From the NCBI GenBank assembly GCA_045656005.1, contig JAZOQG010000032.1, forward strand, positions 1,438 to 65,437: 64,000 bases of DNA, given 5' to 3'. The stretch comes from Clostridia bacterium (GTDB taxonomy: Bacteria > Bacillota > Clostridia > UMGS1883 > UMGS1540). Below the pieces are notes generated by a model, which saw only the letters and a list, made by a program, of their open reading frames with translations, searched no databases and was not told the origin of the DNA. Positions 1 to 64,000 of the stretch are shown here, one piece after another. The position numbers were made by a program, and so were the translations under genes. Position 1 is the first letter of the stretch, and the number at the start of each line of letters is the position of its first letter.

Positions 1-1250
1 TAATATGCGTAGTTTTGCTTACCTTTGTATGGATTTTGATAAGCATAGTTATGGGCGGAGAGGTTGCACTTTTCTCCTATATATTTAAAAGATGGTTTTC
101 ACATGGGAAATTAAAAGCATTATCAGTAGCGGCAGTATGGGTTTTAATGGAATACATTCAGCAGTTTGGCGACTTTGGTTTTACATGGTGCCGCATATCT
201 CTCACACAGTATATGTACACACCCGTAATACAAAGTGCATCACTATTTGGCAGTCTTTTTCTATCTTTTATAATTGTACTTATTAATGCTCTTTTAACGA
301 TATCCATTAAAAACAAAAAAATATCCTATGTGTTTTTAGGGATTATATGTTTTTCGGGAAATATCATATTAGGTGCTATGGCACCTGATTTTAAGCCTTA
401 CAAAGAAATTTCTGCGTCTTTGGTATGGGAGGATGTAAACCCTGATGACAAGAGAGCGGAAAATAGCACAAAAGGAACTTTTGAAAAGCTGATGAATGAA
501 AGCCGTAAGCAGGAAAGCGAAATCATAATATGGAGCGAAACGGCGGTGCCTGTCGTTTTATCCGAAAACAGTAAATATTCTCGTCAGTACCAAAAACTTT
601 GCCGAGAAAAGGACTTTACGCTTTTTGCAGGCGGTTTTTTGAGAGAAGGAGAGAATCTTCATTCATCAGTTTTATGCATAAACGAGAGCGGTGAGCGGAT
701 TGGGAAAATACACAAAAGGAAATTGGTGCCTTTTGGGGAATATGTTCCTTTCAGGAATTTAATTAAAATTTTTGTGCCGTCAATAGAGGAAATTAGTCCA
801 AGAGAAGAAGAAATTGTTCCTTTTGATAAAGAATGTGTAATAGATACTAAACTCGGAAAAATAGGTGGAATTATATGTTATGATTCCTGCTTTCCGCACA
901 TTTCAAGAGAGTGCGCAAGGGAAGGGGCAGAGATTATTACTCTTTCCACAAATGATGCCTGGTTTTATGGTTCTCATGCGGCAAAAAACCATCTTTCACA
1001 AAGCATTTTCAGAGCGGTTGAAAACGGAAGGTATATTCTTCGCTGTGCAAACCTTGGTGAAAGCGCAATAATTGATAATAAAGGAAGAATAGTTAAAAGG
1101 GAAGATGACGGACAATTATCATTAAGCGGAAGCGGGGGACTTATAAAGGAAAAAACACTATACACTAAAATTGGTGACAGTTTTATAATATTATTAATTA
1201 TTTTAATAATATTTGCAAAAAAAGGCTATGACAAAAAGGTTTTGTCATAG
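1..1250 (+). CDS. lnt: Apolipoprotein N-acyltransferase (Lnt), 5'-truncated at window edge
   Basis: N-terminal multi-TM region plus a carbon-nitrogen hydrolase domain (WSETAVP, ICYDSCFPH, NDAWF motifs). The reading frame is open to position 1, and the listed start at 15 is a TTG. Confidence 0.75.
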   Translation, partial: ICVVLLTFVWILISIVMGGEVALFSYIFKRWFSHGKLKALSVAAVWVLMEYIQQFGDFGFTWCRISLTQYMYTPVIQSASLFGSLFLSFIIVLINALLTISIKNKKISYVFLGIICFSGNIILGAMAPDFKPYKEISASLVWEDVNPDDKRAENSTKGTFEKLMNESRKQESEIIIWSETAVPVVLSENSKYSRQYQKLCREKDFTLFAGGFLREGENLHSSVLCINESGERIGKIHKRKLVPFGEYVPFRNLIKIFVPSIEEISPREEEIVPFDKECVIDTKLGKIGGIICYDSCFPHISRECAREGAEIITLSTNDAWFYGSHAAKNHLSQSIFRAVENGRYILRCANLGESAIIDNKGRIVKREDDGQLSLSGSGGLIKEKTLYTKIGDSFIILLIILIIFAKKGYDKKVLS

Positions 1251-1252
1251 CC
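1224..1252 (+). terminator. Hairpin overlapping the lnt stop codon (ggctatgacaaaa/ttttgtcatagcc)
   Basis: 13-bp perfect stem with a 3-nt loop covering the TAG at 1248-1250, followed by an AT-rich stretch. Confidence 0.4.
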
Positions 1253-1269
1253 CTATTAGTTTAATATAT

Positions 1270-1372
1270 CCCCGCTTCTGCCGATAGACGGCTATAATTT
1301 TAACCTGACGTATCAGGTGGGTAACCATCAAGACAAGTTTTTGGGTTTCCCTCAGACCGACAATGCGGGGGG
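1270..1372. other. Structured ~100-nt element closed by a CCCCGC...GCGGGG stem, between convergent genes; possible small RNA or compound terminator
   Basis: The closing stem is ccccgc (1270-1275) pairing with gcggggg (1366-1372). Internal hairpins are gccg-ataga-cggc and cctga-cgtat-cagg. The element lies in a 217-nt gap between lnt and the DUF1292 gene. Confidence 0.2.
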
Positions 1373-1467
1373 CATACACACGATTTGTCTGCTGTTTGGT
1401 TTCCCTTACATTTTAGTATCGGCTAAAATTTTGTCACCGTCGCCCGAACAAAGCAGGGGAAAAACAC

Positions 1468-1752
1468 CTATTCTTCAAATTCAAATTCTTCGTCCATGTG
1501 CTCTTTGAAAATTTCAAATACTGCCTGCAAAGTAGCGTCATCCTCTACGGGTTCTAAAATATCCTCTTCTTCATTTGCGTGAACGATTCTCATAATCAAA
1601 ACTGTGCTTTCTTCGTCACTTTCGTCTGCATCAGCATCAAGACCTGCCGCGTATTCCGCACCCTTATATTCGATTATATCCAGAATTTCAAAATGAAGTT
1701 CCTTTCCTTCGTCATCGATAAGTACAACTATATTTTCTCTTTCTTCGCTCAT
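1468..1752 (-). CDS. DUF1292 family small acidic protein (YrzB-like)
   Basis: 94 aa, acidic, with the VVLIDDEGKELHFEILD signature. It sits directly downstream of ruvX, as in many Firmicutes. Confidence 0.8.
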   Translation of the reverse strand: MSEERENIVVLIDDEGKELHFEILDIIEYKGAEYAAGLDADADESDEESTVLIMRIVHANEEEDILEPVEDDATLQAVFEIFKEHMDEEFEFEE

Positions 1753-1777
1753 TTTAATTCAACCTTTCAAAAAAATT

Positions 1778-2185
1778 TTAAATACTGTCAAGATAACCTT
1801 GCAAAATAAATACTGCTGCAATTTTATCTAAGATACCTTTTCTTTTCTTTCCGCTTACATTGCTTTCAGCAAGAGTTTTGTGTGCTGCAGCGGTTGTAAG
1901 GCGTTCGTCCCAGAAAATTATGGGAACTGATACATGCTTTTTAAGTTCCTCTACAAAAAGCATTGTTTTTTCACCGCGCTCTCCAATGGTGCCATTCATA
2001 TTCTTAGGCATACCGATAACAATTTTTTCGGCAGAGTATTCCTTACAATAATCGCAAACCGCCTCAATCTGCCGTTGGAAATTCTTTTCAGCAATAAGCC
2101 CTGCACTTTGGGCGGTAAATCCCAAAAGGTCGCTCACTGCAACACCTATTCTGCTGTCACCGTAATCAAGTCCCAAAATTCTCAC
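1778..2185 (-). CDS. ruvX: Holliday junction resolvase-like nuclease RuvX/YqgF
   Basis: MRILGLDYGDSRIGVAVSD N-terminus, typical of the YqgF/RuvX family, 135 aa. Confidence 0.9.
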   Translation of the reverse strand: MRILGLDYGDSRIGVAVSDLLGFTAQSAGLIAEKNFQRQIEAVCDYCKEYSAEKIVIGMPKNMNGTIGERGEKTMLFVEELKKHVSVPIIFWDERLTTAAAHKTLAESNVSGKKRKGILDKIAAVFILQGYLDSI

Positions 2186-2252
2186 GAAAAAACTCCTAAA
2201 TTTTTATCATACGTATATTATACATTAAAAAGACAAACTTATCAAGAGGAAT

Positions 2253-4934
2253 TTAGTTTTTTTCTTCTGTTCCTGATTTAATATCATGTATTATTTCTCC
2301 AAGCTCGTCGAGTGCCTGACCGAAAGATTCAAAATTTCCATCTTTAGAAAAGGTTTCGATTTCACCATATTTTAAAACTGCATCATTTATAAGTTCTTCA
2401 ATGCTTTTTTCGGCAGTTTCCCCTTGTGATACCGTTGGGCTTTTTGCACCAAACAAAACTTCGAGCGAGGCTTTTAAAGTCGGCTCCATTGCCACTTTGT
2501 CGCCGAATGCTGCAACAATTCTCTTAATTTCGGGAAGTGCCGCAGAGTTTTTGGCGGTTATATAAACCGGTTCAACGTACAGAAGAGAATTTTTAACTGG
2601 GATTACAAGTAAATTTCCTTTTATCACCTTTGAACCGCCCTGATTCCAAAGGGAAATCTCCTTTGAAATATTGGGGTCATTATCAATTTTATTTTCAATG
2701 TGAAGAGTTCCATAAATGGTTTTTCCCTTTGGAAATGTGTAAGCAGTAAGATTTCCATACGTTTCAAAATTACTGCTTGCCGCAAGCCATGCCACAAGGT
2801 TTTCTTTTCCCTGGGGAGTGTATGGCTGCATGAGCACCAAATCATCACCTTTTCCTAAATCCATTAAGTTATAGTAAGGCACAACGTCACATGTTTCTTC
2901 CTGCGCATATTTCTCTTTGGCTGATGTCCACACATCGGAGCCGCTATAAAGTGCTTCCGGCTCTGAAACGTGATAGGTTTTAAAAACTTCCGACTGGAGA
3001 TTAAACATATATTCAGGATAACGGCACTGCGCATAAACGCTTTGAGGCATCGGGTCAAAGCTGAAAAGGGAAGGGTACATTCTGCTATACACACGGATTA
3101 TGGGGTCTTCCATATCTGTTATATAAAAAGTAACAGTTCCGTCATAAGCATCAACCACCGCTTTTCCGCTGTTTCTTATATAGTTTATGCCACTAAATGT
3201 CTGCGAATATGGATAAAGATTTGTAGTGGTGTATATATCTATAACCCAGTTTAATGTGCCGTCTTCGTTTATAACTATATAAGGGTCATTGTCAAAGTTT
3301 AAAAATGGTGCCGCTTTTTTTACTCTGTCCAAAACGTTGCGGTTTATAAGAAGTTTACTGCCGTTTGTAATGTAGCTTGACATAAGAAGCATCGGGTCAA
3401 GTTTTTTTGCAGAGAAAATAATTCTGTTTAAAAAGTTTAAAGGTATACCTGCTTTCCCCGTATAAGAATATTCAATCGTTTTGTCACCCTCAATATAATC
3501 AAGCTCATTATATTTTGTGCCGACAAGGACATAGTCATTCGTTTTTTCACCGAAATAAATACGAGGTTGTGTAATTTGGGGTGCCCCGCTTTCAGAAAAC
3601 GGTGGAATATCCTTTATAATATAATTTGGCTGACCTTCCTCTGTTGCAGAGTTTGTGGGGTTCGCGGCAATTCCATAGCCGTGAGTGTAGCGGAGTTTTT
3701 TATTAATATAACTTTTTGATGACTGAGAAAGTCTGTCCTCGTCAAATTCTCTTACAGAAATCATAAGCGGAGTTTTTTTGCCGTTTATGTTAAGTGGGAT
3801 TATATCAGTATCTGTAAAAGTGTAAAAACTTCGAAGGCTTTGCAAAGAGTTTGTTGCAACTAAAGTCTGGTTTATATCGGTTATTCGTATGTTATCAATT
3901 GTTTTTGCATTTTCTGAAAGGTCTGAAAGCGTTAAATTATCGTTTGCATCAAATTCACGCAGAGTAACATTTTCGAGATTAAAAGCCTTTTTTGTGGCAT
4001 TTAAATTGTGGTTTATATAGTAGCTCTGCATGGATACTTCATATGGCTTTACAAGCCAAAGCTGTGTAACTGTTGCAACTAAAAATGCAGCAATCCAGAA
4101 TGCAGGAACTATGGAAAGAGTAATTGCAGTACCTTTCATTTTCCCTTGTTTTAAAAGAATAAAACTTATTGCAATAACTAAAATAAGTACAAATGGTGCA
4201 ATGCGGTAGTAGTTTTGCCACACCATAACCTCTGTAAAGCCTGCCCCCGATAAATTGCCAAATTCTCCAAAAAGAATACTTTCGGCAGTAAATTTAAAGG
4301 ATGCGGCAAGGCTTATAAAATATATTGTAATATTCGTAAGCAAATGGTTTAATATGTTTTTTTCTTTAAAAAGCTCCTTGTACATTAAAAAGTCGGTTTT
4401 TAAGTAGCTTATGGAATAGATAATAAATGAATAGATTATCTGAAATAGGAGTACAATCTGTATCGCCTCGCATGTTTCCGAAAGGAACGGGCGCTGAAAA
4501 ACATAGTATCCTATATCCTGACCGATAATGGGGTCTACCGTACCGAAGGGTAGGGAACTATAGTATTGCAAATAAAGAGGATAAATTTTAAATGTCACCA
4601 AAACAGCAAGCAGGAGGGAAAAGATTCCCGCAATCACAAAGGGTGATTTTGTGCTGTGCATAATGCTCGGTGTGCCCCAAACCCTTATAAGATTTTTTCT
4701 TATAATAAAAAGGTTTATTGCGAATACAAAAAATAAAATTGCAAAGGAAATAACACCGGTCGTTAAAGCGGTGGAAAAATTTTTAAGATATATGTCGAGG
4801 TATCCAATTTCTCTTATTTCCAAAATCTCAGCAAAAAAAGTAGTGCCGAGCATAAATAGAAATGTTAAAACTATGAGCCATATTGCAGTATGAAAAATTA
4901 CCTTTGCACCTTTACTTTTAAAAATTATAATCAA
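2253..4934 (-). CDS. UPF0182 family large membrane protein
   Basis: 893 aa with about 7 N-terminal TM helices and a large extracytoplasmic domain. Size and architecture match UPF0182 proteins of Clostridia. Confidence 0.7.
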   Translation of the reverse strand: MIIIFKSKGAKVIFHTAIWLIVLTFLFMLGTTFFAEILEIREIGYLDIYLKNFSTALTTGVISFAILFFVFAINLFIIRKNLIRVWGTPSIMHSTKSPFVIAGIFSLLLAVLVTFKIYPLYLQYYSSLPFGTVDPIIGQDIGYYVFQRPFLSETCEAIQIVLLFQIIYSFIIYSISYLKTDFLMYKELFKEKNILNHLLTNITIYFISLAASFKFTAESILFGEFGNLSGAGFTEVMVWQNYYRIAPFVLILVIAISFILLKQGKMKGTAITLSIVPAFWIAAFLVATVTQLWLVKPYEVSMQSYYINHNLNATKKAFNLENVTLREFDANDNLTLSDLSENAKTIDNIRITDINQTLVATNSLQSLRSFYTFTDTDIIPLNINGKKTPLMISVREFDEDRLSQSSKSYINKKLRYTHGYGIAANPTNSATEEGQPNYIIKDIPPFSESGAPQITQPRIYFGEKTNDYVLVGTKYNELDYIEGDKTIEYSYTGKAGIPLNFLNRIIFSAKKLDPMLLMSSYITNGSKLLINRNVLDRVKKAAPFLNFDNDPYIVINEDGTLNWVIDIYTTTNLYPYSQTFSGINYIRNSGKAVVDAYDGTVTFYITDMEDPIIRVYSRMYPSLFSFDPMPQSVYAQCRYPEYMFNLQSEVFKTYHVSEPEALYSGSDVWTSAKEKYAQEETCDVVPYYNLMDLGKGDDLVLMQPYTPQGKENLVAWLAASSNFETYGNLTAYTFPKGKTIYGTLHIENKIDNDPNISKEISLWNQGGSKVIKGNLLVIPVKNSLLYVEPVYITAKNSAALPEIKRIVAAFGDKVAMEPTLKASLEVLFGAKSPTVSQGETAEKSIEELINDAVLKYGEIETFSKDGNFESFGQALDELGEIIHDIKSGTEEKN

Positions 4935-4937
4935 CTC

Positions 4938-5858
4938 CTATTCAAAAATAGCCTTTGCAAAATCAGAAGGTGAGAATGGCTGAAGGTCATAGGCTTCTTC
5001 ACCTACACCAATGAATTTCACGGGTACATCAAGTGATGTAACTATGGAAATTACAATTCCGCCCTTTGCAGTTCCGTCAAGTTTTGTAAGAATAATGCCT
5101 GTAATATCAGCAGTTTCTGAAAACATTTTTGCCTGAGCGACGGCATTTTGTCCTGTTGAAGAATCGAGCACAAGAAGGCTTTCCTTCGAGCTTTCTGGAA
5201 GCTCTCTTTCAATAACTCTGTACATTTTTGAAAGCTCATCCATAAGATTTTTCTTGTTATGAAGTCTTCCTGCGGTGTCACATATCAAAACATCTGCCAT
5301 TCGTTTTTTGGCGGCTGTGCATGCGTCAAAAATAACGGATGAAGGGTCTGCGCCTTCTGCACCCTTTATAATATCAACTCCTGCACGCTCTGCCCATATG
5401 TCAAGCTGATTTATTGCGGCTGCGCGGAAAGTGTCTGCGGCACAAAGCATTACCTTTAAACCATCTGCCTTAAGTTTTGCCGCAAGTTTGCCGATAGATG
5501 TTGTTTTTCCCACACCGTTTACACCTATAACAAAAATTACTGCAGGCTTACCTGATAAATCAAGCGAAGGTGTGCTTACAGAAAGTTTTTCTGCAATTAT
5601 GTTATAAAGTGCCTCCCTTACACCTTCACCATCTGTAATTCTGTTACTTTTTACATAGTCGCGAAGCTCGTCTGTAATGTCCATTGAAAGCTGTGCGCCC
5701 AAATCTGCTTCTATAAGAGCTTCTAAAAGCTCCTCAAATAAATCCTCGTCAACTCTTACAAAAGCCTTGAAAACCGAATCAACACTTTCGCTTATGGCCT
5801 CACGTGTTTTGCTAAGACCCTGACGAAGTCTTTGAAATAAACCCTTTTTTTCTTCCAT
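4938..5858 (-). CDS. ftsY: Signal recognition particle receptor FtsY
   Basis: SRP54-type GTPase motifs GVNGVGKTTSIGKLA, DTAGR, TKLDG; 306 aa. Confidence 0.9.
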   Translation of the reverse strand: MEEKKGLFQRLRQGLSKTREAISESVDSVFKAFVRVDEDLFEELLEALIEADLGAQLSMDITDELRDYVKSNRITDGEGVREALYNIIAEKLSVSTPSLDLSGKPAVIFVIGVNGVGKTTSIGKLAAKLKADGLKVMLCAADTFRAAAINQLDIWAERAGVDIIKGAEGADPSSVIFDACTAAKKRMADVLICDTAGRLHNKKNLMDELSKMYRVIERELPESSKESLLVLDSSTGQNAVAQAKMFSETADITGIILTKLDGTAKGGIVISIVTSLDVPVKFIGVGEEAYDLQPFSPSDFAKAIFE

Positions 5859-5872
5859 TATGATATTCCTTT

Positions 5873-8800
5873 CTATTGTTCCACCTCAACCTCATCGGGG
5901 CGCATTGCAAGAAGTTTTGAAATACCCTTTTCCTGCATTGTTACACCGTAGAGTATGTCTGCCGCTTCCATAGTGCCTCGGCGGTGGGTTACAACTATAA
6001 ACTGTGTTGTGTTTGAGAAATTCTTAATATAATTACAAAAACGCTGAATGTTATTGTCATCAAGTGCCGCCTCAATCTCATCGAGAATGCAAAAGGGAGT
6101 GGGACGGACTTTTAAAATTGCAAAAAGTATTGCAATAGCACAAAGAGCCATTTCACCACCTGATAAAAGGCTTAATCTCTGAAGTTTTTTACCCGGTGGG
6201 CGAACACTTATCTCAATTCCTGTTTCTGCGATATTTGAAGGGTCTGTAAGGCTCAGCGCCGCAGTACCGCCGCCAAAAAGTGCACGGAAAATATTTGCAA
6301 AATGCTGATTTATGTTTTCAAATTCCGTGATAAAACGGCTGTTCATGTTTTTAACAGTATCACTGATAAGAGTTGTAAGCTCTTTTTTTGATAAGGTAAG
6401 GTCATCAATCTGTTTTGACAAAAATTCGTATCTTTCCGAAACTTCTTTGTATTCCTCTACTGCATCAATATTAACATTTCCGAGTGCACGGATTTTTGCC
6501 TTGAGAGATGATGCTACTCTTTGAGCTTCGTCAAAGTTTTCAATTTTTGTGTACCTTTTTTGTGCCTCTGAAAAACTTATATTATATTCGCTCCAGAGCT
6601 TTCCAACTGCATCATCAAGTGCATTTTCTGCATGATTTATACTATCCTCAAGCCTTGCAGTTGTAATTTTTAAGTTGTTAAGTTTGTCATTTTGAACTTT
6701 AATCTGTTCTTTTAAGGCAGAAATCCTTTTGTCGCTTTCAGATTTTGAGGAAACAATTTCGTCTATTTCTTTTTGCAGATTTAAAGCCGCAGTTTCCGTC
6801 TCGCCATAGTTTTCCTCTTTGGCTTTGATTGCAAGCTCACATTCTGAAATTCTGCGTTTCATGTCTTCTATATTTATATTGAGAAGTTTTATTCGCTCTT
6901 CGCCTTTCTCGTGCTCGTTTAAAATATTTTCATTTTTTATGTTGCAAAGCTCTATGGCGGAGTTTTGAGCGGTTATCTTAACTCTTATATCTGTAATTTT
7001 GCCCCCAAGATTTTCTCTTTTCTTAATATTGTCACCGATTTGTCTGCGGATAATTTCTGCATTTTTTCTTATTAAGTCAAGATTTTCGCTTTCAAGAGAA
7101 ATGGAAGACAAAAGATTCTTCCTTTGCTCGGAGCTGTTTTTGCCTGCCTCTTTTATAAGCTCTAGTTCCGTGGAAAGTTTTGAAAGCTCGCTTTCTTCAC
7201 GGCGCAAAATATGAGTTTGCAGTTCTCTCTGGCTGATAAGTTTTAAAATTTCTTCACCTGTTTTGCGCAAGGTTTCACTCAAAGCGTCAAGCTCTTTTAA
7301 AGATGCGCGCACATCTTCCATAAAATCATCAATATTGTCATCAGTTTTGTCCATTTGCTTTTCTATGTCACGGCACAAAACGGAAAGGCTTGAAATTTCG
7401 CTTTCTCTTCCCAAAAGACCTGAATTTTTCGGCGCGCTCCCGCCTGAAATTGAGCCTCCCGGGTGAAGCACTTCACCGCCCAAGGTTACAATTTTAATCT
7501 TGTAACCAAATTTCCTTGCGGCTTTTAGAGCACTTTCAACCGTATCGAATAAAGCTGTCTGACCGAGAAGACTCTCGGTGATTTCCCTGTATCTTTCATC
7601 ACACTCTATTTTGTCACAAACAAGTCCTAAATACCCATCTGTGCCTTCAATTTCTTTTTCGAAATTCCCTCTTTTTCCTTTCACGGAGGAAAGGGGCAAG
7701 AATGTAACTCTTCCGTGGTTTCCTGACTTTAAGAAATTAATTGCCGCTTTGGCATCTTCGTCACTCGAAATTACAATATTCTGAACTGCGTTTCCGAGTG
7801 CAACTTCAACGGCAGTAAAATATTTTTCTTCAGTTTTAATCAGCTTTGAATAGATGCCGTGGACATTAAAGCGAGAGGAAATGTCGCCCTTTAAAAGCAT
7901 TTTAACACCATGTGCAAATCCGTCAAGATTTTTTTCCATGTCCGTTAAAATGTTAAGACGTGACATTTTTTTGTTATATTCATCGCTTAAACTGTTGTAA
8001 TCCTCTTTTAAATCAGAAATCTTTTCCTTTTTCTGGTCTATGGCATTTTGCATATCTTTTGATTTTTGCAAAATACTCTCCTGATATTCTTTTTTCTCTT
8101 TAATTTCTTTTTCTGTTTCGGAAAGTTTTAAAAGTGCCTCATGCTTGCTTTTTTCAGCATTATTTACTGCATCTGTTACAGACTGGAGACGCTCGTCATA
8201 GTTTTGCTCAAGTGCATCAAGAGTTGAAATTTTTCCTTCAAGAAGGTCAATTTCACGTTGCTTGTTATTCTCCTCCGTCATTTTAAGCTGAAGGGATGAA
8301 TTGATTTCGTCAATTTCTGTCGAAATTGATGAAATCTTATCATTTATTTTATCAATTTCAGCCATAAGTTCATTTTTGGCCGTGATATATTTCTCGATTT
8401 CTTCTGATATAGCATCTTTTTTAGCTTTTTCACCCGAAAACTGATTTAAAATTAGGCCAATTTCATTTTCTGTTTCATTTATTCTTGAATTAAAATCAGA
8501 AATGTTGTTTTTCAAAAGTGAAATTTCACCCGTAAGCTCCGTTTGGGAAATGCGGGTTCTATGTAATGCTTCACGCAGATTTGAAAGGGAAAGTTCAATT
8601 TCCTGAGTATCTGAATAAAACTGCTCTTCTTTTTTCTGAAGCTCTTCAAAGAGCGAGTTATCCTCTTGAAGATTTTTTATATGTTCCGAAAGGCGTGTGC
8701 GTTTATCGTCAAGACTTTTTGTAAGCGATGTGATTTTTTCGACATATAAATTAATATCAAGTTCTGAAAGCTCATCACGAAGTTTTAAATATTCCTCGGC

Positions 8801-9433
8801 TTTTTCAGATTGCCTTTTTAAAGGGGAGAGCCTTGATTTAAGTTCCTCTGTAATATCCAAAACTCTTTCAAGATTATCCTCTGTTGCCAGAAGTTTTCTC
8901 TCTGCCTCAATTTTTTTGTATTTAAATTTTGATATACCTGCAGCTTCTTCGAAAATCTTACGTCTGTCCTCGGGCTTTCCTGATATAATGGCATCAATTT
9001 TGCCCTGACCTATGATTGAATACCCGTCTTTTCCAAGACCTGTGTCCATGAAAAGCTCATTTATATCACGAAGTCGACAGATGGCACGGTTTATAAAATA
9101 TTCACTTTCACCGCTTCTGTAAACTCTTCTCGTAATTGTGATTTCGCTGTAATCAATGGGGAATACCTTTTCGGAATTATCAAGCGTTAAAGAAACCTCG
9201 GCAAAGCCCGTAGGTTTTCTTTTCTCGGTTCCTGCAAAGATAACATCTTCCATTTTACTGCCACGCAAAGTTTTAACACTCTGCTCACCAAGTACCCATC
9301 TTATTGCATCGGAAATATTACTCTTTCCGCTGCCGTTAGGTCCCACAATGGCGGTGATGCCGCTTCCGAAATCAAGCGATATTTTATCTACAAAAGATTT
9401 AAAGCCCTGCATTTCAAGCTTTTTTAAATACAC
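5873..9433 (-). CDS. smc: Chromosome segregation protein SMC
   Basis: Walker A GPNGSGKSN, long coiled coils, hinge, and C-terminal signature LSGGEMALCAIAILFAI with Walker B LDEIEAALD. The likely start is a GTG (VYLKKLEMQGFKSF) behind a GAGGTG RBS, downstream of the listed 9484 start. Confidence 0.9.
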   Translation of the reverse strand: MYLKKLEMQGFKSFVDKISLDFGSGITAIVGPNGSGKSNISDAIRWVLGEQSVKTLRGSKMEDVIFAGTEKRKPTGFAEVSLTLDNSEKVFPIDYSEITITRRVYRSGESEYFINRAICRLRDINELFMDTGLGKDGYSIIGQGKIDAIISGKPEDRRKIFEEAAGISKFKYKKIEAERKLLATEDNLERVLDITEELKSRLSPLKRQSEKAEEYLKLRDELSELDINLYVEKITSLTKSLDDKRTRLSEHIKNLQEDNSLFEELQKKEEQFYSDTQEIELSLSNLREALHRTRISQTELTGEISLLKNNISDFNSRINETENEIGLILNQFSGEKAKKDAISEEIEKYITAKNELMAEIDKINDKISSISTEIDEINSSLQLKMTEENNKQREIDLLEGKISTLDALEQNYDERLQSVTDAVNNAEKSKHEALLKLSETEKEIKEKKEYQESILQKSKDMQNAIDQKKEKISDLKEDYNSLSDEYNKKMSRLNILTDMEKNLDGFAHGVKMLLKGDISSRFNVHGIYSKLIKTEEKYFTAVEVALGNAVQNIVISSDEDAKAAINFLKSGNHGRVTFLPLSSVKGKRGNFEKEIEGTDGYLGLVCDKIECDERYREITESLLGQTALFDTVESALKAARKFGYKIKIVTLGGEVLHPGGSISGGSAPKNSGLLGRESEISSLSVLCRDIEKQMDKTDDNIDDFMEDVRASLKELDALSETLRKTGEEILKLISQRELQTHILRREESELSKLSTELELIKEAGKNSSEQRKNLLSSISLESENLDLIRKNAEIIRRQIGDNIKKRENLGGKITDIRVKITAQNSAIELCNIKNENILNEHEKGEERIKLLNINIEDMKRRISECELAIKAKEENYGETETAALNLQKEIDEIVSSKSESDKRISALKEQIKVQNDKLNNLKITTARLEDSINHAENALDDAVGKLWSEYNISFSEAQKRYTKIENFDEAQRVASSLKAKIRALGNVNIDAVEEYKEVSERYEFLSKQIDDLTLSKKELTTLISDTVKNMNSRFITEFENINQHFANIFRALFGGGTAALSLTDPSNIAETGIEISVRPPGKKLQRLSLLSGGEMALCAIAILFAILKVRPTPFCILDEIEAALDDNNIQRFCNYIKNFSNTTQFIVVTHRRGTMEAADILYGVTMQEKGISKLLAMRPDEVEVEQ

Positions 9434-9589
9434 ACACAACACCTCAATATACATTATAACAGAATTTATGAATTTAAGCAACAAAAAATATATATTAATA
9501 TGTACTTTTTGTTAAGAAGAATTTTTTTACAAAATTTACTTGCAAATTTTATGAAATTAAGTTATAATGTAGTGGTATATTGTGAGGTG

Positions 9590-10618
9590 ATGAATTTGGT
9601 AATTGCTGTTGATGCAATGGGCGGAGATAATGCACCGAGAGAAATTGTGCTCGGAGCGGTTAAGGCGTCGGAGATTATCGAGGGCAAAATATTGCTCGTT
9701 GGAAAAGAAGAAGTTATTTCCGAAATTCTTACAAATGAAAAATACGATAAAAGTAAAATCGAAATCATAAATGCCACAGAGGTTATTGAAAATGACGAAA
9801 AACCAACTGCGGCGATACGTACCAAAAAAGATTCATCAATGGTGCGAGCATTTAATCTTTTGGCAAACGGAGATGCAGATGCTTTGGTGTCTGCAGGAAG
9901 TACGGGAGCACTTTTAACGGGTGCTGTTCACTTTTTAAAGAGAATTAAAGGCATTTCAAGACCTGCCCTGGTGCCGACACTTCCTTCTGCAAATGATAAT
10001 TTTATTATCGCTGACAGCGGTGCAAACGCAGTTTGCAAACCACAAAATCTTTTGCAGTTTGCTTTAATGGGTGCTTCTTATGCCAAAAATGTTTTGGGAA
10101 AAGAAAATCCGAGAGTGGGACTACTTAATATCGGTGCCGAAAGCGGAAAAGGAACTGACCTTGTAAAAGAAGCATACGATTTATTAAAAGACAGCGGTCT
10201 TAACTTCGTCGGCAATGTTGAGGCGAGAGACCCTGTAATGGGCGAGTGCGATGTTGTTGTGTGTGACGGATTTTCTGGAAATGTACTCCTCAAAGCTACT
10301 GAGGGCACGGGACTTGTGCTTTTTAAAAATGTTAAAGAAGTCTTTATGGGCAGTATAGTGACAAAAATTGCGGCACTTATGCTCAAAAAAGGGCTTTATA
10401 AACTTAAAAAGAAAATGGATTACAAAGAATATGGCGGTGCACCGTTTCTCGGAGTTACAAAGTGCGTTATAAAGGCTCACGGAACAAGTGATGCCAAAAC
10501 TATAATGCACACAATAAAGCAAGCGGAAAATTTTGCAAAAAGCAATTTTTTAAGCGAACTTTGCGAAACTATGGAGAAATATAGCGCCGAAGAAGGAGGT
10601 GCAGAAGGTGGTATTTGA
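9590..10618 (+). CDS. plsX: Phosphate acyltransferase PlsX
   Basis: The [17 protein letters not shown]-terminus is canonical for PlsX. A GAGGTG RBS lies immediately upstream of the ATG at 9590, and the listed 9500 start is an upstream extension. Confidence 0.9.
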
Positions 10619-10838
10619 TAAAGTTAAAAATATTATTGTAGATCAACTTGGTGTTGATGAAAGTAAGGTTACTATGGAAGCTTCTTTTGTTGATACACTC
10701 GGTGCAGATTCACTTGATATTGTTGAGCTTGTTATGGCTTTTGAAGAAGAGTTTGATATTGAAATACCCGATGATGCGGCTGAAAAAATTTCAACAGTTG
10801 CTGATGTGGTAAACTATATCGGAAAGCTTGCAAAATAG
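10608..10838 (+). CDS. acpP: Acyl carrier protein
   Basis: [26 protein letters not shown] phosphopantetheine-attachment motif. The start is a GTG at 10608 (or 10599) with an AAGGAGG RBS at 10593-10599. Confidence 0.85.
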
Positions 10839-10895
10839 TAGTTTATTAAAGGGCTATAGCAAAATGCTATAGCCTCTTTTTCGCGAGGTAATATT

Positions 10896-19522: not shown

Positions 19523-21679
19523 TTGGAGGTCAATTTGGATATAGTTGCAATTTTGTCTGCAGAGCTTGAAAAAGAAGTGCAGCACATTAAAAATGTTATA
19601 GATTTAATAGATGATGGAAATACAATTCCATTTATTGCCCGTTACAGAAAAGAAATGACGGGGACAATGGATGATGTTACACTCCGAAAGCTTTATGACA
19701 GACTGTTGTATTTAAGAGGAATGCAGGAAAGACAAGAGGCGGTTATAAGGCTTATTGACGAGCAGGGAAAACTCACACCTGAACTTGAGGAGAAAATCCT
19801 TTCTGCAAAAACAATGCAGGAAATTGAAGACTTATATAGACCCTATAAGCAGAAAAAGCACACTCGTGCTTCAAAAGCAAAGGAAAGGGGACTTGAGCCT
19901 TTGGCAGAGTTTCTTCTCCTTCGTCAAAATGCTGATGTAGAAGAAAAAGCGAAAGAATTTATAAACGAAGAAAAAGACGTTAAGTCTTTCGAGGAAGCCT
20001 TGCAAGGTGCAATGGATATAATAGCAGAGTCGGTTTCGGATAATGCGGCTTACAGAAAATTTATAAGAGCCTGCTTTATAAGAGAAGGCATTTTAAAAAG
20101 CAGTTGCAAAGATGAGGAAAAGCGGACATATGAGATGTATTTCGATTTTTCCCAGCCTGTAAAAAAAGCGGCAAACCACAGAGTTTTAGCAATTAACAGA
20201 GGTGAAGCCGAGGGTGCTCTTACGGTTAAAATTGAAGAGCCGAAAGAAGATATCATAAAAAGCATTGAAAAAGATATGCTCCGAGGAGACACTACTCCTT
20301 GCGACAAATATATTTCTCTCGCAATAGAAGACGGATATCAAAGACTTATCCGCCCGTCTGTTGAAAACGAAGTAAGAAACTTTTTGACTGACAGAGCGGG
20401 CGATGCGGCAATAGGAATTTTTTCAGAAAATCTTAAAAATCTTTTAATGCAGCCACCGCTTAAGGAAAGAGTTATATTGGGACTTGACCCTGCGTACAGA
20501 ACAGGATGCAAGATAGCAGTTGTAGATGCGGCATCAAAGGTAATTGCAACGACTGTCATTTTCCCATTTATGTCCGACAGTAAAAGGGACGAGGCTAAAA
20601 AAAGCATTTTAAATCTTATTGATAAATATAATGTTGAAATAATAGCAATAGGTAACGGAACGGCTTCAAAAGAAAGTGAAATATTTGTTTGCGAAGTAAT
20701 CGAAGAATGTGAAAAACAGCTTTACTATATGGTTGTAAGTGAGGCGGGGGCATCGGTTTATTCTGCATCGGAACTGGGTGCTGAGGAATTTCCTGATTTT
20801 GATGTATCGCTTCGAAGTGCAGTTTCAATCGCAAGAAGGCTTATAGACCCGCTTTCGGAGCTTGTAAAAATAGACCCGAAGGCAATAGGGGTAGGTCAGT
20901 ATCAGCATGACATGGAACAGAAAAAACTTGACGAAAGCCTTCGTGGAGTTGTTGAAGGGTGTGTAAACAGTGTAGGGGTAAACCTTAATACTGCGTCAGT
21001 TTCACTTCTTTCCTATGTTGCAGGAATTAACAAAAGTATATCGAAAAATATTGTTGACTTCCGTGAGCAGGAGGGCAGATTTAAAAATATAAATCAGCTT
21101 AAAAAGGTCAAAAAACTCGGGGAGAAAACATTTACCCAATGTGCAGGCTTTTTGAGAATTACTGATGGAGAAAACATTCTTGATAACACAGGTGTTCACC
21201 CTGAAAGCTATAAAAAAACAGAGAAAATGCTTTCGGTTTTGGGCTTTACCGATGAAGATGTTAAAGAGCAGAATTTAAAGGATTTGCCTGAAAGACTTAA
21301 AAAATATGGAAAAGAAAAAATGGCGGAGGAACTTGAAATTGGTGAAATATCACTAACAGATATTGTCACAGAGCTTTTAAAACCCGGAAGGGATATAAGA
21401 GATACTCTTCCAAAGCCACAGCTTATGAGCACACTTCTTGATATAAAGGATTTAAAAGAAGGAATGATTATAACGGGAACTGTGCGAAATGTAACGGATT
21501 TTGGTGCGTTTGTTGACATCGGAGTGCATCAGGACGGACTTGTGCACATATCTAATATAAGCGACAAATTTATTTCTCACCCAACAGATGTTTTAAAGGT
21601 TGGTGACATTGTAAAAGTAAAAGTCATCGGTGTGGAAATCGACAGAAAAAGAATTTCTCTTACTATGAAGGAAATATAG
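19523..21679 (+). CDS. tex: Transcription accessory protein Tex
   Basis: TIPFIARYRKE motif, YqgF-like and HhH regions, and a C-terminal S1 domain (ITGTVRNVTDFGAFVDIG). The start may be the TTG at 19535, after GGAGG. Confidence 0.85.
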   Translation: MEVNLDIVAILSAELEKEVQHIKNVIDLIDDGNTIPFIARYRKEMTGTMDDVTLRKLYDRLLYLRGMQERQEAVIRLIDEQGKLTPELEEKILSAKTMQEIEDLYRPYKQKKHTRASKAKERGLEPLAEFLLLRQNADVEEKAKEFINEEKDVKSFEEALQGAMDIIAESVSDNAAYRKFIRACFIREGILKSSCKDEEKRTYEMYFDFSQPVKKAANHRVLAINRGEAEGALTVKIEEPKEDIIKSIEKDMLRGDTTPCDKYISLAIEDGYQRLIRPSVENEVRNFLTDRAGDAAIGIFSENLKNLLMQPPLKERVILGLDPAYRTGCKIAVVDAASKVIATTVIFPFMSDSKRDEAKKSILNLIDKYNVEIIAIGNGTASKESEIFVCEVIEECEKQLYYMVVSEAGASVYSASELGAEEFPDFDVSLRSAVSIARRLIDPLSELVKIDPKAIGVGQYQHDMEQKKLDESLRGVVEGCVNSVGVNLNTASVSLLSYVAGINKSISKNIVDFREQEGRFKNINQLKKVKKLGEKTFTQCAGFLRITDGENILDNTGVHPESYKKTEKMLSVLGFTDEDVKEQNLKDLPERLKKYGKEKMAEELEIGEISLTDIVTELLKPGRDIRDTLPKPQLMSTLLDIKDLKEGMIITGTVRNVTDFGAFVDIGVHQDGLVHISNISDKFISHPTDVLKVGDIVKVKVIGVEIDRKRISLTMKEI

Positions 21680-21689
21680 GAGATAAGAA

Positions 21690-23216
21690 ATGATTTACAA
21701 AGTAAAATCATGCGCACTTTCAGGACTTGACGGACACATGGTTGAGGTTGAGGCAGATGCTTCAATGGGACTTCCTGCATTTGATGTAGTAGGTCTTCCT
21801 GATACTGCCGTGAAAGAGTCGAAGGAAAGAGTGAGAGCGGCAATTAAAAACTGCGGTTTCGAATTTCCTGCAAAGAGATATACTATTAATCTTGCACCTT
21901 CAAGCATTAAGAAAGAGGGAAGTATTTACGACCTTCCGATTGCAGTTGCACTTTTGGGGGCAACGGGTCAGCTTGACGGAAAAACTGACGAATATGTAAT
22001 CATGGGCGAGCTTTCGCTTTCCGGTGAGGTGAGAGGAGTTGCAGGAGTTTTGCCTGCGGTGCTCTCTGCCATCGAAAAAGGCTATAAACGTTTTATTGTT
22101 CCGCCCCAGAATGCTTACGAGGCGGCATTGGCAAAAGGTGCCGAGGTTTATGCCGCAAAAAATTTACATGAATGCACAGAGTTTTTGTGCGGAAAAGCGG
22201 AAATACCAAAAACTGAGGTTGATATAGAAAAGCTCATATATGAAAACGCAGAGTATGATGCAGATTTTTCTCAGGTAAAAGGGCAGAGTGCGGCAAAAAG
22301 AGCACTTGAAATTACTGCGGCAGGGGGACACAACTGCCTGCTTATAGGAACACCGGGGTCGGGAAAGAGTATGCTTGCAAAAAGGCTTCCTTCCATTTTG
22401 CCTGACATGACAATAGAAGAAGCTCTTGAAACTACAAAAATTTATTCCGTTGCAGGACTTTTGAAGGATAAAGGCGAACTTATAACAAAAAGGCCCTTTC
22501 GTTCTCCGCATCACACAATTTCGACAATAGGACTTGTGGGCGGCGGTTCAATGCCAAAGCCGGGAGAACTTTCGCTTTCACATAACGGTGTGCTGTTTCT
22601 TGATGAGCTTCCTGAATTTAAAAAGGATGCCACAGAGGTTATGCGTCAGCCTATGGAAGACGGGAAGGTTAATATTACAAGAGTGTCGGCGAGTGTTTCA
22701 TATCCTTGCAAAACAATGGTTGTTGCGGCAATGAATCCATGTAAATGCGGCTACTATGGTGACGGAAGCGGAAAATGCCGCTGCAGCGAGGCAAGTATCA
22801 GGAGATATTTGTCGAGAGTGAGCGGTCCTCTTCTTGACAGAATTGATATTTGTGTTGAGGCTTTATCAATTACATACGGAGAACTTAAAAACCGCGGTGG
22901 AGAAACTTCCGCAGAGATTAAGAAAAGAGTTGTTGCGGCAAGGAAAATTCAGAACGCAAGATATAAAGATGAACCATTCTTCTCAAATTCCGCACTCGAA
23001 GGCGATAAGATTGAAAAATATTGCGTTCTTACAAAAAATGCAGAAATGCTTTTGAAAAATGCATATTCCTCAATGTCTTTAAGTGCAAGAGGATATTCAA
23101 GGATTTTAAAAGTTGCCCGTACTATTGCAGACCTTGAAGGAAGCGAAAAAATAAACGAAATGCACATTGCAGAGGCAATTTCGTACAGAAGTGTTGACAA
23201 AAAGTTCTGGAACTGA
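21690..23216 (+). CDS. comM: YifB/ComM family Mg-chelatase-like AAA+ ATPase
   Basis: N-terminal Lon-protease-like domain and AAA+ Walker A GTPGSGKSMLAKR; 508 aa. Confidence 0.85.
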   Translation: MIYKVKSCALSGLDGHMVEVEADASMGLPAFDVVGLPDTAVKESKERVRAAIKNCGFEFPAKRYTINLAPSSIKKEGSIYDLPIAVALLGATGQLDGKTDEYVIMGELSLSGEVRGVAGVLPAVLSAIEKGYKRFIVPPQNAYEAALAKGAEVYAAKNLHECTEFLCGKAEIPKTEVDIEKLIYENAEYDADFSQVKGQSAAKRALEITAAGGHNCLLIGTPGSGKSMLAKRLPSILPDMTIEEALETTKIYSVAGLLKDKGELITKRPFRSPHHTISTIGLVGGGSMPKPGELSLSHNGVLFLDELPEFKKDATEVMRQPMEDGKVNITRVSASVSYPCKTMVVAAMNPCKCGYYGDGSGKCRCSEASIRRYLSRVSGPLLDRIDICVEALSITYGELKNRGGETSAEIKKRVVAARKIQNARYKDEPFFSNSALEGDKIEKYCVLTKNAEMLLKNAYSSMSLSARGYSRILKVARTIADLEGSEKINEMHIAEAISYRSVDKKFWN

Positions 23217-23230
23217 TGGAGGGGAAAATA

Positions 23231-23650
23231 ATGGTGTTTTATTCCGAAAGCCCTAGGGAAACAGAAAAAATTGCATATGATTTGGCTAAAAAGGTGACAG
23301 TTCCTGTGACTTTCTGCCTAAAGGGAGATTTGGGAGCAGGCAAAACAGCATTTACCAGAGGACTCGCGAAGGGTTTTGGATATGATGCCAGAGTTTCAAG
23401 TCCCACATTTACCATTATGAATGTTTATGAAGGGGAAGTGCCCATATACCATTTTGATTTATACAGACTTTCCGACATTGAGGAGCTTTATGATTTAGGC
23501 TTTGAGCCTGCGAAAAAGTCGGTAACAGTAGCAGAGTGGTACGAGGGGTATGAAGAATTTTTTGAGGGTGACAATATTTTGTATGTCAATATAGAACGTA
23601 TCGACTTTGAAGACAAGAGAAAAATTGAGATAAGTGAGAGTGTGAAATGA
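23231..23650 (+). CDS. tsaE: tRNA t6A biosynthesis ATPase TsaE (YjeE)
   Basis: P-loop GDLGAGKTAFTRGLAKGFG. A GGAGGGG RBS precedes the ATG at 23231. Confidence 0.8.
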   Translation: MVFYSESPRETEKIAYDLAKKVTVPVTFCLKGDLGAGKTAFTRGLAKGFGYDARVSSPTFTIMNVYEGEVPIYHFDLYRLSDIEELYDLGFEPAKKSVTVAEWYEGYEEFFEGDNILYVNIERIDFEDKRKIEISESVK

Positions 23651-24339
23651 TTATACTTGGAGTTGAATGCAGTGCTCTTTCGGCAGGTGCGGCAGTTTTG
23701 GAGAACGGAAAGCTTGTGGCGGAAAACTTTGTAAACTGCGGACTTACCCATTCGGAAACATTGATGCCGATGATAGACAGTGCACTTAAAATGGCAGGCA
23801 AGGATATAGATGATGTTGACCTTATTGCGGTGTCAGACGGACCAGGCTCATTTACGGGGCTTCGTATAGGAATAGGAACCGTCAAAGGACTTGCCATGGG
23901 AGCAGGGAAAAAGGTTTTGGGAGTTTCTCCCCTTCGTGCACTTTGCTTTGGAGTAAAAGGCTTTGGCGGAAAAATTGCAGCTTTAATGGATGCAAGACGC
24001 GGGCAGGTTTACTGCGCAGTATATAAATGGGAAAGTGACAAATTAACTGAAATCACGGAGCCTTCTGCGATGCCACTTTCAGAGCTTCTTATGTCGCTTA
24101 AAGACGAAGAAGTGATGTATGTAGGTGACGGTGCATCAGCATTTAAAGAAGAAATAAAAGAAAAACAAGGAAACAATGCGTATTTCCCTTCGGAGAGCTT
24201 TTTGTTTCAGCGTGCCTCATTTATTGCGGCGGCGGCAGAAGGCCATGAAGGAATTGATGAAAAGCTTTTACAGCCCTTTTATTTAAGACGCCCTCAGGCA
24301 GAGCGCGAAAGACTGGAAAAGGGACAAAATATAGAATAA
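23647..24339 (+). CDS. tsaB: tRNA t6A biosynthesis protein TsaB (YeaZ)
   Basis: MIILGVECSALSAGAAVL ... SDGPGSFTGLRIGIGTVKGLA, the inactive Kae1/TsaD homolog signature. Confidence 0.8.
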   Translation: MIILGVECSALSAGAAVLENGKLVAENFVNCGLTHSETLMPMIDSALKMAGKDIDDVDLIAVSDGPGSFTGLRIGIGTVKGLAMGAGKKVLGVSPLRALCFGVKGFGGKIAALMDARRGQVYCAVYKWESDKLTEITEPSAMPLSELLMSLKDEEVMYVGDGASAFKEEIKEKQGNNAYFPSESFLFQRASFIAAAAEGHEGIDEKLLQPFYLRRPQAERERLEKGQNIE

Positions 24340-24364
24340 AAAATTTTGAAAGGCGGTTTTAAAA

Positions 24365-24802
24365 ATGATAGCAATCGGATGCGACCACGGAGGTTACATA
24401 CTCAAAGATACTGTTATAAAGTATCTTGAGGCAAAAGGATTTAAGACAAAGGATTTCGGATGCAATGGCGAAAGCTGTGATTATCCCGATATCGCATTAC
24501 CCGTAGCGGAAAGCGTTGCAAGCGGAGAATGTGACAGAGGAATACTTATCTGCGGCACGGGAATCGGCATGAGCATTGCGGCAAACAAAGTAAAGGGAAT
24601 AAGAGCGGCTGTTGCAGGCGAGAGCACAAGTGCAGGACTTACAAAGGAGCACAACAATTCAAACATTTTGTGCATAGGCGCAAGAGTAACAGGCGAAATT
24701 TTGGCACTTGAGCTTATTGACGCATGGATTTTCTCCGAATTTGCAGGCGGCAGACATCAGACAAGAATTGACAAAATTGCAAAATACGAAGAAAACAGAT
24801 AA
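24365..24802 (+). CDS. rpiB: Ribose-5-phosphate isomerase B
   Basis: MIAIGCDHGGY and GTGIGMSIAANK motifs of the RpiB/LacAB family. Confidence 0.9.
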   Translation: MIAIGCDHGGYILKDTVIKYLEAKGFKTKDFGCNGESCDYPDIALPVAESVASGECDRGILICGTGIGMSIAANKVKGIRAAVAGESTSAGLTKEHNNSNILCIGARVTGEILALELIDAWIFSEFAGGRHQTRIDKIAKYEENR

Positions 24803-24829
24803 GTTTTAATTGAAGGGAATGGTAAAATT

Positions 24830-25288
24830 ATGAAGTGTCCTTACTGCGGTTTTGAAGAAAGCAAGGTTATAGATTCACGTCCTGTTGAAGACTCTAGTGC
24901 AATTAGAAGGCGCAGAGAGTGCATTAAATGCGAGAAGCGTTTTACCACTTATGAAAAAATTGAACGTGTGCCGATAATGGTTATTAAAAAAGACAAATCG
25001 AGAGAGGCTTTTTCGCCTGAGAAACTCTTAAGCGGTCTTTTGAAAGCATGCGAAAAAAGACCTGTACCGACAGAAAAACTTGAAAAAATGGTGTATGAAA
25101 TAGAAAATATTATTGCAAACACCATGGAAAGAGAAATAACAACTGTCCAGATAGGCGAGCTTGTTATGGACAAACTCAAAACCATCGACCAGGTGGCTTA
25201 TGTTCGTTTTGCGTCGGTTTACAGAGAGTTTAAAGATATCAACACGTTTATGGAAGAGCTTAACATGCTGCTTCGTGACAAAAAATAA
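24830..25288 (+). CDS. nrdR: Transcriptional repressor NrdR
   Basis: MKCPYCG...[12 protein letters not shown] zinc ribbon plus an ATP-cone; 152 aa. Confidence 0.9.
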
Positions 25289-25543
25289 TTATTTTGGAGT
25301 ATATTTTAAAATAAAATCCCTTGCATACTGCGTGTAAACTGAAATGTCAGGAGTATATGTAAGCGAGGATTTTATTTTCTCAAAAACAAAAGGCACATTT
25401 TGTTTTGCAAAATATACTGCCAGTAAAAGAAAAAGTGAAGCGGTTATCTGTAAAATTAATTTATATTTTGTGGATAGCCGCCTTCTTTGTTTGTTTTTCA
25501 AAAATATCACCCCCATTAAGATTATGATTGGAAAGAGAAAAAA

Positions 25544-26857
25544 ATGATTTATTCACCTGTATTTGAAATGCTTAAAAAATATACTTCCCAAAATGCTGAC
25601 AGATATCACATGCCGGGTCACAAGGGAGAAGGAGTGCTTTTTGACGGAGTTGGGGCAGACCTTGTGAAGATGGATGTGACAGAGCTTGATTTTACTGATA
25701 ATATATTAAATCCTCAAAATGCATTTTTAGAGGCACAAAGCCTTATGGCAAAAAGGTGCAAAAGTATAAAGAGCTTTTTTTTAAGCGGAGGGTCAACACA
25801 GGGAAATCACACCATGATAATGTCCGCTATTAAAGATGGCGAAAAGATTTTAGTGGACAGATTTTGCCATATATCAGTTCTTTCTGCCTTGGCACTTTCG
25901 GGTGCTACCCCTGTTTTTATTGAAAATGAATATGCAGATGAATGTGGAGTTTTAGGATGCGTAAGTGAAGAAAACCTAAAAAAAGCGGTGGCAGAAAATC
26001 CTGATGCAAAGGCAGTTTTTGTAACAAGTCCAAATTCGTATGGTCAGGTGTCCCCGCTTCGTAAAATTTCAAAAATATGCAAAGAAAACGAAATGCTTTT
26101 GCTTGTTGATGAGGCTCACGGAGCTCATTTTCCGTTTTCTGATATGCTGCCTGAAAGTGCAATGGAGCAGGGTGCAGATGCATCTGTTATAAGCTATCAC
26201 AAAACAATCCCATCGCTTACTCAATGTGCAGTTTTAAATATCGGAAACTCTGCTCTTTTGAAAAAAGCAGAGGAAACACTTCACATGCTTATTACATCAA
26301 GCTCTTCCTTTTTGCTTATGGCATCAATTGATTACGGCAGGGCATATATGGAAGAAGTCGGCAAAGAGAACATGGAAAAACTTATAAAAATTATAAAAGA
26401 GAATACTCCGAAAAATGTTTTGAAAACAGATGACATTATGAGAATTGTGGTAAGGTGTGACGGAGAAAAGTCTCTTGAAATTTTGAGAGAAGAAAAAATA
26501 GAGCCTGAAATGTACGGGAAAGGACTTATGGTGTTTATCGTAACCGCCGCTGACAGCGAAGAAAAAGTGTTAAGACTTTTGAAAATTTTGAAAAAATTGC
26601 CTGAAACTGATTTTAAAGCCGAAAAAATTCCTCATGGAAAATTAAAACTTACACCGAGAGAAACTTATTATGCAGAAAGTACGCTTTGTCACATTGATAA
26701 ATCACTAGGCAAAATTTCAAAAAAAGCAATTTATGCATATCCTCCCGGCGTTGCCGCAGTACTTCCTGGAAGTATTATTGATGAAGATGTTATAAACTTT
26801 ATAAAAAACAATAATCTTATCGGAAAGCAAAACAATCAAATAGAAATAATCATTTAG
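25544..26857 (+). CDS. Orn/Lys/Arg decarboxylase family PLP-dependent enzyme
   Basis: YHMPGHKGEG N-terminal motif and SYHKT (PLP lysine) typical of the OKR_DC_1 family. Confidence 0.7.
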   Translation: MIYSPVFEMLKKYTSQNADRYHMPGHKGEGVLFDGVGADLVKMDVTELDFTDNILNPQNAFLEAQSLMAKRCKSIKSFFLSGGSTQGNHTMIMSAIKDGEKILVDRFCHISVLSALALSGATPVFIENEYADECGVLGCVSEENLKKAVAENPDAKAVFVTSPNSYGQVSPLRKISKICKENEMLLLVDEAHGAHFPFSDMLPESAMEQGADASVISYHKTIPSLTQCAVLNIGNSALLKKAEETLHMLITSSSSFLLMASIDYGRAYMEEVGKENMEKLIKIIKENTPKNVLKTDDIMRIVVRCDGEKSLEILREEKIEPEMYGKGLMVFIVTAADSEEKVLRLLKILKKLPETDFKAEKIPHGKLKLTPRETYYAESTLCHIDKSLGKISKKAIYAYPPGVAAVLPGSIIDEDVINFIKNNNLIGKQNNQIEIII

Positions 26858-26935
26858 GAATGTTTTTTTACATTCCTTTTTTTATTTAGAAGTAATAAAC
26901 TGTCCAAAATTGGAAACAATTAAATCTAGTAAGTA

Positions 26936-27985
26936 TTGAAAGGAATGATTTTTTTGAAAAAAAGACTTATTGCATTTATAGTTTGTGCATTAATTTTTGC
27001 ACTATGCGGTTGCAGTGGCACGGGCGGTGCAGATGAAAACGGAGGGGCTACTCTCACCGAAAATAACACCATGCCCAAAATAGGTGTTTGTATATATAAG
27101 TACGACGATACTTATATTTCAACTGTCCGTCAGTCGCTTGAAAAAGCGGCACAGGGCAGAGCAACACTTTTTTTAAATGACGGTAAGAGCGACCAGGGAA
27201 CACAAAACGACCAGATAGACCTCCTTCTTGAAAAGGGGGTTGATGCACTTTTGGTAAATATCGTTGATGTAGGTGCGGCATCCTCTGTTGTAAGCAAGGC
27301 AAAAAATGCGGGAGTACCCCTTATTTTCTTTAACCGAGAGCCTGCCGAGGATGTTTTAAAATCCTATGACAAGGCAAGATTTATTGGAACAAATGCAAAG
27401 GATGCAGGTATAATTCAGGGCGAAATTATTGCAGATGCATGGAAAAACGGAAATTATGACACAAATGGTGACGGTGTTATGCAATATGTAATGTTCAAAG
27501 GCGAGCCTGATAACCCTGAAGCCGTTGCAAGAACAGAGTATTCAATTAAATCGGCAGAAGAAAACGGAGTAAAATGTGAGCAGCTTGAACTTCAGGTTTG
27601 TAACTGGGATACAGAGCTTGCAAACCGTGCAATGGAAGCATGGCTTTCAAAATATGGAAACAAGATTGAATTTGTCGTAGCAAATAACGATGGAATGGCG
27701 CAGGGAGCTATAGCAGCACTTCAGGCGGCAGGCTTTAATAAAGGAGGAGATTCCCCGTTTATTCCTGTTGTAGGGGTTGATGCAACAGATGCCGCAAAAG
27801 AACTTATTTCCAAAAAATATATGACAGGAACAGTTTTGCAGGACGGGGAAGAGATGGGCAAGATTTTGTTTGCGGCAGCAATGAATGCGGCGGAAGGTAA
27901 AGAATACCTTGAAGGTACAGGCTATGAATATGACGAAAGTTTGGTTTCTGTAAGAATTCCTTATAAACCTTACAGCGGAAAATAA
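26936..27985 (+). CDS. mglB: Sugar (galactose/glucose-type) ABC transporter substrate-binding lipoprotein
   Basis: Lipoprotein signal with LCGCSG lipobox and a periplasmic-binding-protein type I fold. The start may be the TTG at 26954 (MKKRLIAF...), after AAAGGA. Confidence 0.8.
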
Positions 27986-28004
27986 TGGCAAAGGATGTGG
28001 CATA

Positions 28005-29498
28005 ATGGAGGAATTTGTGCTTCAGATGAAAGGCATCAGCAAACGCTTTCCGGGTGTTTTGGCACTTGACAAAGTAAATCTCAATTTGAAAAGAGGAAGC
28101 GTTCATGCACTAATGGGTGAAAACGGAGCGGGAAAATCCACTCTTATGAAGTGCCTTTTTGGTGTTTATAAGAAAGATGAAGGTGAAATTTTAATAAATG
28201 GCAAAACCGCCGATTTTAAAAATCCAAGACAGGCACTTGAAAACGGAGTTGCGATGGTGCATCAGGAACTGAATCAAGTGCTTCAGCGCGATGTAATGGA
28301 CAATATGTGGCTTGGAAGATTTCCGCTTAAATATGGTATGATAGACCGTAAAAAAATGTATCACGATACGGAAAATATTTTCAAAGAGCTTGATATAAAT
28401 GTAAGTCCCGAAATGAAGATGTCAAAACTTTCAGTATCTCAAAGGCAAATGGTTGAAATTGCGAAGGCAGTATCTTACGGAGCAAAAATACTTGTGCTTG
28501 ATGAGCCTACATCTTCCCTTACAGAAAGCGAAGCGGAGCATCTTTTTAAAATAATAGGTAAACTTAAAAAAGACGGATGTGCAATTATTTACATTTCGCA
28601 TAAAATGGAGGAAATTTTAAGTATTTCCGATGAAGTTACAATAATGCGTGACGGAAAGTGGATTGCCACGGAGAGTGCAGAAAATCTTACAACTGACAAA
28701 ATAATAAAACTTATGGTAGGAAGGGATTTGAAAAATCGTTTCCCTGAAAAACAAAATGCACCGGGAGAAGTTATTTTAGAGGTAAAAGAGCTTACGGGGA
28801 AATATCAGCCTCGGGTTTTAGATGCATCATTTAATTTAAGAAAAGGCGAAATTTTGGGTGTTGCAGGTCTTGTAGGGTCAAGAAGAACAGAGCTTTTGGA
28901 GCTTTTATTTGGAATAAAGAAAAAAGAAAAGGGGAAAATAATTCTTCATGGCAAAGAAATTGAAAATTTAAGTCCATCTTCTGCAATAAAAAACGGTTTT
29001 GCTCTTTTGACAGAGGAAAGAAGAGCCACAGGAATTTTCGGCGGTCTTGATATAACATTTAATTCAACTATTGCAAATCTTAAAAAATATGTCTTTGCAG
29101 GTGTTTTATCAAAACGTAAAATGCATCGTGACACAGAGTGGGTTATAGATAAAATCAGAGTTAAAACCCCGTCCAAAAGAACATTTATAAGAACTCTTTC
29201 AGGTGGAAATCAGCAAAAGGTACTACTTGGCAGATGGCTTTTGACAACACCTGAAATTCTTCTCCTTGATGAACCTACAAGGGGTATAGATGTTGGGGCA
29301 AAGTTTGAGATATATCAGCTTATTTTAGACCTTGCAAAAGAAAATAAAGGCATAATTATGGTTTCCTCTGAAATGAGCGAACTGCTCGGTATTTGCGACA
29401 GAATAATGATAATGTCAGGCGGAAGGGTTGCAGGTGTGGAGGATACAAAAAACTTAACGCAGGAAAAAATCATGGAGTATGCCGCAAAGTATATTTAA
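28005..29498 (+). CDS. mglA: Sugar ABC transporter ATP-binding protein (tandem ABC domains)
   Basis: Two Walker A motifs (GENGAGKST and a degenerate second), LSGGNQQK signature; 497 aa. Confidence 0.85.
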
Positions 29499-29510
29499 AG
29501 GAGAGAGATT

Positions 29511-30533
29511 ATGAATACGGAGAGATTAGACAAAAGAAAGATAGGCGATTTTCTTTTAAATTATTCTTTGTATATAGTTTTGGGAGTAATGATTCTGGCG
29601 GTTATTTTAAAAGACCCGTCGTTTATTTCCCTTAAAAATATAACAAACATTTAAAGTCAGGCATCGACAAGGGGAATACTTGCACTTGGTGTTGCAGGCC
29701 TTATAGTTTTGCAGGGTACTGACCTTTCGGCAGGACGAATACTCGGCTTTACGGCAATTTTATCTGCATCGCTTTTGCAATCGGTAGGGTATGCCTCGAG
29801 AATGTATCCGAATCTCCCCCAGCTTCCTTTGTTTATTCCGCTTTTAATTGCAGCGGCGGTGGGAGCGGTATTTGGTGCAATAAACGGTTTTGGTGTTGCA
29901 AAACTTAAGGTACATGCATTTATAATTACCCTCGGAACGCAGCTTATTGCTTACGGGCTTTCCTGCATATATATCGACAGGCCGCCCCTTGGCGCACAGC
30001 CTATTGCAAATTTTGATGAGAGGTACACAAATTTTGTCACAGGGTCACTAAAGCTCGGAAACTTTGAACTTCCATATCTTATAATATATCTTGCCATAAT
30101 TGCCGCTGTAATGTGGTTTATATGGAACAAAACAAGGCTTGGAAGAAATATGTTCGCAATAGGCGGAAACCCTGAAGCTGCGGCAGTTTCAGGAGTAAAC
30201 CTTGCAAAAAATATTATGATAATATTTATTATTTCAGGTATTTTGTATGGCATAGCGGGATTTTTGGAGGCAGGAAGAATAGGCTCTGCTACAAGTAACA
30301 CAGGAATAAACTACGAGCTTGATGCAATTTCTGCATGTGTTGTAGGGGGCGTGTCATTTTCTGGCGGAGTCGGAACGATACCGGGAGTTTTGATAGGAAC
30401 CGTTATTTTGCAGTTTATAAATTACGGACTTAATTTTATAGGTGTAAGCCCGTATCTTCAATATATAATAAAGGGTATAATTATAATTCTTGCAGTTTCA
30501 ATAGATGTCAGAAAATATCTTGTTAAAAAGTAA
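29511..30533 (+). pseudogene. mglC: Sugar ABC transporter permease (MglC/RbsC family) interrupted by an in-frame TAA at 29652-29654
   Basis: The ATG at 29511 (with a GGAGAG RBS) reads MNTERLDKRK...LKNITNI, then TAA, then continues in the same frame as SQASTRGILALGVAGL... This aligns with RbsC ...NILQQTSVNAIMAVG, and the stop falls at the position of a conserved Leu. Confidence 0.7.
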
Positions 30534-30568
30534 ATAAAATATAAAAATCACTCATATAGTTTATATGG

Positions 30569-31681
30569 GTGATTTTTTTGAAAAAAATAATTTCTGTTTT
30601 GAGTTTCTTTTGCATTTTATCTTTAAATCTTCCTATTTATTCGGCAGAAATTTCTGCAACTTCGGCAGTAGTAATAGATGCTGAAAGCGGGAGAGTGCTA
30701 TATGAAAAAAATGCAAGTAAAATAATGACTCCTGCAAGCACCACTAAAATTATGACAGGACTTTTGGCGGCAGAGTATGGAAGGGGAGATGAAATACTTC
30801 AGGTTTCAAGAAAAGCCGCATATCAGGAAGGAAGTTCCATGTACCTTAAGGAAGGGGAAAGGGTAACACTTACAGAGCTACTCTATGGACTTTTACTCTC
30901 ATCAGGCAATGATGCCGCAGTAGTTTTGGCAGAGCATATCGCTGGAAGCACAGAACTCTTTGCAAAAAAAATGACAGAACGTGCGAGGGAGATAGGGGCA
31001 GTAAACACGAGTTTTAAAAACCCCAATGGTCTTGATGAGGAAGGGCACTATACAACAGCCCTTGATTTAGCCAAAATTGCAGCTCATGCTATGAAAAATG
31101 AGCTTTTCAGGAAAATTGCAGGAACTTCATCTATAACACTCCAAAGAGGAACATACACAAACCACAACAAACTTTTAAGAAACTGTGAGGGAGTTTTCGG
31201 GGTTAAAACGGGTTTTACTAAAAAAAGCGGAAGATGCCTTGTAACTGCATGCGAGCGAAACGGATTTAGTATAATTACTGTCACCTTAAATGCACCTGAT
31301 GACTGGAATGACCACAGAAAACTATTTGATGAAACGTATCAAAATTATAATAAGATAACACCATTTTCCAAAGGTGACATCGTTTGCGAAATTACTGCTG
31401 AAAATGGGGAGAGAGTGGGAGCGGTATGTGAAAACAGTTTAGAATGTGTTTTAAACTCGGAAGAACAAAAAAGAGTAGAAATAATAAATGACCTTCCTCC
31501 AAAGCTATATCTTCCCGTTAAAAACGGGCAGATACTGGGAAAGGTCAAAATTATGCTTGATGGAAATGTGATTTCTGAAACTCAGGTACTTTCAAACCGC
31601 GACGTTCTTCCGCCTCCAAAAGAAAGTTTTGGTCACTTTTTATTTATAACTGCAAAAAGTTTTTTCAGGGCTTTCATGTAA
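30569..31681 (+). CDS. D-alanyl-D-alanine carboxypeptidase (peptidase S11, PBP5-like)
   Basis: Signal peptide; SxxK motif (ASTTK), SGN motif (SSGND) and KTG motif (VKTGFT). Confidence 0.8.
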   Translation: MIFLKKIISVLSFFCILSLNLPIYSAEISATSAVVIDAESGRVLYEKNASKIMTPASTTKIMTGLLAAEYGRGDEILQVSRKAAYQEGSSMYLKEGERVTLTELLYGLLLSSGNDAAVVLAEHIAGSTELFAKKMTERAREIGAVNTSFKNPNGLDEEGHYTTALDLAKIAAHAMKNELFRKIAGTSSITLQRGTYTNHNKLLRNCEGVFGVKTGFTKKSGRCLVTACERNGFSIITVTLNAPDDWNDHRKLFDETYQNYNKITPFSKGDIVCEITAENGERVGAVCENSLECVLNSEEQKRVEIINDLPPKLYLPVKNGQILGKVKIMLDGNVISETQVLSNRDVLPPPKESFGHFLFITAKSFFRAFM

Positions 31682-31682
31682 A

Positions 31683-33572
31683 TTATTCTTCCATCTGGAG
31701 TGAAAGCTCTTCCCACATTTCATAAAGTGAAGAAAGCTTTTCACGGATTTCATCAGCACGGGAGGAAATTTCCATGCCCTTTACATAGTCTGATTGAATA
31801 GTCAAAAGCTCCGCTTCGCACTTTGCAAGCTCATCTTCAAAAAACGCAATATCCTCTTCACATTTTTTGAGATTTCTCTCAAGTTTTTTCTGCTGGGAAC
31901 GAAGTGCTTTTTGAATATTATAATCGTTTTCCTTTTTGGGAGATAAATCTGATTTTTTAGGTGAAAAGGCAGATTTTTTTTCGAGGTAATAGTCGAAATT
32001 TCCTTCAAAAAGGTCCATGCCTGTATCTTTAAGAGCATAAATTCTTGTTGCAATTTTATTTATAAAATAGCGGTCATGGGAAATTGCAAAAACTGTTCCG
32101 TCATAAGAAAGGAGTGCTTCCTCCAAAGCCTCGCGGCTTTTTATGTCAAGATGGTTTGTAGGCTCGTCGAGAAGAAGGAGATTGTGTCCTGAGAGCATCA
32201 TTTTAAGGAGTGCTACCCTTGCTCTTTCTCCGCCGCTTAAAGTTGATATTTCTTTGAAAACATCATCACCATAAAACAAAAAGCCTGCAAGGGCACAGCG
32301 GATTTGCGTGTCGGTAAGGCGGGGATGGGCATTTCTTATTTCGGAAATTATGGTATTCGATAATGTTAGGTTTGTAAAGTGCTGGTCAAAATATCCCGCA
32401 TCTACCTTTGTTCCGAATGTAAATGCGCCGCTGTCAGCATCAATGTTTTTTGTAAGTATATTAAAAATTGTTGATTTTCCCGTTCCGTTTCCGCCTATTA
32501 TAAAGGCTTTGTCACCTCTTTTAATGTCAAATGAAACATTTTCAAAAAGAAACTGTGAATCAAATGATTTTGAGAGGTTTTCAGCCTTTAAAACGTCAAA
32601 TCCACTTTGTACTCTTGCGGAAAACGAAATGGCAACATCCTTAGCGAGTGCATCAGGTTTTTTGAGAGAGTCCACCATTTTGTCAAGCATTTTTTGTTTG
32701 CTTTCGGCAGTACGGATATTCTTTTCTCTGTTCCATCTGCGCTGTTGTTCGATAATTCCTTCAATTCTCTTTATTTCCCTTAAATCATTTTCATAGTGCT
32801 TTTCCATGATTTCTCTGTCAGTTTCCTTGAATTTAAGGTACTGTGAATAGGGGGCATCAAAAAGCTTTAAAGTTTTGTTTTCAAGCTCCATTGTTTTTGT
32901 TGTTACTTTATCAAGAAAATATCTGTCATGGGAAATTACAATAAAAGATGTATTGACACCACTTAAAAAATCCTCTAGAAAAGCCACAGAGTCCATATCA
33001 AGATGGTTTGTAGGCTCGTCAAGAAGCAAAAGGTCAGAATTTGAAAGGAGCATCTTAGCAAGAGATACCCTTGTTTTTTCGCCGCCGCTCAAGGCTGAAA
33101 CGGGCAAACTTAAATCATTTTCCGAAAATCCAAGCCCCATCAGCATAGAACGTGTTCTTGATTTATAGGTAAGTCCGCCTAAGTCCTCAAACTTTACTCT
33201 CAAATCATGTTGAAGATTAATATATTTGGGAATGTCAAGTCCGAGTGCTATCTTTTCCGTAACCTCATTTTCCTGTTTTTCGATTTCTTCAAGATATGAG
33301 AAAACAGTAAGAGTTTCATCAAAAACAGTTTTGTCAGAGTCCTTTAAAGGAAACTGCTCCATATATGAAATTTTTATCTGCGATGAAATGGATAAAGTGC
33401 CCGTGTCTTTTTGTTCCACACCGCATATTATTTTGAAAAGAGTTGTTTTTCCTGCTCCGTTTCCTCCGATAAAACCTATCTTATCGCCATTTGAAACGGA
33501 AAAGGAAACATTTTCAAAAAGCGTGTTTTCGCCAAAACTTTTTGAAAGTGCACCAACGCTTATAATTGCCAT
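31683..33572 (-). CDS. ABC-F family ATPase (tandem ABC domains, C-terminal coiled coil)
   Basis: Two Walker A motifs (GGNGAGKTT, GGNGTGKST), two LSGGE signatures, and an inter-domain linker; 629 aa. Confidence 0.85.
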   Translation of the reverse strand: MAIISVGALSKSFGENTLFENVSFSVSNGDKIGFIGGNGAGKTTLFKIICGVEQKDTGTLSISSQIKISYMEQFPLKDSDKTVFDETLTVFSYLEEIEKQENEVTEKIALGLDIPKYINLQHDLRVKFEDLGGLTYKSRTRSMLMGLGFSENDLSLPVSALSGGEKTRVSLAKMLLSNSDLLLLDEPTNHLDMDSVAFLEDFLSGVNTSFIVISHDRYFLDKVTTKTMELENKTLKLFDAPYSQYLKFKETDREIMEKHYENDLREIKRIEGIIEQQRRWNREKNIRTAESKQKMLDKMVDSLKKPDALAKDVAISFSARVQSGFDVLKAENLSKSFDSQFLFENVSFDIKRGDKAFIIGGNGTGKSTIFNILTKNIDADSGAFTFGTKVDAGYFDQHFTNLTLSNTIISEIRNAHPRLTDTQIRCALAGFLFYGDDVFKEISTLSGGERARVALLKMMLSGHNLLLLDEPTNHLDIKSREALEEALLSYDGTVFAISHDRYFINKIATRIYALKDTGMDLFEGNFDYYLEKKSAFSPKKSDLSPKKENDYNIQKALRSQQKKLERNLKKCEEDIAFFEDELAKCEAELLTIQSDYVKGMEISSRADEIREKLSSLYEMWEELSLQMEE

Positions 33573-33633
33573 TTATTTCACCTCGCTAAGTATTATACTA
33601 TATTTTAATGTAAAATTCAACATTTAAATTATC

Positions 33634-33662
33634 TTGACAGTCAAAGCGTAAATTATTATAAT
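33634..33662 (+). promoter_or_regulatory. Sigma70-like promoter TTGACA-17-TATAAT upstream of the small CPC/CHC protein gene
   Basis: Exact consensus hexamers with a 17-nt spacer. Confidence 0.45.
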
Positions 33663-33699
33663 AAAAGTAATTAAAATAAATTTAAAGGAGTGGTAATTT

Positions 33700-33903
33700 A
33701 TGAAAATAACTTTAAATCCTGATAAGGAAATTGTTGAGGCTATAAAAAAGGGACTTAAAGAAAAAGGCGGATACTGCCCTTGCCGCCTTGAAATGACAGA
33801 GGAAAACAAATGCATGTGCAATGAATTTAAGGAGCAGATAGCAGACCCCGATTTTGAAGGTTTCTGCCACTGCATGCTTTATTATAAATCCAAGGAAAAA
33901 TAA
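33700..33903 (+). CDS. Ferredoxin-thioredoxin reductase catalytic-subunit-like small Cys-rich protein
   Basis: 67 aa with CPC...C.C...CHC spacing, reminiscent of the FTR catalytic beta subunit; good RBS AAGGAG. Confidence 0.55.
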   Translation: MKITLNPDKEIVEAIKKGLKEKGGYCPCRLEMTEENKCMCNEFKEQIADPDFEGFCHCMLYYKSKEK

Positions 33904-33913
33904 ACCTTTTTTA

Positions 33914-33942
33914 TTGACAAATTTTGCATTGCAATATATAAT
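33914..33942 (+). promoter_or_regulatory. Sigma70-like promoter TTGACA-17-TATAAT upstream of the uracil permease/upp operon
   Basis: Exact consensus hexamers with a 17-nt spacer. Confidence 0.45.
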
Positions 33943-33983
33943 AAAAATTGGTAGAAAAAATTTACAGAAAGAAGGTTTTTAAA

Positions 33984-35312
33984 ATGGCAAAAGAAAAATT
34001 TGTTATCGGAAACGAAGGTCTTCATGACGCAAAAGTTCTAGGTGTACCAAAGATGATAGTTCTTGGTTGTCAGCATGCTTTTGCAATGTTTGGCGCAACA
34101 GTTTTAGTTCCGCTTTTGACAGGACTTGATGTTTCCATCACACTTTTGATGGCAGGTCTTGGAACACTTTTGTTCCATCTCCTCACAGGAGGTAAGGTTC
34201 CTGCATTTTTGGGTTCATCATTCGCATTTTTGGGCGGTTATGCGGCAGTAGCTCCGCTTGTTGACGGAATGCCCAATATCGAAAAACTGCCATATGCCTG
34301 CGGTGGTGTTGTTATTGCAGGTCTTTTGTATGTGGTTTTGGCGGCACTTTTCAAACTTTTTGGTGCAAAAAAAGTTATGAAATTCTTCCCTCCTGTAGTT
34401 ACAGGTCCTATTATTATAGCAATCGGTCTCATTTTGGCACCTTCTGCTATTAATAATTGTCAGACAAACTGGCTCTTGGCTATTATTGCTTTTGCGGTAA
34501 TAGTTGTTTGCAACATCTGGGGCAAGGGAATGGTAAAAATTGTTCCGATTCTTATTGGTATTGTTGTTTCCTATATCGTTGCAATTTGCATGAAGCAGGT
34601 GGATTTTGCACCTATTGCAGAAGCAGGCTGGATTGGTCTTCCTGCAATAAGCGGTAAAACTATTGCGAAATTTGATGTAAGCTCAATTATAACAATAGCA
34701 CCTATTGCTATCGCTACAATGATGGAACATATTGGTGACGTATCCGCTATCAGTGCTACAACTGGCAAAAACTTTATTGCATCCCCCGGTCTTCACAGAA
34801 CACTTTTGGGTGACGGTCTTGCAACATCACTTTCTGCAATGTTCGGAGGACCTGCAAATACTACTTATGGTGAAAACACAGGCGTTTTGGCACTTACAAA
34901 GGTTTATGATCCCAAGGTTATAAGAATTGCAGCAGTTTTTGCAGTTATTCTTTCATTCGTTCCTAAAATTTCTGCGGCTATTTCTTCAATTCCTGCAGCA
35001 ATTATCGGTGGTATTTCCTTTGTGCTTTACGGGATGATTTCCGCTATCGGTGCAAGAAACCTTATTGAAAATAAAGTTGACTTTACAAAGAGCAGAAACT
35101 TAATTATTGCAGCTGTTATTTTGGTAAGTGCACTCGGATTTAATTCCATAGGTGGTATTACATTTATGGTTTCAGGTGTAGCAGTAAACCTTTCGGGTCT
35201 TGCTATTGCAGCACTTTTGGGTATTTTGCTCAATGCAATTTTGCCAGGCAAAGACTATGTGTTTGAAACAGAAGAAGAAACAAAAGATACAGGCGTAAAC
35301 TTTAAACTTTAA
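33984..35312 (+). CDS. pyrP: Uracil permease (NCS2 family)
   Basis: NCS2/UraA signature regions QHAFAMFGATVLVPLLTGL; about 12 TM helices. The start is MAKEKF at 33984. Confidence 0.85.
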   Translation: MAKEKFVIGNEGLHDAKVLGVPKMIVLGCQHAFAMFGATVLVPLLTGLDVSITLLMAGLGTLLFHLLTGGKVPAFLGSSFAFLGGYAAVAPLVDGMPNIEKLPYACGGVVIAGLLYVVLAALFKLFGAKKVMKFFPPVVTGPIIIAIGLILAPSAINNCQTNWLLAIIAFAVIVVCNIWGKGMVKIVPILIGIVVSYIVAICMKQVDFAPIAEAGWIGLPAISGKTIAKFDVSSIITIAPIAIATMMEHIGDVSAISATTGKNFIASPGLHRTLLGDGLATSLSAMFGGPANTTYGENTGVLALTKVYDPKVIRIAAVFAVILSFVPKISAAISSIPAAIIGGISFVLYGMISAIGARNLIENKVDFTKSRNLIIAAVILVSALGFNSIGGITFMVSGVAVNLSGLAIAALLGILLNAILPGKDYVFETEEETKDTGVNFKL

Positions 35313-35330
35313 TAGCGAGGAAGAAATAAA

Positions 35331-35957
35331 ATGAGCGAACTTTATGTAATGAATCATCCGCTTATTTCTCATAAGGTTACAATGCTTCGTGACGAAAATA
35401 CTTCGGTTAAAGATTTTCGTGAGCTTATAAACGAAATTGCACTTTTAATGGGATATGAGGCAACAAAGGATTTAAAACTTACAAAGGTAAAAGTAAAAAC
35501 ACCCCTGTGTGAAACAGAAGGTGCTGTTGTTGAAAAGCAGGTGGCACTGGTACCGATACTTCGTGCAGGACTCGGAATGGTAGATGCTTTAATGAGCCTC
35601 ATTCCTGCCGCAAAGGTAGGGCACATAGGTCTTTATCGTGACCATGAAACCTTAGAGCCTGTTGAATATTACTGCAAGCTCCCTACTGATATCGAGGAGC
35701 GTCATGTGCTCGTTCTTGATCCTATGCTTGCAACAGGCGGTTCATCTGCGGCTGCAATTGATTTTATCAAGAAAAGAGGAGCAAAGAAAATTAAACTTAT
35801 GTGCATAATTGCTGCTCCCGAAGGTGTTGAGGTCGTAAAAAAAGCTCACCCTGATGTTGACATCTACGTTGCATCTCTTGATGAAAAACTCAACGAGAAA
35901 GGCTATATTATGCCCGGTCTCGGTGATGCAGGAGACAGACTTTTCGGAACCTTATAA
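35331..35957 (+). CDS. upp: Uracil phosphoribosyltransferase
   Basis: [16 protein letters not shown]-terminus and PRPP-binding [13 protein letters not shown]. Confidence 0.9.
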
Positions 35958-36743
35958 TTTATATTTTGAAGTTGATGCTATGGCTGCGACATTTATGTTG
36001 CAGCCATATTCTTTTTTGAGTATTCGGCAACATTCTGTTATGGTTGAAGAGGTTGTTATAACGTCATCTATAAGCAATATATTGTCATAGTTTTCTTTTT
36101 GCTTTATAGCAGAAAAAGAGCCTTTAACTGTTTTTCGTCTTTGAGACGCAGAAAGACCTGCGAGCTTTTTGGTGTAATAGTTCTTTTTAAGAAGTTTTAC
36201 ACATGGGACAGAGAAAAGAGCAGAAAGCTCTTTTGAGAGTATTTCCGTCTGGTTGTAGCCTCTATTAAATTTCCTGAAAAAGTGAATAGGAACAAAAGTT
36301 ATGGCATCGGGAATATAGCCGCTTTTCTTGATTTCTGTGAAAATTAAAATGGCAAATGTTTTAGCATAGCTTATTTTGTTTTTATATTTGAAATTTATGA
36401 TTGATGTGCGTGTTGCGCCTTCATAAACCAAAGGGGTAAACACACGTTCATAGGGCTTTTCTAAACCTTTGCAATCAACGCAAAGAGGACTTCCGAATAC
36501 AGTATCCAAAGGCTCACCGCAGAAATGGCAATACTTTTTGTTGAATTTAATTTTGTTTATACATTCCCTGCACATGTGAAGGGGTGTTTCATTAATAAAT
36601 TTCCCGCAAAAAATACACTTTGCGGGAAATACGATGGAAATAATTTTTGAAATCAGTTTTCTCAAAGCAAACTCTCCAGCTTGTGTCTTAAACCGCTGTT
36701 GCGTACAGACACATTTGTATTTTTTATCATTTTGTATAAACAT
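35952..36743 (-). CDS. comFC: ComF family protein (double zinc ribbon + phosphoribosyltransferase domain)
   Basis: N-terminal CxxC pairs and C-terminal PRTase motif [14 protein letters not shown]. The listed start overlaps the recD2 3' end by 82 nt, so the true start is uncertain. Confidence 0.7.
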
Positions 36744-38860
36744 TCTTTTCTGCCGACAAGCACCACAAGTTGTTTTGCACGGGTCAGTGCCGTGTACAAA
36801 AGGTTTCTGTTCATAAGCTGAGGTGCCGAAGGGTACATAGGTATTATAACCGCAGGAAATTCGCTCCCCTGACTTTTGTGAACGGTTATAGCATAAGCGG
36901 GTTCAATTTCTTCAAGTGACGAGAAATCATAAACCACCTTTTTTTCTTCGTCAAAAAGAATGCTTATCGTTTTTTCATAATTGTTTATTGTCAATATTCT
37001 TCCTATATCCCCGTTAAAAATGCCCATTCCTTCATGACCTGTGTATGTGTTTTTCCATGAAATGGAGTAGTCATTTTTAATCTGCATTACTTTGTCGCCC
37101 TCGCGAAAAACATAGTCACCAAATGCTTTTTCATTTTTCTTGTCGGTGGAGGGATTTATGTCGCTTTGTAATTTTTTATTAAGTTCAATTACGCCCAGAC
37201 CGCTTTTTCTAGATGGTGAAATTACCTGAATATCAGAAAGGACATCAAAGCCGTAAGCCGCAGGAAGCCTTTTTGAATAGAGCTGTGATATAGTGCTTAA
37301 AATATCTTCGCTGCTTTCTCTTTCAAGAAGGAAGAAATCCTTGTCTTTTGCATTAAGGTGGGGCATTTCACCCTTGTTTATTTTATGGGCATTTACAACT
37401 ATCATGCTCTCTGATGCCTGCCTGTAAATCTGGGTAAGGCGCATAAAGGGTATTTTTTCAGAATTAATCATGTCGCAAAGCACATTTCCTGCACCAACTG
37501 ACGGAAGCTGGTCAAAGTCACCTGCCATAATCAAAACTGCACCGTCTTTCATGGCTTTTATAAGTGAACTCATTAATAGTACATCAACCATACTCATTTC
37601 GTCAACTATTATAACGTCTTCTTCAAGCGGATATGTTTCACACCTTACAAAGCTTTGGTTTGAACCTTCTGAAAAGTTAATCTCAAGAAGTCTGTGAATA
37701 GTCTTTGCCTCAACTCCGCACGTTTCAGTAAGCCTTTTTGCGGCACGTCCCGTGGGGGCACAAAGGGTAACCGTTTTGTTTTCGTTTTCTAAAATTGAAA
37801 TAATGGTATTAATAATTGTGGTTTTTCCTGTACCGGGACCGCCTGTTATAATAAATGCATTATTTGTACATGCACCGTGGCATGCCTCTTTTTGCTCGTC
37901 GGATAAAGTAATCCCGCTTTTTTTCTCTATCAGCGAAACGGTTTGGTCAAAAGTTTTGCAAAGCGGCGGTTGCGCTTTTTGAAGGAGGGATAAAAGTCCT
38001 CTGGCAACCCCGACCTCAGCATTAAAATAGGCTGGGAGATAGCATGCTATATTGCCATCAATGTTTTCTTTTATTATTTCGCCGCGTGTTATTAAATTAA
38101 ATAGTGCGTTTTCGGCAGACACCTCGTCACATCTTAAAAGTTTTTGTGAAAGAGAGGTGAGTTGTTCTCTTAAAAGATATGTGTTTCCGCTTTGAGAATA
38201 CTCTCGAAGGACATATAAAACACCATGTGTAAGTCTGTTTTCGTCATCAGGAGTAACCCCTAGCTTTGCGGCAAGCTTGTCGGCAGTTAGAAAGCCTATG
38301 CCGTCAACCTCGCACAGTATGTATGGGTTTTCTTTGATTTTTGAAACTGATGCAGGTCCGAATTTTTTAAACACTTTAAGGGCAAATGCGGCAGTTACAC
38401 CAAATGGCTGAAGAAACATAACAAGGTTTTGCATAACTTGTTTTGAAATTAAGGATTCACTCATCTGCAAAGCCTTGTTTTCGCTTATGCCTCTGATTAC
38501 AGTAAGTTTTAAAGGCTCGTCACGCATAATGTCAAGTGCACGTTCCCCAAACTCTTTTACAATTTTTGAGGCAGTTGAAGGACCAATGCCTTTTATAATT
38601 CCCATAGAAAGATACATTAAAATCTGCGTCTCGCTTTTAGGTATGATATTTTCGTACATACTTACTTTAAGCTGCTGACCGTAATCGGGGTGCTTTGTCC
38701 ATTGACCATAGAGCCTTACTGATTCACCTGCTGAAAGAGACGGCATAATTCCAACTGCGATTACTTCTTCATCACCAGTATCCACGGCGCATACAGTATA
38801 GCCGTTTTCTTCATTTGTATATATAATTTCTGATACAACGCCTTCTATGGTAATATCCAT
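36662..38860 (-). CDS. recD2: RecD2-like ATP-dependent DNA helicase
   Basis: N-terminal OB/HhH region, Walker A GGPGTGKTT, DEMSMVD motif, SF1 helicase C-terminal domain; 732 aa. Confidence 0.85.
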   Translation of the reverse strand: MDITIEGVVSEIIYTNEENGYTVCAVDTGDEEVIAVGIMPSLSAGESVRLYGQWTKHPDYGQQLKVSMYENIIPKSETQILMYLSMGIIKGIGPSTASKIVKEFGERALDIMRDEPLKLTVIRGISENKALQMSESLISKQVMQNLVMFLQPFGVTAAFALKVFKKFGPASVSKIKENPYILCEVDGIGFLTADKLAAKLGVTPDDENRLTHGVLYVLREYSQSGNTYLLREQLTSLSQKLLRCDEVSAENALFNLITRGEIIKENIDGNIACYLPAYFNAEVGVARGLLSLLQKAQPPLCKTFDQTVSLIEKKSGITLSDEQKEACHGACTNNAFIITGGPGTGKTTIINTIISILENENKTVTLCAPTGRAAKRLTETCGVEAKTIHRLLEINFSEGSNQSFVRCETYPLEEDVIIVDEMSMVDVLLMSSLIKAMKDGAVLIMAGDFDQLPSVGAGNVLCDMINSEKIPFMRLTQIYRQASESMIVVNAHKINKGEMPHLNAKDKDFFLLERESSEDILSTISQLYSKRLPAAYGFDVLSDIQVISPSRKSGLGVIELNKKLQSDINPSTDKKNEKAFGDYVFREGDKVMQIKNDYSISWKNTYTGHEGMGIFNGDIGRILTINNYEKTISILFDEEKKVVYDFSSLEEIEPAYAITVHKSQGSEFPAVIIPMYPSAPQLMNRNLLYTALTRAKQLVVLVGRKECLYKMIKNTNVSVRNSGLRHKLESLL

Positions 38861-38864
38861 CTCT

Positions 38865-39140
38865 TTATCCTTTCTGCAATATATTATGCGCTATGCAAAG
38901 TGTATCAATTATTTCGCTGTCACCTGAAAGATATATTTTTGCCCCAACAAGATAATTTTCTGCAACATATTTCGATGACAATATAAGTTTTTCCAAATCC
39001 TCATAGTTTTCGTTTCCGTCGATTATAATTTCAACTGCTTTGCCATCGCAAGGCAAATTAAAATTTTTTAAAATCCACAAAAAGAAAAAGCACAAAACTG
39101 CTGTGATTAAAACAGGTAATAAATATTCTGACATAAACAA
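38865..39140 (-). CDS. Hypothetical small membrane-anchored protein
   Basis: 91 aa with an N-terminal TM helix; position between metK and recD2; no recognisable domain. Confidence 0.3.
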   Translation of the reverse strand: MFMSEYLLPVLITAVLCFFFLWILKNFNLPCDGKAVEIIIDGNENYEDLEKLILSSKYVAENYLVGAKIYLSGDSEIIDTLCIAHNILQKG

Positions 39141-39196
39141 ACCACCTCCGATTTAGAATATGAAAAAGGAGGTGGTTTTGATACTGACATAACTGC

Positions 39197-40354
39197 TTAA
39201 AGTTTAAGGGAAATACTTGTATCTTCCCATGGAAGTGAAATGTCATCTCTTCCAAAGTGTCCGTAAGCGGCTGTCTCGCCGTAGATAGGACGTTTTAAAT
39301 CAAGAGTTTCGATTATCGCATCAGGGCGAAGGTCAAAGTTCTGATTTATAATGTCAACAAGACGGCTTTCGTCAAGTTTTGAAGTTCCGAAAGTATCTAC
39401 TCTTACGGAAACAGGTTTTGCAACACCGATTGCGTATGCAAGCTGAACTTCACATTTTTTTGTAAGCCCTGCGGCTACAAGATTTTTTGCAACATAGCGA
39501 GCCATATATGCCGCACTTCTGTCAACCTTCGAAGGGTCTTTTCCTGAAAATGCTCCGCCGCCGTGACGCGCCATACCACCATAAGTGTCAACAATAATTT
39601 TTCTTCCTGTAAGACCGCTGTCACCATGAGGTCCGCCAACAACAAATCTGCCTGTCGGGTTTATAAAATATTTTGTTTTATCGTCTAAAAGATTTTGAGG
39701 AAGTGAAGGAATGATAACATGCTTAATCATATCTTCTCTTATTGTTTCAAGGGAAGCTTCCTCGTCGTGTTGAGTGGAAATTACAACTGTGTCAATTCTG
39801 ACAGGTTTGTCATTTTCATATTCAACTGTAACCTGGCTTTTTCCGTCAGGACGAAGATATTTTAAGGTTCCTTCTTTTCTTACTGTGGCAAGTTTTCTTG
39901 CGAGAGTGTGGGAAAGAGAAATAGGCATTGGCATTAAAGTTTCGGTTTCACTGCATGCGTAACCGAACATCATTCCCTGGTCACCTGCACCGCTTCCAAA
40001 GTTGTCCGCTCCTTCTTTAGCTTCAAGGGAAAGGTCAACACCCATTGCAATATCAGGGGACTGACCATGAATACTGTTTAAAACCGAGCATGTTTCTGCA
40101 TCAAATCCATATTTTGAATTTGTGTAACCGATGTCTTTGACAGTTTTGCGGACAATGGTTGGAATATCAACATAACAATCTGTTGTGATTTCACCCATAA
40201 CCATTACGATACCTGTTGTGGTACAAGTCTCACACGCAACTCTTGCATTTTTGTCCTGTGCCAAAATAGCATCAAGCACGTTATCGGAAATCCTGTCACA
40301 CATTTTATCGGGATGACCTTCTGTAACTGATTCTGAAGTAAAAAATTTTCTCAT
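39197..40354 (-). CDS. metK: S-adenosylmethionine synthetase
   Basis: [20 protein letters not shown] and GGGAFSGKD signatures. Confidence 0.95.
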
Positions 40355-40382
40355 AAGTATAGCCTTTCTGTCTGTTTGCAGA

Positions 40383-40862
40383 CTAAAAAATATTAATTAT
40401 CCATTGAACAATAGATGTGCCGAAGCACATAATAATTCCTGCAGCCATAACACCGAGTGCAATGCTTGGGAATGAATATTTAAATCTCATATCAAGAAGT
40501 GATGCCGCAAGTGCTCCTGACCATGCACCCGTTCCGGGAAGTGGAATGGCAACAAATATAAAAAGTCCCAAAGCACTATATTTCATTATTTTCTCACGGT
40601 TTGCCTCGGTTTTCTTTTCGAGCTTTTCAGCAATCGGTCTTAAAGGCTTTGTCCTTTTAAGCCATGCCATAATTGGTCTTGAAAACCAGAGAATAAAGGG
40701 GATTGGCAATAAGTTTCCGAGTACTGCAATTATGTATGTTGTAAGGGAAGAAAGCCCAAGGCTCATTCCCACGGGAATTGCACCGCGAAGTTCAACAATA
40801 GGAAACATGGAAATTATTGCAACATATACTTCTTTTGTAAAAAAATCTAAAAAATTTGACAT
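40383..40862 (-). CDS. Small membrane protein (COG2426-like, putative small multidrug export protein)
   Basis: 159 aa with 4 TM helices. Confidence 0.5.
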
Positions 40863-40941
40863 AGCAACCCCAAATTTATATCTTTTAGTATTTATATATT
40901 TTATAACGTTTAAAAATAAATGTCAAGAGAAAAACGTCAAT

Positions 40942-42096
40942 TTATTCTATTGAGCCGCTTATAATCAGTTCTATTGCCTTTTGAAGCTGGGTATCTTCCT
41001 CAAAAGTGAGAGTTTGGAGTGGTTTTAAAAGGCTTTCTTCAGGAAGAGAAATATCATAATCGGGAGAAATACCAATTCCGTTTATACATACACCTGAAGG
41101 AGTGTAGTAGTAAGCGGTGGTAAGTTTCAAAGCGCTCTGGTCTTTAAGGGAGAAAATCTCCTGTACACTGCCTTTGCCAAAAGTTTTTTTGCCTACAAGC
41201 GTACCGATTTTGTTGTCTTTTAAAGCACCTGCAAGAATTTCCGATGCCGAGGCACTGTTTTCGTTTGTCAAAACAACAATGGGGATTTCAATGCATTTTT
41301 TGTCGCTTTTATAAAAAATCTGTTTTCCTGAGCGGTCCTCGGTATATACGATAGTAGCCTCGGGAAGAAGTACATCGCAAATTTCGGATACAATTTCCAA
41401 TAGTCCGCCAGGGTTATCTCTAACATCAAGAATAAGACCACGGCTGTTTTCAGCAGTTTGCAAAGCATTAACAAACTCGCTGAAAGTTGAAGGTGAGAAG
41501 GAGGAAATTCTTAAATATTTTACCCCTTCAATATCTTTGGAGAAAATGGTTTGTGCAACGATTTCGGCTCTGGTAACAGAAGCGTCAAACATTTTTTCAC
41601 CGCGAAGGACAGAAAGTGTCATAGTTTCTGCGTTTTTTCCTTCTTCACTCAAACCTCTCATATAGCTTATCGCATCTGCTGAAGTTTCGCTTGTAACCTC
41701 AATGTTATCAACCTTGATAATAATATCGCCTGCACGAAGGCCTGCACCTTCCGCAGGAGTGTTCATAAAAACATTTGAAACAGTTAAAAAGCCTTCGGCA
41801 CTTACATAAACTTCAACACCAATGCCTTTATATTCGCCCGTAATATCACTCATTAAGGCACTATATTCCTCGGAAGTGAGATAATAAGAATAATCATCAC
41901 CAAGTGATGCCGCAGCACCCTTTGCCATGTATTTGTCTATTTTTTCGTTGTCAACTGTAAGTACATAGTTGTCTTTGATAAGTCTTTTTACTGTGGCACT
42001 TATTGGAGAAAATGTTGCCCATAGAAAACTTGTAAGTATCGCAGTTACTAAAAAGGTTATCAAAACGGCAGTTAATATTTTTTTGCGTTCTGTCAA
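40942..42096 (-). CDS. S41 family C-terminal processing peptidase (CtpA/CtpB-like) with PDZ domain
   Basis: N-terminal TM helix, a PDZ region (GIGV...GDIIIKVDN), and S41 catalytic region GASASEILAGAL. Confidence 0.8.
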   Translation of the reverse strand: MTERKKILTAVLITFLVTAILTSFLWATFSPISATVKRLIKDNYVLTVDNEKIDKYMAKGAAASLGDDYSYYLTSEEYSALMSDITGEYKGIGVEVYVSAEGFLTVSNVFMNTPAEGAGLRAGDIIIKVDNIEVTSETSADAISYMRGLSEEGKNAETMTLSVLRGEKMFDASVTRAEIVAQTIFSKDIEGVKYLRISSFSPSTFSEFVNALQTAENSRGLILDVRDNPGGLLEIVSEICDVLLPEATIVYTEDRSGKQIFYKSDKKCIEIPIVVLTNENSASASEILAGALKDNKIGTLVGKKTFGKGSVQEIFSLKDQSALKLTTAYYYTPSGVCINGIGISPDYDISLPEESLLKPLQTLTFEEDTQLQKAIELIISGSIE

Positions 42097-42170
42097 AGAG
42101 AATACTTCCTTTCAGATTAATTGGGGGCTGTGCATTTTATCACAGCCCCCTCATATAAATGTATTATTGT

Positions 42171-43313
42171 TTACTGAACGTATGCCATTGGATTTGTGTA
42201 ATTACCATTTATAAGTACTTCAAAGTGGATATGAGGTCCTGTTGAATTTCCTGTTGAACCTACAAGTGCAATAGTCTGTCCTTTTGAAACCTTTTGACCA
42301 ACACTTACTTTTAAGGAACTGTTGTGCCCATAAAGTGTGGTAATTCCGCCGCCATGGTCAATAACAACGCAGTTTCCGTATCCTCCGTTCCAGCGAGCCA
42401 TAATTACTTTTCCGCTTTCAGCCGCTAAAACGGGTGTACCTGATGCGGCACCGATATCAATTCCTGTGTGAAATTTTGTTCGTTTCTGAATGGGATGGAA
42501 ACGGCTTCCGTAGGGGGAAGTAATTGTCTTTGAAGTTGCAGAAGGCCATTGCATAGAGCCATAAGATGCAACAGATGTACCTGATGAAGTTGAAGAAGCC
42601 TGACCGCTTTTGCTCATGCCCGCAATCTGACTGCGAAGCTCTGCCATTGCGGCATCTTCTTTGTCCGCCTGTGCTCTTGCGGCGGCAACATCACTGTCAA
42701 TCTGGCTGATTTTCTTGTTTCGAAGTGCAACCTTTGATTCATATTCGCCTTGTTTGTTTTCAAGAATCTGACGATTAAGCTCTTTCTCTGCTTTTTGGTT
42801 TTCAAGCTCTGTTTTGGCATCCGTCATTTGCTGAAGGATGTCCTTGTCATAATTTATTATTCGCTCAACCATCTGCACTTTATACAGTAAATCGCCAAAG
42901 CTGTTAGCACCAAACAAAACATCAAGATAAGATACACTTCCGTGCTTATACATTGTGCGTGCTCTGTCTTTAAATTCATCGTCGTAAACGTCAATTTTTT
43001 CCTGCTGAGCGGTTATCTGCGCTTCGTTTTCAGCGATAGCAGCATTCATTTCGTTTACTTCGTTTTCAACTTTTGCAATTTCAATATTGAGTGCTTCAAG
43101 TTCTTCTTTTATATTTTCCTTTTCAGCCGTAAGTGTTTTAACCTTTTGCTCTGCGGCATTTTTGCTTTCCTGAGATTTTTTGAGTTTTGACTCAAGCTCT
43201 TGTCTGCTTTCTGCCGCATATACTATACTCGAAATAGTTGGCAGAAGGGTAATAGCGAGAAAAGCAATTAAGGATATAATGGCTAAAACAACAACATATT
43301 TTTTTCTTTTCAT
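42171..43313 (-). CDS. Peptidase M23 family protein with N-terminal coiled coil (EnvC/PcsB-like FtsEX-associated hydrolase)
   Basis: Signal-anchor, long coiled coil, and C-terminal M23 motifs HTGIDI and GSTGNSTGPHIHFE. Confidence 0.8.
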   Translation of the reverse strand: MKRKKYVVVLAIISLIAFLAITLLPTISSIVYAAESRQELESKLKKSQESKNAAEQKVKTLTAEKENIKEELEALNIEIAKVENEVNEMNAAIAENEAQITAQQEKIDVYDDEFKDRARTMYKHGSVSYLDVLFGANSFGDLLYKVQMVERIINYDKDILQQMTDAKTELENQKAEKELNRQILENKQGEYESKVALRNKKISQIDSDVAAARAQADKEDAAMAELRSQIAGMSKSGQASSTSSGTSVASYGSMQWPSATSKTITSPYGSRFHPIQKRTKFHTGIDIGAASGTPVLAAESGKVIMARWNGGYGNCVVIDHGGGITTLYGHNSSLKVSVGQKVSKGQTIALVGSTGNSTGPHIHFEVLINGNYTNPMAYVQ

Positions 43314-43333
43314 AACTTATATTCCTTCCGAAA

Positions 43334-44248
43334 TTAAACGTGAAGATGCTTTCTTACTGCAATAAGACTTCCCAAAGCACCAATCATGGCACCGAATATA
43401 AGAAGTACTCCTATAAGAAGCGGCAAAATTGTTCCTGTCGGCAAAAGTTTTACTGCACCGAAATAATTTGTTGCCAAATCTGTGACAAAGGAAACGGCAC
43501 CGCTTAAAATCAAAATCGAAATAATTGCACCTATGATACCAACAAAAATGCCTTCGATTATAAATGGCCAACGTATAAACCAGTCGGTAGCACCGACGTA
43601 TTTCATAATATGTATTTCTTTTTGTCTTGCATGAATGTCAAGTTTTATTGTGTTTGTAATAATGAAAACTGCTATAATTGCAAGCAAAACTGTGAAAAGA
43701 ATACACCCTTTTCTTATAAATGAGGTTGCGGATATAACGTTGTCGATAGTATCCATTGAGGTTACAACCTCATCAATGCCTTTTATTTTGGAAAGTTTTT
43801 CAACAAGTGCTGAAACCTCTGTGATGTTTTCAGGAATAATTCTGCACGATGCAGGGAGAAAATCAGCAGGGTCAAGTCCGTCAAGCACTACTGCTTTGTC
43901 ACCGAGCATGTTCTTATAATTTTCATAAGCCTGTTGTCTGGTTTCAAAGGTTACAGTTCCGATTCCTTCAACTGCTTTAACTGCATTTAAAACTGCCGTT
44001 TCATCTTCCGCAGTTGCCTCCATAGGAAGGTAAACCTGGATTTCACACTGGTCCTCAACCTGTCTTGTTATAAAATTAATATTAAGTCCTATTACCATGA
44101 AAAAGCCAAAAAGTATAAGGCAACCCATAACCGTTATTATGGAAGTAAGAGCCATGGGTTTATTATACCATATGCTTTTAAACGCTTCACTGCAATAGTA
44201 ACGGAAACCTCTAAACGCCAACGTTGTAACCACCTTTCTCCTCATCAT
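43334..44248 (-). CDS. ftsX: Cell division permease-like protein FtsX
   Basis: RYYCSEAFKSIWYN N-terminal motif and 4 TM helices. The start is likely MMRRK, so the listed 44269 start over-extends into ftsE. Confidence 0.8.
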   Translation of the reverse strand: MMRRKVVTTLAFRGFRYYCSEAFKSIWYNKPMALTSIITVMGCLILFGFFMVIGLNINFITRQVEDQCEIQVYLPMEATAEDETAVLNAVKAVEGIGTVTFETRQQAYENYKNMLGDKAVVLDGLDPADFLPASCRIIPENITEVSALVEKLSKIKGIDEVVTSMDTIDNVISATSFIRKGCILFTVLLAIIAVFIITNTIKLDIHARQKEIHIMKYVGATDWFIRWPFIIEGIFVGIIGAIISILILSGAVSFVTDLATNYFGAVKLLPTGTILPLLIGVLLIFGAMIGALGSLIAVRKHLHV

Positions 44249-44900
44249 GCAAAATGGAACCCATGTCAAGGGTTATTACACGTTTTTGCATTGAGTTTAC
44301 TATTTTTTCAGCATGGGTTGCCATAACAATTGTGGTTCCCTTGCGATTTATTTTTTCGAGAATTGCCATGATTTCGTCAGAACGCTTAAGGTCTAAATTT
44401 CCTGTCGGCTCATCGGCAATAAGAATAGATGGGTTGTTGGCAAGAGCTCTTGCCATAGAAACTCTCTGCTGTTCACCGCCTGAAAGCTGAGAAGGATATG
44501 CTCTTGCTTTGTGTGAAAGGTCAACAAGGCTTAAAACCTCGGGCACACGGCGGCGGATTTGCTTTGACGGTGCGCCAACAACATTCATAGCGAATGCTAC
44601 GTTATCGTAAACAGTTCTGTTTTGCAAAAGTCTGAAATCCTGAAAAACTACACCCAAACTGCGGCGCAGTGCAGGGATTTCACGGCGCTGAAGCTCGCCG
44701 ATATTAAAGCCATTTACTAAAACAGTTCCGCTTGTGGGGCGTTCTTCACAAAGAAGCATCCTGATTATGGAGGATTTACCTGCACCGCTATGACCTACCA
44801 AAAACACAAACTCACCTTTTTCTATGGTGAAGCTCACGTTGTCAAGGGCTATGGTATTGTTATCCTCATAAATCTTACTGACATTGTCGAAAACTATCAT
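44211..44900 (-). CDS. ftsE: Cell division ATP-binding protein FtsE
   Basis: Walker A GHSGAGKSS, LSGGEQQR signature, Walker B ILIADEPTGNLD; 229 aa. Confidence 0.9.
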   Translation of the reverse strand: MIVFDNVSKIYEDNNTIALDNVSFTIEKGEFVFLVGHSGAGKSSIIRMLLCEERPTSGTVLVNGFNIGELQRREIPALRRSLGVVFQDFRLLQNRTVYDNVAFAMNVVGAPSKQIRRRVPEVLSLVDLSHKARAYPSQLSGGEQQRVSMARALANNPSILIADEPTGNLDLKRSDEIMAILEKINRKGTTIVMATHAEKIVNSMQKRVITLDMGSILHDEEKGGYNVGV

Positions 44901-44934
44901 AAATTAAATCTCCCAAAAGTTTTCTCATTTCAAA

Positions 44935-46026
44935 TTAAAGTTTGATAGGATTTGAAGTGAGATATTTTTTAACCATCATTGCAACCTTGAAAATGATGGC
45001 ATGTTCAAAAATACGAAGGTCAAGACCGGTAAGTTTCTGAACTTTATCGAGTCTGTATACAAGAGTATTTCTGTGAACATAAAGCTGACGTGATGTTTCG
45101 GAAACATTGAGATTATTCTCAAAGAATTTCTGAATTGTATAAATTGTTTCCTGGTCTAAAACATCAATGGATTCTTTTTTGAATACTTCCGAAAGGAAAA
45201 GTTCGCAAAGAGTTGTGGGAAGGTGGTATATAAGTCTTGCGATACCAAGGTTATCATAGGAAACAATTTCCTTGTCAGTATCAAAAACTTTGCCAACTTC
45301 AAGTGCAACGCATGCATCCTTGTAGGATTTTGCCAGTGTGGTAATATTCTGCGAAACAGTTCCTATTCCGACAATAGCATGGCACATAGCCTCGGAGCTT
45401 AAGGTGGAAATTATACTTCTTGCAATTTCCTTGCACTGCTCTGTGGAATATGTATTTATTTCCTTAACGAGAACATAAGTATTTTCATCAATGCTTACAA
45501 CGAAATCGTGGAGTCTGTCGGGGAAGAGGCTCTGGAGCACTTCATTAACAGATAAATCAGAGAAATTCAGAGTTTTTATAAGAAAAACTATTCTCTGTTG
45601 TTCATATGTAACACGAAGATCTTTTGCTTTTGACATAAGGTCCCCTGTGAGAATATTGTCAAGTATAACATTTTTCATAAAATTGAATTTATCAAATTTT
45701 TCATCGTGAATTTTTTTAATTCCGTTAATACTTATCATAAGTACGTCGAGATTTTTCTCTGCACTACTGTCAGTACCTTTTGCAAAATAAATATAATCCA
45801 TTGAAGGATTTGCAGCAGGGCAACAGAAAGTGTAACCTGCAAGAGAAAAAGAATGACCGCTGTCGGATGCAAGTTCAAGTATTTCTGCCATATTTGTTTC
45901 AATCTCTGCAATCGGACCTTCAGGTGAGAAAATCATATTATCGTCAATTATTCCGATAACTCCTGAAAGAGCATCACCCAGTTTTGCAATGGTAGAAGTA
46001 ATAATTTTGTTAGTCAACTTGTCCAC
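44935..46026 (-). CDS. PucR/CdaR family transcriptional regulator
   Basis: C-terminal PucR-type HTH (TSRQLYVHRNTLVYRLDKVQKLTG); 363 aa. Confidence 0.7.
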   Translation of the reverse strand: MDKLTNKIITSTIAKLGDALSGVIGIIDDNMIFSPEGPIAEIETNMAEILELASDSGHSFSLAGYTFCCPAANPSMDYIYFAKGTDSSAEKNLDVLMISINGIKKIHDEKFDKFNFMKNVILDNILTGDLMSKAKDLRVTYEQQRIVFLIKTLNFSDLSVNEVLQSLFPDRLHDFVVSIDENTYVLVKEINTYSTEQCKEIARSIISTLSSEAMCHAIVGIGTVSQNITTLAKSYKDACVALEVGKVFDTDKEIVSYDNLGIARLIYHLPTTLCELFLSEVFKKESIDVLDQETIYTIQKFFENNLNVSETSRQLYVHRNTLVYRLDKVQKLTGLDLRIFEHAIIFKVAMMVKKYLTSNPIKL

Positions 46027-46211
46027 TCCTTTAATTAAACTATCCTAACATATATAATAACCTTTTTTTCGAGATTTTGCAAGGAAAAATATAATAATTT
46101 AACAAAATTTTTAAATATTTTTGCAGTACAAGAAAAAAACTCCAATATTTTATTTACAAATTGAGTCTTATGTGATAACATAATAAGATAAAAAGAAAAG
46201 GAAGTGCTTAA

Positions 46212-46742
46212 ATGACAAATATTTGGCATCACATAAACCCAAGAAGAATTTCACCTGATGATTTTATAGCATGTATCGAAATCCCAAAGGGCGGAAAAAA
46301 CAAATACGAAATGGACAAGGAAACAGGACTTTTGTATCTTGACAGGGTTTTATATACTTCAACACACTATCCTGCAAATTATGGATTTATTCCGAGAACA
46401 TATGCATCGGATGATGACCCTTTGGATGTTTTGGTGCTTTGTCAGGAGAGCATTGTGCCTATGACACTTGTAAGATGCTATCCCATCGGTGTTGTAAACA
46501 TGATTGATAATGAGGAAGAGGATGAAAAGATAATTGCCATTCCGTTTAATGACCCTACATATAATTCGTTTACGGATATCTCTCAGCTTCCCGAACATAC
46601 TTTTGATGAAATTACTCACTTTTTCAAGGTTTATAAATCTCTTGAAAGCAAGGAAACCGTTGTAAGTGAGGTTAAAGGACCTGAATTTGCAAGAGAAATA
46701 ATAAAGAGAAGCATCAAAAGATATAAAGATTGTTTTTGCTGA
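46212..46742 (+). CDS. ppa: Inorganic pyrophosphatase (family I)
   Basis: YPANYGFIPRT and DDDPLDVLVL active-site motifs; 176 aa. Confidence 0.9.
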   Translation: MTNIWHHINPRRISPDDFIACIEIPKGGKNKYEMDKETGLLYLDRVLYTSTHYPANYGFIPRTYASDDDPLDVLVLCQESIVPMTLVRCYPIGVVNMIDNEEEDEKIIAIPFNDPTYNSFTDISQLPEHTFDEITHFFKVYKSLESKETVVSEVKGPEFAREIIKRSIKRYKDCFC

Positions 46743-47209
46743 TTGTTGAAAGTATTGCTAAGTTCATGCATGAATTTAATTTGATATATTTGATAATTGG
46801 GATAGATTTGAAGATTTCCTTAAATGCTACCGAGCTTGAGGTCGAGCAAATACTAATGGAGAAAATCAAGGACAAGGATAATGTCGAAAGATATGAAAGA
46901 ATGATAGAAAAGCGAAACAGAGAAATCGAAGGCTTCAAAAATGAGATTGCAAAAATAGAGAACATCGATAAAATTATCAAAGAGAGAAAAAAGGCAATGC
47001 TCGAAAATGCAAATCTGCTTGATAAGATATTAAGTGAAAAGGAACTGAGCCACACAAATCTGTGTCTGCTGTTAGAAAAAATAATAATTCACGAAGATGA
47101 ATACGGACTCCGCCTTGAAATACGAATGAAAGCACCATTCCTTGAAAAAAGTTATACAGATGAAATCGGTATGATATATGAGGACGATTACGAGGAAGTA
47201 TCAGCCTGA
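46730..47209 (+). pseudogene. Remnant of a large serine recombinase (coiled-coil + DUF4368-like C-terminal region only)
   Basis: 159 aa resembling the C-terminal third of the intact recombinase at 47320-48951: coiled coil, then LLEKIIIHEDEYGLRLEIRMK versus LIDRIEVGEK...INIYYKFVG. It has no catalytic domain and overlaps the ppa stop. Confidence 0.4.
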
Positions 47210-47225
47210 CAAATAACAGGCACGA

Positions 47226-47259
47226 AAAAAGCTTACAGTTGAAATCCTGTAAGCTTTTT
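47226..47259. terminator. Bidirectional rho-independent terminator between convergent genes
   Basis: 13-bp perfect stem aaaaagcttacag/ctgtaagcttttt with an 8-nt loop; A-run upstream and T-run downstream. Confidence 0.6.
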
Positions 47260-47319
47260 GTCGGTGGTGCGGATGAAGGGACTGTTACTCTTTTTAAGGG
47301 AGTGCCCTGTATCGCACTT

Positions 47320-48951
47320 TTAACCTGCTTTTTCTATATTCAGTTCGCTATTAAACTCTACTGTTCCAACAAACTTATAATAAATATTTATATCCTGATA
47401 AGTTTCACCTTGGTATTCGTACTTTTCGCCGACTTCAATTCTGTCTATAAGCTCATGGAGAATCTCGTATGTGAGTTCTTTAATTCCTATGTACTTTTCA
47501 ATTAAGTTTACAAAGTCTATGGCATTATCCTTTGACTTATGATATTCATTAAGCTCGCTTTCAATTCTCGATGCCTCGGCTTTTAATTCGGCCTGTTCTT
47601 CTTCATATCCTGCGAGGAGTGATGCCATTCTCTCGCTTGATAAATTTCCTAAAACTGAATTTTCGTATGTCTTTGTTATAAGTATTTCAAGCTCGCCGAT
47701 TCTTTTGTTTGCTTTTGCAAGCTTTCGTTGATTGTCTTTAGTTTCTGCCATAATCTTTTGCTCGTTGCATTTAAGTGCCGCTTTGTATAGTGCATCTCTG
47801 TCGGTTTCTAATAACACAGTCTTTGTGTAGATGTCTGCAAGGACTACACCATATAACTCGTCATACCTTATATAATGAGATGGGCAGTATTGCTTACCAT
47901 TCAGGTTATATGTATTGCACACATAAGACTTGGTTGCATTTGAGAACACCAAGGCTTTTTTACAATCCATACATTTTATTATCTTAGCAAAGATTTGTGT
48001 TTCACCTGTTTTGGTTTCTCTTGACCGACTTTCAAGCAATTTTTGTACTTCATCAAAGGTCTGCTTATCAATTATCGGTTCATGGGTATTTTCTACCACA
48101 ATCCATTCATCCTTGGGGACATCCCTGAACTTCTTTGACTTAAAAGGCTTTTCTTTTCTGTGATTTACCATATTGCCTATGTAAACTTCGTTTATAAGCA
48201 TATCTCCCACAGTATCATCACACCAATAACATTCGTCATCGTGTGCGGTCATAGCAGAGTAATGATTCATTCCCTGAGCTTTTGCATAGGCGGCAGGAGT
48301 AGGGATTTTTTCTTCGTGAAGAATTTTCGTTATTTTCCTTTTTCCATAGCCTTGCTTAGCCAAGTCGAAGATATGTCTTACAATACGTGCAACCTCTTCA
48401 TCGATTATAAGATGATGCTTGTCCTTCGGGTCCTTTTTGTATCCGTATGGCGCTTTAGCTCCAAGGAACCAACCCGATTCCGATTTGGTTTTGTATGCCG
48501 ACCTTGTCTTTTCGGATATATCTCTTGGATACATTGCATTATACATATTCTTAAAGGTTGCAATTTGTTGATAACCATTTAAGTATGTATCAACGCCATC
48601 ATCTATTGCAATAAAACGAATGCCTCTTGCTATGAAAATGTCCTCGTAATATAGATTTGCCTGAACATCATTTCTGCCAAGCCTTGATAAATCTTTTACG
48701 ATTATGCAGTTGGCATTTCCTTCTTCAACATCTCGCATCATTGCCTGAAATTCAGGCCTTTCAAAGAATACTCCTGATTCACCGTCATCTACATATTCCT
48801 TGCGGATTATAATGTTATTTTTGTTGGCGAAACTCGATGTTTTCATTCTTTGGGTTTCTATGCTTATGCTCTCTGCATTTGCTGAACGCTTATCTTCTTT
48901 GGATAACCTTAGATATAAATTTGCTATCCATAACGTTTCTCTTTTTGCCAT
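47320..48951 (-). CDS. Large serine recombinase (resolvase/invertase catalytic domain + recombinase domain + zinc ribbon + coiled coil)
   Basis: N-terminal YLRLSKEDK with the catalytic Ser region, DDGVDT motifs, and CxxC...CxxxC zinc ribbon (CMDCKK...CNTYNLNGKQYC); 543 aa. Confidence 0.85.
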   Translation of the reverse strand: MAKRETLWIANLYLRLSKEDKRSANAESISIETQRMKTSSFANKNNIIIRKEYVDDGESGVFFERPEFQAMMRDVEEGNANCIIVKDLSRLGRNDVQANLYYEDIFIARGIRFIAIDDGVDTYLNGYQQIATFKNMYNAMYPRDISEKTRSAYKTKSESGWFLGAKAPYGYKKDPKDKHHLIIDEEVARIVRHIFDLAKQGYGKRKITKILHEEKIPTPAAYAKAQGMNHYSAMTAHDDECYWCDDTVGDMLINEVYIGNMVNHRKEKPFKSKKFRDVPKDEWIVVENTHEPIIDKQTFDEVQKLLESRSRETKTGETQIFAKIIKCMDCKKALVFSNATKSYVCNTYNLNGKQYCPSHYIRYDELYGVVLADIYTKTVLLETDRDALYKAALKCNEQKIMAETKDNQRKLAKANKRIGELEILITKTYENSVLGNLSSERMASLLAGYEEEQAELKAEASRIESELNEYHKSKDNAIDFVNLIEKYIGIKELTYEILHELIDRIEVGEKYEYQGETYQDINIYYKFVGTVEFNSELNIEKAG

Positions 48952-49048
48952 TTAAATTCTCCTTTCTCTTAAGGGAAACGGCTGTGTAAATGCTATAGTA
49001 ATTATACCACATACCACAGCCGTTATCCAGATAAATCACCGAAGTTCT

Positions 49049-49267
49049 TTAAGAAACTTCACGGCTTATGATGTTATTTACTCTGTCCCTTAAGGATATT
49101 TCCTCTCCGGCGAAGTGGGAGGTTGTCCTGAATATCTTATTACCAATCTCGTAATAGATATTGAAGTTTCCATCCACATACGCACCCTTGAAATTATCAA
49201 TAGGGGTATCGCCGGGCTTTATTCTCTTGTAAATAAGATAGTAACTTGGAAGAACAATTTTCTTCAT
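49049..49267 (-). CDS. Hypothetical small protein
   Basis: 72 aa from the internal Met; part of the small-ORF array downstream of the relaxase. Confidence 0.3.
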   Translation of the reverse strand: MKKIVLPSYYLIYKRIKPGDTPIDNFKGAYVDGNFNIYYEIGNKIFRTTSHFAGEEISLRDRVNNIISREVS

Positions 49268-49281
49268 ACAACCATCCTTTC

Positions 49282-49593
49282 TTATACAAATGATAGAAGC
49301 CACCAAAGTGTTACAATGACAGCCGGTGCACATAGAATAATCGCGCCCGATATTTGAAATACTCTCAGCGAAATCTTTTTCATATGCTTGTCTGCTTCTT
49401 CATAAATCTTATCATCGATTCGAGAAACAGTTGTTTTAACATAACTGATGGTTTCATCAATCTTGCTGGTTTTATCGTAGGCAAGGGTGTCAATCTTGCC
49501 TTCGATAACCTCTAATCTGCTGAGTATTTCACCAAGCGTATCAGATTTCTTTTTCTGATTAAGCTGCTTGGTTTCTCTGATATCTATACTCAT
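49282..49593 (-). CDS. Hypothetical coiled-coil protein with C-terminal TM helix
   Basis: 103 aa; C-terminal TM (AIILCAPAVIVTLWWLLSFV); start overlaps the upstream stop (ATGA). Confidence 0.35.
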   Translation of the reverse strand: MSIDIRETKQLNQKKKSDTLGEILSRLEVIEGKIDTLAYDKTSKIDETISYVKTTVSRIDDKIYEEADKHMKKISLRVFQISGAIILCAPAVIVTLWWLLSFV

Positions 49594-49982
49594 TAGTCAT
49601 ATCTCCTTTCTTCATTCCATAATTTCACTGATGGAATTTTCTTGGCTTCTTCGACAGCGTGTCCATACACACCGTCTATGTATTCCTGAGACCATTCATA
49701 TTCATTTGCTAACAGCATGAATAATTGTGTTCCTGCTACGATGTCCTTGAACTGCATTTTTGCAATTCTGTCGCCAAGCCTGTTAATCATTCCTTCCAGT
49801 GTTTTTGAAAGTATTTCACCGAAATAACTTTCGTTATGCTTAAGGTGTAAGTGCAGTACATAGAACTGAACTGCCTTTTCGTAGAATTCACTCATTGAGC
49901 TGCATTCCACAGTCTTAATTAAGCATTCAGCCTCAGCCTGAAGCTTAGGCTCTATACTAAAACTAACTTTTGTTTTAGCCAT
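49593..49982 (-). CDS. Putative relaxosome accessory protein (MobC-like/ribbon-helix-helix)
   Basis: 129 aa basic N-terminus (MAKTKVSFSIEPKLQAEAE); immediately downstream of the relaxase gene, as for mobC. Confidence 0.4.
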   Translation of the reverse strand: MAKTKVSFSIEPKLQAEAECLIKTVECSSMSEFYEKAVQFYVLHLHLKHNESYFGEILSKTLEGMINRLGDRIAKMQFKDIVAGTQLFMLLANEYEWSQEYIDGVYGHAVEEAKKIPSVKLWNEERRYD

Positions 49983-49983
49983 A

Positions 49984-51111
49984 TTACATTCCTCCCATCT
50001 TGATACCTAAAGCTTGCTTTTTCTGTGCCAGCTTTACATATTCTTTTTTGTCCATACTATATGGTCGCCTGCGAGATTCCTGTCTGTTCTCTTCCTGACA
50101 TCGACCTTCAAATACCTTGCAGATATTGAAGACTAATTCGCCGATGACATTATCTATATTATTACTTTCTACGCTTTTCTCGCTTGCCGCAGAAATGATT
50201 TGATTTCGTATCTTATTAAATTCTCTGTTATCGTATAGCTCTGGGAAATCAATTTCATCTTCCTGATAGTAACCCATAATTCTACCTTGTATGTTACACC
50301 ATTCTTTGTAGAATGCTGCAACGTTCTTATCCTCTGACAGCTTTTTATATATGCTGTTTACAATCTCTTTCTGTTCCTTTGACAGATATGAATACACTTT
50401 TTTACCTTTATAGGTTTGCATTTCATCTGCCAATTTTTGAAAGAGAGTGTTGATTTTGGTGTTTGGTTTTACACTGAAATCTTTTTTCAATTCCCGTATT
50501 CTATCCTTGGATTTCTCAACTAACTTTTCGCGCATTTGAGTCTTTTCATCATACAGATGAAATAGCTCGTCTCTACATATTTCTCTTACCATACAGGATT
50601 TCATTTGCTCAATCCCATTTTTAGTTAAAAAACCACCACCCGAAGCAGAATACACTAGCATGTGTATGTGTGGGTGGTGGTCTTTATTATGGAATGCTGC
50701 ATACCATCTTAAGTCATCAAGTGGTATCTTATATATTCTAGCTATGTCTGCCTGTTTGGATTGAATGAGCGTTTGCCACGCCCTTGCATTATCATATCCA
50801 AACCTTGTTGCATCTTCTCTTGTAAGAGACAACATTGGCAACCAAACATTACATTTAAGCTCTTTTAATTCTTCTAAAACTTCGTTCAGATTCAGATCCG
50901 TTTTATTGGAAAACAAACCATGAGTTCCGAACTTTTCTACCTTTGGCCTTGTTGCAATATAGTTGGCATTGATGACTACTTTGTTATTAATAGACTTGTC
51001 CACACCTATACGTCTTGCTATGTACCCGGCTTTACCTGCCGCTTTACCGCCTTTAACATACGGGCTTTTGAAAACTACCGCGACTGACATAAATTTTCCT
51101 CCTTTCTTCAA
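49984..51111 (-). CDS. Relaxase/mobilization nuclease
   Basis: 3-His metal-binding motif HNKDHHPHIHMLVYS in the N-terminal half, characteristic of MOB relaxases; 375 aa. Confidence 0.65.
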   Translation of the reverse strand: MKKGGKFMSVAVVFKSPYVKGGKAAGKAGYIARRIGVDKSINNKVVINANYIATRPKVEKFGTHGLFSNKTDLNLNEVLEELKELKCNVWLPMLSLTREDATRFGYDNARAWQTLIQSKQADIARIYKIPLDDLRWYAAFHNKDHHPHIHMLVYSASGGGFLTKNGIEQMKSCMVREICRDELFHLYDEKTQMREKLVEKSKDRIRELKKDFSVKPNTKINTLFQKLADEMQTYKGKKVYSYLSKEQKEIVNSIYKKLSEDKNVAAFYKEWCNIQGRIMGYYQEDEIDFPELYDNREFNKIRNQIISAASEKSVESNNIDNVIGELVFNICKVFEGRCQEENRQESRRRPYSMDKKEYVKLAQKKQALGIKMGGM

Positions 51112-51149
51112 AGCACCACTTTTGCATCCCTTGTTTTCTTGCTATACCT

Positions 51150-51300
51150 GCATTCGCAAGATATTGGATGCTCATTTAGCACCAATTTTTGAAATCTTCC
51201 CCTGATAGGGAATCCCCCGAACGGCACTGCCGGTCGGTGTTTGAGGGCACGGAGATGCTGTTAGAGCACCGTGCCTTTATCCTGCTTACTTTTATTTAGC
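51150..51300. other. Candidate oriT region upstream of the relaxase gene
   Basis: Inverted repeats cggca-c-tgccg (about 51213-51223) and gggcacgg...ccgtgcc (51245-51275), in the 410-bp non-coding region 5' of the relaxase gene. Confidence 0.25.
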
Positions 51301-60927: not shown

Positions 60928-61079
60928 ATTCATAGGACAGACCATTCTTCATATAGAGATATTTTAACTTCTGTTATCAAGGATTTATAGACCGATGATT
61001 ATTTTCAACTTCATCGGTCTTGAAAATATGCTATTTTTTATTTATTATGTAGAAATTAAGAATAAGTTTATACAAATCA

Positions 61080-61108
61080 TTGACATAATTCGATTTTTTT
61101 AGTATAAT
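61080..61108 (+). promoter_or_regulatory. Perfect consensus sigma70 promoter TTGACA-17-TATAAT inside the IR-flanked segment, currently facing away from the SPFH operon
   Basis: TTGACA at 61080-61085, a 17-nt spacer, and TATAAT at 61103-61108. Confidence 0.6.
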
Positions 61109-61133
61109 ATATTTGTAATTTTGCGATTGCACG

Positions 61134-61157
61134 ACCACATAATCACGATTATGTGGT
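61134..61157. repeat. IR-R: 24-bp repeat (accacataatc-AC-gattatgtggt) followed by a T-run; abuts the stop of the tyrosine recombinase gene
   Basis: Inverted copy of IR-L. It is followed by gtttttatttt and can act as a terminator hairpin in the current orientation. Confidence 0.6.
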
Positions 61158-61167
61158 GTTTTTATTT

Positions 61168-62007
61168 TCAGCAGATTAATAGTCCAAGTCTTTGCAACTG
61201 CTTTCTGTGAATTTCGCCTGTTTCCATTGTGTATATTCGTGTAGTGTTCACACTTGAGTGACCAAGAATGTCGGCAAGCCTTACAACATCTTTCTGGAGA
61301 GAGTAGTAGGTGCGTGCAAACAGATGGCGAAGATTATGTGGGAATACTTTATCTTTTGACACTCCGGCAATTTCACAAAGCTTTTTCATATCAGACCATA
61401 TATTGCTTCTATCAAGTGGTTTTCCGTTTTTGCTTACAAATACAGAGCCACTTTTTATATTGTTTTCTCTTATATAGTCTTTTAGCATTTTGCAAAGCTG
61501 CTTAGGTAAGATAACAATTCTCATTTTACCTTTACAGTTAATTGTTGCCTGTCCAGACTTGACAGCAGAAACCGTTATAGCTTTAAGTTCTGATACACGG
61601 ATACCTGTTGCACATATAGTTTGCATAAGGTAATAAAGTCTTTGGTTTTTCTTTTGCTTTGCAGCAACTAACAATCTTTCATATTCAGCTTTTGTCAGTT
61701 CCTTATCCTTACTTGAAAATATCTGCCTTTGGATTTTAAGAGCCTTCACCTTCAGGTCATACCACTCGTTATATGCAAAGAAACTATTTAGTGATGATAG
61801 TATAGAATTTACACTTGCCGGAGCATATTTTTCTACTATATCTTTCTTGTATTCAAGCACAACACTTTTACTCAATTCTGTTTCTTTGCACCATTCCATG
61901 AATACTGCTATGTCACGGACATACTTATCCAAGGTAGAGGGGGACTTTTCCTCATCAATTAAATGGCCTTTAAACTTTTTTATTAGTTCGTTTGTGATTT
62001 TTCTCAT
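61168..62007 (-). CDS. Tyrosine site-specific recombinase (phage integrase family; candidate invertase for the adjacent switch)
   Basis: C-terminal catalytic residues in HNLRHLFART and LGHSSVNTTRIYT (R-H-R-Y); an N-terminal SAM-like core-binding domain; 279 aa. Confidence 0.85.
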   Translation of the reverse strand: MRKITNELIKKFKGHLIDEEKSPSTLDKYVRDIAVFMEWCKETELSKSVVLEYKKDIVEKYAPASVNSILSSLNSFFAYNEWYDLKVKALKIQRQIFSSKDKELTKAEYERLLVAAKQKKNQRLYYLMQTICATGIRVSELKAITVSAVKSGQATINCKGKMRIVILPKQLCKMLKDYIRENNIKSGSVFVSKNGKPLDRSNIWSDMKKLCEIAGVSKDKVFPHNLRHLFARTYYSLQKDVVRLADILGHSSVNTTRIYTMETGEIHRKQLQRLGLLIC

Positions 62008-62223
62008 TTTGAATCAACTCCTTTGGTTTTATTTTACCACCAACGATAAAATATATAAGAGTTGTCAATGATTTGCGTTTTACCTCCTTATTCAACCACA
62101 AACAATACCATAAAGAACACAAAAAGTCTATTCAGCAAACTACATTAAATTAATCTAATACATTGATAAATTTGATAAAATATGATATAATATTGCAAAG
62201 CAATCAAAAAGGAGGCACATGCC

Positions 62224-63081
62224 ATGTATTCGAAATTTGATTTTAAATTAACTAATTCTTTTTATAATACAGAACTTAATAAATATTTGGAAGTGGGGAA
62301 AAAAGAATACGATGATTTTAATGCAAAAGTAAAACGCAGTTTAAAAAACTTTATTTATGATAATGGAAAAATTGACGGGACCTCTTTAAAAGAACATTGG
62401 TTTAATATAGTCGATGCCGATGTTTTTATATCTCATTCACATCAAGATATTGGTAAGGTAAAAGCTTTTGCGGGATGGCTAAAGTACAATTTCAATCTTA
62501 CATGTTTTATTGATTCTTGTGTTTGGGGATATTGTGATGAGCTTTTAAAACAAATTGATGATGCAAAATGTAAGAATTCAAATTCTTCTACATATAGCTA
62601 CGAATTAAGAAATTATACCACTAGTCATGTTCATATGATGTTATCAATAGCATTATCGGAGATGATTGACAATTCGGAATGTGTTATCTTTTTCAATACT
62701 CCTGAATCAGTATCCTTATCCGAAGATTTGGAATCATTAAAAAAATCTAAGCATTCTATAACATTATCACCATGGATTTATCATGAATTGGCTATGACCA
62801 GTATGATTAGACCTAGTCAGTTGAAAAGACAAGTAACTTTGCTTGAACATTCGGAAAAAAGAACACTGTTTGCATCTGAACAAAATTCGATTCATATTTC
62901 TCACGATGTTGATAAATATATTAATGAAATGATCGAATTAACAGGTGAAGATCTAAATAAATGGAAACAAACGTATAGAATACTTACACACCAAATTGAT
63001 GGGTACGACATTCCGTTTATACGCGGATACGAGGATATTCATGCTTTAGATGTTTTGTATTCCCTCAAGGGAATTAATTAA
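62224..63081 (+). CDS. TIR-domain protein (ThsB-like)
   Basis: ADVFISHSHQD...AFAGWLKY...FIDSCVW matches the TIR betaA-alphaA-betaB signature. Later, SECVIFFNTPESVSLS...SPWIYHEL matches the TIR S..W...E motif. 285 aa with GGAGG RBS. Confidence 0.6.
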   Translation: MYSKFDFKLTNSFYNTELNKYLEVGKKEYDDFNAKVKRSLKNFIYDNGKIDGTSLKEHWFNIVDADVFISHSHQDIGKVKAFAGWLKYNFNLTCFIDSCVWGYCDELLKQIDDAKCKNSNSSTYSYELRNYTTSHVHMMLSIALSEMIDNSECVIFFNTPESVSLSEDLESLKKSKHSITLSPWIYHELAMTSMIRPSQLKRQVTLLEHSEKRTLFASEQNSIHISHDVDKYINEMIELTGEDLNKWKQTYRILTHQIDGYDIPFIRGYEDIHALDVLYSLKGIN

Positions 63082-63128
63082 AAAAGCAAGCAGCTCTTTA
63101 AACAAAAGGGTTGCTTGCTTAATTTTGG

Positions 63129-63587
63129 TTATATCCAATTTGTATAGGTGTTAATAAACATAAAAATAATCGTAAATAAAATGGGTAAGTATAGTGGCAT
63201 TAATGTTTTAGTAAACATTACTCTAACTACTGAAGGAGCTTTTTTCTTCTTACCGTCATTGTCAGTTAACCACATTTCAGACTCATATGGATTCAAGTCA
63301 TAGCAATGATTGTCATTTGTCAAACGATTTTTTATTATCCATTCATATTTCCAGCGATAAAGTTTCTCCGTTTTTAGAAAAAAAGCATCTAAATACCAAA
63401 AACAAAAACATATTAATGCGGAAATAATACATAATATTTTTATATTGAAAGTTTCCGGTAACAAAGCAAAGCCAACTGCTATCAAAGAGATAAGCCATCC
63501 TTTAACCAAGAAAGAATTATTAGCCATCCTGCTTATGCATGATTGAATAAGCTCGATTTCCTTTTCCAAAACATTTTGATTGTTCAT
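63129..63587 (-). CDS. Small three-TM membrane protein (candidate effector partner of the upstream TIR gene)
   Basis: 152 aa with two adjacent TM helices near the N-terminus, a short soluble segment and a C-terminal TM helix. It is co-oriented with the TIR-like gene and 45 nt downstream of it. Confidence 0.5.
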   Translation of the reverse strand: MNNQNVLEKEIELIQSCISRMANNSFLVKGWLISLIAVGFALLPETFNIKILCIISALICFCFWYLDAFFLKTEKLYRWKYEWIIKNRLTNDNHCYDLNPYESEMWLTDNDGKKKKAPSVVRVMFTKTLMPLYLPILFTIIFMFINTYTNWI

Positions 63588-63631
63588 AATGACACCTTCC
63601 TTAATAAAATTTTAAAATGGTTATTTTTATT

Positions 63632-64000
63632 CTATTGTAAGCTTTCGTATCTGTCTATAATAAGATTGACAAGCTCATCAATAGAATATTCCGTAGCGTC
63701 TATGTATCCATCTATTGTGTCGAATATGCCTTCAGCAGAGCCTGGTCCGCATTTAATGAGCATGACTCTTTCGGCGCTATCTTTGTTATTTATTAATTGA
63801 CGAATGGCCCTCCATTCTACGCCACACCATGTTTTAGTGTTATAATCCGCACAATTAAACACTACAACAAGGTCAGACTCTTTAGAATACAGTGTCTGCA
63901 AATGCGTATCTAAATTAGGTCGTGCAAATTCTGAAGAATGAAATTTATCATATAATATTGCTTTTTTACCATGTATAGAAGACAATTCTTTTGCAATCTT
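63632..64000 (-). CDS. TIR-like domain protein, N-terminus beyond window end
   Basis: SDLVVVFNCADYNTKTWCGVEWRAI resembles the C-terminal half of bacterial TIR (TIR_2-like) domains. The ORF is open to position 64000. Confidence 0.5.
   Translation of the reverse strand, partial: KIAKELSSIHGKKAILYDKFHSSEFARPNLDTHLQTLYSKESDLVVVFNCADYNTKTWCGVEWRAIRQLINNKDSAERVMLIKCGPGSAEGIFDTIDGYIDATEYSIDELVNLIIDRYESLQ

Follow-up and report, generated by a model that had tools for sequence, protein, structure and literature searches.

A probable type V Thoeris system with convergent thsB and thsF genes on a Clostridia-type defence island

At one end of the DNA analysed here (a stretch of 64,000 nucleotides, hereafter the window) a short gene for a membrane protein lies between two genes for TIR proteins. 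The locus lies on a mobile defence island, adjoining a Hachiman system, in a low-GC Clostridia-type genome. Which of the two TIR proteins works with the membrane protein, and does the module correspond to a known system? The first-pass annotation, made from the sequence, had called the module "Thoeris-like or undescribed" and had paired the 152-aa membrane protein with the TIR gene that runs off the window edge (gene C). We find instead, with a probability of about 85%, that the 152-aa gene (gene B) and the convergent gene of the 285-aa TIR protein (gene A) form a type V Thoeris anti-phage system, i.e. thsF and thsB, on the mobile island. Type V Thoeris, composed of ThsB and of an effector with three membrane helices, ThsF, dates from December 2025, when it was named and tested (Yirmiya et al., bioRxiv 10.64898/2025.12.03.692087).

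Layout of the locus

The three open reading frames described by the first-pass annotation are all present (Table 1). Gene C and thsF, on the same strand, do form a close pair, the distance between them being 44 nt and not 45 nt as first given; thsB and thsF converge with a gap of 47 nt.

Table 1. Features of the thsB-thsF locus (positions in the window)
Feature	Position	Strand	Remarks
promoter-like site 5' of thsB	62163..62191	+	TTGATA-17 nt spacer-TATAAT with TG extension, 11/12 matches; consensus scan
ribosome-binding site of thsB	~62211-62216	+	AGGAGG; read from the sequence
thsB (gene A)	62224-63081	+	285 aa; ThsB-type TIR; proposed signal-producing sensor
thsB Glu188 codon	62785-62787	+	invariant; in gene A
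hairpin between thsB and thsF	63084..63120		contains GC; 16-pair stem, loop of 5, T-rich tail; terminator scan
thsF (gene B)	63129-63587	-	152 aa; effector family with three TM helices, 'DUF2270' of the literature = PADLOC PDC-M50A
promoter-like site just 5' of thsF	63629..63657	-	TAGACA-17 nt spacer-TAGAAT, 10/12 matches; consensus scan
gene C	63632 to beyond 64000 (window edge)	-	C-terminal TIR_2 domain; ORF open at the edge
gene C Glu codon	63815-63817	-	invariant; WCG-x-EW motif

The site upstream of thsB may be its promoter, as judged by its match to the consensus. The hairpin located between the convergent genes is a likely bidirectional terminator for both, a reading that is suggestive only since one such hairpin was found in the region and 0.9 is expected by chance. 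The promoter-like site of thsF overlaps the 3' end and the stop codon of gene C, and the A.TAGAA core of its -10 hexamer is invariant in 4/4 aligned upstream regions. This site may drive thsF; alternatively, gene C and thsF could share a transcript. The first-pass annotation placed the cluster directly beside a recombinase and a phase switch; no link to the module is demonstrated for the recombinase and repeats nearby.

By exact look-up the 152-aa protein has a single match, on a near-identical contig of 2,987 bp (L001) that ends inside gene C, and the 285-aa protein has none. A 35-mer scan of metagenome contigs for sequence past position 64000 found nothing, and megablast against plasmid and phage collections gave no match.

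Homology to type V Thoeris and the expected signal

The 285-aa protein carries the motifs DVFISHSHQD and SPWIYHE. It matches over its full length the PADLOC ThsB model PDLC00430 (1.7e-70), i.e. the model that the ThsB of Bacillus thuringiensis DAR 81934 (Bt) matches at 2.8e-82, while Pfam gives a sub-threshold TIR match only. Its identity is 40% with Bt ThsB (E 4e-66), and the multiple alignment gives 43-44%. As in type V ThsBs, a TIR fold is associated with a conserved glutamate at the catalytic position, the invariant Glu188; the TIR assignment made at first is borne out. The loss of this residue from both TIR proteins of the locus would have spoken against the module; it is invariant in both families, that of the 285-aa protein and that of gene C.

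The Bt ThsB is classified as type V with "Defense: Yes" in the accessible part of Table S1 (bioRxiv 10.64898/2025.12.03.692087). A protein of our set, P0391, is 100% identical to it, and in its locus (L032) a gene of 141 codons lies 14 nt 3' of ThsB, at 4773-5198. We identify the tested effector with this 141-aa protein by the adjacency, the consecutive IMG gene numbers and the description given in the paper, and not by a published sequence.

The 152-aa protein is a clear relative of the 141-aa Bt protein, with 32% identity over 144 aa by BLASTP (E 5e-21) and a probability of 99.5% by hhalign (E 4e-23). Both match all four PDC-M50A models of the PADLOC candidate PDC-M50 (PADLOC-DB v2.0.0): the window protein reaches 1.2e-32 with PDLC04686, and the Bt protein 1.8e-48. 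Kyte-Doolittle peaks at about 25-43, 51-69 and 128-146 indicate two N-terminal and one C-terminal hydrophobic helices, and an AF2 monomer model (pLDDT 86) agrees, with helices 3-41, 49-87 and 130-149; the topology proposed at first is thus correct. A search of the model against the PDB by Foldseek returned nothing significant, i.e. no solved structure alike. The ThsF family is large, since the profile search collected 3,539 cluster representatives.

In the accessible part of Table S1, the ThsB cluster that holds sequences similar to the 285-aa protein (2734579397) is labelled "DUF2270 - Type V" in every row among the matches listed. By hmmscan, with E up to 10, PF10028 (DUF2270) matched neither the 152-aa protein, nor 21 relatives, nor more distant relatives, nor the Bt protein itself. 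Since the verified effector fails the same test, this test cannot separate the window protein from ThsF, and a more sensitive method, or another version of Pfam, is the probable source of the published label. Pfam and NCBIfam gave no meaningful family for the 152-aa protein, SLATT and DUF2270 being specifically sought and not found, and the precomputed Pfam field is empty. The Bt ThsF displays a weak, sub-threshold but full-length match to PF24838, "8xMP" (E 0.012). A literature search for "PDC-M50" returned no paper.

The window therefore adds one more member to a defence system that was described recently, and does not represent a new kind, as both proteins are clear relatives of the verified pair: a ThsB homologue with its TIR fold and glutamate, and a ThsF homologue with three helices. 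"Thoeris-like" holds through the homology to a type V system tested with phages; "undescribed" does not, the effector being PDC-M50A in PADLOC and the system having been named in December 2025. The scheme proposed at first, in which an NAD-derived TIR signal acts on a very small multi-TM effector in the absence of a SIR2/SLOG/Macro ThsA, corresponds by homology to type V.

The effector of type V is activated by 3'cADPR. The Bt system produces 3'cADPR upon infection, its effector becomes toxic in response to 3'cADPR, and it protected B. subtilis from phages (bioRxiv 10.64898/2025.12.03.692087). If the published mechanism holds for the window, infection would activate ThsB, which would convert NAD+ to a cyclic ADP-ribose isomer, probably 3'cADPR since this is the product of the 40% identical Bt ThsB. 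The signal would bind positively charged pockets between the protomers, on the cytoplasmic side of a ring-shaped ThsF oligomer, and ThsF would breach the membrane, stopping the infected cell before the release of phage progeny. Six basic residues, R20, K29, R78, K80, R88 and K127, are invariant, and the loop 71-128 of the window protein contains 12 K/R. These invariant residues, located in the extensions of helices 1 and 2 and in this loop, are candidate ligand contacts and are compatible with charged inter-protomer pockets in the predicted oligomer.

The identity of the signal is uncertain. Bacillus sp. 1NLA3E has a type V system that added 3'cADPR did not make toxic, and in the type IX system of B. 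cereus VD021 ThsB made 3'cADPR on infection and the effector was not activated (bioRxiv 10.64898/2025.12.03.692087); this type IX ThsB is 44% identical to that of the window. These two cases could indicate that the same architecture runs on another chemistry, the signal being a different isomer of cADPR or some unknown derivative of NAD, or that ThsF needs a second input. The modest identity with Bt ThsB and an insertion in the 100-120 loop of the window ThsF, relative to that of Bt, point the same way. Nevertheless both assayed ThsBs closest to the 285-aa protein, those of Bt type V and of VD021 type IX, produced 3'cADPR on infection, and we regard a different chemistry as somewhat unlikely, while 3'cADPR remains the probable signal.

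Gene neighbourhood and the edge TIR gene

In 12 distinct arrangements from genomes or metagenomes, and on 5 plasmids, the gene next to a ThsF relative is always a TIR gene of the ThsB type. This is the case for every homologue of the 152-aa protein found in loci of Bacillota, Bacteroidota and Cloacimonadota (L002, L004-L008 as one arrangement, L009-L017, and the plasmid loci L026 and L028-L031). Distant proteins similar to it in some Gammaproteobacteria lack a TIR neighbour. Three gene arrangements are observed: ThsB then ThsF, ThsF then ThsB, and convergent. The genes are convergent in the window, L002 and L004-L008, and co-directional in L009-L016, L020, L026, L029, L031 and L032. As the ThsB-type neighbour is constant in these loci while order and orientation vary, the conserved pair consists of the two convergent genes. 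The pair put forward by the first-pass annotation is not: gene C is missing from the closest relatives (L002 and L004-L008), which keep the 285-aa gene.

Inside the window gene C reaches only 20.6 bits with TIR_2, for a cut-off of 28 bits. When it is extended to 161 aa by means of the near-identical short contig it reaches 30.2 bits, and its glutamate is kept; the edge gene, called TIR-like at first, encodes a genuine TIR_2 protein. The full-length protein is probably of about 250-260 aa with an N-terminal extension, and its closest full-length relatives, P0121 and P0122, have 259-260 aa. The TIR of gene C has 61% identity with the stand-alone protein P0121, and 42% with the TIR that begins an NB-ARC/TPR protein of 806 aa. 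Members of this bacterial TIR_2 family mostly stand alone or are joined to STAND NTPases; they share with gene C the TIR domain and the invariant motifs FxxAxSFxGE and WCGxEW, and the glutamate of the latter is invariant in 16 sequences. The family, like the NB-ARC/TPR type of protein, is usually regarded as one of NAD-depleting effectors.

Gene C differs from its family by its position just upstream of a ThsF gene. Among 60 loci with a C-like TIR, a nearby ThsF-like ORF was found in one, and there the TIR forms the N-terminal part of an NB-ARC/TPR protein; we thus rejected C-like TIRs as regular partners of ThsF. The TIR-STAND protein encoded upstream in L004 was likewise rejected as a member of the gene C family (BLASTP E 0.46).

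A three-gene system with two sensors could nevertheless be considered, in which gene C, co-transcribed with thsF, would be a second, non-canonical ThsB, so that both TIR proteins feed one ThsF and widen the range of phages detected. The shared strand and short spacing of gene C and thsF fit this possibility, as does the retained glutamate. Several ThsBs around one effector are common in Thoeris: L009 and L012 have an extra ThsB (PDLC00428), in L030 a PDC-M50B-type TIR and a TIR similar to the 285-aa protein flank the ThsF homologue, and in the accessible part of Table S1 an effector stands between the IMG genes 2515616423 and 2515616425. In addition, ThsF adjoins TIR-STAND genes in L004 and L061, and L002 retains a degenerate remnant of the 3' end of gene C upstream of thsF, which links gene C to the module in an ancestor. 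Against it, gene C matches none of the PADLOC ThsB models, and no C-like motif appears in the accessible portion of the ThsB table of the paper. The full-length genes closest to it stand alone on mobile elements and are not accompanied by ThsF, and the single locus out of 60 has its C-like TIR on an NB-ARC/TPR protein. Finally, the closest relatives of the window lost gene C and retained the other two genes. We therefore judge two sensors unlikely. Most likely gene C serves the island as a TIR defence gene that stands alone and acts independently; that it supplies the same ThsF with a second source of signal is less likely, and that its TIR_2 domain acts as an alternative signal generator wired to ThsF is doubtful. 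If it did, type V Thoeris could draw on sensors that belong to none of the recognised ThsB families, and the recurring adjacency of ThsF and TIR-STAND genes would reflect cross-talk of a Thoeris effector with Avs-like TIR proteins.

It is very unlikely that gene C and the 152-aa gene form the operon and that the 285-aa TIR is an unrelated orphan ThsB. Their common strand and close spacing would suit such an operon, and the 285-aa gene is convergent with its own strong promoter-like site. But ThsBs similar to the latter lie beside homologues of the 152-aa protein at 12 or more independent loci, some of them co-directional operons whose genes overlap or are separated by short gaps, C-like TIRs almost never accompany these homologues, and the verified system is composed of homologues of the 285-aa and 152-aa proteins. 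Least probable of all is that the 152-aa protein is an ordinary membrane protein without a role in defence, which neighbours a TIR gene by coincidence in a gene-dense island. Its lack of a Pfam family might suggest this, as might its distant homologues (35-42% identity) in Gammaproteobacteria of Beggiatoaceae type, whose neighbours are pseudopilin or housekeeping genes and not TIR genes. But a ThsB neighbour is met again in different phyla and on small plasmids while the gene order changes, and a homologous pair gave B. subtilis protection from phages. Rather than a housekeeping family, the rival origin named at first, the family is thus one tied to TIR genes.

Place among known systems

The thsB-thsF pair of the window and the Bt system are full-length homologues for both proteins, are both devoid of a SIR2, SLOG or Macro partner, and both lie in a defence island, the Bt locus adjoining an OLD-family ATPase/TOPRIM gene and a UvrD-type helicase gene. 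They differ in orientation, convergent in the window and co-directional in Bt; the published type V systems are drawn as co-directional two-gene operons (bioRxiv 10.64898/2025.12.03.692087). The window ThsB has a longer C-terminal tail (285 vs 252 aa), the window ThsF carries 10-14 extra residues in the cytoplasmic loop, a TIR_2 gene is added upstream of thsF, and the host is of Clostridia type.

PDC-M50 appears as a subset of the TIR plus ThsF architecture, since PDC-M50B is itself a ThsB-like TIR. Its model, PDLC04688, matches the TIRs of L017 and L030 and neither TIR of the window. The PDC-M50 pair is thus incomplete in the window, where the TIR partner belongs to another ThsB family, PDLC00430.

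Other Thoeris types fit less well. Neither SIR2, SLOG nor Macro was matched in the three proteins or in the 10 largest proteins scanned between 47.3 and 60.9 kb, in line with the initial reading, and the genes recorded up to 8 kb from L002 and L004, among the closest relatives, include no such match either. No SIR2-SLOG ThsA, as in type I, adjoins ThsB among the proteins scanned between 47.3 and 64 kb, and the canonical ThsA that would have made this an ordinary Thoeris is not recorded near the related loci either. Type II (ThsB with a TM-Macro effector and His-ADPR as signal) has in common a TIR-made signal and, as its target, an effector that spans the membrane and kills the cell or arrests it. 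Its effector combines TM and Macro domains, whereas the window protein has no Macro match and, with 152 aa, is too small, as had been noted; the ThsB family and, by homology, the signal also differ. Type VII Thoeris, CBASS SLATT and the small TM effectors of CBASS and Pycsar are likewise small membrane proteins that a nucleotide second messenger activates and that are predicted to oligomerise. In contrast to these, the 152-aa protein and its relatives match no SLATT (E up to 10, in the protein and at least 30 relatives) or other Pfam family (E up to 10). No CD-NTase or cyclase domain was found in the three proteins, the tyrosine recombinase or ten proteins between 47.3 and 60.9 kb.

Two genes left "hypothetical" by standard annotation now have a name and a testable mechanism, and the PADLOC candidate PDC-M50A is tied to an experimentally verified ThsF. 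This link will be useful to annotators of Thoeris, as will the fact that the published "DUF2270" label is not reproducible with the Pfam HMM. For general biology the locus is another instance of an already described defence system, to which it adds a Clostridia-type example of type V with convergent genes and an extra TIR gene.

Relation of the TIR and membrane protein genes to type V Thoeris

The three genes recognised by the first-pass annotation were confirmed by the ORF listing and the sequence. The gene of the ThsB-type TIR protein (gene A, thsB) and that of the small membrane protein (gene B, thsF) are convergent and separated by 47 nt; the TIR_2 gene cut by the window edge (gene C) lies on the same strand as thsF, with 44 nt between them. 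An AGGAGG site also precedes thsB, and the -10 hexamer core A.TAGAA of the promoter-like site of thsF is invariant across related loci.

Coordinates (in the window) of the module and of the surrounding features
Feature	Position	Strand	Details
Large serine recombinase	47320-48951		Resolvase + Recombinase + Zn ribbon + DUF4368
MobL-family relaxase	49984-51111		
HamA	52252-53058		268 aa, PF08878, 1.3e-10; Hachiman system
DEAD/ResIII (DEAD-box) helicase, HamB-like	53052-56171		1,039 aa; Hachiman system
Block of membrane/uncharacterised proteins	56931-60908	-	137 aa; 281 aa DUF6591; 210 aa; 224 aa
SPFH (Band_7_1) protein, four C-terminal double zinc ribbons	59571-60908	-	445 aa; heads the minus-strand block
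28-nt palindromic sequence ACCACATAATC.CGATTATGTGGT, two copies	60900-60927 and 61134-61161		
13-nt perfect inverted repeats	61073-61085 and 62063-62075		bracket the tyrosine recombinase gene
Tyrosine recombinase	61168-62007		
Promoter-like site before thsB	62163-62191	+	near-consensus, 11/12 matches plus TG
thsB (gene A)	62224-63081	+	285 aa
Hairpin, 16-pair, then T-rich tail	63084-63120		within the thsB/thsF gap
thsF (gene B)	63129-63587	-	152 aa
Weaker promoter-like site directly upstream of thsF	63657-63629	-	consensus match
Gene C	3' end 63632, open at 64000	-	

ThsB scores just 17 bits against Pfam TIR_2 (cut-off 28). It has a TIR fold in which a Glu is conserved: Glu188 (codon 62785-62787, within SPWIYHE) does not vary in either alignment and stands at the W-x-x-x-E position, where the ThsB sequences of the literature table have their catalytic Glu.

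ThsF contains three hydrophobic segments (about 25-43, 51-69 and 128-146), and 12 Lys/Arg are found in the loop 71-128. For this small three-helix membrane protein the positive-inside rule suggests an N-terminus in and a C-terminus out, the conserved basic region being cytoplasmic. In the AF2 model (pLDDT 86) two long helices, 3-41 and 49-87, reach far past the hydrophobic stretches and a third covers 130-149. The protein is strongly conserved, with invariant residues that include R20, N24, S25, F26, K29, G30, W64, D67, E74, Y77, R78, W79, K80, Y81, W83, R88, P100, W106 and K127. It belongs to no family of Pfam or NCBIfam, and PADLOC places it in the candidate-system family PDC-M50A (4 of 4 models matched, best 1.2e-32). 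This family is large: a word-indexed search returned 700 hits, all named “hypothetical”, and an exhaustive profile search 3,539 cluster representatives at E up to 1e-3.

A December 2025 preprint widened Thoeris to types I-XI. In type V, ThsB is combined with ThsF, which is described under the label “DUF2270” as having three helices that span the membrane; its model is a homo-oligomeric ring with positively charged pockets between the protomers (bioRxiv 10.64898/2025.12.03.692087). In the system of Bacillus thuringiensis DAR 81934, infection leads ThsB to make 3'cADPR, cells that contain the system are poisoned when 3'cADPR is added, and the Tad1 sponge lowers defence (bioRxiv 10.64898/2025.12.03.692087). 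The ThsB of this strain listed in Table S1 aligns with ours over the full length (43% identity in the multiple alignment). It is 100% identical to the database protein P0391, which gives 40% identity with ours (E 4e-66) in direct comparison. The gene 14 nt downstream of P0391 encodes 141 aa and bears the consecutive IMG gene number listed as effector in Table S2. Its product shares 32% identity with our ThsF over 144 residues (E 5e-21; hhalign probability 99.5%) and matches the same PDC-M50A models (1.8e-48). The ThsB cluster containing sequences like ours (2734579397) occurs at least 59 times in Table S1 and is labelled “DUF2270 - Type V” in every non-header row examined. From this label and from the homology of both proteins to the B. 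thuringiensis pair, we conclude that thsB and thsF very probably constitute a type V Thoeris system. The first-pass proposal of a Thoeris-like TIR plus small membrane effector is therefore supported in kind, while its alternative of an undescribed module falls, type V having already been published (bioRxiv 10.64898/2025.12.03.692087). The module is a further case of a described system, with a variant gene arrangement and an extra TIR gene.

Neighbourhoods of ThsF homologues

In the most closely related loci, L002 (ThsF 84% identical) and L004-L008 (73%), thsF is convergent with a gene for a 285-aa ThsB homologue, as in the window; L004-L006 and L008 represent a single arrangement in several copies, and the L007 contig is shorter. 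Upstream of thsF, however, these loci differ from the window: L002 has a nucleotidyltransferase gene there, from an unrelated cluster, and L004 a gene for a TIR-STAND NTPase of 763 aa. Scanning a genome collection with the ThsF family alignment returned 18 loci. A ThsB like ours is encoded ahead of thsF in L010, L012, L014, L016 and L020, and behind it in L009; in L011, L013 and L015 the ThsB adjoining thsF has some 200 aa and is from another family (PDLC00422, about 1e-58). An extra ThsB, of the PDLC00428 model, is present in L009 and L012. In L017, thsF is accompanied by an E2 (Cap2-like) gene and a TIR matching both ThsB and PDC-M50B models. Plasmids of Clostridium botulinum (p6CSt), Terribacillus, Psychrobacter (5-kb), Klebsiella (gene shortened by IS3) and Ligilactobacillus also carry a ThsB like ours adjoining a ThsF homologue (hmmsearch E-values 1e-23 to 5e-11). 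This recurrent adjacency in relatives, genome scan and plasmids indicates that the conserved unit is a ThsB-type TIR plus the membrane protein, of which PDC-M50 is one flavour.

Several of these neighbourhoods present other features. In L017 (7953-9738) thsF is convergent with the E2 gene (PADLOC E2, 1.5e-41) and the TIR gene, an arrangement matching the Cap2/Cap3-containing Thoeris operons mentioned in bioRxiv 10.64898/2025.12.03.692087. Just past thsB in L002 (9537-9929) sits a CAP12/PCTIR-type TIR fragment (PADLOC PDC-S35, 7e-66; C-terminal 130 aa only), and RHS/YD-repeat toxin genes come next; these surroundings are another defence or conflict island, of different gene content. Distant ThsF-like proteins (35-42% identity) of Beggiatoa/Thiomargarita/Thioploca-type genomes have no TIR neighbour (L018 3768-6080; L019 7914-10141; also L021 and L022). 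A GspG-like pseudopilin gene follows them, and in L018 and L019 a protein of roughly 400 aa is next. Scanning the L018 copy showed a nucleoside 2-deoxyribosyltransferase-like domain (PF15891, 41.6 bits) as well as a weak NUDIX match; the L019 copy is near-identical to it at the N-terminus. L018/L019-type loci could associate a ThsF-type effector with a non-TIR, TIR-related enzyme, or merely be an unrelated conserved neighbourhood.

The edge TIR gene and the island

Within the window, gene C scores 20.6 bits against TIR_2 (cut-off 28); lengthened to 161 aa with the near-identical 2,987-bp contig L001, it exceeds the threshold (30.2 bits). All 16 family members compared share the Glu of its WCG-x-EW motif (codon 63815-63817). 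Its nearest relatives of full length, P0121 (61% identity) and P0122, measure 259-260 aa and have an extra domain, N-terminal to the TIR in one and C-terminal in the other; both are stand-alone on mobile elements, with no ThsF nearby. None of the PADLOC ThsB models matches gene C, P0121 or P0122, and no C-like motif occurs among the rows examined of the preprint's ThsB table. Of 60 metagenomic loci with a C-like TIR, a single one (L061) has a ThsF-like ORF. There, the genes of a canonical 193-aa ThsB and of the ThsF-like protein precede that of an 806-aa TIR-NB-ARC-TPR protein, whose N-terminal TIR is the C-like one (42% identity).

The first-pass annotation had paired the edge TIR with the 152-aa protein. 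This pairing does not hold: the conserved partner is the ThsB-type TIR, and gene C lies outside the conserved unit, being absent from the closest relatives except for a degenerate 3'-end remnant in L002. There, the intergenic DNA upstream of thsF (7895-8000) can be aligned to gene C's 3' end (window 63588-63700), the C termini reading IIDRYESLQ* (remnant) and IEDKYESLN*. Gene C was thus present in a common ancestor and later lost or replaced in L002. Given its stand-alone relatives, the lack of ThsB-model matches and the 1/60 loci, gene C is most likely an independent TIR defence gene of the same island. It could also be a second producer of the ThsF signal; its position and strand, the frequency of multi-ThsB loci and the repeated occurrence of thsF next to TIR-STAND genes favour this role, but we consider it unlikely.

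In two unrelated loci (L004 5674-7965 and L061 2983-5403) thsF is directly beside a large TIR-STAND/NB-ARC NTPase gene, besides thsB; counting gene C of the window, an extra non-ThsB TIR adjoins thsF in three cases.

The module sits in a mobile defence island. A Hachiman system (52252-56171), in which the HamA-domain gene overlaps the start of the helicase gene, is located 6 kb upstream, and the minus-strand membrane-protein block lies between the two. The GC content is 30.8% for the module against 37% for the whole window, and 33.8% for the 47-64 kb stretch against 38.2% for the remainder. The serine recombinase and the MobL relaxase suggest that this whole stretch is an integrative mobilisable element. 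The two 28-nt copies are 96% complementary to each other and enclose a 206-bp AT-rich segment, which separates the start of the SPFH/zinc-ribbon gene from the tyrosine recombinase gene's 3' end. This region may be an invertible promoter segment, the “phase switch” of the first-pass annotation, or no more than a pair of hairpin terminators. The module does lie beside it and the recombinase, as had been noted, but a search for a tie between them found nothing.

Proposed mechanism and recognition of ThsF

Sequence comparison establishes that both components are homologous to those of a tested system and that the two families are evolutionarily linked. By analogy with the literature, a phage cue would activate ThsB, which would cyclise NAD+-derived ADP-ribose, most likely into 3'cADPR; the signal would bind between ThsF protomers, the ring would open or disrupt the membrane, and infection would abort. 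The least secure step is the nature of the signal: adding 3'cADPR failed to trigger a second type V system, and a ThsB like ours also serves a type IX system (bioRxiv 10.64898/2025.12.03.692087).

In the Pfam copy searched, the HMM of DUF2270 (PF10028), at E up to 10, matched neither our ThsF, nor its 21 aligned relatives and the more distant ones tested, nor the 141-aa protein of B. thuringiensis (L032 4773-5198), and the precomputed Pfam field is empty for the ThsF-family proteins and for the latter. The 141-aa protein gives a sub-threshold full-length match to PF24838, “Octameric membrane protein family (8xMP)” (E 0.012). As PF10028 fails on all family members tested, the published DUF2270 label is unusable as an operational criterion; in practice, ThsF is to be detected with the PDC-M50A models of PADLOC or with the HMMs of the preprint itself.
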